DNA from: Phenylobacterium sp.
GTDB taxonomy: Bacteria > Pseudomonadota > Alphaproteobacteria > Caulobacterales > Caulobacteraceae
DNA: 64,000 bases
Assembly: GCA_045802455.1 (NCBI GenBank)
Contig: JBJMQX010000154.1
Coordinates: forward strand, 6,925 to 70,924
Direction of reading: 5' to 3'
Position 1 is the first letter of the stretch, and each line of letters starts with the position of its first letter. Made by a program: the position numbers and the translations under genes. This document shows, piece by piece, positions 1-64,000 of the stretch. A model generated the notes under the pieces. The model searched no databases, was not told the DNA's origin, and saw only the letters and a list, made by a program, of their open reading frames with translations.

Positions 1-1534
1 CGGCTTCGCCGCGGTCGGCTCTGGCTTTGGCCAGGGCTTCGGGGAGGCCGATGGAGGCCAGGAAGTAGTGGAGCGCGCCCCAGAGGGTGAAGCCGTAGGC
101 GATCAGGATGCCGTGGCGGGTGGCGAGCACGAGGCTTGCCTTGCAGGCCGCGTCGAGCGCTGCCGCCGAGCCCTTCGGCGCGACGCCGCCCGGACAGGCG
201 TGCTGGAAGAGCTCGCGCGGCGCCGACAGGAACCCGCCGACCGACTGGAAGAAGCCGCTCGCATCCGGATGGGTGAAGTGGAAGCTCGCGAAGTGGTCGA
301 TCACCCAGCCGATGAAGGGCGGGCCGCCGCCCAGCGCGATCAGGTTGAGGAAGAAGAACAGGATCGCCGTGGCGGTCGCGCGCCGGCGCGTGTCGACCAT
401 GTTCTGCACCACCCCGAAGGTGGGGCCGAGGTAGGTGTAGGCGAAGATGCCCGGGATCAGGAAGATCAGCGTCGCGAGCTGCCAACTGCCGACCTGGTAG
501 ATCGACCAGTAGAGCGGGGTGGCGATGGTCAGCCCGATCGCCGGCGTAAGCGCGTACCAGCGCGGGCCGCGCTTGCCGAGCCGGTCGGTGAGGAAGCCGC
601 CGATCAGCGTGCCGATGCCCGACGAGAAGCCGCCGGCCAGGCCGGTGATCAGGCCCACCTGGGCATAGTTCAGGTGGAAGGTGCGGATGAAGTAGGGCGG
701 AATGAACTGGCCCGCGCCGTAGCCGGCGAAGGAGACCAGGGTCACGCCCAGCACCATGTTGACCACCGGCCAGCGGGCGAAGAGCACCTTGATCACCGCC
801 CAGATCTCCGAGAACTCGGCGCCCAGCGAGGCCGGCGGCTTCGGCGGCTCCTCGACGGTGACGGCGTCCGGCGAGAGCGGCACGGCTTCAGGCTCGGAAT
901 GGCCGCGCGGCGGCTCCTTGATCAGGAGCTTGATGGCCAGGGCCACCAGGACGCCGGGCACGCCCACGAGGATGAAGGCGACGCGCCAGGAGAAGTTCTG
1001 CGCCAGGTAGCCGCCGATCACCGCGCCCAGCATTGTGCCCAGCGGGATGCCGAAGGAATAGACCGACAGCGCCGAGGCCCGCCGCCGGGGCTCGTAGTAG
1101 TCGCTGATCAGCGAGTGCGACGGCGGCGAGAGGCCGGCCTCCCCGACGCCGACGCCGAAGCGGAACGCGCCCAGCATCAGGAACGAGGAGGCCATGCCGC
1201 AAAGGGCGGTGAAGCCCGACCAGATGACGATCGCCCCTGCGATGATGTTGACCCTGGAAAACCGCTCGGCGAACCGGGCGATGGGGATGCCGAGCAGCGT
1301 GTAGAGCAGGGCGAAATAGAGCCCGCCGAGCAGCCCGAGCTGGGTGTCGGAGATCTTCAGGTCGAGCTTTATGGCCTGGCCGATGGTGGCGATGATCGTG
1401 CGGTCGATGAAGTTGAAGGTGTAGGCGGTGACCAGCAGGGCCAGGACCAGGCGCTTGTAGCCGTTGGAATAGACCGGCTTGGCGGGGGCGGCGGCCTTGG
1501 CCGCGCCGGAGCGGCCGGCGGTTGTGTCGGTCAT
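1..1534 (-). CDS. MFS transporter (Spinster-like), 3' end runs off the left edge of the window
   Basis: Absent from the ORF track because no stop lies in the window. My translation of the minus strand from ATG 1534..1532 gives MTDTTAGRSGAAKAAAPAKPVYSNGYKRLVLALLVTAYTFNFIDRTIIATIGQAIKLDLKISDTQLGLLGGLYFALLYTLLGIPIARFAER... It is TM-rich and clearly paralogous to the MFS at 10081..11472. The + ORF 68..1651 is its antisense shadow. Confidence 0.85.
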   Translation of the reverse strand, partial: MTDTTAGRSGAAKAAAPAKPVYSNGYKRLVLALLVTAYTFNFIDRTIIATIGQAIKLDLKISDTQLGLLGGLYFALLYTLLGIPIARFAERFSRVNIIAGAIVIWSGFTALCGMASSFLMLGAFRFGVGVGEAGLSPPSHSLISDYYEPRRRASALSVYSFGIPLGTMLGAVIGGYLAQNFSWRVAFILVGVPGVLVALAIKLLIKEPPRGHSEPEAVPLSPDAVTVEEPPKPPASLGAEFSEIWAVIKVLFARWPVVNMVLGVTLVSFAGYGAGQFIPPYFIRTFHLNYAQVGLITGLAGGFSSGIGTLIGGFLTDRLGKRGPRWYALTPAIGLTIATPLYWSIYQVGSWQLATLIFLIPGIFAYTYLGPTFGVVQNMVDTRRRATATAILFFFLNLIALGGGPPFIGWVIDHFASFHFTHPDASGFFQSVGGFLSAPRELFQHACPGGVAPKGSAAALDAACKASLVLATRHGILIAYGFTLWGALHYFLASIGLPEALAKARADRGEA

Positions 1535-1795
1535 GGTGCGGTCGTTTCCCCCAATGCGGCGCTCGCGGTCCGGCGCCCGTCGTTGCCGCGGAGGTTAGGG
1601 GAGGCGAGCGGGGCGGGGAAGGGGGCGCGGGCCCGGGGCCCGAAGTCTTAGGGGAGGGTCCGCTTCAGGCGACGCCGTTCAGGACTGGTTCCCATCCATT
1701 GTGGCGGTTGTTCCGTCTGAGTTCGTTGGGCGGAGGTGCGCGAGGAGCGGCGTTGGCTTAACGCCGAAAAGGGCCGTGACCTTCGCTCTCCGCGC

Positions 1796-2392
1796 TCAGC
1801 GCGCGGGGGCGACGGTGGCGAGCCATGCATCGAACATCGCCCGCTGGCGGGCGGCCGAGATGCGGCTGACGCCCAGGACCACTTGCACGCCGATGCCGTC
1901 GACAAGCGCTATCAAGGATTCGGCGGTCTCCCGAGGGCTCACTCCCTTGGCTAGATCGCCCTCGGCCTGCGCGCGGCGCAGCAGGATTTCGAGGCGGCCG
2001 CGCCATTCCTGGTAGCGCAGGCGCATCACCCGGGCGACCTCGTCGTCGTAGCTGGAACGCTCCCAGTATGCGAGCCAGATTCGCCAGTAGCCACGGCTCT
2101 CGGCGGTGAGAGGTAGAGCCAGCGCCACCACCTTGCGGATCGCCTCGCGCGCCGGGACGACGCGGCCGGCCCGCTCCATCTGTTCGCGAACCAGCCGGGC
2201 CGACAGCTCCGAAGCCTCGATCAGGAGTTGGTCCTTTGAGTGGAAGTAGTGGGTCAGCGCCCCGGTGGTGAAGCCGGCCTCGCTCGCCACCGCGCGCACG
2301 GTCAGGCCCGCCTCGCCTTCGCGCATGATCACCCGCAGGGCGGCTGCAGCGAAGATCTCGCGCCGTTCGGTGTGGTCCACCACCCTGGTCAT
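1796..2392 (-). CDS. TetR/AcrR family transcriptional regulator
   Basis: N-terminal TetR HTH (REIFAAAALRVIMREGEAGLTVRAVASEAGFTTGALTHYFHSKDQLL). Start moved from the track start 2434 to ATG 2392 (MTRVVDH). It is divergent from the TonB receptor gene. Confidence 0.9.
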   Translation of the reverse strand: MTRVVDHTERREIFAAAALRVIMREGEAGLTVRAVASEAGFTTGALTHYFHSKDQLLIEASELSARLVREQMERAGRVVPAREAIRKVVALALPLTAESRGYWRIWLAYWERSSYDDEVARVMRLRYQEWRGRLEILLRRAQAEGDLAKGVSPRETAESLIALVDGIGVQVVLGVSRISAARQRAMFDAWLATVAPAR

Positions 2393-2495
2393 GCGTGTCC
2401 GGCCTCCCGATCCCGAACCCCGGCCCCCCTTCAAGCACCACAGGGGCAGGGTCGATGCAACCGCCGGCCGAGGCGTCTACCACAGAACGACCGTT

Positions 2496-2546
2496 ACATA
2501 ACTTGTGTTACGCATCGGCTTTGCATTCACAAAACATGTGTTATGT
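2496..2546. promoter_or_regulatory. Two operator-like palindromes (ACATAAC-N4-GTTAcGc and ACAaAAC-N4-GTTATGT) in the TetR/TonB-receptor divergent intergenic region
   Basis: ACATAACTTGTGTTACGC lies at 2496..2513 and ACAAAACATGTGTTATGT at 2529..2546. The same half-site forms a perfect palindrome at 6453..6470. Confidence 0.5.
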
Positions 2547-2616
2547 CTTCGGGCAATGAAACGGAAGGCGGAGCCCTTCTGGGCCCGCGCCGGACGGAAC
2601 GAGACCGGGGGGAATC

Positions 2617-4878
2617 ATGGGCCGCTCATTCAAAGCCATTCTGTCGTGCGCTTGCGGGACCGCCACGTTGTGCGGCTCCGCACTCACGGCGACTGCGTCG
2701 TTCGCCGCAGCGCCCGCGCCGGCGGTCAACACCATCGAGGAGCTGATCGTCACGGCCCAGAAGCGCGAGGAGAGCGCCCAGGACGTGCCGATCGCGCTCA
2801 CGGCCTTGCCGGGGGCGGCGCTGGACCAACAGAACGTCGTCGGCTTTTCGGACCTGTCCGAGCGGGTGCCTTCGCTGCGCTTCGGCGCCGGCGTGACCGG
2901 CGGCGAACACGTGATCACGCTGCGCGGCGTCGGCAGCCAGAACACCACCAGCGGTGGGGATTCGCCGGTCGCCTATAGCGTGGACGGCGTCTACCTGGCG
3001 AGGACCACGTCGGTCGATGAGGAGTTCTTCGACGTCAACCGCATCGAGGTCTTGCGCGGCCCGCAGGGCACGCTCTATGGGCGCAACTCGGTCGGCGGCT
3101 CGGTCAACGTCGTGACCAATCGCCCGACCACGGAGTTGGGCGGCCACCTGGACGCCATGGGCGGCGACTACGGCGCCTATTCCTTCCGCGGCTGGGTGAA
3201 TGCGCCGCTGATCCGCGACGCTGGCGGAATGGAGGTCCTGGGCCGGCTCGTCGCGGTGCGCACCGAGCACGATCCCTACCAGAAGAACCTGTTCACCGGA
3301 CCGGGCGCGCCGCACAACGGCGACGCCCAGGACTTCTGGCTGGTGCGCGGCGAGCTGCTGTTCAAGTTCAACGACAACGCGGACCTGCTGTTGACCGGCT
3401 CGAACACCTGGAGCGGCGCGCCCGTGGCCACCAAGACCCAGTGGTGGGAGATGCCGGCCCGCTATGTGGGCGCCCAGCCATTCCTCACCGACCCGCGGGA
3501 GGTGCGGAAGAACTCGCCGGAGATGTACGGCAACAATTCCTACTTCGGCTCGGCGACCTTCAACTACAACCTGGGATTCGCCACCCTGACATCGGTCACC
3601 GGCTATGCGTCCAGCAAGTGGAAGCAGTCGAGCGACCCGGACGGTTCGGAGCTGACGCTGGCGACCAATCCGTTCTGGACCCTGCGCCAGTTCCAGAGCT
3701 CGGAGGAGGTGCGCCTCGCCTCCAATCCTTCCAAGAGCGCCCTGACCTGGATCGTCGGAGCGTTCTTCTTCCACGAGAAGGCGCACCAGGACTTCCTGTT
3801 CACCGACACCGGCCTCAACGACCCGAACGCGCTCTTCGACACCTTCGTCTTCCGCAATGGCGGCGACTTCAACACCACGTCGTGGGCGGGCTTCGGACAG
3901 GCGGACTATGATTTCGGGAAGACCTCGCTGGGGATCCCGCTGACCCTGACGCTCGGCGTTCGCTACACGAGCGACAGCAAGCGCGGCTTCGATTTCCTGA
4001 ACTTCACGCTGAGCAGGCTGGGCGCCTCCTTCCCCGCCTCGAAGACCTTCGACCGCAGTTGGGAGCAGACCACCGGCAAGATCGGCGTCAGCTACAAGCC
4101 GTCCGACCAGCTAATGGTCTACGCCAGCGCCTCGAAGGGTTATCTCTCGGGCGGCGGGCTGGTGGGCAACTTCCCGGGCATCTACCAGCCCGAGAAGGTC
4201 AAGGCCTACGAAGGCGGTTTCAAGTCCACCGGCTTCGAGGGACGGCTGCAGCTCAACGCGGCGATCTACCGCAATGAGATCACCGACATGCAAGTGTTCG
4301 TGCAGGACATCACCGGCTCGCGCATCGACAACGCCGGCCAGGCGCACGTGAACGGCTTCGAACTGGAGGCGATCGCCAAACCGGCCGACGGCTGGACTCT
4401 AAACGCCAGCGCGACCCTGACCAAGGCGGAGTACGACCAGTACGTCACCATCGACAACCGCTTCGCGGGCGCCGCGCCGGGATGCGATCCGGTGACCCGG
4501 CTGTGCAACTTCGCCGGTCACCGGCTCGTGCAAACGCCGGAACACACCTTCAACATCGGCGCCCAGTACGCCTGGAAGACGAGCTTCGGCGAGCTGACGC
4601 CCCGGCTGGACGTCTTCCGCTCGGGCGACCTTTTCTTCCTGTCGGCGAACAATCCCCTGGACCGGCAGTCCGCCTACACCCTGGTGGACGCCAACATCAC
4701 CTGGCGCTCGAACAGCGGGCGATACTCGGTGCAGCTGTTCGGCCGCAACCTGACCGACGAGACGATCATCTCCAATGACGGCCTGCAGTCCAACACGCTG
4801 GGCCTCGGCTTCGGCATGGACAACTACGCCTACTATCCGCCGCGCACGTGGGGCGTGCGGCTGGGCGCGGACTTCTGA
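2617..4878 (+). CDS. TonB-dependent receptor
   Basis: Signal peptide followed by a TonB-box/plug region (IEELIVTAQKREESAQDVPIALT). Long beta-barrel with the terminal YYPPRTWGVRLGADF motif ending in F. Confidence 0.95.
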   Translation: MGRSFKAILSCACGTATLCGSALTATASFAAAPAPAVNTIEELIVTAQKREESAQDVPIALTALPGAALDQQNVVGFSDLSERVPSLRFGAGVTGGEHVITLRGVGSQNTTSGGDSPVAYSVDGVYLARTTSVDEEFFDVNRIEVLRGPQGTLYGRNSVGGSVNVVTNRPTTELGGHLDAMGGDYGAYSFRGWVNAPLIRDAGGMEVLGRLVAVRTEHDPYQKNLFTGPGAPHNGDAQDFWLVRGELLFKFNDNADLLLTGSNTWSGAPVATKTQWWEMPARYVGAQPFLTDPREVRKNSPEMYGNNSYFGSATFNYNLGFATLTSVTGYASSKWKQSSDPDGSELTLATNPFWTLRQFQSSEEVRLASNPSKSALTWIVGAFFFHEKAHQDFLFTDTGLNDPNALFDTFVFRNGGDFNTTSWAGFGQADYDFGKTSLGIPLTLTLGVRYTSDSKRGFDFLNFTLSRLGASFPASKTFDRSWEQTTGKIGVSYKPSDQLMVYASASKGYLSGGGLVGNFPGIYQPEKVKAYEGGFKSTGFEGRLQLNAAIYRNEITDMQVFVQDITGSRIDNAGQAHVNGFELEAIAKPADGWTLNASATLTKAEYDQYVTIDNRFAGAAPGCDPVTRLCNFAGHRLVQTPEHTFNIGAQYAWKTSFGELTPRLDVFRSGDLFFLSANNPLDRQSAYTLVDANITWRSNSGRYSVQLFGRNLTDETIISNDGLQSNTLGLGFGMDNYAYYPPRTWGVRLGADF

Positions 4879-4889
4879 GGAGCGTGAAA

Positions 4890-5405
4890 ATGGCCGAGAG
4901 CGGTTGGGCGCTGACCAGCCTCTACCATACGGTGGTCAACTGCCGGGACCTGGACGAGTCGGTGGCGTTCTACCGCCTGCTCGGGTTCGATGTGCTGAAC
5001 GACCGCCGTGACGTGGTGTGGCCAGACTTCGTCGCCGGCATCTTCGGCATGCGCAAGGCCAAGGGACGCGGCGTCCTGATGGTGCTGCCGAGCGACCCCG
5101 ATGGCCCAATGATCGACCTGATCCACTGGGTCGAGCCGGACGCGGCCTTTCCCGACCCGGCGAACGCCGCCGAGGAGGTGCCGCGGATCATCGCGTTCAG
5201 GACCCGCAACGTGCACCAGGCGCACCGGGAGCTCTCGGCCAAGGGCGTGCGGTTCACGCGCTCCGTCTACGAGCCGGACCAAGCGCTGGGGCTGGTGGGA
5301 TCGTGCTGCTGCTACGACCCCAACGGCAACCTTATTGAACTCATCGAGCTGCAGCCGGGTGTCCGCCATTCGCGGGCGAACGAGACCCTGAGCCGACGGC
5401 CATGA
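4890..5405 (+). CDS. VOC (glyoxalase/bleomycin-resistance/dioxygenase) family protein
   Basis: LYHTVVNCRDLDESVAFYRLLGFDV is typical of the VOC fold. Start moved to ATG 4890 (MAESGW), 12 nt after the receptor stop. Confidence 0.8.
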   Translation: MAESGWALTSLYHTVVNCRDLDESVAFYRLLGFDVLNDRRDVVWPDFVAGIFGMRKAKGRGVLMVLPSDPDGPMIDLIHWVEPDAAFPDPANAAEEVPRIIAFRTRNVHQAHRELSAKGVRFTRSVYEPDQALGLVGSCCCYDPNGNLIELIELQPGVRHSRANETLSRRP

Positions 5406-6409
5406 GACGGTTCTTCGAGCCTCTGTGCGACTGCTGCAACGGCGGTTTCAGGATGGCCGAGGCCGATCCGCGGTCCGCCGACCGCCCCGACGCCATGAGC
5501 GAGGCCGAACTCCAAGCCCTGTTCGACACGGTCTCGAACTGGGGCCGCTGGGGCCCGGCCGACGAGCGCGGCACGCTGAACCACATCACCGGCGCCGAAG
5601 TCGTGCGCGCCGCTGGGCTCGTGCGCGAAGGCCGCACGATCAGCCTGTCCCGGAACTTCCCGACCGAGCCGGGTCCGGAAAACCCCTGGCCCGCACAGCA
5701 CCACATGATGATCGCCGGGGATGACCCGTGCGTGCCGGGGCTGGATGGCCTGGAGACCGTCACCGACTACATCGGCATCGCCTTCCACGGCATGGCTTCC
5801 AGCCATATCGACGCACTGTGCCACGTGTTCGCCAAGGGCCAGATGTACAACGGACGGCCGGGGACTGAGGTGAAGAGCACCGGGGCGCGGGCCAACACCA
5901 TCATGGCGCTGAAGGACGGTGTGGTTTCGCGCGGCGTTCTGCTGGACATTCCGCGGGCGCTGAACGTCGCTTACGTCGAGGCAGACCGGTTTGTCACGAT
6001 AGCGGACCTGGAGACCGCCGAGCAGGCGGCTGGCGTTGCGGTCGGCAAGGGCGACATCCTAATCGTCCGTTTCGGGCGCGACCCGCGCCGCGCCGCCAAA
6101 AAGGACCAGTTGGTGCCCGGCATGCACCCGCGCGTCTGCGAATGGCTGCATGCGCGGGAGGTGGCGGTGCTGGGCGGCGATGGCGTCTCGGACCCGATTC
6201 CGCCGGGGCAGCTCCATCGCGACTGGGCGATGCCGATCCACGCGATCGCGCTCGCCGGCATGGGCTTGCACCTTCTGGACAATCTCGACCTCGAGCCGCT
6301 CGCACAAATCTGCGAGTCGCTGAGCCGCTGGGAATTTCAGCTGGCGCTCGCCCCCCTACGCATCGAAGGCGGCACGGGCTCGCCTCTCAACCCGATCGCG
6401 GTGTTCTAG
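5402..6409 (+). CDS. Cyclase family protein (kynurenine-formamidase-like fold)
   Basis: WGPADERGTLNHIT and FHGMASSHIDALCH resemble the HxGTHxDxPxH metal motif of the putative cyclase family. ATGA start/stop overlap with the VOC gene. Confidence 0.75.
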   Translation: MRRFFEPLCDCCNGGFRMAEADPRSADRPDAMSEAELQALFDTVSNWGRWGPADERGTLNHITGAEVVRAAGLVREGRTISLSRNFPTEPGPENPWPAQHHMMIAGDDPCVPGLDGLETVTDYIGIAFHGMASSHIDALCHVFAKGQMYNGRPGTEVKSTGARANTIMALKDGVVSRGVLLDIPRALNVAYVEADRFVTIADLETAEQAAGVAVGKGDILIVRFGRDPRRAAKKDQLVPGMHPRVCEWLHAREVAVLGGDGVSDPIPPGQLHRDWAMPIHAIALAGMGLHLLDNLDLEPLAQICESLSRWEFQLALAPLRIEGGTGSPLNPIAVF

Positions 6410-6452
6410 GCATGCGCACGCGCTGCCTGCCGCAGCCTACCCCCGACCCGAT

Positions 6453-6470
6453 ACATAACGCTCGTTATGT
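6453..6470. promoter_or_regulatory. Perfect palindrome ACATAAC-GCTC-GTTATGT upstream of the LLM oxidoreductase gene
   Basis: Ends 24 nt upstream of the start at 6495. Same half-site as the two sites at 2496..2546. Confidence 0.55.
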
Positions 6471-6494
6471 CCTGCCCAGCCCCGGGAGCCGCTC

Positions 6495-7694
6495 ATGAAG
6501 TTCGACGTGTTCTGCGAGATCCAACGGGCCTTCCCCTGGAACGGCAAGGATGAGGCGAGCCTGTTCAGCGAGGTGCTGGCCCAGGCGCGCGCGGCCGAGG
6601 CGGCGGGCTTCGAAATCTGGTGGGAGGTGGAACACCACGGCGCGCCGGAGTTCAGCTACTCCTCCGCGCCCGACCTCGTGCTGACCGCGATCGCCATGGC
6701 GACCAGCACGCTGCGCGTCGGCCACGCTGGCGTGCTCGCCCCGTTCCGCATCAACGCTCCGCTGCGGATCGCCGAACGCGGCGCGACGCTGGACCTGATA
6801 TCGAACGGCCGCTTGGAGCTCGGCCTGGCCAAGTCGGGTGGCAAGGAGTGGGAGACTTTCGGGGTCAACCCGGACACCGCGCGCGACCAGGTGCGCGACG
6901 CCATGCGCATGATCCCGCGCATGTGGACGGAGAAGGAGTTCGCCTGGAAATCCGCCGACTACGAGCTGCCCCCGCGCGAGGTCACGCCGAAGCCGCTGCA
7001 GAAGCCGCATCCGAGGCTCTGGCAGACGTGCGGCTCGCCCGATAGCTTCTACATGGCCGGCGAACTGGGCGTCGGCGCGCTGGGCACGACCCTGCTCAGC
7101 CCCGTGGCCTTTCTGGGCCAGATGCTGCGCGAGCACGACCGCGGGCTCGCCGACTGCAAGCAGCCCGCTGGGGCGGCTGTCAACGCGCAGAAGGGCGTCT
7201 TCACCTTCGTGCACGTGGCCGAGGATCGCGCCGCGGCGATCCGCAACGGCGCCGCGTGGTCGGCGCTCTGGTACGTCAACTCCGCACCGGTGGTGTTCAA
7301 GGTGCCGCGGCGCATCTGGTACGACATGATCAAGGCCGGCCTGCATCCGAACTCGGCCCGCGACACCGCCGCCGGCGAGCTGGATCCGCACGAGGTCGAG
7401 ATCCAGCCCGACGACCCTGAGGTGGTGAAGGTGCTCAAGCGCATGGCGGTGGGAGAGACAATCAGCTTCGAGGAGGCGCACGAAGCGCTGGAGCCGCTCG
7501 ACAGTGTGGTGATCGGAGATCCGGAGCAGTGCATCGGCAAGCTGAAAGCCTACGAGGGCATCGGGGCCGACCGTATGATGTGTCTGATGCAGTACGGCGC
7601 TATCCCTCAAGAGGCGGTGCTGAGGAGCATCGAGCTGGCTGGCCGGACCTTGGTGCCGGCGTTCGCGAACAAGGCACGGGCGCCGGCGGCGTGA
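6495..7694 (+). CDS. LLM-class flavin-dependent oxidoreductase (luciferase-like monooxygenase)
   Basis: N-terminus MKFDVFCEI...AEAAGFEIWWEVEHHGAPEFSYSSAPDLVL...GRLELGLAKSGG is typical of luciferase-like monooxygenases. Confidence 0.9.
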   Translation: MKFDVFCEIQRAFPWNGKDEASLFSEVLAQARAAEAAGFEIWWEVEHHGAPEFSYSSAPDLVLTAIAMATSTLRVGHAGVLAPFRINAPLRIAERGATLDLISNGRLELGLAKSGGKEWETFGVNPDTARDQVRDAMRMIPRMWTEKEFAWKSADYELPPREVTPKPLQKPHPRLWQTCGSPDSFYMAGELGVGALGTTLLSPVAFLGQMLREHDRGLADCKQPAGAAVNAQKGVFTFVHVAEDRAAAIRNGAAWSALWYVNSAPVVFKVPRRIWYDMIKAGLHPNSARDTAAGELDPHEVEIQPDDPEVVKVLKRMAVGETISFEEAHEALEPLDSVVIGDPEQCIGKLKAYEGIGADRMMCLMQYGAIPQEAVLRSIELAGRTLVPAFANKARAPAA

Positions 7695-8095
7695 CCAAGT
7701 GCCGGGCCCACGCCGCATTCCCAAGCGGACGGACTCAAGAGTCGGCAACAAGTCAGCTTCGGTCATTTGACAGGTTTCATGGTAACGTCTGCTGACCACC
7801 CCATCCGGCGCTCAGATGTCTGCTCTGCGGCTCGCGCCTGAAGTCAAACCCGAGCCGTGGCATGGCCTCCGCGCGTTCCTGAAGGCGTGCCGATAGTCAG
7901 GCTTCATGGCGACATAGGCTCGCGCTAGCGCAAGCCGCCCTCAGCGGGCCACTGTCGCGCCTCAGTCGGAAGTAGGAGGGAAACACGCGGATGGGCGGCC
8001 CCTTACCTGTCCCGCCGTTTGCGGTACTCTTGTGCTCCGGTTGGTTCCGCGGCGTGAGGTTCGCGCGGGCGCGGGACGCGGGGAGGATCTGGGGC

Positions 8096-9259
8096 ATGGC
8101 GTCGGGCGCCTTCACGGGTTTGTTGTTGCTCGCTGCCGGCGCGTGGCTCGCGGCCAGCCCGGCCCTGGCCCAGGACCTCAAGGTTCGGCCCGGCACCGAC
8201 CGTGTCGAGGGCGCGTCGGGCTCGCTGCAGGCTGTCGCCGCGCCGGCGCCGGTCCTCGGACCGCGGATTGCGCCCGGCTTCTCGCCGCCGCGCTTCAACG
8301 GCAAGCCCGACTTCGGCGGGGTGTGGAACAACGAGACCATCACCGGCGTCAACCGCGCGGCGGCGTTCGGCTCGCGACTTGTCCTGACCGACGCGGAGGC
8401 CCGGATTATCGAGGGCGCCAACGACAGGCTGCTCGCCCGCGCCAACGCGCCCACAGAGGCGGGCGCCACCATCAAGGACATCGAGGCCAAGGACTCCTGC
8501 TCCGGCGGCCGCTCCGGCGCGGCCCAGGTCTGCAACTACGACGCGGGCTGGACAGCGCCCGGCGACAAGGTGATGCGGGTCAACGGCCAGCCGCGCACCT
8601 CCCTCCTGACCACGCCGGACGGCCAGTATCCGAAAGCCAAGCGTCAGGAGACCGCGGCGGAGCGTGAGCGCCGCGCCCGGGCGGCGGTGGGCGAAGGCGG
8701 GGAAGGGGCAAGCGCGGCCGAACGCAACCGCGGTCCGCAGAACGACAACCCCGAAACCCGCGGCCTCGCCGAGCGCTGCATCATCGTGCGGCCCAGCCCG
8801 CCGATGTTTCACGGGCTCTACAACAACAACTACTTCTTCCAGATGGCGCCCGAGCACGTCGCCATTGTCACCGAGATGATCCACGACGCGCGGATCATCC
8901 GGCTGCATTCCACCCACCGCACGGACGGCGTGCGGCCCTGGTTCGGCGACTCGATCGGCTGGTGGGAGGGCGACACCCTGGTGGTCGAGACGACGAACCT
9001 CCCGGAAAGCCAGGCGTATCGGGGAGCATGGCAAAACCTGAAGGTGATCGAACGCTTCACCATGGTCTCGCCCAAGCGGATGAACTACCGCTTCGAGATC
9101 GTCGACCCGACGATGTGGGACAAGCCGTGGGGCGGCGAATATGAGTTCGTGCGCGGCGGACGGATGTTCGAATACGCCTGCCACGAGGGCAACTATGGAC
9201 TGGCGAACATTCTCGCGGGGGCTCGCGTCGAAGAGGCCGAGGCCGCGGGACGAAAATAG
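8096..9259 (+). CDS. Secreted hypothetical protein
   Basis: Start moved to ATG 8096. Signal peptide MASGAFTGLLLLAAGAWLAASPALAQ. The C-terminal part has ordinary, non-shadow composition (YNNNYFFQMAPEHVAIVTEMIHDARIIRL..WWEGDTLVVETTN..FEYACHEGNYG). I recognise no family. Confidence 0.7.
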   Translation: MASGAFTGLLLLAAGAWLAASPALAQDLKVRPGTDRVEGASGSLQAVAAPAPVLGPRIAPGFSPPRFNGKPDFGGVWNNETITGVNRAAAFGSRLVLTDAEARIIEGANDRLLARANAPTEAGATIKDIEAKDSCSGGRSGAAQVCNYDAGWTAPGDKVMRVNGQPRTSLLTTPDGQYPKAKRQETAAERERRARAAVGEGGEGASAAERNRGPQNDNPETRGLAERCIIVRPSPPMFHGLYNNNYFFQMAPEHVAIVTEMIHDARIIRLHSTHRTDGVRPWFGDSIGWWEGDTLVVETTNLPESQAYRGAWQNLKVIERFTMVSPKRMNYRFEIVDPTMWDKPWGGEYEFVRGGRMFEYACHEGNYGLANILAGARVEEAEAAGRK

Positions 9260-9369
9260 CAGGCTCGGGTGAGGCGGTAGTTTCCGCAACTCGAAGCGGC
9301 GGACGGCGGCCCGGCAGTCCGCTGATCACCGCGAGCAGACCCTTGACCGGTCGTCGATGAGGCATGTCG

Positions 9370-9394
9370 GGAACGAAGAGCAAGCTGAGCCGTT
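9370..9394 (+). promoter_or_regulatory. Candidate EcfG/SigT-type (general stress) ECF promoter GGAAC-N16-CGTT
   Basis: GGAAC at 9370..9374, exactly 16 nt, then CGTT at 9391..9394. The motif ends about 62 nt upstream of ATG 9457. Confidence 0.45.
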
Positions 9395-9456
9395 GCCCGG
9401 CAAGGGGAGCATGAACGCCACCTCGCTCCCGCGCTTCAACGGAGAAAGTGGGCGCC

Positions 9457-10005
9457 ATGCCAGCCACGCTCAACGTGATCTTCGGGCCCTGCGCGGCAGG
9501 CAAGACCACCTACGCCCACGCCTTGGCCCGCCGCGAGAGCGCGGTCGCCTTCGTCCTCGACGAATGGGGTGCGCGCCTGTTCGGCGCCGACCTTAAGGGT
9601 CCCATCGAGTTCGCCTGGATGCTGGAGCGCCTCGGCCGCTGCAATGCGCTGATCTGGTCCACCGCCGAGGGCGTGCTCGCCGCCGGGGCCTCGGTGGTGC
9701 TCGACGTCGGCGCCATGCGGCGGGCGGACCGGGATCGCATCCGCCAGCTTGCCGAGGCCAAGGGCCTGTCGCTGCAGTGGCACTTCGTCGACGCGCCGCA
9801 GGAGGTCCGCCGCGTCCGCGTCGCCCACCGGAACACCGCCAAGGGCGAGACCTTCGTCATGGAGGTGACGCCGGAGATGTTCGAAATGCTCGAGGCCGTT
9901 TACGAGCCGCCGGCGCCGGCCGAGCTGGAGGGCGCGGTGCTGAGCGCCGGCGACGACGGCAGGGCCGCCGCGCCAGCCGCGGCGCAGCGTGAGGCGGTGG
10001 ACTAG
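9457..10005 (+). CDS. P-loop ATP-binding protein (predicted small kinase, AAA_33/zeta-like)
   Basis: Walker A GPCAAGKT within the first 20 aa. GGAGAAAG Shine-Dalgarno about 9 nt upstream of ATG 9457. Confidence 0.7.
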   Translation: MPATLNVIFGPCAAGKTTYAHALARRESAVAFVLDEWGARLFGADLKGPIEFAWMLERLGRCNALIWSTAEGVLAAGASVVLDVGAMRRADRDRIRQLAEAKGLSLQWHFVDAPQEVRRVRVAHRNTAKGETFVMEVTPEMFEMLEAVYEPPAPAELEGAVLSAGDDGRAAAPAAAQREAVD

Positions 10006-10080
10006 GTCAACCGTGATCCCGTTTGCACGGGCGTCACGTGGTGGCCCCGTCGTCTGCGCGCGCCGAAGGAACGGGCCGGC

Positions 10081-11472
10081 CTAGCTCACCATCTCCTCCC
10101 GCACGCGGGCGCGGGCGAGCCAGAAGAGCAGGGCGGAGACCAGGCCGAGGGCGGTGGAGCCGATCAGGGCCCAGCGGACGCCTTCGGCGGGGCCCAGATG
10201 GAGGCCCTTGTTGAGGATGTCGGAAACGGCCCCGATGGCGAGCGCCCCCAAGACCAGGCCCAGGAAGTTGATGATGAAGAGCATGATGGAAGCGCTCATG
10301 GCGCGCATGCGCTGGGGCACCATGCCCTGGGCCGAGGCGTAGATCGGGCCGTACCAGAGCGTCGCGAGGAAGGCCGGGAAGGTGTAGAGGCCGAGCGCCA
10401 GCGCGGTGTTGGGCGTGGTGTAGATCATCACCGTGAAGGGGAACGAGACCACCACCGCGATCGCCGGCAGCGAGCCGAAGATCCGCAGGTCGCGCGCGCC
10501 CCAGCGGTCGGCCACCTGGCCGCCGACCCACGAGCCGAACGTGCCGGAGACGCCGCCGATCACCCCCAGGGACAGGCCGATGAAGGCGCCCTTCTTCATG
10601 CCGAACTGGGCGGCGAGCTGGGCGACCTCGGGGCCGTGCACGCGGTAGAAGAAGGAGGGGATGAAGGGGGCGTGGCCGTAGCCCAGGAAGCTGCGGATGC
10701 CGGCCCCGAAAGCGAGCCACCAGAAGGCGCGCTTGGTGGCGAGGTAGCGGAAGGTCTCCGAGAAGGTGGCGAGACCGTCGCCGGCCTTCTGCGCGGTGGC
10801 CTCGACCGCCTGGGCGATGCGCCGCCGCGGCTCCTTCAGGGTGAAGAGGCAGAGGGCGGCGAGGAAGAGGCCCGGCGTTGCGGCCACCAGGAACGCCTTG
10901 CGCCAGCCGAAGACGTCGCTCATGGCGCCGCCGATGGCCAGGCCCAGCAGCGAGCCCAAGGGCGTGCCCATGGCGTAGAAGGCGAGCGCCGAGGCGCGCT
11001 TCTCCTTGGGCATGTAGTCGGCGATCAGTGCGTGGGACGTCGGCGTGCAGCCGGCCTCGCCGATCCCGACGCCGGCGCGGGCGGCGACGAGCTGGACGAA
11101 GTTCTGCGCCAGGCCGCAGAGGCCGGTGAAGGCGCTCCAGGCCGCCAGACAGCTGGCGATGATCACCGAGCGGTTGTGGCGGTCGGCGGCGCGGGCGAGC
11201 GGGAAACCCAGCAGGGTGTAGACGATCCCGAACGCGAAGCCCGAGAGCAGGCCCAGCTGCCAGTCGGCGAGGTGGAGGTCGTTCTTGATCGGCTCGGCCA
11301 GGATGTTGATCACCTGCCGGTCGAGGAAGTTGACGATGTAGACCAGCAGCAGCAGCCAGAGCACGTAGCGGCGGTAGGCCGGGGAGCCGGTGACGTAGGT
11401 CGCCTCGGAAGTCGAATGAGGGGCGGTCTCGTCGACCAGGGCTTCGCCGGTGGGCGTCGTGATCTCGGTCAT
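10081..11472 (-). CDS. MFS transporter (Spinster-like)
   Basis: Start moved to Met190 of the track ORF (MTEITTPTGE...). The upstream 189 aa are R/P/A-rich shadow. YIVNFLDRQ, DWQLGLLSGFAFGIVYTLLGFPLARAADR and GVGIGEAGCTP are MFS motifs. Confidence 0.9.
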   Translation of the reverse strand: MTEITTPTGEALVDETAPHSTSEATYVTGSPAYRRYVLWLLLLVYIVNFLDRQVINILAEPIKNDLHLADWQLGLLSGFAFGIVYTLLGFPLARAADRHNRSVIIASCLAAWSAFTGLCGLAQNFVQLVAARAGVGIGEAGCTPTSHALIADYMPKEKRASALAFYAMGTPLGSLLGLAIGGAMSDVFGWRKAFLVAATPGLFLAALCLFTLKEPRRRIAQAVEATAQKAGDGLATFSETFRYLATKRAFWWLAFGAGIRSFLGYGHAPFIPSFFYRVHGPEVAQLAAQFGMKKGAFIGLSLGVIGGVSGTFGSWVGGQVADRWGARDLRIFGSLPAIAVVVSFPFTVMIYTTPNTALALGLYTFPAFLATLWYGPIYASAQGMVPQRMRAMSASIMLFIINFLGLVLGALAIGAVSDILNKGLHLGPAEGVRWALIGSTALGLVSALLFWLARARVREEMVS

Positions 11473-11716
11473 GGCTCCTCCCGGCCGGCTTCTGGCGAGC
11501 CGGCTCTTTTCCGAACGTCCCGCATTTTCCGAACGCGCGAAAGTCCCTGGGGACGGACCTTGCGGCGGCCGGCGGCCGGCGGAGGGCGGGCGGGCCGGGA
11601 AAGGGGGCGCGGGCCGGTCGTTCGACGGAATCGGCGGGCCCTGTACAAGACGGGTGCGGTCCGCCCGGTTTGCTCCGGCGGCCCCCGCGCGCCCGCCCGC
11701 CGACCGGACCGATCCG

Positions 11717-13792
11717 ATGACCGCAAGACCCCTCCGCCTCATCGTCGCGGCCGTGGTTCTCGCGGCGATCGCGGGCGTGGGCGGGCTGGTCGCGGTGGCC
11801 TTGCTGAACAAGCCCAGGCCCACGGCGTTCGGCTGGCCGGCAGTACTCGCCACCCTGGCCGGCGACGGCGAACGCGGCTTCGCCGACGGGCCGGCCGGAA
11901 GGGCGCGCTTCAGCGACCCGTTCGCGCTCGCCGTCGACAGGTCGGGGGTGGTGTACCTGGCCGACGCCGGCGAAACCGACCGCATCCGCAGGATCGCGCC
12001 GGACGGCCGCACATCCACCCTGCCAGGCGCGTTCGACACCCCCTCGGGCGTTGCGGTCGACCGTGAGGGGAACCTCTACATCGCCGACACCGGGTCGAAC
12101 CGGATCCGCGAGATCCGCCACGACGGCCGCGTCGAGACGCTGGCGGGCGACGGAACGGCCGGGTTCCGCGACGGGCCGGCCAGCCAGGCGCAGTTCAACG
12201 GCCCCATGGGCGTGGCGGTGGACGCGGCCGGCAACGTCTATGTCGCCGACACCTATAACGACCGCATCCGGCTGATCACGCCGGACCGGCAGGTCAGGAC
12301 CCTGGCGGGCGGGGCGGGGCCTGGGCTTGCCGACGGCCCGGGCGCGACCGCCGCCTTCGACACGCCCTGCGGGCTGGCGCTGGATCCGGGCGGCGGCCTG
12401 CTGGTCGCCGACACCGGCAACAACGCCATCCGCAAGCTGGCCAAGGACGGCTCGGTGACCACCCTCGCGCGCGCCGCGCCCGAGGATCCCGACCCTGCGC
12501 TGAGGGGCCCGGTCGGACTGGCGGCCACGGCCGACGGCTATTTCTACATCGCCACGTTCCGGCGGGGGCGGATCCTCGAGCTGTCGCCCAAGGGCGAGCT
12601 GCGCATCCTGACCGGCCGCGACGCCTGGGCGCCGCAGAACCGTGGCATTCGGTTCACCGGGCCGGCCGGTCTCGCCGTCGACCGCCACGGCGCGCTCTAC
12701 GTGGCGGAGTCCGGCGCCTATGCGGTCCGCAAGCTGAGGCCACAGCGCCGCGGCGACCCGCCGCCGACTGCGCCGCAGGATCTGAAGCCCGCCGTCCCGG
12801 CCCTTGCGCGCGCCGCGGTCGTCCCGTGGCCGGTGGCGCCGCAGTGGAGCTGGCACGAGGTGGTGGGCGACATGGGCGAGGTGCGCGGCGACTATCAGGG
12901 CGAGAGCCGCGACCACCTCCACGCCGGCCTCGACGTGCGCGCCGACGTGGGCGCGACCGTGCTGGCGGTGGCCGACGAGACGGTCCAGAGCCCCATTCCC
13001 GCGGCGAACTTCGAGGGCCTCAGCGAAAACCTGCAGATCGACCAGCTAACCTACGTCCACATGCGGGTCGGCCGCACGCCCACCGGCGCGCCGCTCGACC
13101 CGGAGCGCTTCCAGATCCTGCGCGACGCCAAGGGCAAGGTCGCAGCCGTGCGGATCAAGCGGGGAACCCGGTTCCGGGTGGGCGACCCGATCGGCACGGT
13201 CAACCGCATGGCCCACGTGCACCTGGAGCTCGGGTCCCGCGGCGGCGACGCCAACCCCATCATCCTGCGCTTCCCGGGCCTGACCGATCACGTCGCGCCG
13301 CGGATCGCGGCCATCGAGCTCTTCGACGCCGCCGGGCGTCGGCTGGGCGAGCGGCAGGCGGGCCGCCTTGTCGTCCGGCGAGACGCGGGGCCGCTCAGCA
13401 TCGTCGTGGACGCCTGGGACCAGGTGGACGGGGACGCGCCGCGTCGCCGCCTGGGCCTCTATCGGGCTGGATTCCAGGTCCTGACCGCCCAGGGCGCGCC
13501 GGTGAACGGCTTCGAGGTCCCGCAGTTCAACATCGAGTTCGATCGGCTCCCCAGGGACCCCGCGGCCGCGAAGGTCGCCTATGCCCCGGCGAGCGGCGAC
13601 GCGGTCCATACGGAGCAGCCGACCAGCTTCCTCTACGTGGTCACGAGCCGCGTGCGCGGCGGCCAGGCGACGCCGGGCGGCTGGAGCCCGGCCGCGCTCC
13701 CGCCCGGCGACTACATCGTGCGCATCCTCGCCGCCGACTACGCGGGCAACGCCGCGCTGGAAAACCGCGACCTGCCGATCGCCGTGCGTTGA
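11717..13792 (+). CDS. Membrane-anchored six-blade NHL-repeat protein fused to an M23/LytM-like peptidase domain
   Basis: Start moved to MTARPLRL, followed by a TM helix. Six repeats of the type F(S/D/N)xPxG(V/L)AVDxxGxxY(V/I)AD...RIR. Then HLHAGLDVRAD (HxxxD) and MAHVHLELG (HxH). Confidence 0.8.
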   Translation: MTARPLRLIVAAVVLAAIAGVGGLVAVALLNKPRPTAFGWPAVLATLAGDGERGFADGPAGRARFSDPFALAVDRSGVVYLADAGETDRIRRIAPDGRTSTLPGAFDTPSGVAVDREGNLYIADTGSNRIREIRHDGRVETLAGDGTAGFRDGPASQAQFNGPMGVAVDAAGNVYVADTYNDRIRLITPDRQVRTLAGGAGPGLADGPGATAAFDTPCGLALDPGGGLLVADTGNNAIRKLAKDGSVTTLARAAPEDPDPALRGPVGLAATADGYFYIATFRRGRILELSPKGELRILTGRDAWAPQNRGIRFTGPAGLAVDRHGALYVAESGAYAVRKLRPQRRGDPPPTAPQDLKPAVPALARAAVVPWPVAPQWSWHEVVGDMGEVRGDYQGESRDHLHAGLDVRADVGATVLAVADETVQSPIPAANFEGLSENLQIDQLTYVHMRVGRTPTGAPLDPERFQILRDAKGKVAAVRIKRGTRFRVGDPIGTVNRMAHVHLELGSRGGDANPIILRFPGLTDHVAPRIAAIELFDAAGRRLGERQAGRLVVRRDAGPLSIVVDAWDQVDGDAPRRRLGLYRAGFQVLTAQGAPVNGFEVPQFNIEFDRLPRDPAAAKVAYAPASGDAVHTEQPTSFLYVVTSRVRGGQATPGGWSPAALPPGDYIVRILAADYAGNAALENRDLPIAVR

Positions 13793-13803
13793 AAGTCCGC
13801 GTT

Positions 13804-14271
13804 TCAGCCGTGCGGCTCAAGCGCCTGGCGGGGGCGCCGACGGCGTGGGACGCGAACTGTGGCGTCGCCATCCATGATCAGGTCGCCGTCCACCAAGGCT
13901 TCGCATCTCAGGACAACCCGCGCGGCCTGCTCGTCGATGGCCGCCACCGTCACGCGTGCGACCACCACGTCGCCGATCCGGACCGGCCTGTGGAAGCTGA
14001 GGGTCTGGCCAAGATAGATGGCGCCCGCGCCGGGAAGGATCGTGCCGACGACCGCGGAGCCAAAGGACGCAGACAGCAGGCCGTGCGCGATGCGGCCGCG
14101 ATAGGCTGTCCTGGACGCGAAGGCCTCGTCCATGTGCACGGGGTTGAAATCGTCCGAGGCCGCCGCGAACTGGGCGATGCGCTCCGCCGTCACCTCGACG
14201 CGCTTTTCGGCGGTCATCCCGACCGAGAGCTCTTCGAGAATGTAGCCGCCTGACGGGTGAGGTTCGATCAT
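13804..14271 (-). CDS. MaoC-family (R)-specific enoyl-CoA hydratase/dehydratase
   Basis: FAAASDDFNPVHMDEAFASRTAYRGRIAHGLL is the hot-dog MaoC signature. Confidence 0.9.
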   Translation of the reverse strand: MIEPHPSGGYILEELSVGMTAEKRVEVTAERIAQFAAASDDFNPVHMDEAFASRTAYRGRIAHGLLSASFGSAVVGTILPGAGAIYLGQTLSFHRPVRIGDVVVARVTVAAIDEQAARVVLRCEALVDGDLIMDGDATVRVPRRRRPRQALEPHG

Positions 14272-14366
14272 ACGGCAGAGTTAGAGGCCGCGCCGGCGCC
14301 TGGCGAGCAAAACCCGGCGCGGCGCCGAACGCGGGCGCCTGGCGGGGACTCGGCTATGTTGGGGCG

Positions 14367-14984
14367 GTGAACGCGGCTCGACCCATCGGCGCGACGGGCT
14401 ATGGCGCGGTGGCTTCGGCGCTGTTGTCCACCCGGCTGCCGTTCGACGAGGTGCATCGCCACATCCTACACCTGTTTCCGGACCCACCCGGTCGGCTTCT
14501 CGACGTCGGGTCGGGGCCGGGGCACGACGCGGCGACGCTGGCCGGGCGGGGCCATGAGGTCGTGGCGGTCGAGCCCACCCCTGAGCTTCGCGAAGGGGCG
14601 AAGGCGCTCTACGGCGATGTCCGCGTCACCTGGATAGACGACAGCCTGCCGCGGCTGGAACGGCTGCTGGCCACCGAAGCGCGCGCGTTCGACTTCGTCC
14701 TGGTCGAAGGTGTCTGGGCGCATCTCACCGCGGCCGAACGGGCGGAAGCCTTTCCCGTGCTCGCGTCCCTGCTGGCCGACGACGGGGTGCTGGCCATCTC
14801 GTTGCGGCACGGCCCCGCCGCGCCCGGCCGGATCACGCACCCGGTCACGTCGGCGGAAGCCCGGGCTCTCGCCGCGGCCTCGGGGCTGAGCACCGTGGTC
14901 GATGTCGAAACGGGCTCCCTGCAGCCGGCCAATATCGCGAGCGGCGTGACCTGGACGCGGATGGCGTTCGCCAGGGGAGGCTGA
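14367..14984 (+). CDS. Class I SAM-dependent methyltransferase
   Basis: SAM motif I: LLDVGSGPGHDAATLAGRGHEVVAVEP. Confidence 0.85.
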   Translation: MNAARPIGATGYGAVASALLSTRLPFDEVHRHILHLFPDPPGRLLDVGSGPGHDAATLAGRGHEVVAVEPTPELREGAKALYGDVRVTWIDDSLPRLERLLATEARAFDFVLVEGVWAHLTAAERAEAFPVLASLLADDGVLAISLRHGPAAPGRITHPVTSAEARALAAASGLSTVVDVETGSLQPANIASGVTWTRMAFARGG

Positions 14985-15026
14985 ACGGCTGGTGTTTGCG
15001 TCAGCCCCACCTTCAGCCGCCTCGTC

Positions 15027-16370
15027 TCAGGCGGCGCTGCCGGCCGGGACGCGGCGGTGGCCGATTGCGTAGGCGGCGGCGATCGCCGCCAGGGCCAGGA
15101 CGGCCAGCAAGCCGTGGACCATGTCCTCGCGGATGATGGCGATGAGCAGGGCGGAGTTGATGAGCAGCGCGACCACGGGAGGCAGCGGAAAGAGCGGCAT
15201 CCTGAAGGGCCGGTCGAGATGGGGTTCGGTGCGCCGCAGCCGGATCGCCGACAGGCCGAGGCCGATGTTGATGGCGACCGAGAACACCGCCCCGAACTGG
15301 ATCAGCGTCTCATAGACGCCGGTGGCGGCGCAGGCCGCGCCCCCGATGACGGTGGCCAGCAGGGCGATCTGCGGCGTGCCGGCCCGGCCGACCCGGGCCA
15401 GCGGGGCTGGCAGCACGCCGTGCCGCGCCATGCCGAAGGCGATGCGGGTCGAATACATCACCGTCACATTGGCGATCGCGGCCACGGAGATCACCGCAAA
15501 GGCGGTGGTCAGGGCCCCGCCGCGGGGACCCAGGACCTGGGCCACGGCGTCGGCGGCCGGCAGCTTGGAGCCGGCGATCTGCTGCACGCTCAGCACATGC
15601 AGCAGGCCTGCGTTGACCAGCACGTAGAGGGCGGTGATCCCCGCCAGGCCCAGGAAGATCGAGCGTGCGACGCTGCGGCCGGGCTCATGCACCTCCTCGC
15701 AGAAATAGACGCAGGAGTTCCAGCCGGCGTAGGTGTTGTAGATCGCCCGCACGGCCACCGCCAAAGCCGCCAGGGTGAGCACCGGCGGCGGGCGGATCGC
15801 CGGCGCATGGACCGCAGGTGCGGCAAGGCAGACGGCGACGATCGCCAGCAGCACCAGCGCCTTCGCCATCGTGCCGACGTGCTGCGACAGTCCGCTGGTG
15901 CGGGTGCCCAGGACATTGATCAGCCAGACCGCCGCGATGAGCAGGGGGCCGAGGAGGCCAATGGGCGTTCCAGCGGCGAATCCGAGCCGCTGGACGTATT
16001 CGGCGAACACCACGCCCAGGAAGCCCACCGTGACCATGGCGTTCAGCCAATCGCACCAGCCGATCAGCGTCCCCGCTGTGGGCCCGAACGCCCGCCGGAC
16101 GAAGGCGTAGGGCCCGCCCGCGTGCGGCACGGACGCCGCAAGCTCGACGGTCGAAAAGGCCTCCAGGAAGCACAGCAATCCCACCGCCAGCCAGGCGGCC
16201 AGGATCCAGACCGGCGAGGGCAGCGCGCCGGCCACGATGCCGGGGGTGCGCAGGATCCCCTGGCCGACCGCGCCGCCGATCACCACGGCGACGCCGAATC
16301 CGACTCCCAGGACGCGCAGCAGCTCGCGAGGTCCGGCTGTCGTCGGCCGGACCGATGCCGACGGTGTCAT
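15027..16370 (-). CDS. APC-family amino acid permease
   Basis: A 447-aa polytopic membrane protein with GVAVVIGGAVGQGILRTPG near the N-terminus, typical of the APC family. Confidence 0.9.
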   Translation of the reverse strand: MTPSASVRPTTAGPRELLRVLGVGFGVAVVIGGAVGQGILRTPGIVAGALPSPVWILAAWLAVGLLCFLEAFSTVELAASVPHAGGPYAFVRRAFGPTAGTLIGWCDWLNAMVTVGFLGVVFAEYVQRLGFAAGTPIGLLGPLLIAAVWLINVLGTRTSGLSQHVGTMAKALVLLAIVAVCLAAPAVHAPAIRPPPVLTLAALAVAVRAIYNTYAGWNSCVYFCEEVHEPGRSVARSIFLGLAGITALYVLVNAGLLHVLSVQQIAGSKLPAADAVAQVLGPRGGALTTAFAVISVAAIANVTVMYSTRIAFGMARHGVLPAPLARVGRAGTPQIALLATVIGGAACAATGVYETLIQFGAVFSVAINIGLGLSAIRLRRTEPHLDRPFRMPLFPLPPVVALLINSALLIAIIREDMVHGLLAVLALAAIAAAYAIGHRRVPAGSAA

Positions 16371-16485
16371 GCTGTGCGCCCCCTTGGCCCGGGGCTACGA
16401 GAACACCGTTGGGCAAGCTCGGCAACAGGCGACGCCGATGTGCGGGGCAGGGTGAGGGCGCGGCCGGAGCCGGTGGTGGCTTGAA

Positions 16486-16523
16486 CCCCCTCCGTCACGC
16501 CGCTGCGCGCCAGGGGGCTCCAC
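16486..16523. repeat. Partial copy of a GC-rich intergenic repeat (CCCCCTCCGTC[A/T]CGC...)
   Basis: ccccctccgtcacgccgctgcgcgccaggggg matches the 5' half of the copies at 16677 and 41022. Confidence 0.4.
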
Positions 16524-16676
16524 GCCCGGATGATGTTCGCATTTTGTTCTTGCTGTCTCCACGGATTTTCGGTAGGATTGCGGCAGCGTTGTGGACTGCG
16601 CCTGGAGGCTCTTGGCCTCGGCGTGGCCGCGCGGCTTCTGGCATTTCACTGACGTGGCGCGGCTGCTGCGTTGAAA

Positions 16677-16740
16677 CGCCCTCCGTCTCGCGCCTTCGGC
16701 GCGATCCACCTTCCCCGTCGTCTGCGCGGCAGGGGAGGAA
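16677..16740. repeat. GC-rich intergenic repeat with terminal CCT(T)CCCC/GGGGAGG hairpin
   Basis: cgccctccgtctcgcgccttcggcgcgatccaccttccccgtcgtctgcgcggcaggggaggaa aligns almost end to end with 41022..41080. Confidence 0.55.
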
Positions 16741-16765
16741 TGCTTCTTCCGGCGAGGACTTCGAC

Positions 16766-17488
16766 ATGGATGACGAGCGCGAGACGTTCGGGTTGCCGGC
16801 GCTGGTGGGCGACCGGCGCTGGTGGGGCCGGGTCTCGGTGGGGATGGTGCGCGAGCTCTTGGCGCGGACGGCGGAAGGCGAGAGCCTGCGCTCCGTCTGC
16901 CGCGATCCGCGGATGCCCTCGACACGGACCATCTGCCGGTGGGCGCGCGAGCGGCCGACGTTCGCGGCGCGGCTGCTGGCCGCGCGGCAGGCGTCGGGCC
17001 AGCCGCTCCGGGCCGGCGGACGGTCGAGCTATTGCGTGGCGACGGCCGAGGCCCTGCTCGCGCGGATCTGCGCGGGCGAGTCCCTGAGCCGCATCTGCCG
17101 CGACCCGGACATGCCGGTGGCCGCGACGGTCTATACCTGGCGCGAGGCGCGGCCGGAGTTCGCCGAGGCGCTGGCGGTGGCGTTCGACCTGCGGGCCGAG
17201 GGGTTCTTCGACCGGGGCTGGGAACTGGCCGAGGCGGCGACGCCGGAGACCGCCTACCTCACGCATGTGCGGCTGATGCAGCTGCGCTGGCACGTGGGCA
17301 AGCTGGCGCCCAAGAAATACGGCCTGCCGGTGCAGATGGAGGGCGGGGCGGACAAGGACGATCCTGACCGCCAGGGGCTGACGGTGATCATCAAGCGCTT
17401 TTCCGACGTGACGCCGGAGGAGCAGGCCGCCGCCGACGCGACGGAGGCGGAGGACGAGCGTCGGGAGCGCGCCCGCCGGAGATGGTGA
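16766..17488 (+). CDS. Phage terminase small-subunit-like protein with two tandem HTH-like repeats (orphan)
   Basis: Start moved to MDDERETF. Internal duplication: AEGESLRSVCRDPRMPSTRTICRWARERPTFAARL versus CAGESLSRICRDPDMPVAATVYTWREARPEFAEAL. The family name is from memory. Confidence 0.55.
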   Translation: MDDERETFGLPALVGDRRWWGRVSVGMVRELLARTAEGESLRSVCRDPRMPSTRTICRWARERPTFAARLLAARQASGQPLRAGGRSSYCVATAEALLARICAGESLSRICRDPDMPVAATVYTWREARPEFAEALAVAFDLRAEGFFDRGWELAEAATPETAYLTHVRLMQLRWHVGKLAPKKYGLPVQMEGGADKDDPDRQGLTVIIKRFSDVTPEEQAAADATEAEDERRERARRRW

Positions 17489-17596
17489 GGCAGGCGGGCG
17501 AAGAGCCCGGCTGGGGATCGCCCGAGTTTAGCTGCGGTGACTTGGGCGGCTCGCGGCTGTAGGGCGGCGGGTCTGGCGGTTGTGGAGGGCGTGGCG

Positions 17597-18223
17597 ATGG
17601 AGCTGGTGATCGGGACGAAGGCGTGGTCGACGTGGTCGATGCGGCCGTGGCTGGCGCTGACCAAGACCGGGGCGCCGTTCACCGAGACGCTGGTCGAGCT
17701 GCGGCGCGAGAACGGGGTGTCGGAGGCGGCGATCCGGGAGCATTCGCCGAGCGGTCTCGTGCCGTTCCTGAGGGACGCGGACGTGGCGATCGGGGACTCG
17801 CTGGCGATCTGCGAGCACCTGGCGGAGCGGTTCCCGGACGCCGGGCTGTGGCCGGCGGACCCGACCGCCCGCGCACACGCGCGCTCGGCGGCGGCGGAGA
17901 TGCATTCGGGATTTACGGCCCTGCGATCGGAATGCCCGATGGACCTGGCCGCGCCGGTGCAGGCGGCGGCGCTGTCGGACGCGGCGGCGAAGGACGTGCG
18001 GCGGATCGTGGCGCTGTGGTCGGGCCTGCTGGCGCGGTTCGGCGGGCCGTGGCTGGGCGGCGCGGAGTGGGGCATAGCCGACGCTTTCTTCACGCCGGTG
18101 GCGACGCGGATTTCGGCCTATGGGGTGAGGCTCGCGGAGCATGGGGACACGGGCGAGGCGGCGGCCTATGCCCAGCGCCTGCTGGAGCGGCCGGAGTTCC
18201 GGGCGTGGGCGGCGGGGGCCTAG
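17597..18223 (+). CDS. Glutathione S-transferase family protein
   Basis: Start moved to MELVIGTKAWSTWSMRPWLAL. Contains GLVPFL..GDSLAICEHLAERFP, a thioredoxin-like GST N-domain. Confidence 0.85.
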   Translation: MELVIGTKAWSTWSMRPWLALTKTGAPFTETLVELRRENGVSEAAIREHSPSGLVPFLRDADVAIGDSLAICEHLAERFPDAGLWPADPTARAHARSAAAEMHSGFTALRSECPMDLAAPVQAAALSDAAAKDVRRIVALWSGLLARFGGPWLGGAEWGIADAFFTPVATRISAYGVRLAEHGDTGEAAAYAQRLLERPEFRAWAAGA

Positions 18224-18232
18224 GACCAAGGG

Positions 18233-18381
18233 TTCAACCACGAACCCACACAAACAGACACGAACGCGCAGCAGCCGGGGCAAGCTCGGATCTCGAGGCC
18301 TGCGGCGCTCGCGGGCCGGGCAAACCGATCCCTCTACGGCTTCGGCGCGTTCGTGCGTGTTCGTGTGGGTTCGTGGTTGAA
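18233..18381. repeat. 149-bp element: 37-bp imperfect terminal inverted repeats (34/37) around a 75-bp GC-rich core. MITE-like or a large hairpin.
   Basis: The left arm is TTCAACCACGAACCCACACAAACAGACACGAACGCGC at 18233..18269. The right arm is GCGCGTTCGTGCGTGTTCGTGTGGGTTCGTGGTTGAA at 18345..18381. Confidence 0.8.
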
Positions 18382-18527
18382 TTGGGCGCGCCTGCGGCGC
18401 GGCGCTGCGTGCGGCAATGGCGGAGCTTACGGCGGGGGCGCAGGCGGGGCATAGTCGAGGCGCGCGGGGGCGCGGGCGCGAGCCGGCGGTCCTCGCCGCC
18501 TGAGCGATCCGGAGCCCGGCCAGACCC

Positions 18528-20027
18528 TTGAGCAAGCGCGACGCCCCCTCGCTGTCCTGGTTCAGCCGGCTGACCGGCGTCGACCGCTATGGACTGGCCG
18601 TCGGCGTGGTGGCCGCAGCGACGGCGGTCGCCCAGGCGCTTTACATGATGACCGGCTCGACACGGGTGGGCGTGGTCTTCTCGATCGCCGTGCTGGTGAC
18701 CTCGTACCTGGTGGGCTCTGGGCCCGGCTATCTGGCCGCGGTGATCGCGTTCCCGATCTACAGCTATTATGTCGGCGGCGGCGGGGGCTTCCGGCTGGCC
18801 AACTATTCGGCCGAGGACATCCTGCTCCTGGCGTCGTTCCCGGTGCTGGCCGCGCTGATCGGCAACCTGACCGGCCGGGTGCGGGACGAGGCCAAGCGCG
18901 CGCACGCCCGCGCGGCGACCACGGCGGTGCTGTTCGAAGCCTCGCGCGAGTTCGCCGCCTCCGACGACGCGGCGCTGATCCGGGCGCGGCTGGCCGACCA
19001 CCTGGCGCAGGCGGCCGAGGGGCAGGCGTTCGTGCTGGACGGCGAGGTGCTGTGCGTGGGCGGCGAGGGCCCGCGGGGCGACGCGGGCGGGCCGGCGCCG
19101 ATGGTGCTGTCGGCGGCCCGCGCGCTGGCGCTGGAGGCGGCCGGCGAGCCGCGGTCCAGCGAGGCGGCGGGCTGGCGCACCCGCGCGCTGGCGGGCGGCG
19201 GCGTGGCCGGCTGGCGCGCCGATCCGCCGCTGAGCGAGGAGCAGGACGGCCTCCTGCAGATCATGGCCGACGCCGGGGCCGGCGCGATCGCCCGCGCGCA
19301 GCTGGCGGTGGCCAACTCGGAGGCGGAGGCCCGCGCCAAGACCGAGGACCTGCGCAACGCGCTGTTGTCGTCGATCAGCCACGACCTGCGAACCCCGCTG
19401 GCCGCCGTGTTGGCCTCGGCGTCCAGCCTGCAGGAGTTCGGCGACCAGTTCGACGCCAAGACCCGCGCGGACCTGACCGCCACCATCCAGGAGGAGGCCG
19501 AGCGGCTGAACGCCTTCGTGACCAACCTCCTGAACATGACCCGGCTGGAAGCCGGCGTGCTGCCCACCGAGAGCGCGGCGTTCGATCTCTCGGAGGTGGT
19601 CGAGCGGACGCGGCGGCGGTTCGAGAAGCTGCGCGGCCAACGGAAGATCGAGTGGGCGCTGGCGGAAGGGGCCCGCTCGGCGGTGGGCGACCCGGTGCTG
19701 TTCGAGGTGGCGCTGGGCAACGTGCTGGAGAACGCGGTGCGCTACAGCCCCGACGGCGGCACCATCACCGTGGGCGGCGAGCGGCGCGGCGGGCGCGTGG
19801 TGGTGGAGGTGGCCGACGAGGGGCCGGGCGTGGCGCGCGCGGAGCTCCCCAGGCTGTTCGACAAGTTCTATCGCGGCTCGGGGGCCAAGCGGCTGCCGGG
19901 GACCGGCTTGGGGCTTTCCATCGTGCGCGGGGTGATGCAGGGCATGGGCGGCGAGGCGGGCGCGGACCTGCGCGCCGGGCGCAGCGGCCTGGTGGTCTCG
20001 CTGAGCCTGCCGGCCGTGGGCGTATGA
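18528..20027 (+). CDS. Sensor histidine kinase, KdpD C-terminal type (DUF4118 membrane domain + HisKA + HATPase), lacking the Kdp N-terminal sensor domain
   Basis: TTG start. Four TM segments followed by the H-box [15 protein letters not shown]. ATPase G-boxes: DEGPGV and [11 protein letters not shown]. Confidence 0.9.
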
Positions 20028-20061
20028 GCGGCGCGGCGCAGCGCAGGAGGGAGATGGCGCA

Positions 20062-20754
20062 ATGACGAGCCGGCTGCTGATCGTCGACGACGAGCCGCAG
20101 ATCGTGCGCGCGCTGACGCCGGCCATGGCGGCGGCGGGGTTCGAGGTGCTGAGCGCCGACACCGGCGACGCGGCGCTGGCCCAGCTCTCCGGCCAGCCCA
20201 GCGACGTGGTGATCCTAGACCTGGGCCTGCCCGACATCGACGGCAAGGAGGTGATCCAGCGGGTGCGCGAGTGGTCCGACGTGCCGATCATCGTGCTCTC
20301 GGCGCGCGACCTGGAGAGCGAGAAGATCGCGGCGCTGGACGTGGGCGCCGACGACTTCGTGAACAAGCCGGTGGGCGTGGGCGAGCTCCTGGCGCGGATC
20401 CGGGCGGTGATGCGCGGGCGCGAGCGGCGGTTCTCGGCCCAGCCCCGGTTCCAGTTCGGCCCGCTGGAGATCAACTTCCCGGCCAGGCGGGTGCTGGTGA
20501 ACGGCGAGGAGATCCGGCTGACGCCGCGCGAATACCAGCTGCTGCGCATCCTGGCGGGGCACGCCGGGCAGGTGGTCACCCACAAGCAGATCATCATGTC
20601 GGTGTGGGGCGCGGACTCCAACGCCGACGCCCAGTTCGTGCGCGTGCTGATGGCGCAGTTGCGCCAGAAGCTGGAGCCCGACCCGGCGAGCCCGGCGATG
20701 CTGCTGACCGAGCCGGGGATCGGCTACCGGCTGTACTGCGAGGATGACGCCTGA
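20062..20754 (+). CDS. OmpR/KdpE-like response regulator
   Basis: Receiver domain (LLIVDDEPQI...VILDLGLPDIDG) plus a winged-helix output domain (LTPREYQLLRILA...GIGYRL). Confidence 0.95.
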   Translation: MTSRLLIVDDEPQIVRALTPAMAAAGFEVLSADTGDAALAQLSGQPSDVVILDLGLPDIDGKEVIQRVREWSDVPIIVLSARDLESEKIAALDVGADDFVNKPVGVGELLARIRAVMRGRERRFSAQPRFQFGPLEINFPARRVLVNGEEIRLTPREYQLLRILAGHAGQVVTHKQIIMSVWGADSNADAQFVRVLMAQLRQKLEPDPASPAMLLTEPGIGYRLYCEDDA

Positions 20755-20780
20755 GCGGCGTTCATCCGTTTAAGGATTCG

Positions 20781-21752
20781 ATGCCGGCCAAATCCCGCGA
20801 CCCGAGCTACGAAGCCCACCTGGAGGCGCTGCTGGAGAGCGTCAGCGAGGGTTTCTATGCGCTGGACGCCGACTGGCGCTACGTCGTCTTCAACCGCGCC
20901 GCGGAAGACTATTTCGGCGTCTCGCGCACCCAGCTGATGGGCCGCACGATGTGGGAGGTCTTCCCGCAAGGCCGCGGCACGCCCTTCGAGGCCCACTGCC
21001 GGGCGGCGATGGAGCAGGGGGTCTCGACGACCTTCGAGACGCCGTCGCGGCTGCGGCCCGACCGAATCGTGGAGCTGCGGATCGTGCCGCTCCGGGGCGG
21101 TGGGCTGGCGGTGACGCTGACCGACGTGACCGAGCGGCGCCAGGCCGACGCGCGCCAGCGGCTGCTGGTCAACGAGCTGAACCACCGGGTGAAGAATGCG
21201 CTGGCCACCGTGCAGGCGATCGCCGCCCAGAGCCTGCGCGGGGAGGATGTCGCGCCGGCGGCGCGGGAGCGGTTCCTGGCCCGGCTGATGGCGCTGGCGC
21301 GGGCCAACGACGTGCTGGTGGCGGAGGACTGGGAAGGGGCGGGCCTGGCGGCGATCGCCGCGGAGGTGGCCAAGCCGCACGGGTCGGGCGAACGGTTCCA
21401 CATCGAGGGCCCGGCGGTGCATCTCGCGCCGCAGGCGGCGACGGCGATGGCGCTGGCGCTGCATGAGCTCGCGACCAATGCGGCCAAGTACGGCGCCCTG
21501 TCGACGGCGGAAGGCCGCGTGGCGCTGACCTGGACGCTGGAGGGCGAGGGCGCGGCGCGGCGGTTCCGGCTGGCGTGGCGCGAACGCGGGGGGCCGCAGG
21601 TGACCCCGCCCGGCGCCAGCGGCTTTGGAACCCGGCTGATCGAGCGCGGCCTGGCCGGCGGGCTGAAGGCGCAGGTGAAGCTGGACTACGCGCCGCAGGG
21701 CCTGGTGTTCAGCCTCACCGCGCCGCTGGGCGAGGTGCTGAGCGAAGGGTAG
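20781..21752 (+). CDS. PAS-domain HWE/HisKA_2-type histidine kinase
   Basis: PAS region (LLESVSEGFYALDADWRYVVFNRAAEDYFG) and H-box NELNHRVKNALATVQAIA. C-terminal HELATNAAKYGA. Confidence 0.9.
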   Translation: MPAKSRDPSYEAHLEALLESVSEGFYALDADWRYVVFNRAAEDYFGVSRTQLMGRTMWEVFPQGRGTPFEAHCRAAMEQGVSTTFETPSRLRPDRIVELRIVPLRGGGLAVTLTDVTERRQADARQRLLVNELNHRVKNALATVQAIAAQSLRGEDVAPAARERFLARLMALARANDVLVAEDWEGAGLAAIAAEVAKPHGSGERFHIEGPAVHLAPQAATAMALALHELATNAAKYGALSTAEGRVALTWTLEGEGAARRFRLAWRERGGPQVTPPGASGFGTRLIERGLAGGLKAQVKLDYAPQGLVFSLTAPLGEVLSEG

Positions 21753-21760
21753 AGCCGCCG

Positions 21761-22096
21761 CTAGGCGTCGGCGACCAGGACCTCGGGCTCATAGAAGTAG
21801 CTGATCGGGACCTGCAGGGCGCAGGCCATGTTCCAGAGCTGGGACGCGGAGATGGAGCAGGCGCCGCTCTCGTACTTCTGGACCTGCTGGAAGCTGACGC
21901 CGCAGACGCCGGCCAGGTCGCTGAGGGTGATCTCGACGGCGCGGCGGCGCCGGCGGATAGCCGCCCCGATGCGGCTCTGCACGTCCTTCGCCGCGGTCTC
22001 GAAGGTGATGGACGCAAAGCCGCGCCGGACGCCGTCGGCATGCAGGTCCAGGAGCCCGGCGAGGCGGCTGCGATCGAGGAACGATGGGCTGTCCAT
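21761..22096 (-). CDS. XRE-family helix-turn-helix transcriptional regulator
   Basis: ITLSDLAGVCGVSFQQVQKYESGACSISASQLWNMACAL is a Cro/C1-type HTH. Confidence 0.85.
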   Translation of the reverse strand: MDSPSFLDRSRLAGLLDLHADGVRRGFASITFETAAKDVQSRIGAAIRRRRRAVEITLSDLAGVCGVSFQQVQKYESGACSISASQLWNMACALQVPISYFYEPEVLVADA

Positions 22097-22251
22097 GAGG
22101 AACTCCGGCTAGGGCCCTCAGGATGGACGCATCGGCCCCGGCGCAGTGATGCATCGGCGGGCGCGCGGGTGCACGGCGCTGCACATATTCGCATTTGAGG
22201 CGAGTTCGGGCCCGTCAGGGGCGCAGACGATGAAGACTTAGGCGCCTGCCC

Positions 22252-22455
22252 TTAGGTGGGCGGCCCGGCGCGGCGGGCGAGCTCCGAATTGCCCTTCGGC
22301 GTGATGTCCCAGCCTTCATGGCTTCTGGCGGCCAGACCGAGGTCGCTCAGCGCGCGGGCGGCGGCGATGTTGACGAAGGCCACCGCCTCGCCCGCCTGCT
22401 TGCGGGCGAGCAGGTGCAGGGTGTGAAGCTGGAGGTCGGTGAGGTCGTGCGTCAT
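22252..22455 (-). CDS. Hypothetical small protein (67 aa)
   Basis: Ordinary composition (MTHDLTDLQLHTLHLLARKQAGEAVAFVNIAAARALSDLGLAARSHEGWDITPKG). Last member of a packed string of small ORFs. Confidence 0.5.
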   Translation of the reverse strand: MTHDLTDLQLHTLHLLARKQAGEAVAFVNIAAARALSDLGLAARSHEGWDITPKGNSELARRAGPPT

Positions 22456-22489
22456 GCGCCCACTGGCCGCCGGGTCACCGGCCGGCGGG

Positions 22490-22669
22490 TCACTGGCCGC
22501 CGCCCAGCGGGTTCGCCCGGGCCTGCATGCGGCCGTGGAGCCGCTCGCGCTCCTGCCGGAGCCGGTCGAGCTCGGCGGAGAGGTCGGTGACGTCCGACTG
22601 AAGCTGGGCCACCCGGGCCTTGAGGTAGGTGTTTTCGCGCAGCAGGGCTTCCGAGCTGGTGTCCGTCAT
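22490..22669 (-). CDS. Hypothetical coiled-coil micro-protein (59 aa, below the ORF-track cutoff)
   Basis: My translation is MTDTSSEALLRENTYLKARVAQLQSDVTDLSAELDRLRQERERLHGRMQARANPLGGGQ*. GGGAGG Shine-Dalgarno 6 nt upstream of ATG 22669. Confidence 0.5.
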   Translation of the reverse strand: MTDTSSEALLRENTYLKARVAQLQSDVTDLSAELDRLRQERERLHGRMQARANPLGGGQ

Positions 22670-22691
22670 CCTGGCCTCCCTGGCCGGCCGT

Positions 22692-22949
22692 CTAGCGCGC
22701 GGCCGTGATGTCCTTGATCATGGCCTGGACGGGGGCCTTGGCGCCAGCGTTCCACATGGCCCGCAGATGGGCCAGGGTGAGCGCCGCGGCGCCCTCGAGC
22801 TTCCACTCGCAATCCTCGAACCGGCAAGCGTCGAACGTGGGCGGCTCGCCGCCGGAATAGACCAGCCGGCAGGCGCGGAACTCGCACGCGTCGAAGGCTT
22901 CGCCGTCCAGGACGACGGTCTCGTGATTGTAGCTGACGTTGTCCGGCAT
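22692..22949 (-). CDS. Hypothetical Cys-containing small protein (85 aa)
   Basis: Start moved to Met74 of the track ORF (MPDNVSYNHETVVLDGEAFDACEFRACRLVYSGGEPPTFDACRFEDCEWKLEG...). The upstream part is P/R/S shadow. Confidence 0.55.
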   Translation of the reverse strand: MPDNVSYNHETVVLDGEAFDACEFRACRLVYSGGEPPTFDACRFEDCEWKLEGAAALTLAHLRAMWNAGAKAPVQAMIKDITAAR

Positions 22950-22959
22950 GCAGGTCCCG

Positions 22960-23121
22960 CTAGTCCTTCGGACCGGAGTCGTTTTCCGGATCGGCCCCGG
23001 ATCCGGCCGCGCGCTCGCGGTCGCGCTGCTCGGCCTTGGCCGAGGCCTTCTGGGCGGCCTTGGCGGCCTTGGCGCGGTCGCGCTCGGCGCGCTCGAACTG
23101 GTAGTTGGGTTTGCGAGCCAT
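22960..23121 (-). CDS. Hypothetical highly charged micro-protein (53 aa, below the ORF-track cutoff)
   Basis: My translation is MARKPNYQFERAERDRAKAAKAAQKASAKAEQRDRERAAGSGADPENDSGPKD*. GGAG about 9 nt upstream of ATG 23121. Confidence 0.45.
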   Translation of the reverse strand: MARKPNYQFERAERDRAKAAKAAQKASAKAEQRDRERAAGSGADPENDSGPKD

Positions 23122-23142
23122 CGGTGGGACTCCAAATCGAAG

Positions 23143-23505
23143 CTATTGACGGGCCTTGCGCGCAGCATAGCGGGAGTCGCGCTTGGCTTTAGCCTCAGCC
23201 TTGGTGAGGGCCTTGCGTTCCTTGCGCTCGCCGCGCTTGGCGTCCAGCACGGCCGCAGCCTGCGCTTCCTCGGCCAGCCGGGCGTCCTCGATCGCCTGGG
23301 CGGCGGCGGCCGTCTTGGCCGATTTCGCCTCGGCGCGGGCCTGGCGAGCCTCGTCCAGCTCCCGCTTCTTCACCGCCGCCCGCGAGGGCGCGGATGGGTC
23401 GGTGACGGTCGGCTGCGGGCGGAACTTGGCCAGCAGAGCCTGCTTGGCCTCCGCCGCCCGCTTGAGCCGGTCGGAGAACCCGGCGCCGTCGATGTCATGG
23501 GTCAT
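23143..23505 (-). CDS. Charged K/A/E-rich small protein, DUF6481-like (family name from memory)
   Basis: Start moved to MTHDIDGAGFSDRLKRAAEAKQALLAKFRPQP. The C-terminal part is lysine/alanine/glutamate-rich. Confidence 0.6.
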   Translation of the reverse strand: MTHDIDGAGFSDRLKRAAEAKQALLAKFRPQPTVTDPSAPSRAAVKKRELDEARQARAEAKSAKTAAAAQAIEDARLAEEAQAAAVLDAKRGERKERKALTKAEAKAKRDSRYAARKARQ

Positions 23506-23723
23506 GAGCGGTGCTGAGCTCCGGCGGTCGTCGAAGGCGCCTCGTCGGGTTTGAACGCCGCGGAGCAGATGGCCTGGAGATGGCCTGCGATCGAGCGCGG
23601 GGCCAGGAGCGCGTCGACCGCGCGGCAACCGTCGGCCTTCAGGCGTCGCTTGAGGCTGGCGAGGTCCGGCGCTTCGCCGTAGCGGGCCAGCTGGTAGGCG
23701 CGTTCGATGGTGGAGAGGGTCAT
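23502..23723 (-). CDS. Hypothetical small protein (73 aa)
   Basis: Start moved to MTLSTIERAYQLARYGEAPDLASLKRRLKADG. AAGGA about 8 nt upstream. 4-nt overlap with the next gene. Confidence 0.55.
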   Translation of the reverse strand: MTLSTIERAYQLARYGEAPDLASLKRRLKADGCRAVDALLAPRSIAGHLQAICSAAFKPDEAPSTTAGAQHRS

Positions 23724-23740
23724 GGTTCCGTCCTTACTGT

Positions 23741-23770
23741 CCAGGAGGAGGGGCGGACCCGCCCTCCTGG
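23741..23770 (-). terminator. GC-rich stem-loop between the cold-shock gene and the small-ORF string (terminator or attenuator, no U-tract)
   Basis: CCAGGAGG at 23741..23748 pairs with CCTCCTGG at 23763..23770, and there is inner GCGG/CCGC pairing. Confidence 0.35.
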
Positions 23771-23782
23771 ACAACCGTAGCC

Positions 23783-23992
23783 TTAGGCCGCCTGCAGCTG
23801 GCCGGCCGACATCTTGCCGCTGCGCTGGTCGCGCTCGAGCTCGTAGCCGAGCTTCTGGCCTTCCTGGATCGAGCCGAGGCCCGAACGTTCCACGGCCGAG
23901 ATGTGCACGAACACGTCGGGGCCGCCGGCGTCAGGCTGGATGAAGCCGAAGCCCTTGGCGGGATTGAACCACTTCACAATACCGGTCGTCAT
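23783..23992 (-). CDS. Cold-shock protein (CspA family)
   Basis: [31 protein letters not shown] contains the RNP1/RNP2 motifs. ATG 23992 is preferred over GTG 24001. Confidence 0.95.
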
Positions 23993-24407
23993 AGTTTTCA
24001 CTCTTCAAGTGTGAGTTTTCGCGCGCCCGGGATCGGACGAGAGATCAAAATGCCGAAGAAGGTCTAGGTAGGCTCGGGCTCGATCCGAAGAACAAGCGTG
24101 GAGAGCAACCGAACCGAAAGCGATATCCGATTTGCATATACTGGCACGGAATCGCCGGAAAAGCGAGCCGCAATTTTTCTTCTGACCGCCGCCGAGGCCA
24201 CCGATAGCAATTGCGGCGTAGCGACACTATATAAGGTGCAGCGCCGTCGGGTGTGTGCCGCCAATCAAGCGGTCGAACAGTCCCGATGCGGCGGTCCTCG
24301 AGACATCCCATGCCAGCGCTGTTCGCCGCTGCAGCACTCTGTGTGCTGAGCGCTCTCGCCCTTCGCCCCACCCTGGCCCTGATGGCCGCGACGTTCGGCG
24401 GCGGCCG

Positions 24408-24560
24408 ATGAGCCCGCGCCTGAAGACGCCGGCGGAGACGCCGCAAGCCTTGCCGCCGCTGACCAACGCGCCCTTCTTCTCGGCGCGAAACGTTCCCCTC
24501 TGGATGAGCCTGGTGATGATCGCGGCGTTCGCCGGGATCGTCGCCCTGGCTCCGCATTGA
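24408..24560 (+). CDS. Possible 50-aa single-TM micro-protein
   Basis: MSPRLKTPAETPQALPPLTNAPFFSARNVPLWMSLVMIAAFAGIVALAPH. Weak RBS. Only the TM-like segment supports it. Confidence 0.25.
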   Translation: MSPRLKTPAETPQALPPLTNAPFFSARNVPLWMSLVMIAAFAGIVALAPH

Positions 24561-24573
24561 ACGGAGGCCACCG

Positions 24574-24801
24574 ATGGTCCTGCTGAAACGGCAAGTCAGA
24601 GCCAGCGAATATCGCCGGTTGGCCGATCAGGCGTCCGTCCTGGCGGACGGCAGCCTGCTGGAGAATGTGCGCGAGAAGCACAGGATCGCCGCCGCCAGAT
24701 GGGCGACGCTGGCCGCCCTGGACGAAGACGCCGCAGTTCCCGCGCCCATTCCAACGCTCGGCCGTGGAAACCTCCACGACAGCCACGTGAAAGGCCTCTG
24801 A
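24574..24801 (+). CDS. Hypothetical small protein (75 aa)
   Basis: GGAGG 6 nt upstream of ATG 24574. Ordinary composition (RASEYRRLADQASVLADGSLLENVREKHRIAAARWATLAAL). Confidence 0.5.
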   Translation: MVLLKRQVRASEYRRLADQASVLADGSLLENVREKHRIAAARWATLAALDEDAAVPAPIPTLGRGNLHDSHVKGL

Positions 24802-24929
24802 TGAAGATCTGGGACTATCCGCCTCGCACGCCTGTCCGGCGCGACCTGATCGATCCCCGCTCGGCGCGAACCTCGACGGCCGGGGCCGTTCGGAAACCCC
24901 TGCTCAACGACCGCCGGAGCACGCGCTAG
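24801..24929 (+). CDS. Possible 42-aa micro-ORF translationally coupled (TGATG) to the preceding gene
   Basis: MKIWDYPPRTPVRRDLIDPRSARTSTAGAVRKPLLNDRRSTR. The start overlaps the stop of 24574..24801. Confidence 0.25.
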   Translation: MKIWDYPPRTPVRRDLIDPRSARTSTAGAVRKPLLNDRRSTR

Positions 24930-25001
24930 GAGCCTCTCCCAGCCGGCCGGCCGGTGGCACGGCCCTTGCCTTGGTAAACGCCATCAGCAGGGAGAGACCC
25001 G

Positions 25002-25268
25002 ATGCCCTCAGCGATCGGCGCTGCGCATGCGCACATCCCCGCGGCAAATTTGTCCGCGGACAAGCCTTTGAATCCCGCCCAGGCGGCAAGAGCTGCCGAC
25101 CCAACCGCCAAGGGGGCCGCCTTCGGGGCGCTTGTCTCCAGCCTGGCGAAGGCGAAGCACGCGCCGCCGCAGACGCCGCCGGTGGATGAAACCGCTCCTA
25201 CCGATCCGGTCGTCACCGACCCGCTGGTGACCGGCGACACCGGAACCGTGATCGATCTCACGGCCTGA
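25002..25268 (+). CDS. Hypothetical Ala/Pro-rich small protein (88 aa)
   Basis: GGGAGAG Shine-Dalgarno about 6 nt upstream of ATG 25002. Low-complexity sequence. Confidence 0.4.
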   Translation: MPSAIGAAHAHIPAANLSADKPLNPAQAARAADPTAKGAAFGALVSSLAKAKHAPPQTPPVDETAPTDPVVTDPLVTGDTGTVIDLTA

Positions 25269-25306
25269 GCGTCACCGGAGGCTGGCGCGCGATCGAGTCA
25301 CAGTCC

Positions 25307-26191
25307 CTACGCCGGTTCGGCGTAGCCGGGGCCGCGGGCGAGGGTGTGCGTCAGCGGCGCGCGGAGCAGCATGTCGCCGCCCTGGCCGGCCTGCAGGGGG
25401 CCGAAATCGCGCAGCAGGTGGCGGCGCAGCGCCTCGGGGATCGAGCCTTCGGGGGCCACCGGGTCGCGCCGGGTCAGCTCGGCGAAATAGCGGTCGTCGG
25501 CGTCGCGGTCGCCGCTGAGGTCGCGGACCCGTTCGAAGATCATCGCGTGGGCGGTCGGCGTGCGCCCGGCGTCCTGGGCCGGCGTCAGGCAGAGGCCGTC
25601 GACGATGTCGGCGCGCGGGCCGGACACCCCGTTGAAGATGCCGAACAGCAGGGCGCCGGAGGTGACGTCGACGCTGATCACGAAAAGCTGGTTGCCGAAC
25701 GGCAGGACCCAGCCTTCGACGGTGGTGCCGCCGACCCCGATGCGCAGCGTGAGCAGCCCGTTCGCGTCCAGGCGGATCATGCCGTGGTCGTGCACGAAAC
25801 GGCCGGGCGCCATCACGTAGGGGCGGGTGGAGCGGAAGATGCCCTCGTAGGCCTTGCCGCGGACCGCGGTGGAGGCGACGAACTGCTCCATCAGCGGCAG
25901 CGACAGCGCCGGCGGCAGGGCCTTGCGACCCTCCGGCAGGGCGCCCACGTCGGCGCCCAGGACCTCGGCGAAGCCCGTGACGTCGCGGTCCCAGTCGAGG
26001 GCCGAGAACCCGGGGATGCGCTGGGCCAGCAGGGCGGAAAGGCGCGAGAGGTTATGGCCGGAAGGCTGCACGGCGCCGGTCACCCAGCGGCCGACCACGG
26101 ACTTGTCGACGCCGAGGTCGGCGGCCAGCCGCGCCCGGCTCATCGAGAGCCGCTTGAGCGCCAGCTCCAGCTTCCTGCCGAACGCGTCCAT
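25307..26191 (-). CDS. XRE-type HTH protein with an uncharacterised ~220-aa C-terminal domain
   Basis: N-terminus LKRLSMSRARLAADLGVDKSVVGRWVTGAVQPSGHNLSRLSALL is an HTH. The rest has ordinary composition and I recognise no family. Confidence 0.8.
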   Translation of the reverse strand: MDAFGRKLELALKRLSMSRARLAADLGVDKSVVGRWVTGAVQPSGHNLSRLSALLAQRIPGFSALDWDRDVTGFAEVLGADVGALPEGRKALPPALSLPLMEQFVASTAVRGKAYEGIFRSTRPYVMAPGRFVHDHGMIRLDANGLLTLRIGVGGTTVEGWVLPFGNQLFVISVDVTSGALLFGIFNGVSGPRADIVDGLCLTPAQDAGRTPTAHAMIFERVRDLSGDRDADDRYFAELTRRDPVAPEGSIPEALRRHLLRDFGPLQAGQGGDMLLRAPLTHTLARGPGYAEPA

Positions 26192-26301
26192 GATTCCCCC
26201 GTGGGCCGACGTCGCCGCGCGGTGGGTGGATTGTCAATCGAACTCGCATGCCACGCGATGCGCGAGCGGCGGCTGAGAAGCGCGCCTCGGTTTGCCGTGG
26301 A

Positions 26302-27165
26302 CTACCGCCGGGCGTCGGCGAACTGGGCGGGGAGCATGGCCGGCGTCGCGGGCGCGACGGCGCGGGCGCGGGCCAGCTCGCGGGCGCGGACACCGGCGAG
26401 CACCGCCTCGAGGGCGGCCATCAGCGAGATCAGGAAGCCCAGCTCGCCCTCACGCACGCCCTGGCGCCACACGTAGCAGGCGAAGAAGCGGCCGACGCCG
26501 CGGGCGACATCGCCCAGGAGATCGCCGGGCCGGCCGGAGTCCACGAGGTCCTGGGCGCGCAGCCAGGCCTGGCGGCTGAGGCGGGCCATCATGTGGCCGA
26601 GGTCGGGGTCGGCGCAGCGCGCGAGCGGGGTCTCCAGGGCGCCGGCGTAGGCCCCGTCCATGACCACCACTGGCTCGACCCGGCGCGCCTTCCAGCGCTT
26701 GACGCGGCGGCGGTAGAGCTTCGGGGCCGCGGTCTCGCCGAGGCCTGCGCCCCAGCCGCGGCGGACCAGCCGCTCGCCCACGAAGTTGTGCACCGGCAGG
26801 TTGAACCAGTCGCCTGACGGGCGGCCGTGGATCGCGGCGCGGATCTCGTAGGCCAGCTCCGGGCCGACCTGCTCGTCAGGTTCGATCTCGAGGATCCAGT
26901 CGCCCAGCGTGGCGGCGACGCCGGCGGTCTTGCGCTGGCTCTCCAGCGGGAAGATGCCGTCGATGACGCGGGCCCCGAATTGGCGGGCGATCTCGGCGGA
27001 CCGGTCGGTGCAGCGGTCGGCGATGACCACCACCTCGTCGCAAAAGTCGAGATGGCGAAGACAGTCCGCCAGGCGCGTCTCGTCGTTCTGAGCGCAAACC
27101 AGGGCCGATAGCTTCACGGTCGCGACACCCCACCATGAGTCCCGCGGCGGTCCCCCCGCCGTCAT
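26302..27165 (-). CDS. Family 2 glycosyltransferase
   Basis: LSALVCAQNDETRLADCLRHLDFCDEVVVIADRCTDRSAEIA is a GT2 N-terminal signature. The true start may be GTG 27117. Confidence 0.85.
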   Translation of the reverse strand: MTAGGPPRDSWWGVATVKLSALVCAQNDETRLADCLRHLDFCDEVVVIADRCTDRSAEIARQFGARVIDGIFPLESQRKTAGVAATLGDWILEIEPDEQVGPELAYEIRAAIHGRPSGDWFNLPVHNFVGERLVRRGWGAGLGETAAPKLYRRRVKRWKARRVEPVVVMDGAYAGALETPLARCADPDLGHMMARLSRQAWLRAQDLVDSGRPGDLLGDVARGVGRFFACYVWRQGVREGELGFLISLMAALEAVLAGVRARELARARAVAPATPAMLPAQFADARR

Positions 27166-27433
27166 AGTTAAGACGGCGCAGCTCGAAGCGTCCCCCCGTC
27201 GCCGATACGAAAAAACGAATCAGATCAATCGGGCGGAACCCTTGCCGCCGGCGATCGATGACGTGAGTTGGGGAAGACGGGGTCCAGACGTCGCGACGGC
27301 CGCTCAGTTTCGGTTGGCGAACGGACAAGGTTCAGCGCGAACGCAGACCTCGGCGAGTCCCGTTCGGCGCGAGCTGGCAACATCGGGTTTCGACGCTTAG
27401 CGGACGTCCGCGCCCGGCATCGATCTGGACCTT

Positions 27434-27456
27434 GGGGGCGGGTTGGCGCCGCCCCC
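27434..27456 (-). terminator. GC hairpin downstream of the PEP-CTERM gene (no U-tract)
   Basis: GGGGGCGG at 27434..27441 pairs with CCGCCCCC at 27449..27456, with a 7-nt loop. Confidence 0.3.
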
Positions 27457-27535
27457 GCTGGCCAAAATGATAACGCCGCCGATCTCCAGGGGACCGGCGG
27501 CGCCGAATGTAGTCTGTGAACGTCGTCGCCCGGTC

Positions 27536-28285
27536 CTAGCCAGCGGCTGCGACGGCCTTGCGGCGGCGAAGCATGGCGCCGGCCATGCCGAAGCCCCCGA
27601 TCATCAGCCCCCAGGCGGCCGGCTCCGGAATGGGCGCAGCGGCGCTGAAGCTGCCGCCGCCGTTGGCGGTGAAGGAGTTCAGGGCCTTCCCGGTGCTCGC
27701 GTCGAAGGTGGGGCTGACCGAACCCAGGTTGAAGGTCAACCCACGCGAGCCCGGGATGCCTGACAGATCGACCACGTCAGAGGAGAAGGCCGCTGCACCG
27801 CCGAACGCCAAGGTAGCGGAACCGCTTCCGCCGGCGCCGACGATCTGGGCGGACGTGAACACACCGTCGAACAGGTGGGTCACGCCTGAGACCAGGTTGA
27901 CGCCGTCGATCGTCTGATTGGCGCCGGTGTAGAGGACGGCGAACGACCCGTTGAGGCCGGTCTGCGTCCAGGTCCCCGCGGCGAAGATCGCGGGGTTGCC
28001 CTGAGCGGCGGTCGCATCGAGCGTGAACACCGCCGACAGGGAGGCGAAGTCGGCGAACGCCGCGGGGACGAAGCTGAAGTGGGTGGCCACGGCCGTAGCG
28101 GTCGTGTCGGCCGGGTTGCCAACGGAGATGAGCTCGCCGCCGGAGTTGTTCTTGATCCACTTGTAGTCGGCGCTGGTGGCGTCCGGGCTGAACTGCGCGA
28201 TTACAGTGGCGTGCGCCGGTGCAGTCGCGGCGGCGAGAGTCGCCGCCAGGACAGCCGCCGAAGCGAAGGTGGCAAAGGTTTTCAT
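27536..28285 (-). CDS. PEPxxWA-CTERM sorting-domain secreted protein
   Basis: Signal peptide MKTFATFASAAVLAATLAAATAPAHA. C-terminal PIPEPAAWGLMIGGFGMAGAMLRRRK. Confidence 0.85.
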   Translation of the reverse strand: MKTFATFASAAVLAATLAAATAPAHATVIAQFSPDATSADYKWIKNNSGGELISVGNPADTTATAVATHFSFVPAAFADFASLSAVFTLDATAAQGNPAIFAAGTWTQTGLNGSFAVLYTGANQTIDGVNLVSGVTHLFDGVFTSAQIVGAGGSGSATLAFGGAAAFSSDVVDLSGIPGSRGLTFNLGSVSPTFDASTGKALNSFTANGGGSFSAAAPIPEPAAWGLMIGGFGMAGAMLRRRKAVAAAG

Positions 28286-28600
28286 AGGTCGATCCCCCCC
28301 AGGGTCCAGCTATCCTTAACAAAGCCAGGCGCTGCCGTATCGGTGTTCCCCTGTGAGGCGAATTCCCCGACCGCAAGAAGGCGGGTCGAGCGCGGCGTAG
28401 AGGCCTCCGGTGGTGGCGATCAGCTGCCACTGGAGGACAGGGGCGGCGCTCGCGGGGCGATCGGGCGGGCCGACCCGGATAAGGACCGCCAAGTGCCCGT
28501 CACCGCAATCAAGGTCTGCTTTCCACCCATCTCGGAAGTCTGAGGCGTCCGGTCTCAGGCGACCTTACCGCGGCGTCCCGCTCACGAACTCACGCCCTGG

Positions 28601-31031
28601 TCAGAACGCGGCGGCGAGCCGGACGCCGACGGTTCGTGGGCGCTGCGGCGTGACCTGGCGGACCTTGCCGAAGCTGAAGGGGTTTCCGTAGGCGAAGGTG
28701 TTGCCGGCGCTGTCGGCGGGGTTGTTGACGAAGACCGCGGCGGTCCAGTGCGGGGCTACGACCTGGGCCAGGAGCTCGGCGTCGACGACCGCATCGGTGC
28801 GCGCGGAGAGCGTCGGGTCGAAGGTCAGGCGGGCCGGGCCGACGTAGCCGGCCTGGCCGATCAGGCGCAGGGTCAGGTCGCCCCGCAGCGGCCGGTCGTA
28901 GCGGGCCAGGACGCCGCCCGAGAACCTGGGCGCGCCGGGCAGGCCCGAGCCCAGGCGGTTGGCGAAGTCGGGGTTGGCGTTGAGGAACTTCGGCGACGAA
29001 AAGAGGCCGTTGGCGCTGAGCCTGAGGCCGAAGTCCCACTCGTACGCCGCCTCCGCCTCCACACCCTGGATGTGCGCGTCGCCGACGTTGGCGGTGTAGG
29101 CGAGACCGGAGTCCCGGTACTGGTCCGACTGGATGTTCGACCAGATGTCGAAGAAGGCCGCAGCCCGCAGGACCAGGTGGGCGTCCAGGTAGCGGCCCTT
29201 GGCGCCCAGCTCGAAGTTGCGCAGACGGTCCGGCTCGAAGGTCGTGCGCTGCGGCTTGATGCCGACGAAGTTGGTGGTGTTCACGCCGCCCGGCCGGAAC
29301 CCCTCGGAATAGAGGCCGTAGACCAGGGCGCCGTCCATGAACTCGTACTGCAGGGACACCTTGGGCGAGACGCCCGAGAAGCGGGAGCTTTCGTCGACCG
29401 CGCGGGGCGCGGTGGGCGCCGCGCCATGGATGCTGCTCTTGACGTCGAGCACGCTCGAGAAGGCCCGCGCGCCGGCCGCCAGCGTCCAGCCCGGCGCCAG
29501 GCGCCACGTCCCCTCGCCGTAGGCGGCGAATTCGCGCAGGTGGTCGCGGCGGTCCTCGTCATAGACGCGCAGGAGGCGCGTGACGGCGGCGGCGGACACC
29601 AGGCCCGGCGGGGCGTTGGCCAGGATGTCGAGAGCCGAGGGCGTCCGCTCCAGCGAGGCGGAGCCGTAGAGGCCGGCCAGCCAGCTCACCGGGCCCGAGC
29701 CGGTCGAGGTCAGCACCACGTCCTGGGTCGCGCGGCGGATCCGGGCGGCTTCGGAGTAGATGCCGAGCGCCGCGCCGGTGTCGGAAAACTGGCTGGCCGC
29801 CACCGTGGCGTCATAGAGGCTGGAATAGGCGTGCTGGACGTAGGAGGTGGTGGCCGCAAGGTCGGCGCCCGGCAGCTCGCCGTGCACGGTCACCGCGCCG
29901 TTGGCGAAGTCGTTGACGGAGGCCTCGCGGACCTGGTTGGCGCGCCGGGCGCGGCTGTCGAGGGTGGTGTACTGGGTGTCGCGCGAGTGCAGGCGCTGGC
30001 CGGCGGCGGAGACGTCGAGGGTCCAGCGGTCGCCGAGGCTGAAGCGCAGGGCCGCGCGGCCGCCTTCCCGCGCCGTCGAATCGACGTTGGAGAGCCGCAG
30101 GCTGACGTCGTCGAGATAGCCGCCCTGGTTGTCGTAGTAGGCGACCAGCCGCAAGGCCGCGCGTCCCCCGCCCAGCGGCAGGTTGGCGTAGCCCTCGCCG
30201 GCGTAGCTCGTCGATCCGCCGTGGGTCTGGGCGACGACGGCCTGGGCGCCGGCGGCGTAGCGGTCCGGGTCGGGCTTGCGGGTGACGACCCGGTAGACGC
30301 CGGCCAGGGCGCCGGAGCCGTAGAGCGCGCCCTGCGGCCCGCGCAGGGTCTCGACCCGCTCCACGTCGGTGAGCCGCAGGTCGGGATCGGGGGCGTTATA
30401 GTTGATCGGCGCATCGTCGAGGTAGCTGGAGACCGTCGAGCGGGCGCGCCCTGTGAAGGCGCCGTCGGAGAGGCCGCGCATCAGGAGCTTGTCGCGGCCG
30501 GGGCCGAGGTTGGTGGTGAGCACGCCGACCAGCTGGCTGGTGGTGTCGCGCACGGTGTCGGCGCCGGTGGCCAGAAGCTGCTCGCCGGAGATCACGCTGA
30601 CGCCGGCCGGCAGCAGGTCCAGCCGCTCGGGCCGCTTGCGCGCGGTGACCAGCAGCTCGGTGACCACGGGCGGAGCCGGCCCCTCGACCCGGGCCTGTGG
30701 GGTGAGCGGGGTGATCCGCACGGTCTTGGCGTCGACCACGCGCCACGCGCACGGGGCGCCGGCGAGGAGGCGCGCGAGGGCGTCGCTGAGCGTGTACTGG
30801 CCCCTAAGACCCGCCTGGCCGCCGGTCCCGCAGGACGAGGCGCCGAGCAGGGAGACGTTGGCCTGCACGGCCAGGTCGATCAGGGCTTCCGAATAGGGCT
30901 TGGGCGGGATGGCGAAGCGCCGACGCGCCTCCGCGGCCTCAGCCCCGCCGGCGAGCGAAAGGAGGCATAGTCCCGCAAAGGACGCGCGCAGAACGGCCGC
31001 CGGCCTGGCTATGGCCCTTCGTCCCCCTCAT
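28601..31031 (-). CDS. FecA-type TonB-dependent receptor with N-terminal STN signalling domain. The N-terminus is disrupted or has no canonical start.
   Basis: The track ORF 28601..30868 starts inside the STN domain. 48 further in-frame codons encode a signal peptide (IARPAAVLRASFAGLCLLSLAGGAEA) but contain no ATG, GTG or TTG. ATG 31031 overlaps the FecR stop and is out of frame by one nt across a C5 run at 31023..31027. Confidence 0.85.
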
Positions 31032-32020
31032 GGCTTCGTCGCCTGATCGCGCCGAAGCGTAACGCCTTGCGGCGAGGGTAGCGCCTTGATCGGCGCGAGC
31101 AAGGCGAGGCGTCGAATAACCGCGGCCTGGTCGTCGAGCACGAGCACGCCGGAGACGCGGGTCTGGGCCAGCGTCGGGTCGTCGATGACGATCGGCGTGG
31201 CGAACTGCTGGTTGAGGTCGGCGACGACCTCGGCCAGCGGCTGGTCGCGGAAGATCAGCCGGCCGGTCTTCCAGCCGCCGATCTGGGCCGGGTCGACGAG
31301 GGTGAGGGCGACGTCCGGCGCGCCCTCGAGGTGGTCGAGGCGCTGGCCCGGATGCAGGCGGAAGCCGCGGCCCGGCGCGCCCAGGGTCGGATCGACCTCG
31401 ACGAGGCCGCGCTCGACCGCAACCGAGAGGCGACCGCCCCGGCGGCGGACGTCGAAGCGGGTGCCGACCACGCGCACCGTGCGGTCGCCGGCGGCGATCA
31501 GGAACGGGCGGGCCGGATCGTGGGCCACGTCGAACACCGCCTCGCCGTCGCCCATCACCACGCGGCGCTCATGCGCACCGAGGGCGACGGTGAGCGTCGA
31601 GCCGGCGTTCAGGTCGATGGTCGAGCCGTCGGCGAGCTTGATCGAGCGGTGCTCGCCCTTGCCGGTGGCGAGCGACTGGGTGGTCGGCGCAATCGCGGTG
31701 AACGGCAGGATGGCGAGCGCGATCGTGGCGGCGGCGGCGAGCCCGCCGGCGACCAGCCAACCGCGCCGGCCGACGATCGGGCGGCCACTGGGGTGGCGTC
31801 GCGGCCGCGCCAGGTCAGCAAGAATGGCGGAGGCCGCGGCCTGCAACTCCAGGCTGACGGCGAGCGCGGCGTCATAGGCGCTCGCATTGGCGGGCGCGGC
31901 CAGCCAGGCGTCGAATTCGGCCAGCTCCGCATCGGCGAGATCGGGCGCGGACAGGCGCGCGAGCCAGTCGGCGGCGGACGCCACCCTGGCCTCGTCGTCC
32001 CTGGTCCAGGTCATGGTCAT
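31028..32020 (-). CDS. FecR-family anti-sigma factor / transmembrane sensor
   Basis: N-terminal anti-sigma region (AADWLARLSAPDLADAELAEFDAWLAA), a TM segment and a FecR periplasmic domain. Confidence 0.9.
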   Translation of the reverse strand: MTMTWTRDDEARVASAADWLARLSAPDLADAELAEFDAWLAAPANASAYDAALAVSLELQAAASAILADLARPRRHPSGRPIVGRRGWLVAGGLAAAATIALAILPFTAIAPTTQSLATGKGEHRSIKLADGSTIDLNAGSTLTVALGAHERRVVMGDGEAVFDVAHDPARPFLIAAGDRTVRVVGTRFDVRRRGGRLSVAVERGLVEVDPTLGAPGRGFRLHPGQRLDHLEGAPDVALTLVDPAQIGGWKTGRLIFRDQPLAEVVADLNQQFATPIVIDDPTLAQTRVSGVLVLDDQAAVIRRLALLAPIKALPSPQGVTLRRDQATKP

Positions 32021-32109
32021 TCAACCACCCGTTGCGCCCCCGAGGAGCCGTCCCCTAAGCAAGACGGCGCCGCGGGGCATCACCCCTATTATGCGATGAC
32101 TATAACGAT

Positions 32110-32646
32110 TCACTTTTGCAGCCTTGCGGCGAGCGACTTGAGCGCGGCGCTGACGTGTTTCTCGACGGCCTTGACCGAGAGGCCCATGGCGCGTGCGGTC
32201 TCGGCGTGGCTGAGGCCCTCCAGCTTGTGCAGGCGGAAGGCGCGGCCAGCCTGCGGCGGGAGGTCGGCGACCGCGGCGACCAACTGGCGCAGCCGCTGGG
32301 CCGAGGCCGCCGCGTCATCGGCCGCGGGCTCGTCAGCGATGTCGACGCCGCCAACCTGCGAACGGGCGACCTGGCGCCAGGCGGTGTCGCGGGCCGCCGC
32401 GCGCTGCTCGCCGCGGGCCCGGTCGACCATCAGGTTGAGCGCCATGCGGTAGAGCATGGCCTGCGGGTTGGACACCTCGGCGCTGTCCCCGCGCGACGCA
32501 AGCTTGAGGTAGAGCTCCTGGGCCACGTCCTCGGCCATGGCCAGCGAGCCGGTCCGCGCCGCCAGGAAGCGGACCAGGTTCGCCCGCTTCTCCAGATAGA
32601 GCGCGAGCAGCGGGTCGGGCCGGGCATGGGAGGGCGCCCTAGCCAT
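32110..32646 (-). CDS. ECF sigma-70 family RNA polymerase sigma factor (FecI-like)
   Basis: Region 2 (DVAQELYLKL) and region 4 (RAFRLHKLEGLSHAETARAMGLSVKAVEKHVSAAL). Confidence 0.9.
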   Translation of the reverse strand: MARAPSHARPDPLLALYLEKRANLVRFLAARTGSLAMAEDVAQELYLKLASRGDSAEVSNPQAMLYRMALNLMVDRARGEQRAAARDTAWRQVARSQVGGVDIADEPAADDAAASAQRLRQLVAAVADLPPQAGRAFRLHKLEGLSHAETARAMGLSVKAVEKHVSAALKSLAARLQK

Positions 32647-32770
32647 CGGCGTTCACTGCGGCTGGGCTGGGCGCGGACACGCGGTCGGTTACCCCGGACT
32701 TCCTGTCCCGCGGGTTTGGCCCAAAACGGAGACGCGGCCAACTTCCTTCCCGCGCTGCGGGAGAGGAAGA

Positions 32771-33541
32771 TCAGCTCATCAGGCCAGCGCCCTTGAGGAA
32801 GTCGAGCAGGGCGGCGTTGAAAGCCTCGGGCTGGTCGATGTTGGCCGAGTGGCCAGCGTTCGGGATCACCACCTTCTTCGCGCCGGGGATCTTGGCGGCC
32901 ATGTAGTCGCTGGCGGCGAGGAACGGCGTGTCGTTGGCGCCGACGATCACCACCGAGGGGACAGCGACGGCCGGCAGGCTCTCGATCACCCGGGCGTCGC
33001 GCTGGGTGAGCATGCCGCGCGCGGCGCGGGCCAGGCCGGAGGCGTCGCGGTGGCGGGCGAGCCGCACCTCGGCGCTGGCGCGGGCCGTGTCGGGGAGGCC
33101 CTCGCGCTCGAACCGCTCGGCGCGGGCGATGGCGTTGGCGTTCCAGCCGTCGCGGGCCTGGTCGTTCTTGTAGCCGGGGCCGGTGTCGATGATCAGCAGG
33201 GCGCGGGTGCGCTCAGGGTGCGCGCGGTGGAAGGCCAGGCTCATGTAGCCGCCCAGCGAAAGGCCGCCGACCACCGCGTCCTTGGCGCCGACCGCGTCGA
33301 GCAGGGCGGCCATGTCGGCGACGGTGGCTTCCTCGGAATACTGCGCAGGATCCTCTGGGTAGTCGGACTGGCCGTGGCCGCGCATGTCCCAGGTGATCAC
33401 GGTGAAGTGCGGGGCGAGCGAGGCGATCTGGCCGGCCCACATCTGCGACGTGGCGGAATAGCCGTGGGTGAGGATCAGCGCCGGACCCGCGCCGTGGACC
33501 TCGTAGTAGAGCTTGACCCCGTCTCGATCGAGCATCGGCAT
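32771..33541 (-). CDS. Alpha/beta hydrolase
   Basis: HGYSATSQMW, nucleophile elbow GLSLGG, C-terminal AGHSANIDQPEAF. Confidence 0.9.
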   Translation of the reverse strand: MPMLDRDGVKLYYEVHGAGPALILTHGYSATSQMWAGQIASLAPHFTVITWDMRGHGQSDYPEDPAQYSEEATVADMAALLDAVGAKDAVVGGLSLGGYMSLAFHRAHPERTRALLIIDTGPGYKNDQARDGWNANAIARAERFEREGLPDTARASAEVRLARHRDASGLARAARGMLTQRDARVIESLPAVAVPSVVIVGANDTPFLAASDYMAAKIPGAKKVVIPNAGHSANIDQPEAFNAALLDFLKGAGLMS

Positions 33542-33599
33542 GGCGTGTCCCTCGGCTTTCGGCCAGCCACCCTCCCATGCAGGGGCGGGAAAGCAAGGG

Positions 33600-34313
33600 T
33601 CAGGCGGCGAGGTCGAGGTGCAGGTAGCGCGGGTCGAATTCGCCGGCGGCCTTCAACCCGTTCCAGTCGCGGATCGTCAGCATGCCGCCCTGGAAGCTCA
33701 GGAGGCCGTCGGCACGCAGGGCCTGCAGGGTGCGGTTGGTGTGCACCATGGAAAGGCCCAGCGAGTCCGAGAGGTGCTGCTGGGTGATCGGGAAGCGGCA
33801 GCGGTCCTGCTGGACCAGCCCGGCGGCGGACTGGCGCATGAAGATCTCGCAGAAGAAGTGCGCGATGCGGGCGTAGGCGGTGCGCCGGCCCATGCCCACC
33901 ATCCATTCGCGGAACACCGCGGCCTCGGCGAGGCTGGCGCGCCAGAGGGCCTGGGCGACGCCCGGGCGGCTCTGCATGACCTCGGCCAAGCGCGCGTGCG
34001 GGATCACCGCCACCTGGCAGCGGGTCAGCGCGGTCACCGAGTTGTCCATCGGCAGGAAGGCGCCCTGCAGGTCGCAGAGGTCGCCGCGGACCTGGAAGGA
34101 CATGATCTGGCGCCGCCCGTCCTCGAGCGTGCGGTGGCGGAAGGTCTGGCCCTCGAGCAGCACGTGGCAGTGCGTGGGCCGGTCGCCCTCGACGGCGACG
34201 TCGCCGCCCGACTCGACGTTGCGCACAGCGGCGAAGGTGGCGGCGAGGCCTTCCTGCTCTTCCCCCGACAGGTCGCCATAACGGCGCAGGTTCTCGATGA
34301 ATCGCTTTGGCAT
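33600..34313 (-). CDS. Crp/Fnr family transcriptional regulator
   Basis: cNMP-binding-like barrel plus C-terminal HTH (ITQQHLSDSLGLSMVHTNRTLQALRADGL). Confidence 0.9.
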   Translation of the reverse strand: MPKRFIENLRRYGDLSGEEQEGLAATFAAVRNVESGGDVAVEGDRPTHCHVLLEGQTFRHRTLEDGRRQIMSFQVRGDLCDLQGAFLPMDNSVTALTRCQVAVIPHARLAEVMQSRPGVAQALWRASLAEAAVFREWMVGMGRRTAYARIAHFFCEIFMRQSAAGLVQQDRCRFPITQQHLSDSLGLSMVHTNRTLQALRADGLLSFQGGMLTIRDWNGLKAAGEFDPRYLHLDLAA

Positions 34314-34358
34314 GACCCTCGCAGACCACGTCCGGCGGACTGGACGAAATTAACTAGA

Positions 34359-35123
34359 TCAATCGGCCCGGCTGAGCGCGTCCGGGAGCAGGTGGAGGTA
34401 GGTCGGATCGAAATCGCCGACCTGCTTGAGGCGAGGCCAGTCCTTGATGAGCATGCGCTTTCCCTCCGAGGCGATCAGGCCGTCGCGGCGCAGGTCCTGC
34501 AGCACCCGGTTCACGTGCACGGTGGAAAGGCCGAGCGCGTCGGCGATCTCGGCCTGGGTGAGCGCGAGGTCCATGGCCTTGCCGTCAGCGAGGCCAAGCG
34601 CGCGCATCCGCACGAAGAACTCGCAGATGAGATGGGCGACCCGCTGGTGCGCGGTGCGCCGGCCGACGCCGGCCAGCCACTCGCGGAAGATCGCCGCGTC
34701 GATCAGGGTGATGCGCCAGAAGATCGCCGTCAGGCTGGCCGACTTGTCCGTGACTTCGCCCAGGGCCGCGTGCGGGATGTAGGCGGCGGAGCCGGGGGTC
34801 AGCGTGCCCAGGCTGTGGTCCATGACGCCCAGGTGCAGGCTCTGCAGGTCCGGGACGTCGCCCGCCAGGTGGAAGGAGAGGATCTGGCGCTGGCCCTCGG
34901 CCAGCAGCTTGTAGCGGCAGGCCAGGCCATCGACGAGCAGGCAGCATTCGTTCGGCCTGTCGCCCTCGCGGACTAGGTCGGTGTCTTCCCCGAACTGGCG
35001 GATGCGCATCGGCAGGCTCGTGACGAGCGCGCGGTCCGTATCGCTGACCCGGCCGATCACCTCCATCGAGCGCAGCAGGCGGGCGTGTTCGTGACTGATC
35101 CGCATCGAGCGTTGCAGCGGCAA
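34359..35123 (-). CDS. Crp/Fnr family transcriptional regulator (paralogue of 33600..34313)
   Basis: LTQAEIADALGLSTVHVNRVLQDLRRDGL. Both paralogues end in (E/D)FDPxYLHL. Confidence 0.9.
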   Translation of the reverse strand: MPLQRSMRISHEHARLLRSMEVIGRVSDTDRALVTSLPMRIRQFGEDTDLVREGDRPNECCLLVDGLACRYKLLAEGQRQILSFHLAGDVPDLQSLHLGVMDHSLGTLTPGSAAYIPHAALGEVTDKSASLTAIFWRITLIDAAIFREWLAGVGRRTAHQRVAHLICEFFVRMRALGLADGKAMDLALTQAEIADALGLSTVHVNRVLQDLRRDGLIASEGKRMLIKDWPRLKQVGDFDPTYLHLLPDALSRAD

Positions 35124-35218
35124 GGCAAGGGTTTCGCCGCTATTCCGGCGGCCTTAGCAATGGCTGCGGCCTTGCTCAGTTCCCAGGCCAACATAGGATG
35201 CGCCTGCCGCCGCTCAGC

Positions 35219-35458
35219 TCAGCTCAGCGCCGGCGCATCGGTGGCGCTGACCTCGACCACGAAAAGGGTGAGGCCGGCCTGGTCGGTCACCGACATCCTG
35301 AGCAGGCCGTCGCTCCAGAAGTCCTCGGAGCGTTCCTTGAGGATCTCGCCCAGGGCGCGGACCGCCTCCTGCCGGGCGGCGGCGACGTCGGGCAGGCTGA
35401 CGCCCTCGCGGTCGCGGAGCGCATGGCCATCTTCGGTGTGAAAGTAGAAGCGCGGCAC
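35219..35458 (-). CDS. DUF6894-like small protein (family name from memory)
   Basis: MPRFYFHTEDGHALRDREGVSLPDVAAARQEAVRALGEIL. Confidence 0.6.
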   Translation of the reverse strand: MPRFYFHTEDGHALRDREGVSLPDVAAARQEAVRALGEILKERSEDFWSDGLLRMSVTDQAGLTLFVVEVSATDAPALS

Positions 35459-35507
35459 GCGCGTCTAACTAGCCGCCGTTACAGAAGTTTCGCGGCGAAC
35501 TCGGGTT

Positions 35508-35942
35508 TTATCCGACGCGGCGGATCGGCGCCGCCTCGGCCGATTTCGGCGTCACGGCGCGCTTGATCGCGTCGAGCAGGCCGGAGACCAGGATCGGCTT
35601 GGCCACGAAGTCGGTGAAGCCCAGCGCGCGGTACTCGTCCGGCCGGCGGGAGACCACGTCGGCGGTGAGCGCGATGACCGGGACCTTGGCTCCCGGCGAG
35701 TCCGACGCGCGCAGGCGCTGGACGGCCTCGACGCCGGTCATCTGCGGCATGTGGACGTCCATCAGCACCACGTCGAAGGTTTCGGTGGCGAGGAGGGCGA
35801 GGGCGTCGGCGCCGCAGACTGCGCGCACGCTACGGTGGCCGAACGCGGTGAGGATCTCCTCGACCACCCGCAGGTTCATCGCGTCGTCGTCGACGTGCAG
35901 CACCACGAGCGATCGGCCGATGTCCGGAAACGCGTTCGCCAC
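35508..35942 (-). CDS. Single-domain response regulator (receiver only)
   Basis: VLHVDDDAMNLRVV...FDVVLMDVHMPQMTG...VIALTADV...KP. Confidence 0.9.
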   Translation of the reverse strand: MANAFPDIGRSLVVLHVDDDAMNLRVVEEILTAFGHRSVRAVCGADALALLATETFDVVLMDVHMPQMTGVEAVQRLRASDSPGAKVPVIALTADVVSRRPDEYRALGFTDFVAKPILVSGLLDAIKRAVTPKSAEAAPIRRVG

Positions 35943-36090
35943 TGAAAACAGGTCCCTTAGCCCTAAGGCAAACTTGCACGAGAAGGCTAAGGTAAGCCTG
36001 ACAGACGCAGCTAACGCCGGGTTAAGACCGCTGGATTCCCGCCTCCGGAGGGTGCGGCAAGGTGTCCCGTGTCGGGCGCGCCGCCGGGCC

Positions 36091-36546
36091 TCAGGGCTTG
36101 AAGGTGGCGAGCACGACCATCAGCTCGGGCTCGTCCACGGAGCGCGCGGCCTCGGTCAGCGGCATCCAGGCCTTCTCGCGCTGGGCGGCTTCGGGCCAGG
36201 TCTCGGCCTCGTTCTCGACCTCGAGCGAGAAGACGGTCACGCGGACGTGCTGCAGGCGGCCGTTCTTGAGGCGCTTGTCGTAGGCGTAGGCGCCGATCGG
36301 CGTCTTCTTCAGCTTGCCGGTGACGCCGGCCTCCTCGAAGGCCTCGCGCGCCGCGGACTTGGCCGAGCTCTTGCCCTTGATCGGCCAGCCCTTGGGGATC
36401 ACCCAGCGGCGGGTCTCGCGCGAGGTGATCAAGAGGACGTCGATCTCGCCGGCGACATTGCGCCGCCACGGGAGGGCGGCGAACTGGGCCCGCGGCTCGC
36501 GGTCCGGCTCGTGGCTCGACGGCTGGGCGGCGGCGCGCTTGGGCAT
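36091..36546 (-). CDS. NUDIX hydrolase
   Basis: Start moved to MPKRAAAQ (Met102 of the track ORF). Nudix box GKSSAKSAAREAFEEAGVTG. 1-nt start/stop overlap with the PiT gene. Confidence 0.85.
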   Translation of the reverse strand: MPKRAAAQPSSHEPDREPRAQFAALPWRRNVAGEIDVLLITSRETRRWVIPKGWPIKGKSSAKSAAREAFEEAGVTGKLKKTPIGAYAYDKRLKNGRLQHVRVTVFSLEVENEAETWPEAAQREKAWMPLTEAARSVDEPELMVVLATFKP

Positions 36547-37577
36547 CAGCCGAGCGCCCGGTCGAGGAGGCGCGCCAGCCAATAGAAGCCGGCGCCCAGG
36601 AGGCCGGTGGCCGGCATGGTGACCACCCAGGCCCAGACGATGCCGCCGGCGACGTTCCAGCGGACGGCCGAAACCCGCCGGGCGGAGCCCACGCCGACGA
36701 TGCCGCCGGTGATGGTGTGGGTGGTGGAGACCGGCACCCCGATGTTCGTGGCGAAGAACAGGGTGAGCGCGCCGGCCGTCTCGGCGCAGAAGCCCTGCTG
36801 CGGGGTCAGCCGCGTGATCTTCGAGCCCATGGTGTGCACGATCCGCCACCCGCCCATCAGCGTGCCGAGCGCCATCGCCGCCTGACAGGCCAGCACCACC
36901 CAGAACGGCACGTGGAAGCTCTGGCCGAGCTTGCCGTGGGCGAACAGCAGGACCGCGATCACGCCCATCGTCTTCTGGGCGTCGTTGCCGCCGTGGCCCA
37001 GCGAGAAGGCGGCCGCCGAGACGAACTGCAGCCGGCGGAAGACGGCGTCGGCGAAGGCCGGCGTGGCCTTCAGGAAGCTCCAGGAGACCAGCAGCACCAG
37101 GACGAGGCCGAGCGCGAACCCCAGCGCTGGAGAGACCACGATGCCGCCCACCGTCTTCAGGACCCCGGCCCAGACCACGGGATGCAGCCCCGCCTTGGCG
37201 ACCCCGGCGCCGATCAGCCCGCCGATGAGCGCGTGGGACGAGGAGGACGGGATGCCGCCCAGCCAGGTCGCCACGTTCCAGAAGATGGCCGCCGCCAGGG
37301 CGCCGAAGATCACCGCGTCGGAGACGATGGAGGGCGAGATGATGCCCTTGCCCACGGTGTTGGCCACGTGCTGGCCGAACACGGCGAAGGCGATGAAGTT
37401 GAAGAACGCCGCCCAGAATACCGCGTAGCGGGCCGGCAGGACGCGGGTGGAGACGATGGTGGCGATCGAGTTGGCCGCGTCATGCAGCCCGTTCAGGAAG
37501 TCGAAGGCCAGGGCGACCGCGATCAGGACGATCAGCAGGACGCCCCCACCTGAAAGATCCAACCCGGTGAAGTCCAC
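36546..37577 (-). CDS. Inorganic phosphate transporter, PiT family
   Basis: FDFLNGLHDAANSIATIVSTR and the second GGNDAQKTMG repeat are PiT signatures. Confidence 0.95.
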   Translation of the reverse strand: MDFTGLDLSGGGVLLIVLIAVALAFDFLNGLHDAANSIATIVSTRVLPARYAVFWAAFFNFIAFAVFGQHVANTVGKGIISPSIVSDAVIFGALAAAIFWNVATWLGGIPSSSSHALIGGLIGAGVAKAGLHPVVWAGVLKTVGGIVVSPALGFALGLVLVLLVSWSFLKATPAFADAVFRRLQFVSAAAFSLGHGGNDAQKTMGVIAVLLFAHGKLGQSFHVPFWVVLACQAAMALGTLMGGWRIVHTMGSKITRLTPQQGFCAETAGALTLFFATNIGVPVSTTHTITGGIVGVGSARRVSAVRWNVAGGIVWAWVVTMPATGLLGAGFYWLARLLDRALG

Positions 37578-37586
37578 CCGCCGCGC

Positions 37587-38231
37587 CTAGAGGTGCTCGA
37601 TCAGCACGCTGCTGATCTGGTTGGCGACGTCCTCGAAGCGGTCGACGACCTTTTCCAGGTGATCGTAGATCTCGGCGCCGACGATGTAGACCATCGGGTC
37701 CTGGCGGGCGGGACCCTTATAGAGGGCCGAGATGCCGGCGTCGTACAGGGCGTCGGACTGGTCCTCGAGCGCGGTCACCTCCTCGGCGATGGCGTTCAGG
37801 CGGCCGGCATGGCCGCGAAGGTCGCGCAGCAGCGGCACGGCTTCGGCGGTGAGGTCTGCGGTCTTCACGATGATGTCGCCCAGCCGGACCATGTCGGGCT
37901 GGAACTTTCGCTGGTCGAAGAGGGTGATCGCCTTGGCGGTCTTGTGCATCTGGTCGATGGCGTCGTCCATCGAGGTGATCAGGTCGCGGATGTCGCTGCG
38001 ATCGAAGGGGGTGATGAAGATCCGCCGGACCGCCAGCAGAACGTCGCGGGTGACGACGTCGGCCTCGCCTTCATGGCGGGCGAGCTCGGCGCAGTGGCGG
38101 GCCACGTCGCCGCCGCCGTCGAGCACGGCGCGCAGCTCCCGCGCGCCGGCGACGAGCGTGCGCGAATGGGCCTCGAAGAGGTCGAAGAAGCGCTCCTCGC
38201 GCGGCAGCAGCGCCTGGAACCACCTCAGCAT
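37587..38231 (-). CDS. DUF47-family (PhoU-like) phosphate transport accessory protein
   Basis: LLPREERFFDLFEAHSRTLVAGA. Lies immediately upstream of the PiT gene. Confidence 0.9.
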   Translation of the reverse strand: MLRWFQALLPREERFFDLFEAHSRTLVAGARELRAVLDGGGDVARHCAELARHEGEADVVTRDVLLAVRRIFITPFDRSDIRDLITSMDDAIDQMHKTAKAITLFDQRKFQPDMVRLGDIIVKTADLTAEAVPLLRDLRGHAGRLNAIAEEVTALEDQSDALYDAGISALYKGPARQDPMVYIVGAEIYDHLEKVVDRFEDVANQISSVLIEHL

Positions 38232-38247
38232 CGCGGCATCTCCCGGG

Positions 38248-39963
38248 TCATGAACGCTCGCCGGCGGCTTTCAGTCGCGTCGGCAGGAGCGCGCCGCGGG
38301 CGCGCAGCACCGGGTAGGCGGCGGCCTCGATCAGGTGCGAATTGAGCTGCTTGAGGTCGCGCAGCGCGTCGAGGTGCAGCGAACTGGTCTCCATGGTCGA
38401 GACGTTGCCGGACTGCAGGCGCTGGTAGTGGGCGCCGACCGCGTCAGTCTCGACGGCGCGGAACGCCTCCTTCTCGGCCGCCAGCAGGCGGGCGGACTCT
38501 TCGTCGCCGCTGACGAACAGGGAGGCGGCGAGGCGCAGGTTGGCGGTCACCCGGTCCAGCAACCGCACGAGGTCGGCCTGGCCCTCGGGCGAGAAGGAGA
38601 CGCCGCGGTCGAGCCGGCGGCGCGCGACGCCCAGCAGGTTGCGGTCGATGAGGTCGCCGGCGTGCTCCAGGTTGGTGGCGAAGGCCAGGATCTGGGCCTG
38701 GCGCTGGGCGTCCTCCGGCCGAAGGGCCTGCGGCGGGATCGAGATCAGGTAGGCCTTGATGGCGGTGTTCAGCCGGTCGAGCACGTCGTCCAGCGGCTTC
38801 ATCTGGCCGATGCCGGCGCGCGTCGGCGTGGCGATGGCGACGCGCAGGCCGGCCAGCATGGATTCCAGGGTGTCGGCCATGCGCAGCGCCTCGCGGGTGG
38901 CCGCGCCCAACGCGAGCGCCGGCGTCTCCCGGATCGCAGGGTCGAGGTAGAGCGGCGCGCCGGGCTCGGCGGCTTCCGAGCGCTGCGGCAGGATGCGGAC
39001 CAGGAGCTTCGCGTAGCTCTTCACGAACGGCAGGAAGGCCAGCGCCAGGGTCAGGTTGAAGAGGGTGTGGAAGTTGGCGAGGGCGCGCGCCGGGCTGGGG
39101 CCGAGGCGTTCAGCGTAGGGGGCGGCGAAGCGGAAGAGGGCGACCACGACCGCGACGCCGATCAGCCGGTTGAGCAGGTTTCCGAACGGCACGCGCTGGG
39201 CGGCCGGGTCGCGCCAGCCGGCGCCTTCCAGCAGCGGGTTGATCGCCGCGCCGAGATTGGCGCCCAGGACCAGGGCCACCCCGGTGTCGAGCGGGACCAG
39301 GCCCTTGCCGACCAAGGACATGGCGAGCAGCACCGTCACCACGCTGGAGTGGGACGCCCAGGTGAGCAGGGCCGCGGCCAGGATGGCGAGCGGCAGCTCG
39401 GCGCTGGCAGCCGCCAGCAGGTGGCGCGCGCCGGGATCGGCCACGATGGGGCCCAGCAGGATCAGGAACTGGTGCAGCGCGGTCAGCACCAGACCCAGGC
39501 CGATCAGGACGCGGCCGAAGTCGTGCAGCGCCTCCCGCGCCTGGCGGAACAGGACGACGCCGGCCAGCACCAGCAGCGGCGCCAGCATGGCGACGTCGAA
39601 CGAGAGCACCTGGACCACGAGCGTGGTGCCGACGTTCGCCCCCAGCATCACCGCGAGCGCCGGGGCCAGCTCCACGAGGCCGCCGCCGGCGAAGGCGGTC
39701 AGCATCAGCCCGGTGGCCGTGGAGCTCTGCAGGGCGACGGTGACGGCGGTACCGGCCGCGGCGGCCTTGAACCGATTCGAGAGCGCGCCGGCGAGGAAGG
39801 CGCGCAGCCTCGGCCCGAACGTCCGCTGCACGCCGGTCTGCACCATGTGCACGCCCCAGAGCAGCAGGGCGGCGAAACCGGCGAGGTCGAGGATTACGAG
39901 ATAGAGCGAGATGGCCGAGCGCCTCTTTCTGCCGCTGTGGGGACTCAGCGTCCCGCGGGGCAT
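38248..39963 (-). CDS. Na/Pi cotransporter family protein with C-terminal PhoU-like repeats
   Basis: LAGFAALLLWGVHMVQTGVQRTFG and GANVGTT / GANLGAA repeats. The start was chosen at Met38 of the track ORF and is uncertain. Confidence 0.85.
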   Translation of the reverse strand: MPRGTLSPHSGRKRRSAISLYLVILDLAGFAALLLWGVHMVQTGVQRTFGPRLRAFLAGALSNRFKAAAAGTAVTVALQSSTATGLMLTAFAGGGLVELAPALAVMLGANVGTTLVVQVLSFDVAMLAPLLVLAGVVLFRQAREALHDFGRVLIGLGLVLTALHQFLILLGPIVADPGARHLLAAASAELPLAILAAALLTWASHSSVVTVLLAMSLVGKGLVPLDTGVALVLGANLGAAINPLLEGAGWRDPAAQRVPFGNLLNRLIGVAVVVALFRFAAPYAERLGPSPARALANFHTLFNLTLALAFLPFVKSYAKLLVRILPQRSEAAEPGAPLYLDPAIRETPALALGAATREALRMADTLESMLAGLRVAIATPTRAGIGQMKPLDDVLDRLNTAIKAYLISIPPQALRPEDAQRQAQILAFATNLEHAGDLIDRNLLGVARRRLDRGVSFSPEGQADLVRLLDRVTANLRLAASLFVSGDEESARLLAAEKEAFRAVETDAVGAHYQRLQSGNVSTMETSSLHLDALRDLKQLNSHLIEAAAYPVLRARGALLPTRLKAAGERS

Positions 39964-40088
39964 CCAGAATGGTCCGCGCCCTGACGATTGCAAACATCCT
40001 TTGCGAGGCCCGGCGGTTGCGTCGCGCGCGGCAGGCCTGCAAAGGTCGCCGCCGTTCCCGCGGAGAGCGGGCATGAGGAGAGGCAGGC

Positions 40089-41018
40089 ATGGCCGGCGCC
40101 GTGGCCCAGGTGGTCGCTCTGGGCGAGTGCATGGTGGAGCTGAGCCTGAACGGGCCGGCGACCGCGCTCGTGGGCTATGCCGGCGACACCTTCAACACCG
40201 CGGTCTACCTGCAGCGGCTGGGGCGGCCGACCGCCTACGGGACGGCGTTGGGGGGCGGCGATCCGTTCAGCCAGGCGATCCTGGGGCGGATGGACCAGGA
40301 AGGCGTCTCGCGGGAGCTCGTCGTCGAGGCGCCGAACCGGCTGCCCGGGCTCTACGCCATCTCGCGCGACGCCAAGGGGGAGCGGACCTTCTACTACTGG
40401 CGCGGCGAGGCGGCGGCGCGGGACTATTTCGAGCTGGTGGACCCGGAAAAGCTGCGGGCCGCGCTGAAGGCCGCGGCGCTGGTCTACCTGTCGGCGATCA
40501 GCCTGGCGGTGATCGGCGAGCGTGGGCGGGCGATCCTGATCCCGCTGCTGCGCGAAGTGGGCGAGGCGGGCGTGCCGGTGGCGTTCGACACCAACTATCG
40601 GCCCAAGCTGTGGCCCGATCGCCAGATCGCCCGGGCGGCGATCCGCGCGACCATCGGCCTGTCGCGCTACCTGTCGCTGGGCGAAGCGGACCTGGCGGCG
40701 TTCGAGGCGGGCGAGGGCGGGCCGGACGCGGCCGCCCTGGCCCGCGAGTGGGCGGCCAAGGGCGTCGAGGTGGTGCTGCGCTACGAGGACAGGCGGATCG
40801 AGGTGCTGAGCGGGGAGACGGTCGAGAGCTTCCCGCCGCCGGCGCCGATCTCGGTGGTGGACACGACGGGGGCGGGCGATGCTTTCAACGCCGCCTACCT
40901 GGCGGCGCGGCTGGGCGGCCAGGACGTGCGGGCCGCCGTGGCGGCGGCGCGGCGGCTAGCGGGGATTGTCGTGCAGCATCCCGGCGCGATCATCCCTCGG
41001 ACGGCGATGCCGGACTGA
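40089..41018 (+). CDS. kdgK: PfkB-family sugar kinase, 2-dehydro-3-deoxygluconokinase-like
   Basis: VVALGECMVELS...GDTFNTAVYLQRLG...VVDTTGAGDAFNAAYLAARL. Confidence 0.8.
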   Translation: MAGAVAQVVALGECMVELSLNGPATALVGYAGDTFNTAVYLQRLGRPTAYGTALGGGDPFSQAILGRMDQEGVSRELVVEAPNRLPGLYAISRDAKGERTFYYWRGEAAARDYFELVDPEKLRAALKAAALVYLSAISLAVIGERGRAILIPLLREVGEAGVPVAFDTNYRPKLWPDRQIARAAIRATIGLSRYLSLGEADLAAFEAGEGGPDAAALAREWAAKGVEVVLRYEDRRIEVLSGETVESFPPPAPISVVDTTGAGDAFNAAYLAARLGGQDVRAAVAAARRLAGIVVQHPGAIIPRTAMPD

Positions 41019-41021
41019 GAG

Positions 41022-41080
41022 CGCCCCCTCCGTCTCGCGGCTGCGCCGCGATCCACCTCCCCCGCTGCGCAGGGGAGGAA
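41022..41080. repeat. GC-rich intergenic repeat with CCTCCCC/GGGGAGG hairpin, between convergent genes
   Basis: cgccccctccgtctcgcggctgcgccgcgatccacctcccccgctgcgcaggggaggaa. Stem 41056..41062 pairs with 41072..41078. Confidence 0.55.
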
Positions 41081-41085
41081 CTGGT

Positions 41086-41547
41086 TCAGAGCTCCTTGCG
41101 ATAGACGAGGAAGCCGGACTTCGTCGCGACCTGGTCGTAGAGGCGCATGGCGACGGCGTTGGTCTCGTGGGTCTGCCAGTAGACGCGGGTCGAACCAGCC
41201 TGGCGGGCGGCGTCGTAGACCGCCTCGATCAGCGCGCGGCCAACGCCGCCGCCGCGGGCTTCGGCGTCGGTGAACAGGTCCTGCAGGTAGCAGATCGGGT
41301 CCTTGAGCGTGGTCGAGCGGTGGAAGAGGTAATGGACGAGGCCGACCAGCCGGCCATCGCGCTCGGAGACGAAGGCGTGCACGGGCTCGGCGGGATCGAA
41401 GATGCGGCCCCAGGTGGCGGCGGTGATCTCTTCCGACAGCGCGGTCGGGCCGGAGCGGCCGTAGAAGGCGTTGTAGCCGTCCCACAAGGGCCGCCACTGG
41501 GCCCGGTCGCCCTCGCGCAGCGGGCGGATCGCGAGGTCCGCGGCCAC
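41086..41547 (-). CDS. GNAT family N-acetyltransferase
   Basis: LQDLFTDAEARGGGVGRALIEAVYDAARQAGSTRVYWQT is acetyl-CoA binding motif A. Confidence 0.9.
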   Translation of the reverse strand: MAADLAIRPLREGDRAQWRPLWDGYNAFYGRSGPTALSEEITAATWGRIFDPAEPVHAFVSERDGRLVGLVHYLFHRSTTLKDPICYLQDLFTDAEARGGGVGRALIEAVYDAARQAGSTRVYWQTHETNAVAMRLYDQVATKSGFLVYRKEL

Positions 41548-41548
41548 C

Positions 41549-43411
41549 CTAGAGGTTCACCTTGCCGCCGGCCTTGACGTAGTCGTCCACCTGGGCGGCG
41601 AGCACGGTCAGCGGCACCGACCCGGTCTTGACCAGCAGATCGTTGAAGACGCGCAGGTCGTAGCGGGCGTCGAGCGCGGCCTTGGCGCGGTCGCGCAGGC
41701 GGTTGATCTCGGTGTGGCCCACCTTGTACCCGCAGGCCTGGCCGGGGGTGCCGGTGTAGCGGTCGATCTCGCTGGTCATCGCCGCGCTCGTTCGGCCGGA
41801 GTTTTCCACGGCCCACTGGATCGCCTGTTCGCGGCTCCAGCGCTTGGCGTGCAGGCCGGTGTCGACCACCAGGCGCACGGCGCGGAACTTCTGGGCCTGC
41901 AGGTAGCCCAGGCGGCCGGCCCAGTCGGCGTCGTACATACCGATCTCGTCGCCGAGCTGCTCGGCGTAGAGGGCGTAGCCTTCGACGTAGGCGTTGAAGC
42001 CGGAGATCAGCACGCGGACCAGCGGCAGCTTGCCGGTCTCGGTGAGGTAGGCGCCCTGCCAGGCGTGGCCGGGGATGGTCTCGTGGTAGGTCAGCGTCGG
42101 CAGGCTGAACTTCGGCCAGTTCTGCGTCGTCTTCAGGTTGATGTAGTAGGTCGAGGGCCGCGAGCCGTCGAGGGAGCCGGTGTTCATGTAGCCCTGGCCG
42201 GCGCCGTTCTCGATGTCCGGCGGCACGCGCTTGACGTTCACGGGCGCCTTGAGCTGCAGGGTGAAGGCGTCCTTCAGGCGCGGGCGGACGGCGGCGATCA
42301 GGCCGTTCAGGTAGGCGATCAGCTGGGCGCGGCCGGCGTCGTCGTCGCTGAACAGGTACTTGGGATCCTTGCCCAGCGCGGTCATCCGGTCGCCGACCGA
42401 GCCCTGGGTCAGGCCCTGGGCCTTCAGCAGGCCGTCCATGCGGGCCTCGATCGCCCGGTTCTGCTCCTGGCCCATCTGGTGGACCTCTTCGGGCGTCAGG
42501 CTGGTGGAGGTGGCCTCCTTCAGGAGCCAGCGGTAGTAGGCCTCGCCGTTCGGCAGGCGCCAGACCCCGGCGTCGTGGCCGGCCTTGGCGTTCAGTCCCT
42601 TGAGCACGCCGAGCTGGGCGCCCAGCGCCGGATAGACCTCCTGCTCGACGATGGTCCGGCAGCGGCCGGCCCAGTCGCCGGAAAGCCCGGCTTCGCGGGT
42701 CTTGCGGGCGAGCGCGGTCACCAGGCGCGCGTCCGGCGCCTCGATGGCGAGCAGGCCTTCCTGCTGGCCGATGGCGTTCGCCAGGATGAAGTCCGGCGCG
42801 ACCACGCCGGCCGCGGCGTCGGCCCGGGTGCGCTCGGTCTCCTGGCCGATGGCGCGGGCCATCTCGCGGACGCGGGCAAGGTAGGCCTCGGCGTCGGCGG
42901 CGGTCTTGACGCTGTGCTGGCTGTCGAGGAACTCGGGCGTCGCGGAATAGGCGCCGCTCTGCTGGCTGACGACGTAGGGGCCGGCCGCCTCGCTCATGGC
43001 CGCGATCATGGTGTTCTCGCCATGGTCGAACGGCGCGGCGTCGCGGCCGAGCTCGAAGGCGTAGGCGACGACGGCCTTGTTCAGGCGCGCGGTGGGCGAG
43101 AGCTGGGCGTCCGGGAAGGTCGCCAGCCTGGCCAGGCCCTCGCGGCACCAGGCCCGGTCGGCGTGGATGTGGGCCATCGAGGCGTCGGAGAGCTTCGACT
43201 TCAGCGCCGCGCGGGCGCCGGTGTCGAGGCCGAGCGCGGTGGCGGTCTCGGGCGAGGCGCGCAGGTACTGTTCGCAGACCTGGTCGAAGTAGCGGTTCAG
43301 CGCGGCCTCGGCGCCGCCGGCGGCGTGGGGCGGCCCCTTCGGCTTGGGGGCGGCGGCGGCGAGGCCGGTGGCGGCGGCGGAGAGCAGCAGGTGGCGGCGG
43401 TCGAAAGTCAT
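41549..43411 (-). CDS. DUF885-domain protein, Tat-type signal
   Basis: Start moved to MTFDRRHLLLSAAATGLAAAA. YHETIPGHAWQG is a metallopeptidase-like motif typical of DUF885. Confidence 0.85.
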   Translation of the reverse strand: MTFDRRHLLLSAAATGLAAAAPKPKGPPHAAGGAEAALNRYFDQVCEQYLRASPETATALGLDTGARAALKSKLSDASMAHIHADRAWCREGLARLATFPDAQLSPTARLNKAVVAYAFELGRDAAPFDHGENTMIAAMSEAAGPYVVSQQSGAYSATPEFLDSQHSVKTAADAEAYLARVREMARAIGQETERTRADAAAGVVAPDFILANAIGQQEGLLAIEAPDARLVTALARKTREAGLSGDWAGRCRTIVEQEVYPALGAQLGVLKGLNAKAGHDAGVWRLPNGEAYYRWLLKEATSTSLTPEEVHQMGQEQNRAIEARMDGLLKAQGLTQGSVGDRMTALGKDPKYLFSDDDAGRAQLIAYLNGLIAAVRPRLKDAFTLQLKAPVNVKRVPPDIENGAGQGYMNTGSLDGSRPSTYYINLKTTQNWPKFSLPTLTYHETIPGHAWQGAYLTETGKLPLVRVLISGFNAYVEGYALYAEQLGDEIGMYDADWAGRLGYLQAQKFRAVRLVVDTGLHAKRWSREQAIQWAVENSGRTSAAMTSEIDRYTGTPGQACGYKVGHTEINRLRDRAKAALDARYDLRVFNDLLVKTGSVPLTVLAAQVDDYVKAGGKVNL

Positions 43412-43486
43412 CGCGTGTCCGGGCGTGAGCGGAGGGAGGCGGCGGGACCCTAGTACCAGTTGCTCCACCGTGAAACGGGGGAGCTG

Positions 43487-43867
43487 TCAGCGGACCGCCA
43501 GGTCCGTTGACTGAGGGGGCGAGCGCGCTTCCTCCAGCACCCAGTTGGCGACGGACTCCGGATCTCGCAGGACTGACTGAGCGGGGATTCGCAGGACGCG
43601 GATGCCCTTGGCGTTCAGAAAGGCGTCGCGCCATTCGTCACGCTGCGGTCGATCGCCGAAGCCGTGCGAGGCGCCGTCCACCTCCACGCAAAGCGCGGCC
43701 TTGGCGCAGAAGAAGTCGAGATAGTAGGGACCCAGGGGATGCTGCCGCCGGAATTGGGGAGCGCCTCTCTCCTGTCGCCGAATCCTTGTCCAGAGCAGCA
43801 CCTCGGGAAGGGACATTTCCTTTCGCATCGTCTTGGCGCGGCGGTGATTTTGAGCTGAGGCTCTCAT
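43487..43867 (-). CDS. DUF559 endonuclease-domain protein (Vsr-like fold)
   Basis: MSLPEVLLWTRIRRQ...FRRQHPLGPYYLDFFCAKAALCVEVDGASH. The start is ambiguous (43867, or 43894 in the track). Confidence 0.8.
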   Translation of the reverse strand: MRASAQNHRRAKTMRKEMSLPEVLLWTRIRRQERGAPQFRRQHPLGPYYLDFFCAKAALCVEVDGASHGFGDRPQRDEWRDAFLNAKGIRVLRIPAQSVLRDPESVANWVLEEARSPPQSTDLAVR

Positions 43868-43879
43868 GCGATTGCGGCA

Positions 43880-43958
43880 CGCCCCCTCCACCACGCCCTG
43901 GCGGGCGCGGTCCCCCTCCCCCGAAGTGTGCCCTTCGGGGCAGGATCAGGACGGGGAG
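43880..43958. repeat. Diverged member of the GC-rich repeat family, directly upstream of the DUF559 gene
   Basis: cgccccctccaccacgccctggcgggcgcggtccccctcccccgaagtgtgcccttcggggcagg shares the CGCCCCCTCC...CCTCCCC architecture. Confidence 0.35.
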
Positions 43959-43982
43959 CGACTCGCTTGATCCTCAGGCCCA

Positions 43983-44735
43983 TCAGAACAGCCCCAGCGC
44001 CTTGAGGCTGGCGACGCCGTCGCGGGCGGCGATGAGGTGGTCGTGGACGGCGATGCGCAACGACCGGCCGGCCTCCACCACCTGGCGGGTCATGTCGACG
44101 TCGGCGGCCGAGGGCGTCGGGTCGCCGGACGGGTGGTTGTGCACCAGGATCACCGCGCTGGCGGAGAGCTCGAGGGCGCGGCGCATCACCTCGCGGGGGT
44201 AGACCGGGGCGTGGTCGACGGTGCCGCGGCCCATCACCTCGTCGGCGATCAGCTGGTTCTTCTTGTCGAGGAACAGGACGCGGAACTGCTCTCGCGCCTC
44301 ATGCGCGAGCGCGGTCTTCACATAGGCGAGCAGGGCCGACCAGGAGGAGATCACCGGACGTCTGGCGACCTGTTCGCGGGCGGCGCGGAGGGCCGCCTCG
44401 TGCAGCAGCTTGAGGTCCAGCGCCAGGGTCTCGCCGACGCCCTTGACGGTGGCCAGCTCCTGCGGCGTCGCGCCCAGCACCCCCGAGAGCGAGCCGAAGC
44501 GGGCCAGCAGCTGCTTGGCCAGCGGCTTCACGTCCCCGCGCGGGATCGAGCGGAACAGGAACAGCTCCAGGAGCTCGTAGTCGGGCAGGGCGGCGAGGCC
44601 GCCGGCGCCCGCCCGCTCGCGCAGCCGGTCGCGGTGGCCGGCGTAGTGCGGCTTCGGAGGCCTGGGCTTGCGCGCCCGTTTGGCCGGAAGCCAGAGGTCC
44701 GGCTGGGCGGAGACGTCGTGAACGGCCTGGTCCAT
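43983..44735 (-). CDS. radC: RadC-family JAB-domain protein
   Basis: [42 protein letters not shown] is the JAMM motif. Confidence 0.9.
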
Positions 44736-44780
44736 GGCGGACCAATGTTCACTATCCGTTCCGAATTGGCAAGGCCAAGC

Positions 44781-46478
44781 TCAGGTGAGCGCCAGCGGCA
44801 CCTTGGCCAGGTCGCCGCGCCAGTGGCCGCGGGCCTCGGCGGCGTGGGCTTGCGAGCCCTTGGCGTCGCCGAGCTTCGCCTCGGCCTGGCTAAGTACGCG
44901 CAGGGCGAGCGCGTCGGCCGGCCAGTCCTTCAGGCTGGCGCGGGCTTCACGGGCCGCGTCGGCGGGCTTGCCGGCGGCCAAGTCGGCGGCGGCCAGGCTG
45001 CGGCGCACCGGATACCACCAGGGCGGCGGATCGAAGGCCTTGGCGAAGGGATAGGAGCGTTCCTGGTTCTCCGCGGCGCGGGCGAAGTAGCCGGCCGCGC
45101 GCTCGGGCTGGCGCGAGAGCAGGGCGGCCCGGCCGGAGAGCACGTCGGCGGCGATGCCGGCGATAGACTGAGCCTCCAGGTCGGCGGACTTGATGGCGGC
45201 GGCCTGCAGGGCCACGAGGGCGTCGGCTTCGCGCCGCACCCCGGCCGCGTCGGCCCGGGCGGCGAACGCCTCGCCGCGGGCGTAGTGGCGGTAGACCTTC
45301 AGGATGGGCTTTTCCCCGGCGACATCGGTGAGCGCGAGCGCGCGGGCCGGTGCATAGCGGCCCAGCGCCACCAGGCTGCGCGCCTGAGCGGTGGCGCGGC
45401 GGTCGGCGGGCTTCTCCGCGCGGGTCAGGCCGGCGGGGAGCGCGATGGCGCCATTGAACCCGGCCGGGAAGGCGACCTCGGCGTGGTCGGCGTACTTCAC
45501 CGCCAGCCGCCCGTCGCCGGCCATCAGCGCGCCCGCCAGGCCGAAGGTGTAGTTGTGCAGGTAGTACATCTGGGCCGATAGCGGGCCGGGGTAACGGAGC
45601 CTGGCCTCCACGTCGGCGTCGACCTTCAGCGCCTGGGCGTCGAGGACGGCGACCTGCTCGTAGCGGCCGACGTGCATCAGGGTGTGGGCGGCCATGTGCA
45701 CCAGGTGGCTGGCGCCTGGCGCGAGGCCGGCCAGCTTCTCGGCGTAGGGGAGCGCGTCGCCCGGGCGCCCGGCGAACTCGCTGGCGTGGATGTAGTAGTG
45801 GATCGCGGCGGTGTCGTCGGGCCGGCGGGCCAGCACGACCTTCAGGATCGCCTCGGCGCGAGCGACGTTGGCCGCATCTGACCCGCGGCCTGGGATCATC
45901 AGCGCCTCGGCGGCGAGGACGGCGACCTGGTCGTCGGCGGGATAGCGCCGCACGAGGTCGTCCATGGCCTTGGCGAAGGCCTGGTCGCGATCGGCGCGGT
46001 CCTTGGCGTAGCGGACCAGCATGGCGTCGATCAGTCCCTGGGCGCGGGCGTCGCCGGCCTTGGCGAGCCTGGCGGCGCGCTGGGCGTGGGTCAGGGCCTC
46101 GGCGGTCTCGTCGGCGGTGACGCCGTAGTTCAGCGTGGGCCCGAGGCCGAGCGCCACGCCCCACTCGCAGAGCGCGCAGGCGGGATCGAGGGCGGCGGCC
46201 CTGGCGAAGGCGTCGCGCGCCTCGTTGTGGTTGAAGGCGTGGTAGAGGTTCAGCCCCTCGTCGAACCAGGCCTGGGCGCGGGCGTTGGCGGTGTCCGCGG
46301 GCGAGGCGCCGTTGCCGACGCCGGCCAGCATCACCGCGGTCTCGGCGACGCCCGGGCGGGCCGCCTGTTCCGCGCCGCAGATGTAGCCGACGCCCAGCTG
46401 GGTCGCGTCGGCGCCTGGCGCAGCGGGGACCGCCAGGACGGCGGCGGCGAGCGCGGCGGCGGCGAGCTTCATGGACAT
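44781..46478 (-). CDS. Secreted TPR-like repeat protein (hypothetical)
   Basis: Signal peptide MSMKLAAAALAAAVLAVPAAPGADA. Helical-repeat, Ala/Leu/Arg-rich sequence with ordinary codon phase. Confidence 0.65.
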   Translation of the reverse strand: MSMKLAAAALAAAVLAVPAAPGADATQLGVGYICGAEQAARPGVAETAVMLAGVGNGASPADTANARAQAWFDEGLNLYHAFNHNEARDAFARAAALDPACALCEWGVALGLGPTLNYGVTADETAEALTHAQRAARLAKAGDARAQGLIDAMLVRYAKDRADRDQAFAKAMDDLVRRYPADDQVAVLAAEALMIPGRGSDAANVARAEAILKVVLARRPDDTAAIHYYIHASEFAGRPGDALPYAEKLAGLAPGASHLVHMAAHTLMHVGRYEQVAVLDAQALKVDADVEARLRYPGPLSAQMYYLHNYTFGLAGALMAGDGRLAVKYADHAEVAFPAGFNGAIALPAGLTRAEKPADRRATAQARSLVALGRYAPARALALTDVAGEKPILKVYRHYARGEAFAARADAAGVRREADALVALQAAAIKSADLEAQSIAGIAADVLSGRAALLSRQPERAAGYFARAAENQERSYPFAKAFDPPPWWYPVRRSLAAADLAAGKPADAAREARASLKDWPADALALRVLSQAEAKLGDAKGSQAHAAEARGHWRGDLAKVPLALT

Positions 46479-46535
46479 CCTCCCGAGGCCGGAAGGGTCG
46501 GGCGTTTTCGCCCCGCCCGCAAGGGCGGCTCGGCG

Positions 46536-46691
46536 TCAGCGGGCGGCGGCGCCGGGCAGGAGGGGCGCGACGGCGGCGGCGGGCGCGGCGAGCTGGGCGT
46601 GCAGGGGCGCAGGCTGGACCGCGGCGTAAGCCGGTCCCGCCATCAGGCAGGTGGCGAAGGCCTTGAGGCCAAGATATCGGCGGACCAGCAT
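46536..46691 (-). CDS. Possible 51-aa signal-peptide-like micro-ORF (below the track cutoff)
   Basis: MLVRRYLGLKAFATCLMAGPAYAAVQPAPLHAQLAAPAAAVAPLLPGAAAR*. GAGGGAG upstream of ATG 46691. Confidence 0.3.
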   Translation of the reverse strand: MLVRRYLGLKAFATCLMAGPAYAAVQPAPLHAQLAAPAAAVAPLLPGAAAR

Positions 46692-46779
46692 CGGGAAGCT
46701 CCCTCGTCCCAGGAGATACGGCCTGAGGACGCAGAAGGCTTCAGCCGCCCGACATGGGTTGACGGGAAAATCCGCCCGA

Positions 46780-46805
46780 GCCCGCCCCTAAGGGTCGGGG
46801 GCGGC
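46780..46805 (-). terminator. Candidate rho-independent terminator after the 46811..47164 gene
   Basis: On the minus strand, GCCGCCCCCGACCCTTAGGGGCGGGC is followed by ...GGATTTTCC. Confidence 0.45.
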
Positions 46806-46810
46806 TGCTT

Positions 46811-47164
46811 CTAGGCGGCGATCCAGATGCCGTGGGCCAGGCGCTTCAGGCCTTCCGTCTGCCAGGGGAAGATGCGGGGCTCGTAGGCCCATTCGTACGC
46901 ACGCTCCTCACCGTCGGCGGTCCGGGCGCGCACCTCGAAGACCACCAGTGAGGTGAGACCGGTCCGCACGGGCGCCTCGCGGAAAGGCAGCTTTCGCAAC
47001 GCCAGCAGCGTTTCGCCACGGCTCTCGAGCATGCGCTCGACCGCCCGCCGGCCGCGCGCGCGGTAGGCGAAGTTGACGTGCCAGACACTCCAACCCGAAG
47101 CGCCGACGGCGATCGCCATCGCGATAGCGACAGGGAAGATCGGCGCGAACTGGTGCAGCGTCAT
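46811..47164 (-). CDS. Hypothetical membrane protein (117 aa)
   Basis: Start moved to Met244 of the track ORF (MTLHQFAPIFPVAIAMAIAVGASGWSVW). The upstream 243 aa are R/P/H shadow overlapping map. Confidence 0.6.
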   Translation of the reverse strand: MTLHQFAPIFPVAIAMAIAVGASGWSVWHVNFAYRARGRRAVERMLESRGETLLALRKLPFREAPVRTGLTSLVVFEVRARTADGEERAYEWAYEPRIFPWQTEGLKRLAHGIWIAA

Positions 47165-47175
47165 CGCAACAGCTC

Positions 47176-48006
47176 CTAGGCGCTGATCACCGGCGGCTTG
47201 AAGAGGCCGGCGGGCGACAGGGTGAAGACCTCGATGCCGTCCTCGGTGACGCCGCAGGAGTGCTCGCACTGGGCGGAGAGCGACTTGTCGCGGGTGACCG
47301 CGGTCCAGCCGTCGGAGAGCAGCTTCACCTGGTGCTTGCCCAGGTTCACCATCGGCTCGATCGTGAAGAACATGCCGGGGCGCAGGAGCTCGCCCGTGCC
47401 CGGCTGGCCGAAGTGCAGGATGTTGGGCGCGTCGTGGAACACGCGGCCGACCCCGTGGCCGCAGAAGTCGCGGACCACCGAGCAGCGCATGCTCTCCACA
47501 TAGGTCTGGATGGCGTGGCCGATGTCGCCGGTGCGCAGGCCGGGTTTCACGGCGGCGATGCCGCGGGCGATGGCTTCGTAGGTGACGTCGATCAGCCGCT
47601 TGGCGCGGGGCGCGACCGGGCCGACGCCGTACATCCGCGACGTGTCGCCGTGCCAGCCATCGACGATCACGGTGACGTCGATGTTGACGATGTCGCCCTC
47701 GCGCAGCGCCCGCTCGCCCGGGATCCCGTGGCAGACGATGTGGTTGGGGCTGATGCAGAGCGTCTTGGTGTAGCCGCGGTAGCCCAGGCAGGCGGGGATC
47801 GCGCCGTGGTCCAGGATGAACTCGCGGGCGAGCGTGTCGAGCGTCTCGGTCAGCACGCCGGGCACCACGTGGGGGACCAGCATATCCAGGCACTCGGCGG
47901 CCAGCCGGCCGGCGCGGCGCATGCCCTCGAAGTCCTCGGGCTTGTGGATCTTGATCTGGCCGGTGCGGTACTCGGCGTCGAGGATGTCGGTGGCGGAGAG
48001 GGTCAT
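47176..48006 (-). CDS. map: Type I methionyl aminopeptidase
   Basis: HGIPGERALREGDIVNIDVTVIVDGWHGDTSRMY...FCGHGVGRVFH...FTIEPM...EHS. Confidence 0.95.
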   Translation of the reverse strand: MTLSATDILDAEYRTGQIKIHKPEDFEGMRRAGRLAAECLDMLVPHVVPGVLTETLDTLAREFILDHGAIPACLGYRGYTKTLCISPNHIVCHGIPGERALREGDIVNIDVTVIVDGWHGDTSRMYGVGPVAPRAKRLIDVTYEAIARGIAAVKPGLRTGDIGHAIQTYVESMRCSVVRDFCGHGVGRVFHDAPNILHFGQPGTGELLRPGMFFTIEPMVNLGKHQVKLLSDGWTAVTRDKSLSAQCEHSCGVTEDGIEVFTLSPAGLFKPPVISA

Positions 48007-48143
48007 GCTGTGGTGCTTCGCGGGCTCGGTCCCTTTAAGTGGCACGATAGCACGGAAGTTCAACGTCAGGTTACCTACGCCGCGACAGCCCGGGTCGGAG
48101 CTGGCCGGGCCGGCGCCACGAGAGGCGTGAGGAGGGAGGGTCG

Positions 48144-48767
48144 ATGATTGATATCCTGAAGACCCTCGCCGCCCTGGCCCTGGGCTATCTGCTGGGCAGC
48201 CTGAACACGGCCGTGATCGTGGGCAGGATCTACGGCAAGGACATAACCCAGCATGGCAGCAAGAGCGCCGGGCTCACCAATACGCTGCGGGTGCTCGGCA
48301 GGCCGGCCGCGGCGCTGGTCCTTGCGGGCGATGTCTTGAAGGGGATCGCCGCCTGTCTCATCGGGCTGGGGTTCGGGGTCTATGTCGGTTCGGGCGCGGC
48401 CAGGGACTGCGTGAGCCTGCTGGCGGCCGGCGCAGGCGTCGTCGTGGGCCACAACTGGCCGGTCTATTTCGGGTTCAAGGGCGGCAAGGGGATGCTGACG
48501 GCGGCGGCCGTGATGTTCATGTTCGATTGGCGCATGGCCGCAATCAGCCTGGGCGTCTTCGTGCTGGTCGTCGCCCTGAGCCGCTATGTCTCCCTGGGCA
48601 CGATCTGTGCGGCGGTGTTCTTCGTCGCCATCTCGTTCGCGCCGGTGTTCGGAGCGACGGTCTATTTCCAGATGTTCGCGCTGCTGATGGCGCTGATGAT
48701 CGTCTTCAAGCACCGGGAAAACATCCGACGGCTGATGTCGGGGACGGAAAACCGGCTGGCCTTCTGA
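48144..48767 (+). CDS. plsY: Glycerol-3-phosphate acyltransferase PlsY
   Basis: GYLLGSLNTAVIVGR...GSKSAGLTNTLRVLG...GHNWPVYFGFKGGKG. Confidence 0.95.
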   Translation: MIDILKTLAALALGYLLGSLNTAVIVGRIYGKDITQHGSKSAGLTNTLRVLGRPAAALVLAGDVLKGIAACLIGLGFGVYVGSGAARDCVSLLAAGAGVVVGHNWPVYFGFKGGKGMLTAAAVMFMFDWRMAAISLGVFVLVVALSRYVSLGTICAAVFFVAISFAPVFGATVYFQMFALLMALMIVFKHRENIRRLMSGTENRLAF

Positions 48768-48771
48768 GCGG

Positions 48772-49464
48772 TCAGGCGATGCGGGCGCCGAGTTGGACGC
48801 CGGCGACGTCGATCGCGCAGCCGTAGACATAGACCTCGACGCCGGCGGCCTGCACCCGCTCCAGCGCGAGGGCGAAGGCGGGATCGCAGTCCCCGGCGGG
48901 CGCGAAGCGCTGGCAGTCCGTCCGCTGCACGACGAACAGGACGGCCGCCCGATCGCCGGCCGCGACCATGGCCTCGAGTTCGCCGAGGTGTTTGGTCGAC
49001 CGCGCCGCCACGCAATCGGGGAATTCGGCCAGGCCGGGCGTCCGCATCAGGTGGACGTTCTTGACCTCCAGCCAACAGGGCGCGCGGTCCGGGGCCTGCA
49101 GCAGGAAGTCGACGCGGGAGTTGCTCCCGTAGCGCACTTCGCGGCGGTGGGTGGCGTAGCCGGCGACTTCGGGAATCGCGTCCGCGGCCAGGGCTTCGGC
49201 CACCAGGCGGTTGGGGTGCAGGGTGTTGATCCCGACGAGGCCGCCGTCGGCCTCCACCAGCTCCAGCGTGTGCGCGAGCTTGCGCTTAGGGTCGTCGGAC
49301 CGGGAGAGCCAGGCGGGCAGGCCCGGCGTGTTCAGGCCCAGCATCGCGCCAGGGTTCGGGCAGTGGGCGGTGACCGGCCTGCCGTCGTCCAGCACCACGT
49401 CGGCGAAGAAGCGCTTGTAGCGGCTGACGAGCGTGCCGCGGATGAGCGGTTGCGGGAAGTCCAT
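48772..49464 (-). CDS. sfsA: Sugar fermentation stimulation protein SfsA
   Basis: Start moved to [23 protein letters not shown]. Contains WLEVKNVHL. Confidence 0.9.
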
Positions 49465-49516
49465 CGATGGCTTTAGTCCGACCTGAAGGCAGCGGATGTA
49501 GGCGAGGGATCGGCGG

Positions 49517-50299
49517 ATGGCGAGCGGCGGGCAGGAGGGGCGGGTCACCGCCGCGGTGCTGATCATCGGCGACGAGATCCTGTCGGGGCGGACGCAGGAC
49601 ACCAACCTGCGCGACATCGCCCGCTATCTCGGCGTGCATGGGATCGACCTCGCCGAGGCGCGCACCGTGCCGGACGTGCACGAGGAGATCATCGCCGCAC
49701 TGAACGCGCTGCGCGGCCGCTACGACTATGTGATCACCACCGGCGGCATCGGGCCGACGCACGACGACATCACCGCCGACGCGGTCGCCGCCGCGTTCGG
49801 GGTGGAGCTCTATGAGCATCCCGAGATCATCGCCCAGATCGAGGCGCGCGTACGCTCGCGGCCAGGCTTGGCGATGAACGCGGCGATGCGGCGGATGGCG
49901 CGCGTCCCGATGGGCGGCGAGCTGGTGCGCAGCTCGGTGGCGGCGCCGCCGGGTTTCACCATCGGCAACGTCTTCGTGCTGGCAGGCGTGCCGACGATCA
50001 TGCGCGCCATGCTGGAGGACGTGGGCCACCGGCTGAAGGGCGGCGTGGTGACGGTGGCGCGCACGGTGCGGGTGGAGGGCTCGGGCGAGAGCGTGATCGC
50101 CGAGCCGCTGGAAACCGTCGCCAAGGCGCACCCGGCCATGAGCCTGGGTAGCTATCCGTTCTTCAACGAGGGCGTGTTCGGCTCCAACCTGGTGCTGCGC
50201 GGGCGCGACCCTGACGAGGTGGCGGCCACGGTGGACGAGCTGATCGCGGTCCTGGCGGGCGTGGGCGTCCAGAACGTGCGGGAAATCGACGCAAGCTAG
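49517..50299 (+). CDS. CinA-like / MoCF-biosynthesis (molybdopterin-binding) domain protein
   Basis: [27 protein letters not shown]...[26 protein letters not shown]. Confidence 0.85.
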
Positions 50300-50384
50300 C
50301 GGCGGCTGGCCCCCCGTCATTTGGCCAAACGCCGAACTTCCGGTATGCGTCCGGCTCACATGTTCTCGGAGCGTCAGAGTAAAG

Positions 50385-50654
50385 ATGATCGTTGCGATGC
50401 TTGCGGCCACCGTCCTGCTGGCCGATTCCACGGCCGCCCTGCAGGCCACCGCGACCCAGCCTGCCGCCACCGCGGCGGCCCCGGCCAAGAAGGCCGGCGA
50501 CCAGGCCAACCTGGTGTGCAAGAGCGAGCCCGTGCTCGGCTCCCGGATGCCGGTGAAGCGTTGCCGCACCTCGGACCAGGCCAAGGCCGACAAGCAGGCG
50601 GCCCGCGAGGAGCTCGAGCGCGCCCAGGGCGCGATGGCGCAGAACCCGCACTAG
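50385..50654 (+). CDS. Small secreted hypothetical protein (89 aa)
   Basis: Signal-like N-terminus MIVAMLAATVLLADS. Then NLVCKSEPVLGSRMPVKRCRT and a charged tail. Confidence 0.6.
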   Translation: MIVAMLAATVLLADSTAALQATATQPAATAAAPAKKAGDQANLVCKSEPVLGSRMPVKRCRTSDQAKADKQAAREELERAQGAMAQNPH

Positions 50655-50728
50655 TGTGCTGGATTTGAAGTTCGCATCATTCAGGGTCGTGCGCTGTTGC
50701 GAACTTCAAATCCCAAGAAGCACACTAG
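50651..50728. repeat. Hairpin element E1 (78 bp): perfect 10-bp outer and 16-bp inner stems
   Basis: CTAGTGTGCT-GGATTTGAAGTTCGCA, a 21-nt loop, then TGCGAACTTCAAATCC-(caaga)-AGCACACTAG. It starts on the stop codon of the 89-aa ORF. Confidence 0.85.
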
Positions 50729-50741
50729 AAATATAAGCTTG

Positions 50742-50816
50742 CTAGTGTCCTCATCGATTCCGAAGTTCGTCCGAGCCCGCCACAAGCGCCTGCGAACTTC
50801 GGAATCGGGACACTAG
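50742..50816. repeat. Hairpin element E2 (75 bp), related to E1
   Basis: CTAGTGTCC-(tcat)-CGATTCCGAAGTTCG, a 23-nt loop, then CGAACTTCGGAATCG-GGACACTAG. It shares CTAGTGT and GAAGTTCG with E1. Confidence 0.85.
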
Positions 50817-50916
50817 AAGACCGCGCTTCAGTACCGGACCGACTCCGTCTCATTTTGTTCATACTGTGGATAGCTCTCGGTCCTAGATTCGGCTGGCCTG
50901 TTTGGGAGGCCTCAGA

Positions 50917-51624
50917 GTGAAGACACTGACGGTGATGTCCCGCAAAGGCGGGGCCGGCAAGACGACCGTCGCGGTCAACCTGGCGCTGGCGGCGCGCGCC
51001 ATGGGCGTCAAGGCGGTGCTGGCCGACGCCGACCCGCTGCGCTCGGCCTGCGAGGTGCTGCGCGGCCGGCCCGAGGCGGACGGGGTGCTCTTCGAGACCA
51101 GCGCCGCCAAGCTCTTCGCGCTCACCGAGGCCTGCCGCCGCGGCGGCGTCGACCTCCTGATCATCGACACCCCGGCGGCGCCGGAACAGGACGTCGCCGA
51201 GGCCGTGAAGGTGGCCGACCTGTCGCTGGCGGTCGCGCGGCCCACCTATCTGGACCTCGCCGCCGCCGTGCGTTCCGTCGCCATCATCCAGCAGCTTGGC
51301 CGCGACGGGATGATCGTGCTGAACCAGTGCGCCCCGGCGCGCGGCGGCGTCGAGCCGCCGGCGGTGGTCAGGGCGTTCGACGCCCTGCGTTTCGTGGGCC
51401 TGCCGGTCACTCCGGTCGCCCTGCGCTCGCGGCTGGTCTACCAGACCGCGTTCGCCTATGGCCGCTCGGTCCTGGAGATCGACCTGGAGGGCTCGGCCGC
51501 GACCGAGGTCCGCGAGCTGTTCGGCCAGGTCTGGCGCAAGCTCACGGGCGCGGCCGAGCCGGCGCTGCGCACCGCCAACGACGACCTGCGCCGGCCCGCG
51601 GGCCGCGCCCCGGGCGCCGGATGA
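50917..51624 (+). CDS. ParA-family ATPase (orphan, no ParB-like partner visible)
   Basis: Deviant Walker A SRKGGAGKTT. GGGAGG 7 nt upstream of GTG 50917. DLLIIDTP. Confidence 0.85.
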   Translation: MKTLTVMSRKGGAGKTTVAVNLALAARAMGVKAVLADADPLRSACEVLRGRPEADGVLFETSAAKLFALTEACRRGGVDLLIIDTPAAPEQDVAEAVKVADLSLAVARPTYLDLAAAVRSVAIIQQLGRDGMIVLNQCAPARGGVEPPAVVRAFDALRFVGLPVTPVALRSRLVYQTAFAYGRSVLEIDLEGSAATEVRELFGQVWRKLTGAAEPALRTANDDLRRPAGRAPGAG

Positions 51625-51718
51625 GCGACATTCCACTGTTCCGCTGACGCAGCGCCGCCCGGCGACCGCCGCCGAGGCTCGGGATGCATCGGGTCGCTGG
51701 AAGCGTCTTGCGCTCGGA

Positions 51719-53212
51719 CTAATCCGTTGGATGCAACCACTTCGGCAGGAGATCATGGGGGTCGACGTCGGGCCACGCGCTCAACGTCATGCCAGTGCGC
51801 TCCATGAGCTTGCGGAGCCGTCCGCTGCTGTAGGCACCCAAGGTTTCCCCGCACCCGCCGACGAACTCACCGCCCACGAAGACCTGCGGGATCGTCGCAA
51901 AGCCGGTCCTGACCTCGAGAGCCTGGCGGATGCGCCGGCCAAGTTCGTCCTTCTGCAACGCCACGGAGTCGATATCCACGGAGCGGAACGGAATCTCCAG
52001 TCGGCGAAACAGCTCGCGAACCGACGAACAGAAGTCGCACCACTTGAGGCTGAACAGGACCACCGGCTGGTCCGCATCGGCGAGGGCCTCGCCGATGAGC
52101 TTTTCGGCTTCCGGATCGGCCACAATGGCGTTCTGCGGCGCCCTGTTCGGCGCGGTCGCTGGGAGCTGGGGCGCGGCGTCGAACCGCGCCGACGGGGTGG
52201 AGCGCGAAATCTCCAGCTCGGCCGGCGACATGTCGGCCGGCACATCGTCGAACAGCGGGGTCGACAGATACCTTTCTCCGGTATCGGCGAGCATGCACAG
52301 GATCGAGGAGCCTTCCGGCGCACGCTGCGCAACGCTCAGGGCGCCGGCGAGCACGGCGCCCGACGAAATGCCGACGAACACGCCCTCCGCCTGAGCGAGC
52401 TGGCGAGCCAGGCGAACGGATTGCGCCGCGTCCACGGGCACGATCTCGTCGACCAGGCCCTGCGCCATCGCGTCGGACGTGAGCTTGGAGATGAAGTCGG
52501 GGCTCACCCCCTGGATCGGATGCGGTCGGAAGCTCGGGTGGCTGGCCAGCCCGGGACCCGCCGAGGCCGGCTGCGGAACGCCGCTGCCCATCACCTGCGC
52601 ATTGTCCGGTTCGACCGCGATGATGCGGGTCTCGGGCCGGGCGGCGCGCAGTCCTCGCGCGACCCCCTTCAGGGTGCCGCCGCTGCCCACCGCGGTGATG
52701 AAGTAGTCCAGCCGCTCGCCTTCGAAATCACGGATGATTTCCCGGGCGGTGTATTCGGTGTGCGCGTCGGCGTTCGCTTCGTTCTCGAACTGCCGCGTCA
52801 GGAACCAGCCGTGCGCCTCGGCAAGCTCAACGGCTTTCAGATACATGCCGCTGCCCTTCTGGGCCGCCGGCGTCAGGACCACCTGCGCGCCCAGGAAACG
52901 CATCAGGCGGCGGCGCTCCACGCTGAAGCTCTCTGCCATGGTGATGACCAGCGGATAGCCCTTCACCGCGCAGACCATCGCCAAACCGATGCCGGTGTTG
53001 CCGCTGGTGGCTTCGATCACGGTCTGGCCGGGCTGCAGCCGACCCTCTCGTTCCGCCCGTTCGATGACGGCGAGCGCCAGGCGGTCCTTCACCGAGCCCA
53101 TCGGGTTGAAGCATTCCAGCTTGCCGAAGAGCCGGACGCCGGGTGGCGCGAGCTTTGACAACTCGACGACTGGGGTGTCGCCGATGGTGTGCAGGACCGA
53201 GCGGTGTTTCAT
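51719..53212 (-). CDS. CysK/CysM-like fold-type II PLP enzyme fused to a C-terminal glutaredoxin domain
   Basis: Start moved to MKHRSVLHTIGDTPVV (Met56 of the track ORF). NPMGSVKDR, TSGNTGIG, then a linker and WCDFC (52028..52039) ... TIPQVFVGGEFVGG. Confidence 0.85.
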   Translation of the reverse strand: MKHRSVLHTIGDTPVVELSKLAPPGVRLFGKLECFNPMGSVKDRLALAVIERAEREGRLQPGQTVIEATSGNTGIGLAMVCAVKGYPLVITMAESFSVERRRLMRFLGAQVVLTPAAQKGSGMYLKAVELAEAHGWFLTRQFENEANADAHTEYTAREIIRDFEGERLDYFITAVGSGGTLKGVARGLRAARPETRIIAVEPDNAQVMGSGVPQPASAGPGLASHPSFRPHPIQGVSPDFISKLTSDAMAQGLVDEIVPVDAAQSVRLARQLAQAEGVFVGISSGAVLAGALSVAQRAPEGSSILCMLADTGERYLSTPLFDDVPADMSPAELEISRSTPSARFDAAPQLPATAPNRAPQNAIVADPEAEKLIGEALADADQPVVLFSLKWCDFCSSVRELFRRLEIPFRSVDIDSVALQKDELGRRIRQALEVRTGFATIPQVFVGGEFVGGCGETLGAYSSGRLRKLMERTGMTLSAWPDVDPHDLLPKWLHPTD

Positions 53213-54717
53213 CGGGCTTCCTCCTGGTCCTGCATGACCAGGACGTCGGTGTTGGCGTGCTTGCGGTTCCGCACCAGCCGCCACGCGTGCAGGACGGCGC
53301 CGGCGAGGCGGTCTATGTCGGCCGGGGTCAGCGGGCCTGAAATGATCGAGAACCGCAGAACCCAGCGGTCGCGCCATGAGGCCCCCGCGGCAAAGCAGAC
53401 GTTCTCTTCCTGCAGCTGCGCGATGACCGCGCGGGTCGCTGCGTCGCGCTCATCCGCCGGGCCTTCCCCGAAGCCGACGATGACCTGGTTGAGGACCACC
53501 GAATTGATGACCCGGACACCGGCCTCGCCGGCCAGCCGTTCCGCCAGCCGACGGGCCAGAGCGCAGTGGCGGCGCACCATCTCGATGACGCCCTGACGCC
53601 CGAGGGTCCGCAGCATCGCCCAGACGGCGAAGCCACGCGCGCGGCGGGACAGCTCCGGCGCGAACTGCGCGGGGTCATATTCGTCGTCCGCCGCCGGTGG
53701 AAGGTAGCTGGCGACAATCGACATCGCGGCGCGGTGAACGCCGCGGTCGCGGACGATGGCGAAGCCGCAGTCGTACGGGAGCTGGAGCCATTTGTGGCCG
53801 TCCGTGGACCAGGAGTCGGCCTGGTCGAGCCCGGCTGTCAGAGGCTCCATTTCGGGGACGGCGCGGGCCCACAGACCGAATGCGCCGTCGACGTGAAGCC
53901 AGGCGCCGTGGGCCCTGCAGGCTTCGGCGATCGCCGGCATCGGATCGAACGCGCCCGTGTTGATCTGGCCGGCCTGCGCCATGACGATGGCCGGGCCGTT
54001 GCCGACCGCGAGCGCCGCCGAGAGGGCGTCGGCGTCCATTCGTCCCTCGGCGTCGCAAGGAATGACCGCCGTGCGGGCTCCGAAGCCGAGGTAGCGCAGG
54101 GCCGACGTGATCGTCGAATGAGCCTCGGCGCCGAGGAACAGCCGCACGGCCGGCGCGCCGGTCAGCCCCGCCTCTTCGACGTCCCAGCCGACCCGCGCCA
54201 GCACGGCGTTGCGCGCCGCGGCCAGGCAGACGAAGCTCGCCATCGTCGCGCCCGTCACGAACCCCACGGAGCATTCGGGAGGCAGGCGCAGGATATTCAA
54301 GAGCCAGCGGGAACTGACCTTCTCCGCCATCGCCGCCGAGGGCGCGAGGGCGTAGTTGCCGGCATTCTGGCCCCAGGCGCTGGTCATCATGTCGGCGGCG
54401 ACGCCGACCGGATGCGAGGCGCCCACCACCCAGCCGAAGAAGCGTGTTCCGCCGACCCCCGATAGGCCCGGCTCCGCGGCCCAGGCGAGGCTGTCGATGA
54501 CGCTGACGCCATCCTCGCCGGCCTCCGGCGTGGGGCCGTCGAAGCGGCGATGCAGCTCCGCAGCGGGACAGGTCGGCCGCGGGGGACCGTCTGTGAGCGC
54601 GTTGCGAAACCCGATCGCATGGTGGAGCGCCCGGGCGAAGTGGGCGTGGTGGGCGGAGCCGGCCTGCGCGGACGAGCTCGCCCCCGCACCCTGCTCGAGG
54701 CGGGAGGCAGTTTTCAT
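53209..54717 (-). CDS. Group II pyridoxal-dependent decarboxylase family protein
   Basis: STDGHKWLQLPYDCGF (PLP lysine context). GFVTGATMASFVCLAAAR. ATGA overlap with the downstream CysK-like gene. Confidence 0.85.
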   Translation of the reverse strand: MKTASRLEQGAGASSSAQAGSAHHAHFARALHHAIGFRNALTDGPPRPTCPAAELHRRFDGPTPEAGEDGVSVIDSLAWAAEPGLSGVGGTRFFGWVVGASHPVGVAADMMTSAWGQNAGNYALAPSAAMAEKVSSRWLLNILRLPPECSVGFVTGATMASFVCLAAARNAVLARVGWDVEEAGLTGAPAVRLFLGAEAHSTITSALRYLGFGARTAVIPCDAEGRMDADALSAALAVGNGPAIVMAQAGQINTGAFDPMPAIAEACRAHGAWLHVDGAFGLWARAVPEMEPLTAGLDQADSWSTDGHKWLQLPYDCGFAIVRDRGVHRAAMSIVASYLPPAADDEYDPAQFAPELSRRARGFAVWAMLRTLGRQGVIEMVRRHCALARRLAERLAGEAGVRVINSVVLNQVIVGFGEGPADERDAATRAVIAQLQEENVCFAAGASWRDRWVLRFSIISGPLTPADIDRLAGAVLHAWRLVRNRKHANTDVLVMQDQEEAR

Positions 54718-54735
54718 GGAAGGAGTCCGTCCCGG

Positions 54736-55662
54736 TCAGGAAAAGGTCGGCGCCGCCGCGGCGATCGTGTCGCGCATCCGCGGGCTGAGCTCGCCGAGCG
54801 TTTCGAGGAACTTCGGGTGCGACATGCCCGAGCCGATGTAGGTCCACCGGTTGGCCTGGTGCTGGACGTGGGTGAAGGCGGCGCTCTGATCCTCGTCGAG
54901 CGTGCGGCCGATGGCCCGCTCCAGCGCCACCATGTCGAAGAGCACCTGGTGCTTCAGGCCCTCGTCCAGGAAGGCGCCCAGCGCCAGGTAGCCTTCGATC
55001 CCGGCCTGGATATCCGCCTCGCTCATGCCATCGGCGATGGTGCGGACCATCAGGGTGTCCAGCTGGGCGTGTTGGTATTCCTCCATCCAGTGATGCAGCA
55101 GGAGGTCCTTGAACTGGGCGTCCAGGTCGCCGGCGTCGCGCACGCTCTCCTGGAAGTGGCGCTGGGTCATCCACTCGATGTGCAAGGTGAGCAGGGCCAC
55201 CGAAAGCGGCGGGCGTGACAGGACGTTGGCGGCGATGTCCGCGGGCGGACCGATCACGTTGCAGGCGACGCCGAAACCGGCCGTGAAGGCCTCACGGAAG
55301 CGGCGGAACAGGTGGATGTGCTTGGCTTCCTCGGCGGCGAACTCGAGGAAGGCGCGGGCCCGGTAGTCCTCGCCGTTGATGTACGGACGCGCGTGGTCGA
55401 GCACGAACGGCAGGATGAACTCCTCGACCAGGCCGAAGATGCCCAGATAGGCGTGGCCGCGGATCTGGTTGAGCTTCAGCTGCTCATTGGGCGAGAGGAA
55501 GACCAGCTGGGTCGCCCGCGCCAGGCTCTCAGGCATGAACGCCTTCGAGAAGTCGAGCCGCTTGTCGTCGTTGATCAGATCTTCGACCCGCCAGGTAATG
55601 CGCTCCGCGCGCTCCAGGCAGTCCTTGAAGGTGTAGGGATAGGTCATCGCGGGTCGCTCCAT
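54736..55662 (-). CDS. Ferritin-like di-iron oxygenase, AurF/CmlI-like
   Basis: Di-iron ligand pattern: LVEEF, AAEEAKHIH (ExxH), HIEW, HHWMEEYQH (Hx3Ex2H). Confidence 0.7.
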   Translation of the reverse strand: MERPAMTYPYTFKDCLERAERITWRVEDLINDDKRLDFSKAFMPESLARATQLVFLSPNEQLKLNQIRGHAYLGIFGLVEEFILPFVLDHARPYINGEDYRARAFLEFAAEEAKHIHLFRRFREAFTAGFGVACNVIGPPADIAANVLSRPPLSVALLTLHIEWMTQRHFQESVRDAGDLDAQFKDLLLHHWMEEYQHAQLDTLMVRTIADGMSEADIQAGIEGYLALGAFLDEGLKHQVLFDMVALERAIGRTLDEDQSAAFTHVQHQANRWTYIGSGMSHPKFLETLGELSPRMRDTIAAAAPTFS

Positions 55663-55777
55663 GGGACGCCGGGCGTCCGTTTGCGGGGCCGACCTTCTAG
55701 GGGCAGGCGCGACGGGGCCGAATGACTGGTCCGCCTAATGACTTGACTGTTCCGCCTGGGCTGTCGCGAATCTGGAC

Positions 55778-56737
55778 ATGGACGCCCTCTCGGATGTGCT
55801 CAGGATCGTCGATCTCTCCGGCGGCGTGTTCATCGATGCGGAATTCACCGATCCCTGGTGGGTGGCCGGCCAGGTGTCGCCGGAATCGTGCCGTCCGTTC
55901 ATGGTCCCGCCGGCGCAGGTGGTGTCGTTCCACTATGTCGTCGAGGGCCGCTTCGAGCTGCGGCTGTGCGACGAGCCTGCCCTGAGCGTCGCCGCCGGCG
56001 AGGCGATCATGATGGCGCGCAATGACCTGCACGTGTTCGGCACGCCCGGCGTCAGCACCCGGCCTGTCGGCATGAGCGAGCTGATTCAGCCGCCGGGCGC
56101 GCAGGGCGTGGCCACGGTCGTGCACGGCGGCGGCGGCGCACGGACGCGTCTGGTCTGCGGCTTCATGGGCGGCAACGCCCAGCTGCGGCCCCTGCTGGAC
56201 AGCCTGCCGGCGGCGATGAAGATCGAGGTGGCCGACCTGCCCGGCGGCGACTGGATCGGCCGCACCTTCAGCTATGCCGCCCAGACGCTGAGCGACGGCG
56301 ACCCCGGCGCCGCGACCGTGCTCGCCAAGCTGTCGGAACTGCTGTTCGTGGAGTCCGTCCGCCGCTACCTGGCTGGTCTGCCGGACGAGCAGACGGGCTG
56401 GCTGGCGGGGCTGCGCGATCCGGTGGTCGGCCGGGCGCTGTCCGTCCTGCATTCCCGGGTGGCCGAGCCCTGGACGGCCGAGGCGCTGGCCGGGGAGGTG
56501 AACATGTCCCGCTCCGCCTTCGCCGACCGCTTCACGACCATCACCGGCCAGCCGCCGATGCGCTACCTGACCGGCTGGCGGATGCAGCTGGCCCGGACCT
56601 ACCTGGCCGAAACCCGCCGCACCGTGGCCCAGATCGCCTTCGAGGTCGGCTACGAGTCCGAGGCCGCATTCAGCCGCGCGTTCCGTCGCGAGTGCGGACA
56701 ACCACCCGCCACCTGGCGACGCCAAGCCGTGAGCTAG
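55778..56737 (+). CDS. AraC-family transcriptional regulator (cupin-like N-domain)
   Basis: C-terminal double HTH (WTAEALAGEVNMSRSAFADRFTTITGQPPMRYLTGWRMQLARTYL...VAQIAFEVGYESEAAFSRAFRRECG). Confidence 0.9.
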   Translation: MDALSDVLRIVDLSGGVFIDAEFTDPWWVAGQVSPESCRPFMVPPAQVVSFHYVVEGRFELRLCDEPALSVAAGEAIMMARNDLHVFGTPGVSTRPVGMSELIQPPGAQGVATVVHGGGGARTRLVCGFMGGNAQLRPLLDSLPAAMKIEVADLPGGDWIGRTFSYAAQTLSDGDPGAATVLAKLSELLFVESVRRYLAGLPDEQTGWLAGLRDPVVGRALSVLHSRVAEPWTAEALAGEVNMSRSAFADRFTTITGQPPMRYLTGWRMQLARTYLAETRRTVAQIAFEVGYESEAAFSRAFRRECGQPPATWRRQAVS

Positions 56738-56837
56738 CGGCCCGGCGTCCCGGCCAAGAATGCCGGGGGCTCGGTCATTCCTTCCCGACCCCGCCCGGCC
56801 CAGGTTCGCCGCCACACATGGTCGAGAGCCGAACCCA

Positions 56838-57266
56838 ATGAACCTTTCCCTCTGGATGCTGCTGGCGTTCGCCGGCTGGACGCTGATGGTGCTGCTGGTC
56901 GGCGTCGGCGTGTACCGCTGGAAGCTGATCCTCACCGGCCGGGCGATGCTGACCAGCTTCCCGGGCGACACGCCGCATGGCGCGCCGGCCTACCGCCGGG
57001 CGACGCGGGCGCACGCCAACTGCATCGAGAACCTGCCCGTGTTCGCGGCCATTATCCTGACAGCGGCCGCAGCCGGCATCGCGCCGCCGCAGATGGGGCC
57101 GCTCGCCGTCGCCACCGTGGCCGCGCGCGTCGTGCAGACCTCGATCCATATGGGCCTGCCGGAATCGAACCTGACGATCGGCGTGCGGTTTTCCTTCTAT
57201 ACGGTCCAGGCCCTGGCGATGATCGCGATGACGGTGCTCATCGTGCTCGCCGCGGCCGCGCGCTGA
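56838..57266 (+). CDS. MAPEG-family membrane protein
   Basis: Start moved to MNLSLWMLLAFAGW. RATRAHANCIENLPVF matches the MAPEG pattern. Four TM segments. Confidence 0.7.
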   Translation: MNLSLWMLLAFAGWTLMVLLVGVGVYRWKLILTGRAMLTSFPGDTPHGAPAYRRATRAHANCIENLPVFAAIILTAAAAGIAPPQMGPLAVATVAARVVQTSIHMGLPESNLTIGVRFSFYTVQALAMIAMTVLIVLAAAAR

Positions 57267-57280
57267 ACGTCGCGGCCGGC

Positions 57281-57934
57281 ATGGAGATCAACGCCGACTT
57301 CACGATCCCCGCGGTGGTCCACGCCGCCGCCATGCCTTGGGTCGCCTCGCCGATGCCGGGCGTGGAGCGCCGGATGCTGGACCGCGTCGGCGACGAGATT
57401 GCGCGGGCGACCAGCATCGTCCGCTACGCCCCCGGCGCACGGTTCTCGCCGCACGTGCACGGCGGCGGCGAGGAGATCCTGGTGCTGGAAGGCGTCTTCC
57501 AGGACGAGCACGGCGACTATCCCGCCGGCGCCTACGTCCGCAATCCGCCCGGCAGCGCCCACCAGCCGCGGACGGAGGTCGGCGCCACGATCCTGGTGAA
57601 GCTGTGGCAGTTCGATCCGCACGACCGCACGACGGTGCGCCTCGACACCGCCGCCGTGCCGAAGCTCCCCTTCGCTGAGGGCGCCTGGGTCCAGCCGCTT
57701 CATTTGGACGCCCGTGAATCGGTGAGCCTGCAGATCTGGGCGCCTCACGCGCACGTCCACATCCGCTCGCACGAGGGCCTGGAGGCGTTCGTCCTGGAAG
57801 GTGGGTTCGAAGAGGCCGGCGAGGCGTTCGCGCGCCATTCCTGGCTGCGTCTTCCGCCCGGCCATGACCTCGAGGCCGCGGCCGGGCCGCGGGGCGCCCG
57901 CCTGTGGATCAAGACCGGTCACCTGGGCCCCTGA
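57281..57934 (+). CDS. ChrR-like cupin domain protein (no anti-sigma N-domain)
   Basis: IVRYAPGARFSPHVHGGGEEILVLEGVFQDEHGDYPAGAYVRNPPGSAH. Confidence 0.8.
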   Translation: MEINADFTIPAVVHAAAMPWVASPMPGVERRMLDRVGDEIARATSIVRYAPGARFSPHVHGGGEEILVLEGVFQDEHGDYPAGAYVRNPPGSAHQPRTEVGATILVKLWQFDPHDRTTVRLDTAAVPKLPFAEGAWVQPLHLDARESVSLQIWAPHAHVHIRSHEGLEAFVLEGGFEEAGEAFARHSWLRLPPGHDLEAAAGPRGARLWIKTGHLGP

Positions 57935-57935
57935 G

Positions 57936-59006
57936 GTGCGCGCCGGGATCGTCATCGTCGGCGCCGGCCTCTGCGGGCTTGCGCTGGCCGAGCGCTTGCA
58001 GCGCGCGGGCGCCGACTACCTCCTGCTCGAAGGCCGCGACCGCCTGGGCGGCCGCGTACTGTCCCAGGCCTCGGGACACGGCGCGTTCGACCTCGGCCCG
58101 ACCTGGTTCTGGCCCAGCCAGGGCCTGATGGCCAACCTGGCCAACCGCCTCGGGCTCGGCGTGTTCGAGCAGTACGCTGACGGCGACCTGCTCCTGGAGG
58201 AGGCCGACGGAAAGGTGATCCGCGCCGCCAGCGCCGGCGCAATGGCGCGATCGTTACGGATCGATGGCGGCATGGCGGGCCTGACCAACGCCCTCGCAGC
58301 GCGCCTGCCCGCGGAGCGGATCCGGCTGGGCGCGACTGTGCGCGGCCTGACCGACCTGGGCGGCGGCATCCGCATCGACTGCGACGGCGGGATCGACGCG
58401 ATCCGGGCCGACCAGGTGGTCTTCGCCCTGCCGCCGCGGCTGCTGGCGGGTTCCATCGCCTTGACCCCCGCGCTCCCGCCCGCCGGCCGGGCTGCCTTGG
58501 CGGCGGTCCCGACCTGGATGGCGGGACAGGCCAAGCTGGTGGCCGTCTACGACGAACCCTTCTGGCGCGCGGCGGGCCTGTCGGGCGATGCGGTCAGCCG
58601 CAAGGGGCCGCTGATCGAGATCCACGACGCCTCGGGCCGCGACGGTCCGGCCGCCCTGTTCGGCTTTGTCGGGATCGCCCCGGCGGTGCGGCGCGCCCGC
58701 CGCGAGCAGATGCTGGACATGGCGCGGCGCCAGCTTGGGCGGATATTCGGCGACGCGGCGCTGCATCCCCGCGAGTTGATCTTCAAGGACTGGGCCTTCG
58801 ATCCGCTCACCGCCACGCCGGATGACCTCACCTTCTTAGGCCAGCACCCGGCGGGCGAGGGGGACATGGCCCTGAACAGCGTCTGGGGCGGCCGCATCCT
58901 TGTCTCAGGTACGGAGACGGCGCGCGAGCACCCCGGGTTCCTCGAGGGGGCGTTGGAAGCGGCCGAAGAGACCGCCCACAGCCTCCTGAAGACGGCCCGG
59001 TCCTGA
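57936..59006 (+). CDS. FAD-dependent amine-oxidase-family oxidoreductase
   Basis: GTG 57936, 2 nt after the cupin stop. Dinucleotide fold IVIVGAGLCGLALAERL...LLEGRDRLGGR. Confidence 0.8.
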   Translation: MRAGIVIVGAGLCGLALAERLQRAGADYLLLEGRDRLGGRVLSQASGHGAFDLGPTWFWPSQGLMANLANRLGLGVFEQYADGDLLLEEADGKVIRAASAGAMARSLRIDGGMAGLTNALAARLPAERIRLGATVRGLTDLGGGIRIDCDGGIDAIRADQVVFALPPRLLAGSIALTPALPPAGRAALAAVPTWMAGQAKLVAVYDEPFWRAAGLSGDAVSRKGPLIEIHDASGRDGPAALFGFVGIAPAVRRARREQMLDMARRQLGRIFGDAALHPRELIFKDWAFDPLTATPDDLTFLGQHPAGEGDMALNSVWGGRILVSGTETAREHPGFLEGALEAAEETAHSLLKTARS

Positions 59007-59036
59007 ATGCCTGGGCGCGACCAACCGAAGGCGTCC

Positions 59037-60260
59037 CTAGGTCTCCACCTGCGCATGGGTCGCGCCGATGGCCGCCGCGATCATCGCCTTCTGAACCGAT
59101 GGAAGGCGGTAGAGCAGGACCGAACGGGCCGCATGCCTGCCGGCCGTGACGGTGCGCTTGACCCATCCCAGGTAGGACTCCTCCGGCAGATACTGCGGGT
59201 GTTCGGTGGAAATGCCCTTCAGCCCCGCCTCCTTCAGAACGCGGGCCTCAGCCGGCGTGAAGTCCTCCAGGTGCCCGACGACGAACAGCGAGGAGGGTGC
59301 GATCATCATGGCCGCGGACTGCAGCGTCGTCGTCGGTACGCCCTCGATTTCCCGCAGTTCGCAGATCAGGCCACGGCTTGCGTAGCCGCGCGCCTGCTGG
59401 AAGGCGCTCACGATGCGGGCGCGGTCGTCGAGGTTCGAGAGGCTGGAAAACGAGACCGGCAAGATGAGCGCCGGCGGCGGTTGCTTTGCCGCTCTGGCGC
59501 GCACGTCCCGCAGGCCGATGGCGATGGTGCCCAGGTCGATCCGCAGCCGGTCGCTCCGCGAAAGCCGGGCTATTTCGGCGCCCTCAAATTCCCGTCCGGA
59601 GACTCCATCGGCGACCGAGCGCCTGAACCGAAGACCGATGACCTGGTTGCCCTTCAGCTCGCGGACGACGTCGACGGAACACCGGACGTCGACCTGGCAT
59701 CCGTTGGAGGCCACGAACGGCGTCCACACCGATACGGGGCCCAGCAGCGAATTCGGCGTGTCGGCGGACAGCGACGGCGTCGACGGCGCCTCCTCCTCCG
59801 CGCCCTCACTGGTCCGCAGATCAATGGGGCGGGCTTCAACGCCGGTCGGCGTGACCTGCAGCACCTCGTGCACCGTAAGATCAGCGGGCTCTGCGGCGCC
59901 CAGGAAGTGGGTCAGGATCTCGCGCAGCACACGCACGCAGAACGCCTGGCCGGCCAGCCGGCTAAGCTCCGGCTGGCAGATCAGGATGTCGGTTTCCGAG
60001 ATGCGCAGGTGGTAGCCATGCAATCCGATCTGACGATCGAGGAGTGCGTGGATGTGGGCGTGCACGTGCTCGCCGCGCGCCGGCCATCGGCTTCCGAAGC
60101 GCTGCGCCACGGCGTCGAGGCCGATCAGGTTGACCTTGCCGCTGGCCAAGACCTCCGGATTGGCAAAATGCTCAAGCGCGGCATCCAGCCCCGGCGACAA
60201 CAGCCGCTTGACCAACGGCTCGAAGGCCAGATCCGGCAATGTTTGCGGCAAGGCGCTCAT
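59037..60260 (-). CDS. Hypothetical protein (407 aa). The C-terminal half may be a degenerate EAL-like fold.
   Basis: Ordinary composition and a clean ATG. I recognise no family. LILPVSFSSLSN / ICELREIEG / VVGHLEDF loosely recall the EAL blocks. Confidence 0.65.
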   Translation of the reverse strand: MSALPQTLPDLAFEPLVKRLLSPGLDAALEHFANPEVLASGKVNLIGLDAVAQRFGSRWPARGEHVHAHIHALLDRQIGLHGYHLRISETDILICQPELSRLAGQAFCVRVLREILTHFLGAAEPADLTVHEVLQVTPTGVEARPIDLRTSEGAEEEAPSTPSLSADTPNSLLGPVSVWTPFVASNGCQVDVRCSVDVVRELKGNQVIGLRFRRSVADGVSGREFEGAEIARLSRSDRLRIDLGTIAIGLRDVRARAAKQPPPALILPVSFSSLSNLDDRARIVSAFQQARGYASRGLICELREIEGVPTTTLQSAAMMIAPSSLFVVGHLEDFTPAEARVLKEAGLKGISTEHPQYLPEESYLGWVKRTVTAGRHAARSVLLYRLPSVQKAMIAAAIGATHAQVET

Positions 60261-60697
60261 GATCCGTCGCCGCGACCGAGCGCATCGTGGACGTTGTCGA
60301 AGCGACGCGAGACGGGTGCTCGCTGGTCGAGCAGCACACAGCCGCCATCCACTCGGCGAACACTGATATGCATAGGTGCAATCCCTCGGCTTGCAACTTT
60401 AGATATGCACCTGAGTCATTAAGCCGACATAAGAATTCTAGGTTAACGCCAAAGAAGAATCGCCCTGAACAACTTTTCCGCCGCCGTTCGAATACTGATT
60501 TAGATCTTGCCGTAACCGATGGGCGCGGCGTGGCGCTGCCCTACGTGAAGCAGAACCTGCTGGCTGAAGGCGAAGGTGCTGCAGGAACTGGACCCTGCGC
60601 GCGCTGGTGAGACGCTGTCCCGCATGGAATGCTAGCCAGGCGGGGCAGACTGCGGTCGAGATCCCGATTCAGAAGTGTACGACCCAGGGGGAACGCC

Positions 60698-61705
60698 ATG
60701 AAGACGCAGATCACCGAGCTGTTCGGCATCGATCACCCGATCATCCAGGGCGGCATGCACATGGTCGGCTATGCCGAGATGGCGGCCGCAGTGTCCAACG
60801 CGGGCGGCCTGGGCATCATCACCGGGCTCACCCAGGGGACCCCGGAGAACCTCGCCAAGGAGATCGACCGCTGCCGCGAGATGACCGACAGGCCGTTCGG
60901 GGTGAACCTCACCTTCCTGCCGGCGGTGACCCCGCCGGACTATCCGGGCTTCGTCGAGGTGATCGTGAAGAGCGGCGTCAAGGCTGTGGAGACCGCCGGA
61001 AACAATCCGCAGAAGTGGCTGCCCGCGCTCAAGGACGCCGGGATCAAGGTGATCCACAAATGCACGTCAGTGCGGCATTCGCTGAAGGCCGAGGCGATCG
61101 GCTGCGACGCGGTCAGCGTCGACGGCTTCGAGTGCGGCGGCCATCCGGGCGAAGACGACGTCGGCAACTGGGTGCTGCTGCCCCGCGCGGCCGAGGAGCT
61201 GAAGATCCCGTTCGTGGCGTCCGGCGGCTGCGCGACCGGCAGCCAGCTGGTGGCGGCGCTGGCCCTGGGCGCCGAAGGCATGAACATGGGCACGCGCTTC
61301 ATGGCCACGAAGGAGGCGCCGGTGCATGAGCACGTGAAGCAGGCGATCCTGGCCGCGAGCGAGCTGGACACCCGGCTGATCATGCGCCCGCTGCGCAACA
61401 CCGAGCGCGTGCTGACCAACGCCGGCGTCGAGCGGCTGCTGGAGAAGGAGCGGACGCTCGGCGACAAGATCACCTTCGCCGACATCGCCCCGGAGGTGGC
61501 CGGCGTCTACCCCGCGATCATGAAGGACGGGAAGATGGACGCCGGCGGCTGGAGTTGCGGCATGGTGGTGGGCCTGATCCACGACGTACCCACGGTCGCC
61601 GAACTCATCGACCGCATCATGGGTGAGGCCGAGGAAATCATACACAAGCGGTTGGAAGGGTTCGCGAGCGCACCCGACCACCGACGCTCGGCGGCCAACT
61701 CCTAG
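60698..61705 (+). CDS. NAD(P)H-dependent flavin oxidoreductase / nitronate monooxygenase family
   Basis: Start moved to MKTQITELFGIDHPIIQGGM. GFECGGHPG...ASGG...GAEGMNMGTRF. Confidence 0.9.
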   Translation: MKTQITELFGIDHPIIQGGMHMVGYAEMAAAVSNAGGLGIITGLTQGTPENLAKEIDRCREMTDRPFGVNLTFLPAVTPPDYPGFVEVIVKSGVKAVETAGNNPQKWLPALKDAGIKVIHKCTSVRHSLKAEAIGCDAVSVDGFECGGHPGEDDVGNWVLLPRAAEELKIPFVASGGCATGSQLVAALALGAEGMNMGTRFMATKEAPVHEHVKQAILAASELDTRLIMRPLRNTERVLTNAGVERLLEKERTLGDKITFADIAPEVAGVYPAIMKDGKMDAGGWSCGMVVGLIHDVPTVAELIDRIMGEAEEIIHKRLEGFASAPDHRRSAANS

Positions 61706-61771
61706 GGCCCTTCACCTTCCCGTCGCACCCTCGACGGAAAAAGCCTTATGCGATAGGGCGTTGGCGCGCCC

Positions 61772-61855
61772 GGGGACCTGGCGGAACGGTAGACGCAAGC
61801 GACTTAAAATCGCTCGGAGCAATCCGTCCGGGTTCGAGTCCCGGGGTCCCCACCA
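61772..61855 (+). tRNA. tRNA-Leu (anticodon TAA), type II with long variable arm, CCA encoded
   Basis: The acceptor stem GGGGACC pairs with GGTCCCC. The anticodon stem AGCGA/TCGCT carries the loop CTTAAAA. The variable arm is CGGAGCAATCCGT. The T-arm is CCGGGTTCGAGTCCCGG, followed by ACCA. Confidence 0.9.
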
Positions 61856-61862
61856 GCTTTGC

Positions 61863-62555
61863 CTAGGCCGGATACTGGTCGGCGGCGCCGGGCGCCGGGC
61901 GGTCGGCGGGTTGAGCGGGGCTCGCGCCGGGCGCGGGATACCGGAAGCCCTCGCCGTGGCCGTTGCTGGCGGCGAGCTGGCGGGCGGCGAAGTCCCAGTT
62001 CGCGGTCTCGTTCACCCAGCGCTCGAGGAACGCCTGCCGGTCGTTCTGATAATCCAGGTAGTAGGCGTGCTCCCAGAGGTCGCAGACCAGGAGCGGGAAG
62101 AGCCCGTCCCTGACCAGGGTGTCGTCGGCGTCGTGGGTGGAGATCACCTTCAGGCGGTCGGAGCCCGCAACCAGCCACACCCAGCCCGAGGCGAAGTGGC
62201 CGACGCCTTCCTCGACGAAGGCGTCCTTGAAGGCGTCGAGGCCGCCGAACGCCCGCTCGATGGCTTGGGCGAGCTTGCCCGAGGGCGCGCCGCGGTCCGG
62301 CGTCATGCAGTTCCAGAAGAAAGCGTGGTTCCAGGCCTGGGCAGCGTTGTTGAACAGAGTCTTGTCGCCCGTGCTGGAGGCCTGGCGGACGAGGTCCTCC
62401 AGGCTCCGGTCCTGCAGGCCGGCCTTCGCGGCGAGCGCGTTGGTCTTTTCGACGTAGGCCCTGTGGTGTTTGTCGTGGTGGAACTGGAGCGTGTCGGCCG
62501 AGACGGCGGGCTCCAGCGCGTCATAGGGGTAGGGAAGGTCCGGCAGCATGAACAT
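61863..62555 (-). CDS. sodB: Fe/Mn superoxide dismutase with a ~35-aa Pro/Ala-rich C-terminal tail
   Basis: Start moved to MFMLPDLPYPYDALEP. HHDKHH, DLWEHAYYLDYQN. Confidence 0.95.
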   Translation of the reverse strand: MFMLPDLPYPYDALEPAVSADTLQFHHDKHHRAYVEKTNALAAKAGLQDRSLEDLVRQASSTGDKTLFNNAAQAWNHAFFWNCMTPDRGAPSGKLAQAIERAFGGLDAFKDAFVEEGVGHFASGWVWLVAGSDRLKVISTHDADDTLVRDGLFPLLVCDLWEHAYYLDYQNDRQAFLERWVNETANWDFAARQLAASNGHGEGFRYPAPGASPAQPADRPAPGAADQYPA

Positions 62556-62614
62556 GGGGAAAGACCCTTTCTCGTGGGTCCTCCCCAACCGTCCCGCGCC
62601 GCGCGGGTTCCGGG

Positions 62615-63076
62615 TCAGTTCGAAGGAAGCGCCGTGGAGGCCTGGCCGAAGGCGTAGCGCCAGCCGGCCGGCGTGCGCACGTAGGTGTCCGAGAACCACA
62701 GCCTGCGGTCGAAGGCGCCCGAGCCGTCAGGGCTCGCGCCCTTCAGCCAGAGGCGCGCAGTGACCACGGCGGTATCGCCATAGACCCGCACCGTCTGGGT
62801 TCCGGGGTCTTCGTCCTGGCGCTCGTAGACCGCCTGGCGGTCGCGCGCCGACTTCAGCAGCGCCTCGCGGGAGACCACGCTTCCGCTGCCGACCACCAGC
62901 ACGAAATCCGGATGAAGGATCGCGGCCATGGCCTTGGCGTCGTTGATCTTTACGGCCGCTTGATAGGCGACGTCGAGCGCGCCGACAGCGGCGGCGTCCT
63001 TGGCGACGTTCTGGGCCGCGGTGGGAGTCTTCGCAGCGCCGGCCACAAGCGCGGCGGCGAGTAACAGGCCTAGCAT
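62615..63076 (-). CDS. Secreted NTF2-fold (SnoaL/DUF4440-like) protein
   Basis: Signal peptide MLGLLLAAALVAGAA. Contains LDVAYQAAVKINDAKAMAAILHPDFVLV. Confidence 0.7.
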   Translation of the reverse strand: MLGLLLAAALVAGAAKTPTAAQNVAKDAAAVGALDVAYQAAVKINDAKAMAAILHPDFVLVVGSGSVVSREALLKSARDRQAVYERQDEDPGTQTVRVYGDTAVVTARLWLKGASPDGSGAFDRRLWFSDTYVRTPAGWRYAFGQASTALPSN

Positions 63077-63171
63077 CTTCAGAGAGTCCCGCGGTTGTCG
63101 TGGACCCGTGATAGCTCAGCCGTGGGCCGGAGGCTCGCGGCTATCGGACATGATAGGCGCGGTCGCCGTCC

Positions 63172-63597
63172 TCAGCGGCGCATGGAGATCAGCTCGATCT
63201 CGCGGCCTTCCGGGTCGCGCACGAAGCCCACCCGCATGGCGTCGGTGTCCCAGGGCTCGCGGTGCGGCGCGGCGCCCTCGGCCACCGCATGGGCGTAGGC
63301 GGCGTCCACGTCGCGGACGTAGAGCCCGAGCGGCCCGTGCGCGCTGCCGACGGCGACGCTGCGGCCGTCCTTGTAGCCATAGAGGATGAGCATGAAACCG
63401 GCGTCTTCGCCGGCCCGGCGCATGAGCAGCTCGGTGGCGTCCTCCAGGTCGACGGTCTGGGTGACCGCCAGGCCGAAGGCGCGCTCGTAGAACCGGCGCA
63501 TCGCGGCCAGATCCTGCACCACGAACTTGACGAAGCCGAACCGGACCGAGGGGGCAAACGCGGTCTTGACGCTGGGGGCGCCGGCGGTGTCGGTCAT
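63172..63597 (-). CDS. VOC (glyoxalase) family protein
   Basis: FGFVKFVVQDLAAMRRFYERAFGL...REIELISM. Confidence 0.85.
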   Translation of the reverse strand: MTDTAGAPSVKTAFAPSVRFGFVKFVVQDLAAMRRFYERAFGLAVTQTVDLEDATELLMRRAGEDAGFMLILYGYKDGRSVAVGSAHGPLGLYVRDVDAAYAHAVAEGAAPHREPWDTDAMRVGFVRDPEGREIELISMRR

Positions 63598-63650
63598 GGT
63601 GCGATCCTCCGGTTGAGGCGAACCATCCTGCGCCTGCCGAAGCCGCCCGG

Positions 63651-64000
63651 CTAGGGAAATGGCAGGTCCGCGAGCGCCTCGGGGAGCAACCGGGCGACCA
63701 CGGCGGCGACCACGGCCTGGCCGACGGCGTCGGCGATGAAGTCCTGGCGGATCTCCAGCTCCAGGTAGTCGAGCCCGCGCCCACCCGCGTGCAGAGGCAC
63801 GGTGAAGTCGACCTCGTCCATGCGGTAAGGCTGGTTGTCCCCCACCAGCGCGTCACCGAATTCGGCGCGCAGCCGGGCCAGCACCGCCCGGGAGAAGGCC
63901 GAGTCCTCGGCATGCAGCACCCCGAACCGCCAGGGCCGGTCGAAGTCCGCCATGCGCGGTGTGAAGGAATGCAGGGCGACGAGCGTCGTCGGCAGGCCGC
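63651..64000 (-). CDS. N-formylglutamate amidohydrolase family protein, 5' part beyond the right edge
   Basis: The reading frame stays open to the window edge (...LPTTLVALHSFTPRMADFDRPWRFGVLHAED...YLELEIRQD). Confidence 0.75.
   Translation of the reverse strand, partial: GLPTTLVALHSFTPRMADFDRPWRFGVLHAEDSAFSRAVLARLRAEFGDALVGDNQPYRMDEVDFTVPLHAGGRGLDYLELEIRQDFIADAVGQAVVAAVVARLLPEALADLPFP

Follow-up and report, generated by a model that had tools for sequence, protein, structure and literature searches.

Gene organization of the locus

The window, that is, the whole 64,000-nucleotide stretch of Phenylobacterium sp. DNA analysed here, includes three tightly packed minus-strand genes (g1, g2, and g3) and a divergent gene for a Cupin_6/AraC regulator, as follows:

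51719–53212, minus strand: g3, read from an internal ATG; CysK-like PLP beta-replacement domain (residues 1 to ~335), Pro/Ala-rich linker, and dithiol glutaredoxin (CDFC) (Pfam)
53209–54717, minus strand: g2, group II PLP-dependent amino-acid decarboxylase
54736–55647, minus strand: g1, from its most likely start (ORF first read as 54736–55662); ferritin-like di-metal carboxylate protein of 303 aa, on the margin of the AurF Pfam family (invariant ligands, Pfam, AF2)
55778–56737, plus strand: AraC-family regulator, RclR-like, with N-terminal Cupin_6, divergent from g1

The initial annotation had described g1, g2, and g3 as a single transcription unit facing an AraC-type gene. The ORF listing reproduced this layout in full, including the coordinates, the 18-nt spacing between g1 and g2, and the ATGA overlap of the g2 stop with the g3 start (53209–53212), and the single transcription unit is supported. 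All the motifs reported earlier were also found in the translations (LVEEF, AAEEAKHIH, HIEW, and HHWMEEYQH in g1; STDGHKWLQLPYDCG in g2; NPMGSVKDR and TSGNTG in g3). In addition, g1, g2, and g3 are real, conserved proteins: each matches a record from a Phenylobacterium sp. MAG at 100% identity and has thousands of homologues. An intrinsic terminator was sought 3′ of g3, and none was found.

The start of g1 needed correction. The g1 homologues are all 303 aa long and open with MTY(Q/P)Y, and the ATG at 55662, proposed at first, overlaps the Shine-Dalgarno sequence GGAG (55660–55657). Thus, g1 most likely starts 15 nt downstream, at 55647, and the intergenic region between g1 and the regulator gene is therefore 130 bp instead of 115 bp.

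Properties of the three encoded proteins

In the homologue alignment of the g1 family, E75/E76, E106/E107-x2-H110, E158, and H186-x3-E190-x2-H193 are invariant, and g1 is present in at least 415 species. The earlier description called g1 AurF-like, and relatives at 30–48% identity exceed the Pfam AurF threshold. However, g1 itself scores 20.6 bits, under the family cut-off of 29.6, and its nearest structures are not AurF. The AF2 model is a helical bundle (pLDDT 83) for which the top Foldseek matches were R2lox, RNR R2, and acyl-ACP desaturase, and a g1 profile search against PDB sequences did not find AurF or CmlI. The name is valid for g1 only at the edge of the family.

The assignment of g2 to the group II decarboxylases was confirmed by Pfam (Pyridoxal_deC, 154.9 bits), and the PLP-Lys (DGHKW), HST, HVDGAF, and the loop-Tyr (DDEYD) are found at the aligned positions. 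The best PDB matches were DOPA decarboxylase (7xin, 140.8 bits), GADL1 (113.6 bits), and CSAD (100.7 bits), so that g2 is closer overall to aromatic amino-acid decarboxylases than to CSAD/GADL1. A sulfur-amino-acid substrate for g2 is a guess.

Both halves of g3 likewise agreed with the earlier call of a CysK/CysM-like enzyme joined to a glutaredoxin (PALP, 243.6 bits; Glutaredoxin, 55.9 bits), and the glutaredoxin ends in a conserved C-terminal LLPxWL tail. Members of the fusion family share at least 61% identity along their full length, and K42, TSGNTG, WCxFC, and TIPQ are invariant among them. Against the NCBIfam cysK model g3 scores 334.3 bits, under the cut-off of 350.95, and the best PDB match of its PLP domain is DcsD (3x43, 303 bits). 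A subfamily-specific 15-aa loop insertion in g3 is absent from both DcsD and CysK, and the g3 PLP domain also carries an ISRSTP tail. Unfused homologues of this long-loop subfamily are common, and some are annotated as cysK. Furthermore, the PLP domain resembles CysM less than it does CysK and DcsD, and thus thiosulfate use is not indicated by the sequence.

The regulator and its predicted operators

The regulator proved to be of the AraC type, as first described, with Cupin_6 (105.3 bits) and HTH_18 (82.1 bits) domains. Its best NCBIfam model is RclR, with 103.7 bits, far under the 400-bit cut-off. Over residues 123–316 it shares 29% identity with E. coli RclR, and the invariant C127 of the regulator lines up with RclR C89; an equivalent of RclR Cys21 was not found in the regulator, so that one of the two RclR sensing cysteines can be aligned. 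The signal would be an oxidant or electrophile.

From relatives of the locus we derived an operator pattern, GGCG-N4-RGTCAAG-N6-GGCG-N4-RRTCATT, a pair of direct repeats with a period of 21 bp, and then matched it to the window. Two matches were found against 0.02 expected by chance. These predicted operators, which the regulator would bind, and the features around them are as follows:

55657–55678, minus strand: GC-rich hairpin GGACGCC/GGCGTCC in the g1 5′ UTR (55678–55664), followed by GGAG (55660–55657)
55694–55701, minus strand: CCTAGAAG, probable −10 element of the g1-g2-g3 promoter (CTAGA conservation)
55721–55756, minus strand: operator O1, GGCGGAACAGTCAAG-N6-GGCGGACCAGTCATT, two direct repeats, 21-bp period, facing g1 (exact pattern match)
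56744–56779, plus strand: operator O2, second copy with two mismatches, facing the MAPEG operon (pattern match)
56838–57266, plus strand: MAPEG-family membrane glutathione-transferase-like protein (Pfam MAPEG, 49.8 bits)
57281–57934, plus strand: ChrR-type cupin protein (Cupin_7, two matched stretches, 151.5 bits), without an anti-sigma domain
57936–59006, plus strand: flavin amine-oxidase/phytoene-desaturase-family oxidoreductase (Pfam Amino_oxidase, 148.7 bits)

In eight aligned intergenic regions, CTAGA is kept at a constant distance from the operator, and CCTAGAAG resembles the Caulobacter sigma-73 −10 consensus. The 5′ UTR hairpin is predicted at the same position, with a different sequence, in seven of seven close relatives, with weak statistical support.

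In the O2 operon, the MAPEG protein probably starts at M27 of the ORF beginning at 56760; its homologues are 141–146 aa long. The ChrR-type cupin gene keeps its position in L081 and L082. With its GTG start 1 nt past the cupin stop, the flavoprotein gene probably closes this operon. It received no specific NCBIfam assignment and is not conserved at the matching position in L081 or L082.

The fetched loci contained 36 operator sites. The first gene downstream was g1 at 17 sites, MAPEG at nine, and OsmC at eight, and at two sites a small SCO4226-like gene was followed by g2-g3. Separate cargo genes have separate operator sites in five loci (L009, L011, L027, L029, and L033), and sites equivalent to O2 lie upstream of MAPEG in L001, L081, L014, L027, L029, and L033.

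Gene neighbourhoods and the proposed pathway

Adjacency was scored in the 80 best g1 loci. An OsmC-like gene adjoined g1 in 35 of these loci, an AraC gene in 30, and MAPEG in 17; g2 did so in one (L031) and g3 in none. OsmC also adjoins g1 on a Nostoc plasmid, natural g1-OsmC fusion proteins occur (P0370 and P0398), and OsmC takes the exact g2-g3 slot in two sister genomes (L002 and L003, 77–79% g1 identity). The window and L081, two near-identical lineages, were the only places where the full trio was seen. Without g2, g3 follows g1 in L082 and the P0134 contig, and this direct order is inferred for two further short contigs, whose lengths match. One relative with 85% g1 and 93% g3 identity lacks g2, and close g1 relatives (73–80% identity; L171–L173) lack both g2 and g3. 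In L083 and L084, g1 is absent, and the same AraC gene and operator lie upstream of the SCO4226-like gene and g2-g3. Other neighbours of redox/electrophile-defence type were OYE, GNAT, HxlR, and ECF sigma genes.

The initial annotation had proposed that the three enzymes act in sequence, with conserved synteny as a check. The trio in L081 and the recurring g2-g3 pair agree with it, and the g2-g3 link, seen in both gene orders and in separate lineages, survives. However, g1 mostly occurs without g2 or g3, which speaks largely against the trio as a conserved unit, and the third, amine-oxidising step assigned to g1 is not supported. The conserved partner of g1 is OsmC, both adjacent and fused.

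A single dedicated pathway in this clade, in which g3 would make a beta-substituted alanine, g2 would decarboxylate it, and g1 would N- or S-oxygenate the amine to give a specialised small molecule under AraC control, nevertheless fits the tight packing and translational coupling of the genes and the conservation of the trio in L081. Each pair has also been seen (g1-g2 in L031; g1-g3 in L082 and the P0134 contig; g2-g3 in L083 and L174), and g1 retains three His and four carboxylates in a pattern similar to that of the AurF/CmlI N-oxygenases. We regard this pathway as very improbable, given the confinement of the trio to two near-identical lineages, the relative that lacks g2, and the overwhelming occurrence of g1 without g2 or g3 and its pairing or fusion with OsmC. 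Furthermore, OsmC and MAPEG would each be driven on their own by this operator, which is the logic of a regulon and not of a pathway, and no hallmark gene of biosynthesis, such as a transporter, NRPS/PKS, or resistance gene, lies near the trio.

Alternatively, g1 may have a thiol-redox partner, either the OsmC-like protein or, here, the glutaredoxin domain of g3, that gives it electrons or reduces a peroxide/sulfenate-type product. This would explain why the fusion sits in OsmC's slot downstream of g1, and it accords with the frequency of OsmC beside g1, the g1-OsmC fusions, the two sister genomes, and the loci where g3 directly follows g1. However, all of this support comes from gene position, most members of the fusion family are found without g1, OsmC and g1 are often under separate operators, and the CysK domain is left without a role. 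We consider a redox partnership quite improbable.

For the g2-g3 pair, g2 orthologues adjoin CysK-glutaredoxin fusions in L083, L111, and L174, and the decarboxylases beside such fusions are 46–53% identical to g2. The pair occurs in either order with overlapping stop/start codons in Phenylobacterium, Novosphingobium pLA3, and metagenome contigs (reversed in L111 and pLA3) and with a 9-nt gap in L094, and its adjacency spans Caulobacterales and Sphingomonadales. Among 36 sampled fusion loci, 34 had neither g1 nor a g2-like gene beside the fusion, and none had g1 or the AraC gene. Most CysK-glutaredoxin fusions stand alone, without a conserved neighbour, and therefore the fusion need not act with g2.

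These solitary fusions, together with g2 homologues that have no trio partner nearby (L087 and L088), would suit three uncoupled enzymes with only a promoter in common: g3 as a sulfide-dependent isozyme of cysteine synthase, induced by stress and carrying a general-purpose glutaredoxin, g2 as an unrelated decarboxylase (e.g., for amine/pH homeostasis), and g1 as an unrelated oxidase. The g3 score near that of the CysK equivalog model (334 vs. 351 bits) and the common unfused long-loop homologues point the same way. Yet an adjacency in two orders with overlapping codons across two orders of bacteria would be rare by chance, and the strictly conserved CxxC and C-terminal tail in the fusion family argue for a dedicated role of the glutaredoxin. 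Thus, we think it unlikely that the three enzymes are uncoupled.

A proposed redox-type regulon with two gene modules

The synteny, compared across hundreds of genomes, is modular, and it suggests that the trio is not a three-step pathway but two separate gene modules brought together under a single redox-type AraC regulator. We propose, with a probability of roughly 0.55, an RclR-like oxidant/electrophile stress regulon in which one Caulobacteraceae clade has joined the di-iron enzyme to a sulfur-amino-acid module. All pairwise adjacencies (g1-g2, g1-g3, and g2-g3) do occur, and a real pathway with frequent gene loss could yield the same pattern.

In the proposed regulon, an RclR-like AraC/Cupin_6 activator would bind the conserved two-repeat operator, which is adjacent to the −35 region of the target promoters or overlaps it, with O1 driving g1-g2-g3 and O2 driving the genes for the MAPEG protein, the ChrR-type cupin protein, and the flavoprotein. 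The first module would be g1, a widely conserved di-iron/di-metal carboxylate enzyme that is usually partnered by a 1-Cys OsmC-like thiol protein. The second would be g2 and g3, a separately conserved two-gene unit, and in one Caulobacteraceae clade this unit, or g3 alone, would fill OsmC's slot downstream of g1. The chemistry that we infer from sequence for the second module is that O-acetylserine (or O-phosphoserine) and a sulfur nucleophile are probably condensed by the CysK-like domain of g3, the glutathione-dependent glutaredoxin tethered to it would release the free thiol by reducing an S-sulfo or persulfide/disulfide product, and g2 would decarboxylate the derived sulfur amino acid to a small amine of the cysteamine/hypotaurine/taurine type.

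Comparison with known systems

The g1 model shares the ferritin-like helical bundle with AurF/CmlI (PF11583), and the E…ExxH…E…HxxxExxH ligand spacing is invariant across the g1 family. However, the context of g1 is stress defence (OsmC and MAPEG) and not antibiotic biosynthesis. The structure that best matches the g1 model is R2lox (E = 6e-4), likewise a di-metal carboxylate protein that stands alone and has no known physiological role; it carries a bound fatty-acid ligand. However, the TM-score is only ~0.45 and the sequence identity ~16%, and g1 shows no evidence of a Mn/Fe cofactor or lipid ligand.

As in the CSAD/GADL1 taurine/hypotaurine routes, g2 is a group II decarboxylase (100–114 bits to CSAD and GADL1), and its linkage to a cysteine-synthase-like gene recurs. 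However, its match to aromatic amino-acid decarboxylases is better (141 bits), and no cysteine dioxygenase gene was found near g2-g3. DcsD, the O-ureido-L-serine synthase of the D-cycloserine pathway, is the top PDB sequence match of the g3 PLP domain but has neither the loop insertion nor a glutaredoxin domain and carries TSGNVG instead of TSGNTG, and no other dcs genes are present at the g3 locus.

The conversion of CysM-made S-sulfocysteine to cysteine by thioredoxin/glutaredoxin-type reductases has been addressed in E. coli (PMC3528435). On this thiosulfate route S-sulfocysteine yields sulfite along with cysteine, and the candidate reducers are Grx/Trx/NrdH-type reductases. The glutaredoxin step proposed for g3 would match this route, and g3 would join the PLP beta-replacement enzyme and the glutaredoxin-type reductant in one polypeptide. 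However, the PLP domain of g3, with its loop insertion and ISRSTP tail, is nearer to CysK/DcsD.

Finally, the locus resembles the RclR regulons (RclR-rclABC in E. coli and RclR-rclX in P. aeruginosa) in that a cupin-AraC regulator adjoins, and probably activates, thiol/redox defence genes. The cargo at the loci studied here (di-iron protein, OsmC-like protein, MAPEG, CysK-glutaredoxin fusion, and decarboxylase) differs from RclABC and the AhpD-like RclX. However, cargo varies by species even among proven RclR systems: P. aeruginosa RclR shares just 30% identity with its E. coli namesake, and the adjacent gene that it activates is a different, thiol-peroxidase-like one (PMC7950407).

Organization of the locus

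The locus is best read as a stress regulon of the RclR type that carries new cargo, and it is no already characterized pathway. The initial annotation had described three packed minus-strand ORFs and a divergent AraC gene. The ORF list contains all of them, with a spacing of 18 nt between the first two genes (g1 and g2) and an ATGA stop/start overlap joining g2 to the third (g3). All the motifs quoted in that annotation were also found in the translations.

Genes of the packed unit and its regulator
54736-55662 (probable start 55647), minus strand: g1, predicted di-iron gene; Pfam AurF, 20.6 bits
53209-54717, minus strand: g2, group II decarboxylase gene; Pfam Pyridoxal_deC, 154.9 bits
51719-53212, minus strand: g3, CysK-glutaredoxin fusion gene, read from an internal ATG; PALP, 243.6 bits, and Glutaredoxin, 55.9 bits
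55778-56737, divergent to the three genes: AraC regulator gene; Pfam Cupin_6 and HTH_18

The start of g1 had been placed at 55662. However, the homologues are all 303 aa long with the N-terminus MTY(Q/P)Y, and the annotated ATG (55662) runs into the GGAG Shine-Dalgarno sequence of g1. Thus, we moved the start to 55647. For each of the three encoded proteins, there are thousands of homologues and a 100%-identical record, which comes from a Phenylobacterium sp. MAG. A mobile island was rejected because the GC content (0.66-0.72) is uniform along the region. In addition, a scan of the region for sigma-70 promoters found none, and the sole terminator-like match of a terminator scan falls within g1, on its opposite strand.

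The di-iron protein family

The initial annotation associated g1 with the AurF/CmlI-type N-oxygenases. In an alignment of 18 family members, the ligands E75/E76, E106/E107-x2-H110, E158, and H186-x3-E190-x2-H193 are invariant. g1 thus has a seven-ligand site (4 Glu, 3 His) with the spacing E...ExxH...E...HxxxExxH, which we take, like the residue mapping onto AurF, to be that of the 4-Glu/3-His site of AurF and CmlI. The ligand pattern therefore stood, but the family assignment did not hold in its original form. Among the profile models proposed at that stage, Pyridoxal_deC, PALP, and Glutaredoxin were matched, but AurF (PF11583) gave g1 only 20.6-20.7 bits against a gathering cut-off of 29.6. 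All 18 members match this model, most of them below the threshold. However, relatives with 30-48% identity reach 33-45 bits, above the threshold, and thus g1 is a peripheral relative of AurF.

Searches of PDB sequences with g1 alone and with the family profile yielded no meaningful match, and neither of them detected AurF or CmlI. The AlphaFold model of g1 is a helical bundle (pLDDT 83), and Foldseek matches it best to R2lox (E 6e-4, TM about 0.45), RNR R2/NrdF, and acyl-ACP desaturases, with AurF and CmlI absent from the top 50. The fold is shared with AurF/CmlI at the superfamily level only. Taking the alignments and the model together, we predict that g1 is a di-metal carboxylate protein of the ferritin-like type that lies at the margin of the AurF family.

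An exhaustive search of 50%-identity clusters gave 1277 clusters at E ≤ 1e-3 and 206 at E ≤ 1e-30. Among the cluster representatives, P0370 (522 aa) and P0398 (505 aa) are naturally occurring g1-OsmC fusions that keep the ligand residues intact. Meanwhile, P0462, from one 50%-identity cluster, carries a g1-type di-iron domain fused to a response-regulator receiver domain.

Neighbours of the di-iron gene

In a scan of one genome per species, a g1 relative was present in at least 415 species, and the matches extend over Alphaproteobacteria, Acidobacteriota, and Planctomycetota. We then compared the neighbourhoods of the 80 best loci (±7 kb). An OsmC-like gene (PF02566) lies near g1 in 35 of them, an AraC regulator in 30, and MAPEG in 17. 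Other repeated neighbours are GNAT, methyltransferase, HxlR, ECF sigma with a kinase, and SARP-type regulators. g2 adjoins g1 only once (L031) and g3 never does, so the proposed co-occurrence of the three genes failed in this sample. A true three-step pathway run by the three genes, as first proposed, is quite improbable. It was suggested by tight packing in one genome, and the layout of one locus (L081, g1 89% identical) is identical to that of the window, but wider synteny does not support it.

The genes around g1 also vary among its close relatives. In L082 (g1 85% identical), g3 lies directly after g1 and g2 is missing, and the contig of homologue P0134 has AraC, g1, and g3 without g2. Three loci with g1 73-80% identical (L171-L173) have neither g2 nor g3, and an OYE-type reductase gene is near. 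In L002 and L003 (77-79% identical), OsmC fills the slot downstream of g1, and g1 is adjoined by OsmC on a Nostoc plasmid as well. Because OsmC is adjacent in these loci and on the plasmid and is fused to g1 in P0370 and P0398, we infer that OsmC, not g2 or g3, is the conserved functional partner of g1.

The OsmC-like neighbours (e.g., L003:7988-8566 and L015:6413-6985) are about 190 aa long with an N-terminal extension. Nine sequences were examined; they keep the first Cys (NPxELLLxxLxxC) and have Ser-Pro at what we take to be the position of the second (resolving) Cys of classical OsmC/Ohr. From these residues, they look like 1-Cys variants. Their best NCBIfam match is "OsmC-related (seleno)protein", below cut-off. 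It is improbable that OsmC, or the glutaredoxin (Grx) domain of g3, acts as the redox partner of g1; the fusions and adjacency of OsmC are in line with such a role, and the Grx-bearing g3 is seldom a neighbour of g1.

The cultured species Phenylobacterium terrae CGMCC 1.16326 has two g1 paralogues (L018 and L035, 67% and 63% identical to g1 of the window) about 1.8 Mb apart on one 2.8-Mb contig. An OsmC-like gene and an operator are found near L018 only, not near L035.

The CysK-glutaredoxin fusion and its pairing with the decarboxylase

The description of g3 as a CysK/CysM-like enzyme with a complete glutaredoxin domain was borne out by both Pfam matches and by signatures invariant in the fusion family. 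This family is large (full-length identity at least 61%) and spans Alpha- and Gammaproteobacteria, with records labelled Phenylobacterium and Gammaproteobacteria. In the PALP fold, the Schiff-base Lys K42 (SVKDR) and the TSGNTG loop (T69-G74) are invariant. In the Grx domain of 18 fusion proteins, W-C392-x-F-C395, TIPQ, and GG are invariant, which include the CxxC and the GSH-binding motif, and the C-terminal tail LLPxWL is conserved. The NCBIfam scores of g3 are below cut-off for both cysK (334.3 against 350.95) and cysM (222.4 against 394.2).

The best PDB match of g3 is DcsD. However, g3 has a 15-aa insertion before the H-x-IQG loop that is missing from DcsD and CysK. A D-cycloserine-type pathway was rejected despite the DcsD match, since no other dcs genes are present and the loop of g3 differs. 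Unfused homologues (61-66% identical, about 346-350 aa) have both the insertion and an ISRSTP tail in common with g3. This common insertion indicates that the Grx domain was added onto a distinct long-loop CysK subfamily. The unfused proteins, which are probably a distinct isozyme class, are widespread (metagenome loci L125-L169 and Paracoccus and Ensifer plasmids), and their annotation varies between cysK and "pyridoxal-phosphate dependent enzyme".

The metagenome loci of g3 are a sample among the matches listed rather than the nearest relatives, and half of them hold unfused CysK homologues. None of the 36 sampled metagenomic fusion loci has g1 or the AraC gene beside the fusion, and neighbour clustering gave no conserved fusion partner beyond lineage-specific synteny. 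In two of these 36 loci (L094 and L111), a g2-type decarboxylase is immediately downstream of the fusion.

The reading of g2 as a group II decarboxylase was confirmed by Pyridoxal_deC and by DGHKW, AHST, HVDGAF, and DDEYD, which align with 7xin, 4obu, and 6khn (PLP-Lys, stacking His, Asp, and loop Tyr). These alignments show g2 with every catalytic feature expected of a genuine group II decarboxylase. The best NCBIfam model, DABA decarboxylase, gives 103 bits against a 900-bit cut-off, and no equivalog was reached. By similarity, aromatic decarboxylases are highest and GADL1 and CSAD lower; the five alignments shown, CSAD not among them, pointed to no particular substrate. There are also g2 homologues that occur on their own, next to LuxR-type regulators.

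On plasmid pLA3 of the cultured organism Novosphingobium pentaromativorans US6-1 (L174, 260775-274238), the fusion is followed by a decarboxylase (47% identical to g2) with a 4-nt overlap. The genes upstream of this pair encode two FAD oxidoreductases, a group 1 truncated haemoglobin, an adenylate/guanylate cyclase, and a two-component system made up of a PAS hybrid histidine kinase and an OmpR-type response regulator. This suggests a gas/redox-sensing setting with a regulator unlike that of the window. In Phenylobacterium sp. LjRoot225, g2 is followed by g3 as in the window, with the same AraC type, and g1 is missing. g2 and g3 recur side by side in either order and with coupled translation, which speaks for a functional module of two genes. 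We consider it rather unlikely that there is no metabolic coupling at all among g1, g2, and g3; the lack of a partner from the trio beside most sampled fusions is consistent with this view, and the recurring g2-g3 pair argues against it.

In LjRoot225, the first gene after the operator, in the place of g1, encodes a 100-aa SCO4226-like protein (L083:6223-6525; nickel-responsive family, PF14026).

Regulator and predicted operator

The regulator has the architecture of RclR, with a Cupin_6 N-terminal domain and an AraC HTH, and its H52, H85, and C127 are invariant in 33 orthologues. A BLASTP alignment with E. coli RclR, which covers residues 123-316 at 29% identity, places C127 opposite C89. The N-terminal region with C21 of RclR is not aligned, and the NCBIfam RclR score is 103.7 against a cut-off of 400 bits. 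For comparison, the proven RclR of P. aeruginosa is 30% identical to that of E. coli.

The aligned AraC-g1 intergenic regions share the conserved pattern GGCG-N4-RGTCAAG-N6-GGCG-N4-RRTCATT, two direct repeats with a 21-bp period. The window holds two matches, against 0.02 expected by chance.

Predicted operators and the genes facing the second copy
55756-55721, minus strand: operator O1, exact pattern, 73 nt upstream of the g1 start
56744-56779, plus strand: operator O2, 2 mismatches, right behind the araC stop codon and ahead of the MAPEG gene
56838-57266, plus strand: MAPEG gene, 14-nt gap to the cupin gene
57281-57934, plus strand: ChrR-type double-cupin gene, 1-nt gap to the flavoprotein gene
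57936-59006, plus strand: flavin amine-oxidase-family gene

From their spacing, the MAPEG, cupin, and flavoprotein genes probably form one operon. Since O2 faces it, the regulon would comprise two units in the window, with six or more cargo genes between them. No specific NCBIfam assignment was obtained for the MAPEG, cupin, flavoprotein, or OsmC-like proteins. Just past this operon is a 407-aa ORF (59037-60260, minus strand) with no Pfam or NCBIfam match.

In the loci compared, 36 operator sites lie upstream of cargo genes. The first downstream gene is g1 at 17 sites, MAPEG at 9, OsmC at 8, and the SCO4226-like gene followed by g2-g3 at 2, and in several loci separate cargo genes have their own sites. 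Furthermore, a conserved CTAGA element, which we take to resemble the Caulobacter sigma-73 -10 consensus, lies 20 nt downstream of the operator.

A GC-rich hairpin (55664-55678, minus strand) is predicted just ahead of the Shine-Dalgarno sequence of g1, at a distance of 2-4 nt. Seven relatives have a hairpin at the same site with different stems, and the hairpin-bearing loci include L001, L081, L082, L002, L003, and L020. In most predicted folds, the outer helix pairs part of GGAG. The consensus fold has weak covariation, and single-sequence z-scores are mostly not significant in the GC-rich background. This predicted hairpin may be a translational or mRNA-stability element.

Proposed model and comparison with known systems

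On sequence evidence, a regulon with exchangeable cargo fits the data better than a linear three-enzyme pathway, and the locus makes no good case for a cryptic biosynthetic cluster. In our model, an RclR-like sensor would switch on defence genes against an oxidant or electrophile, and the regulon would be centred on g1 with its OsmC-like partner. Within a single Caulobacteraceae clade, the putative sulfur-amino-acid module (g2 and g3, or g3 alone) would have been placed downstream of g1. The most economical mechanism is a beta-replacement by g3 with an oxidized sulfur nucleophile, after which the Grx domain would use glutathione to reduce the product in cis and g2 would decarboxylate a sulfur amino acid derived from it. 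This chemistry is guesswork, and the sequences favour neither CysM-like nor CSAD-like specificity.

We give a probability of roughly 15% to the joint reading, in which the RclR-like sensor induces both a thiol-partnered di-iron detoxification system and a CysK-Grx/decarboxylase sulfur route. In the former, g1 and a 1-Cys OsmC-like or Grx partner would represent a new and widespread oxidant/electrophile detoxification in Alphaproteobacteria, Acidobacteriota, Planctomycetota, and Cyanobacteria. The latter would turn oxidized sulfur, as thiosulfate or persulfide, into a small protective amino-thiol or sulfinate by a bacterial route that is new, with cysteamine, hypotaurine, and taurine as candidate products.

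Literature searches on CysK-Grx fusions, DcsD-like enzymes with Grx, Cupin_6 regulators, and di-iron/OsmC/MAPEG regulons returned no description of the system, and we found no paper on the regulon, on g1 and its family, or on the fusion of CysK with Grx. The analysis defines a testable regulon in which the predicted operator is explicit, the regulator has one conserved cysteine of the RclR type, and the cargo is flexible. It also defines two large uncharacterized cargo families, an AurF-peripheral di-metal protein that pairs or fuses with OsmC and the CysK-glutaredoxin fusion. In addition, it is a caution for genome mining, because a pathway suggested by the tight packing of genes in a single genome was not borne out by wider synteny.

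If the proposed chemistry is true, responses to reactive chlorine, electrophiles, and reactive sulfur would extend beyond E. coli and Pseudomonas, one polypeptide would make cysteine from oxidized sulfur, and a bacterial source of small sulfur amines would be indicated. The proposed logic of g3, a PLP enzyme with a Grx, parallels the E. coli route in which S-sulfocysteine made by CysM is converted to cysteine, for which thioredoxin- and glutaredoxin-type reductases were tested in an earlier study (PMC3528435).
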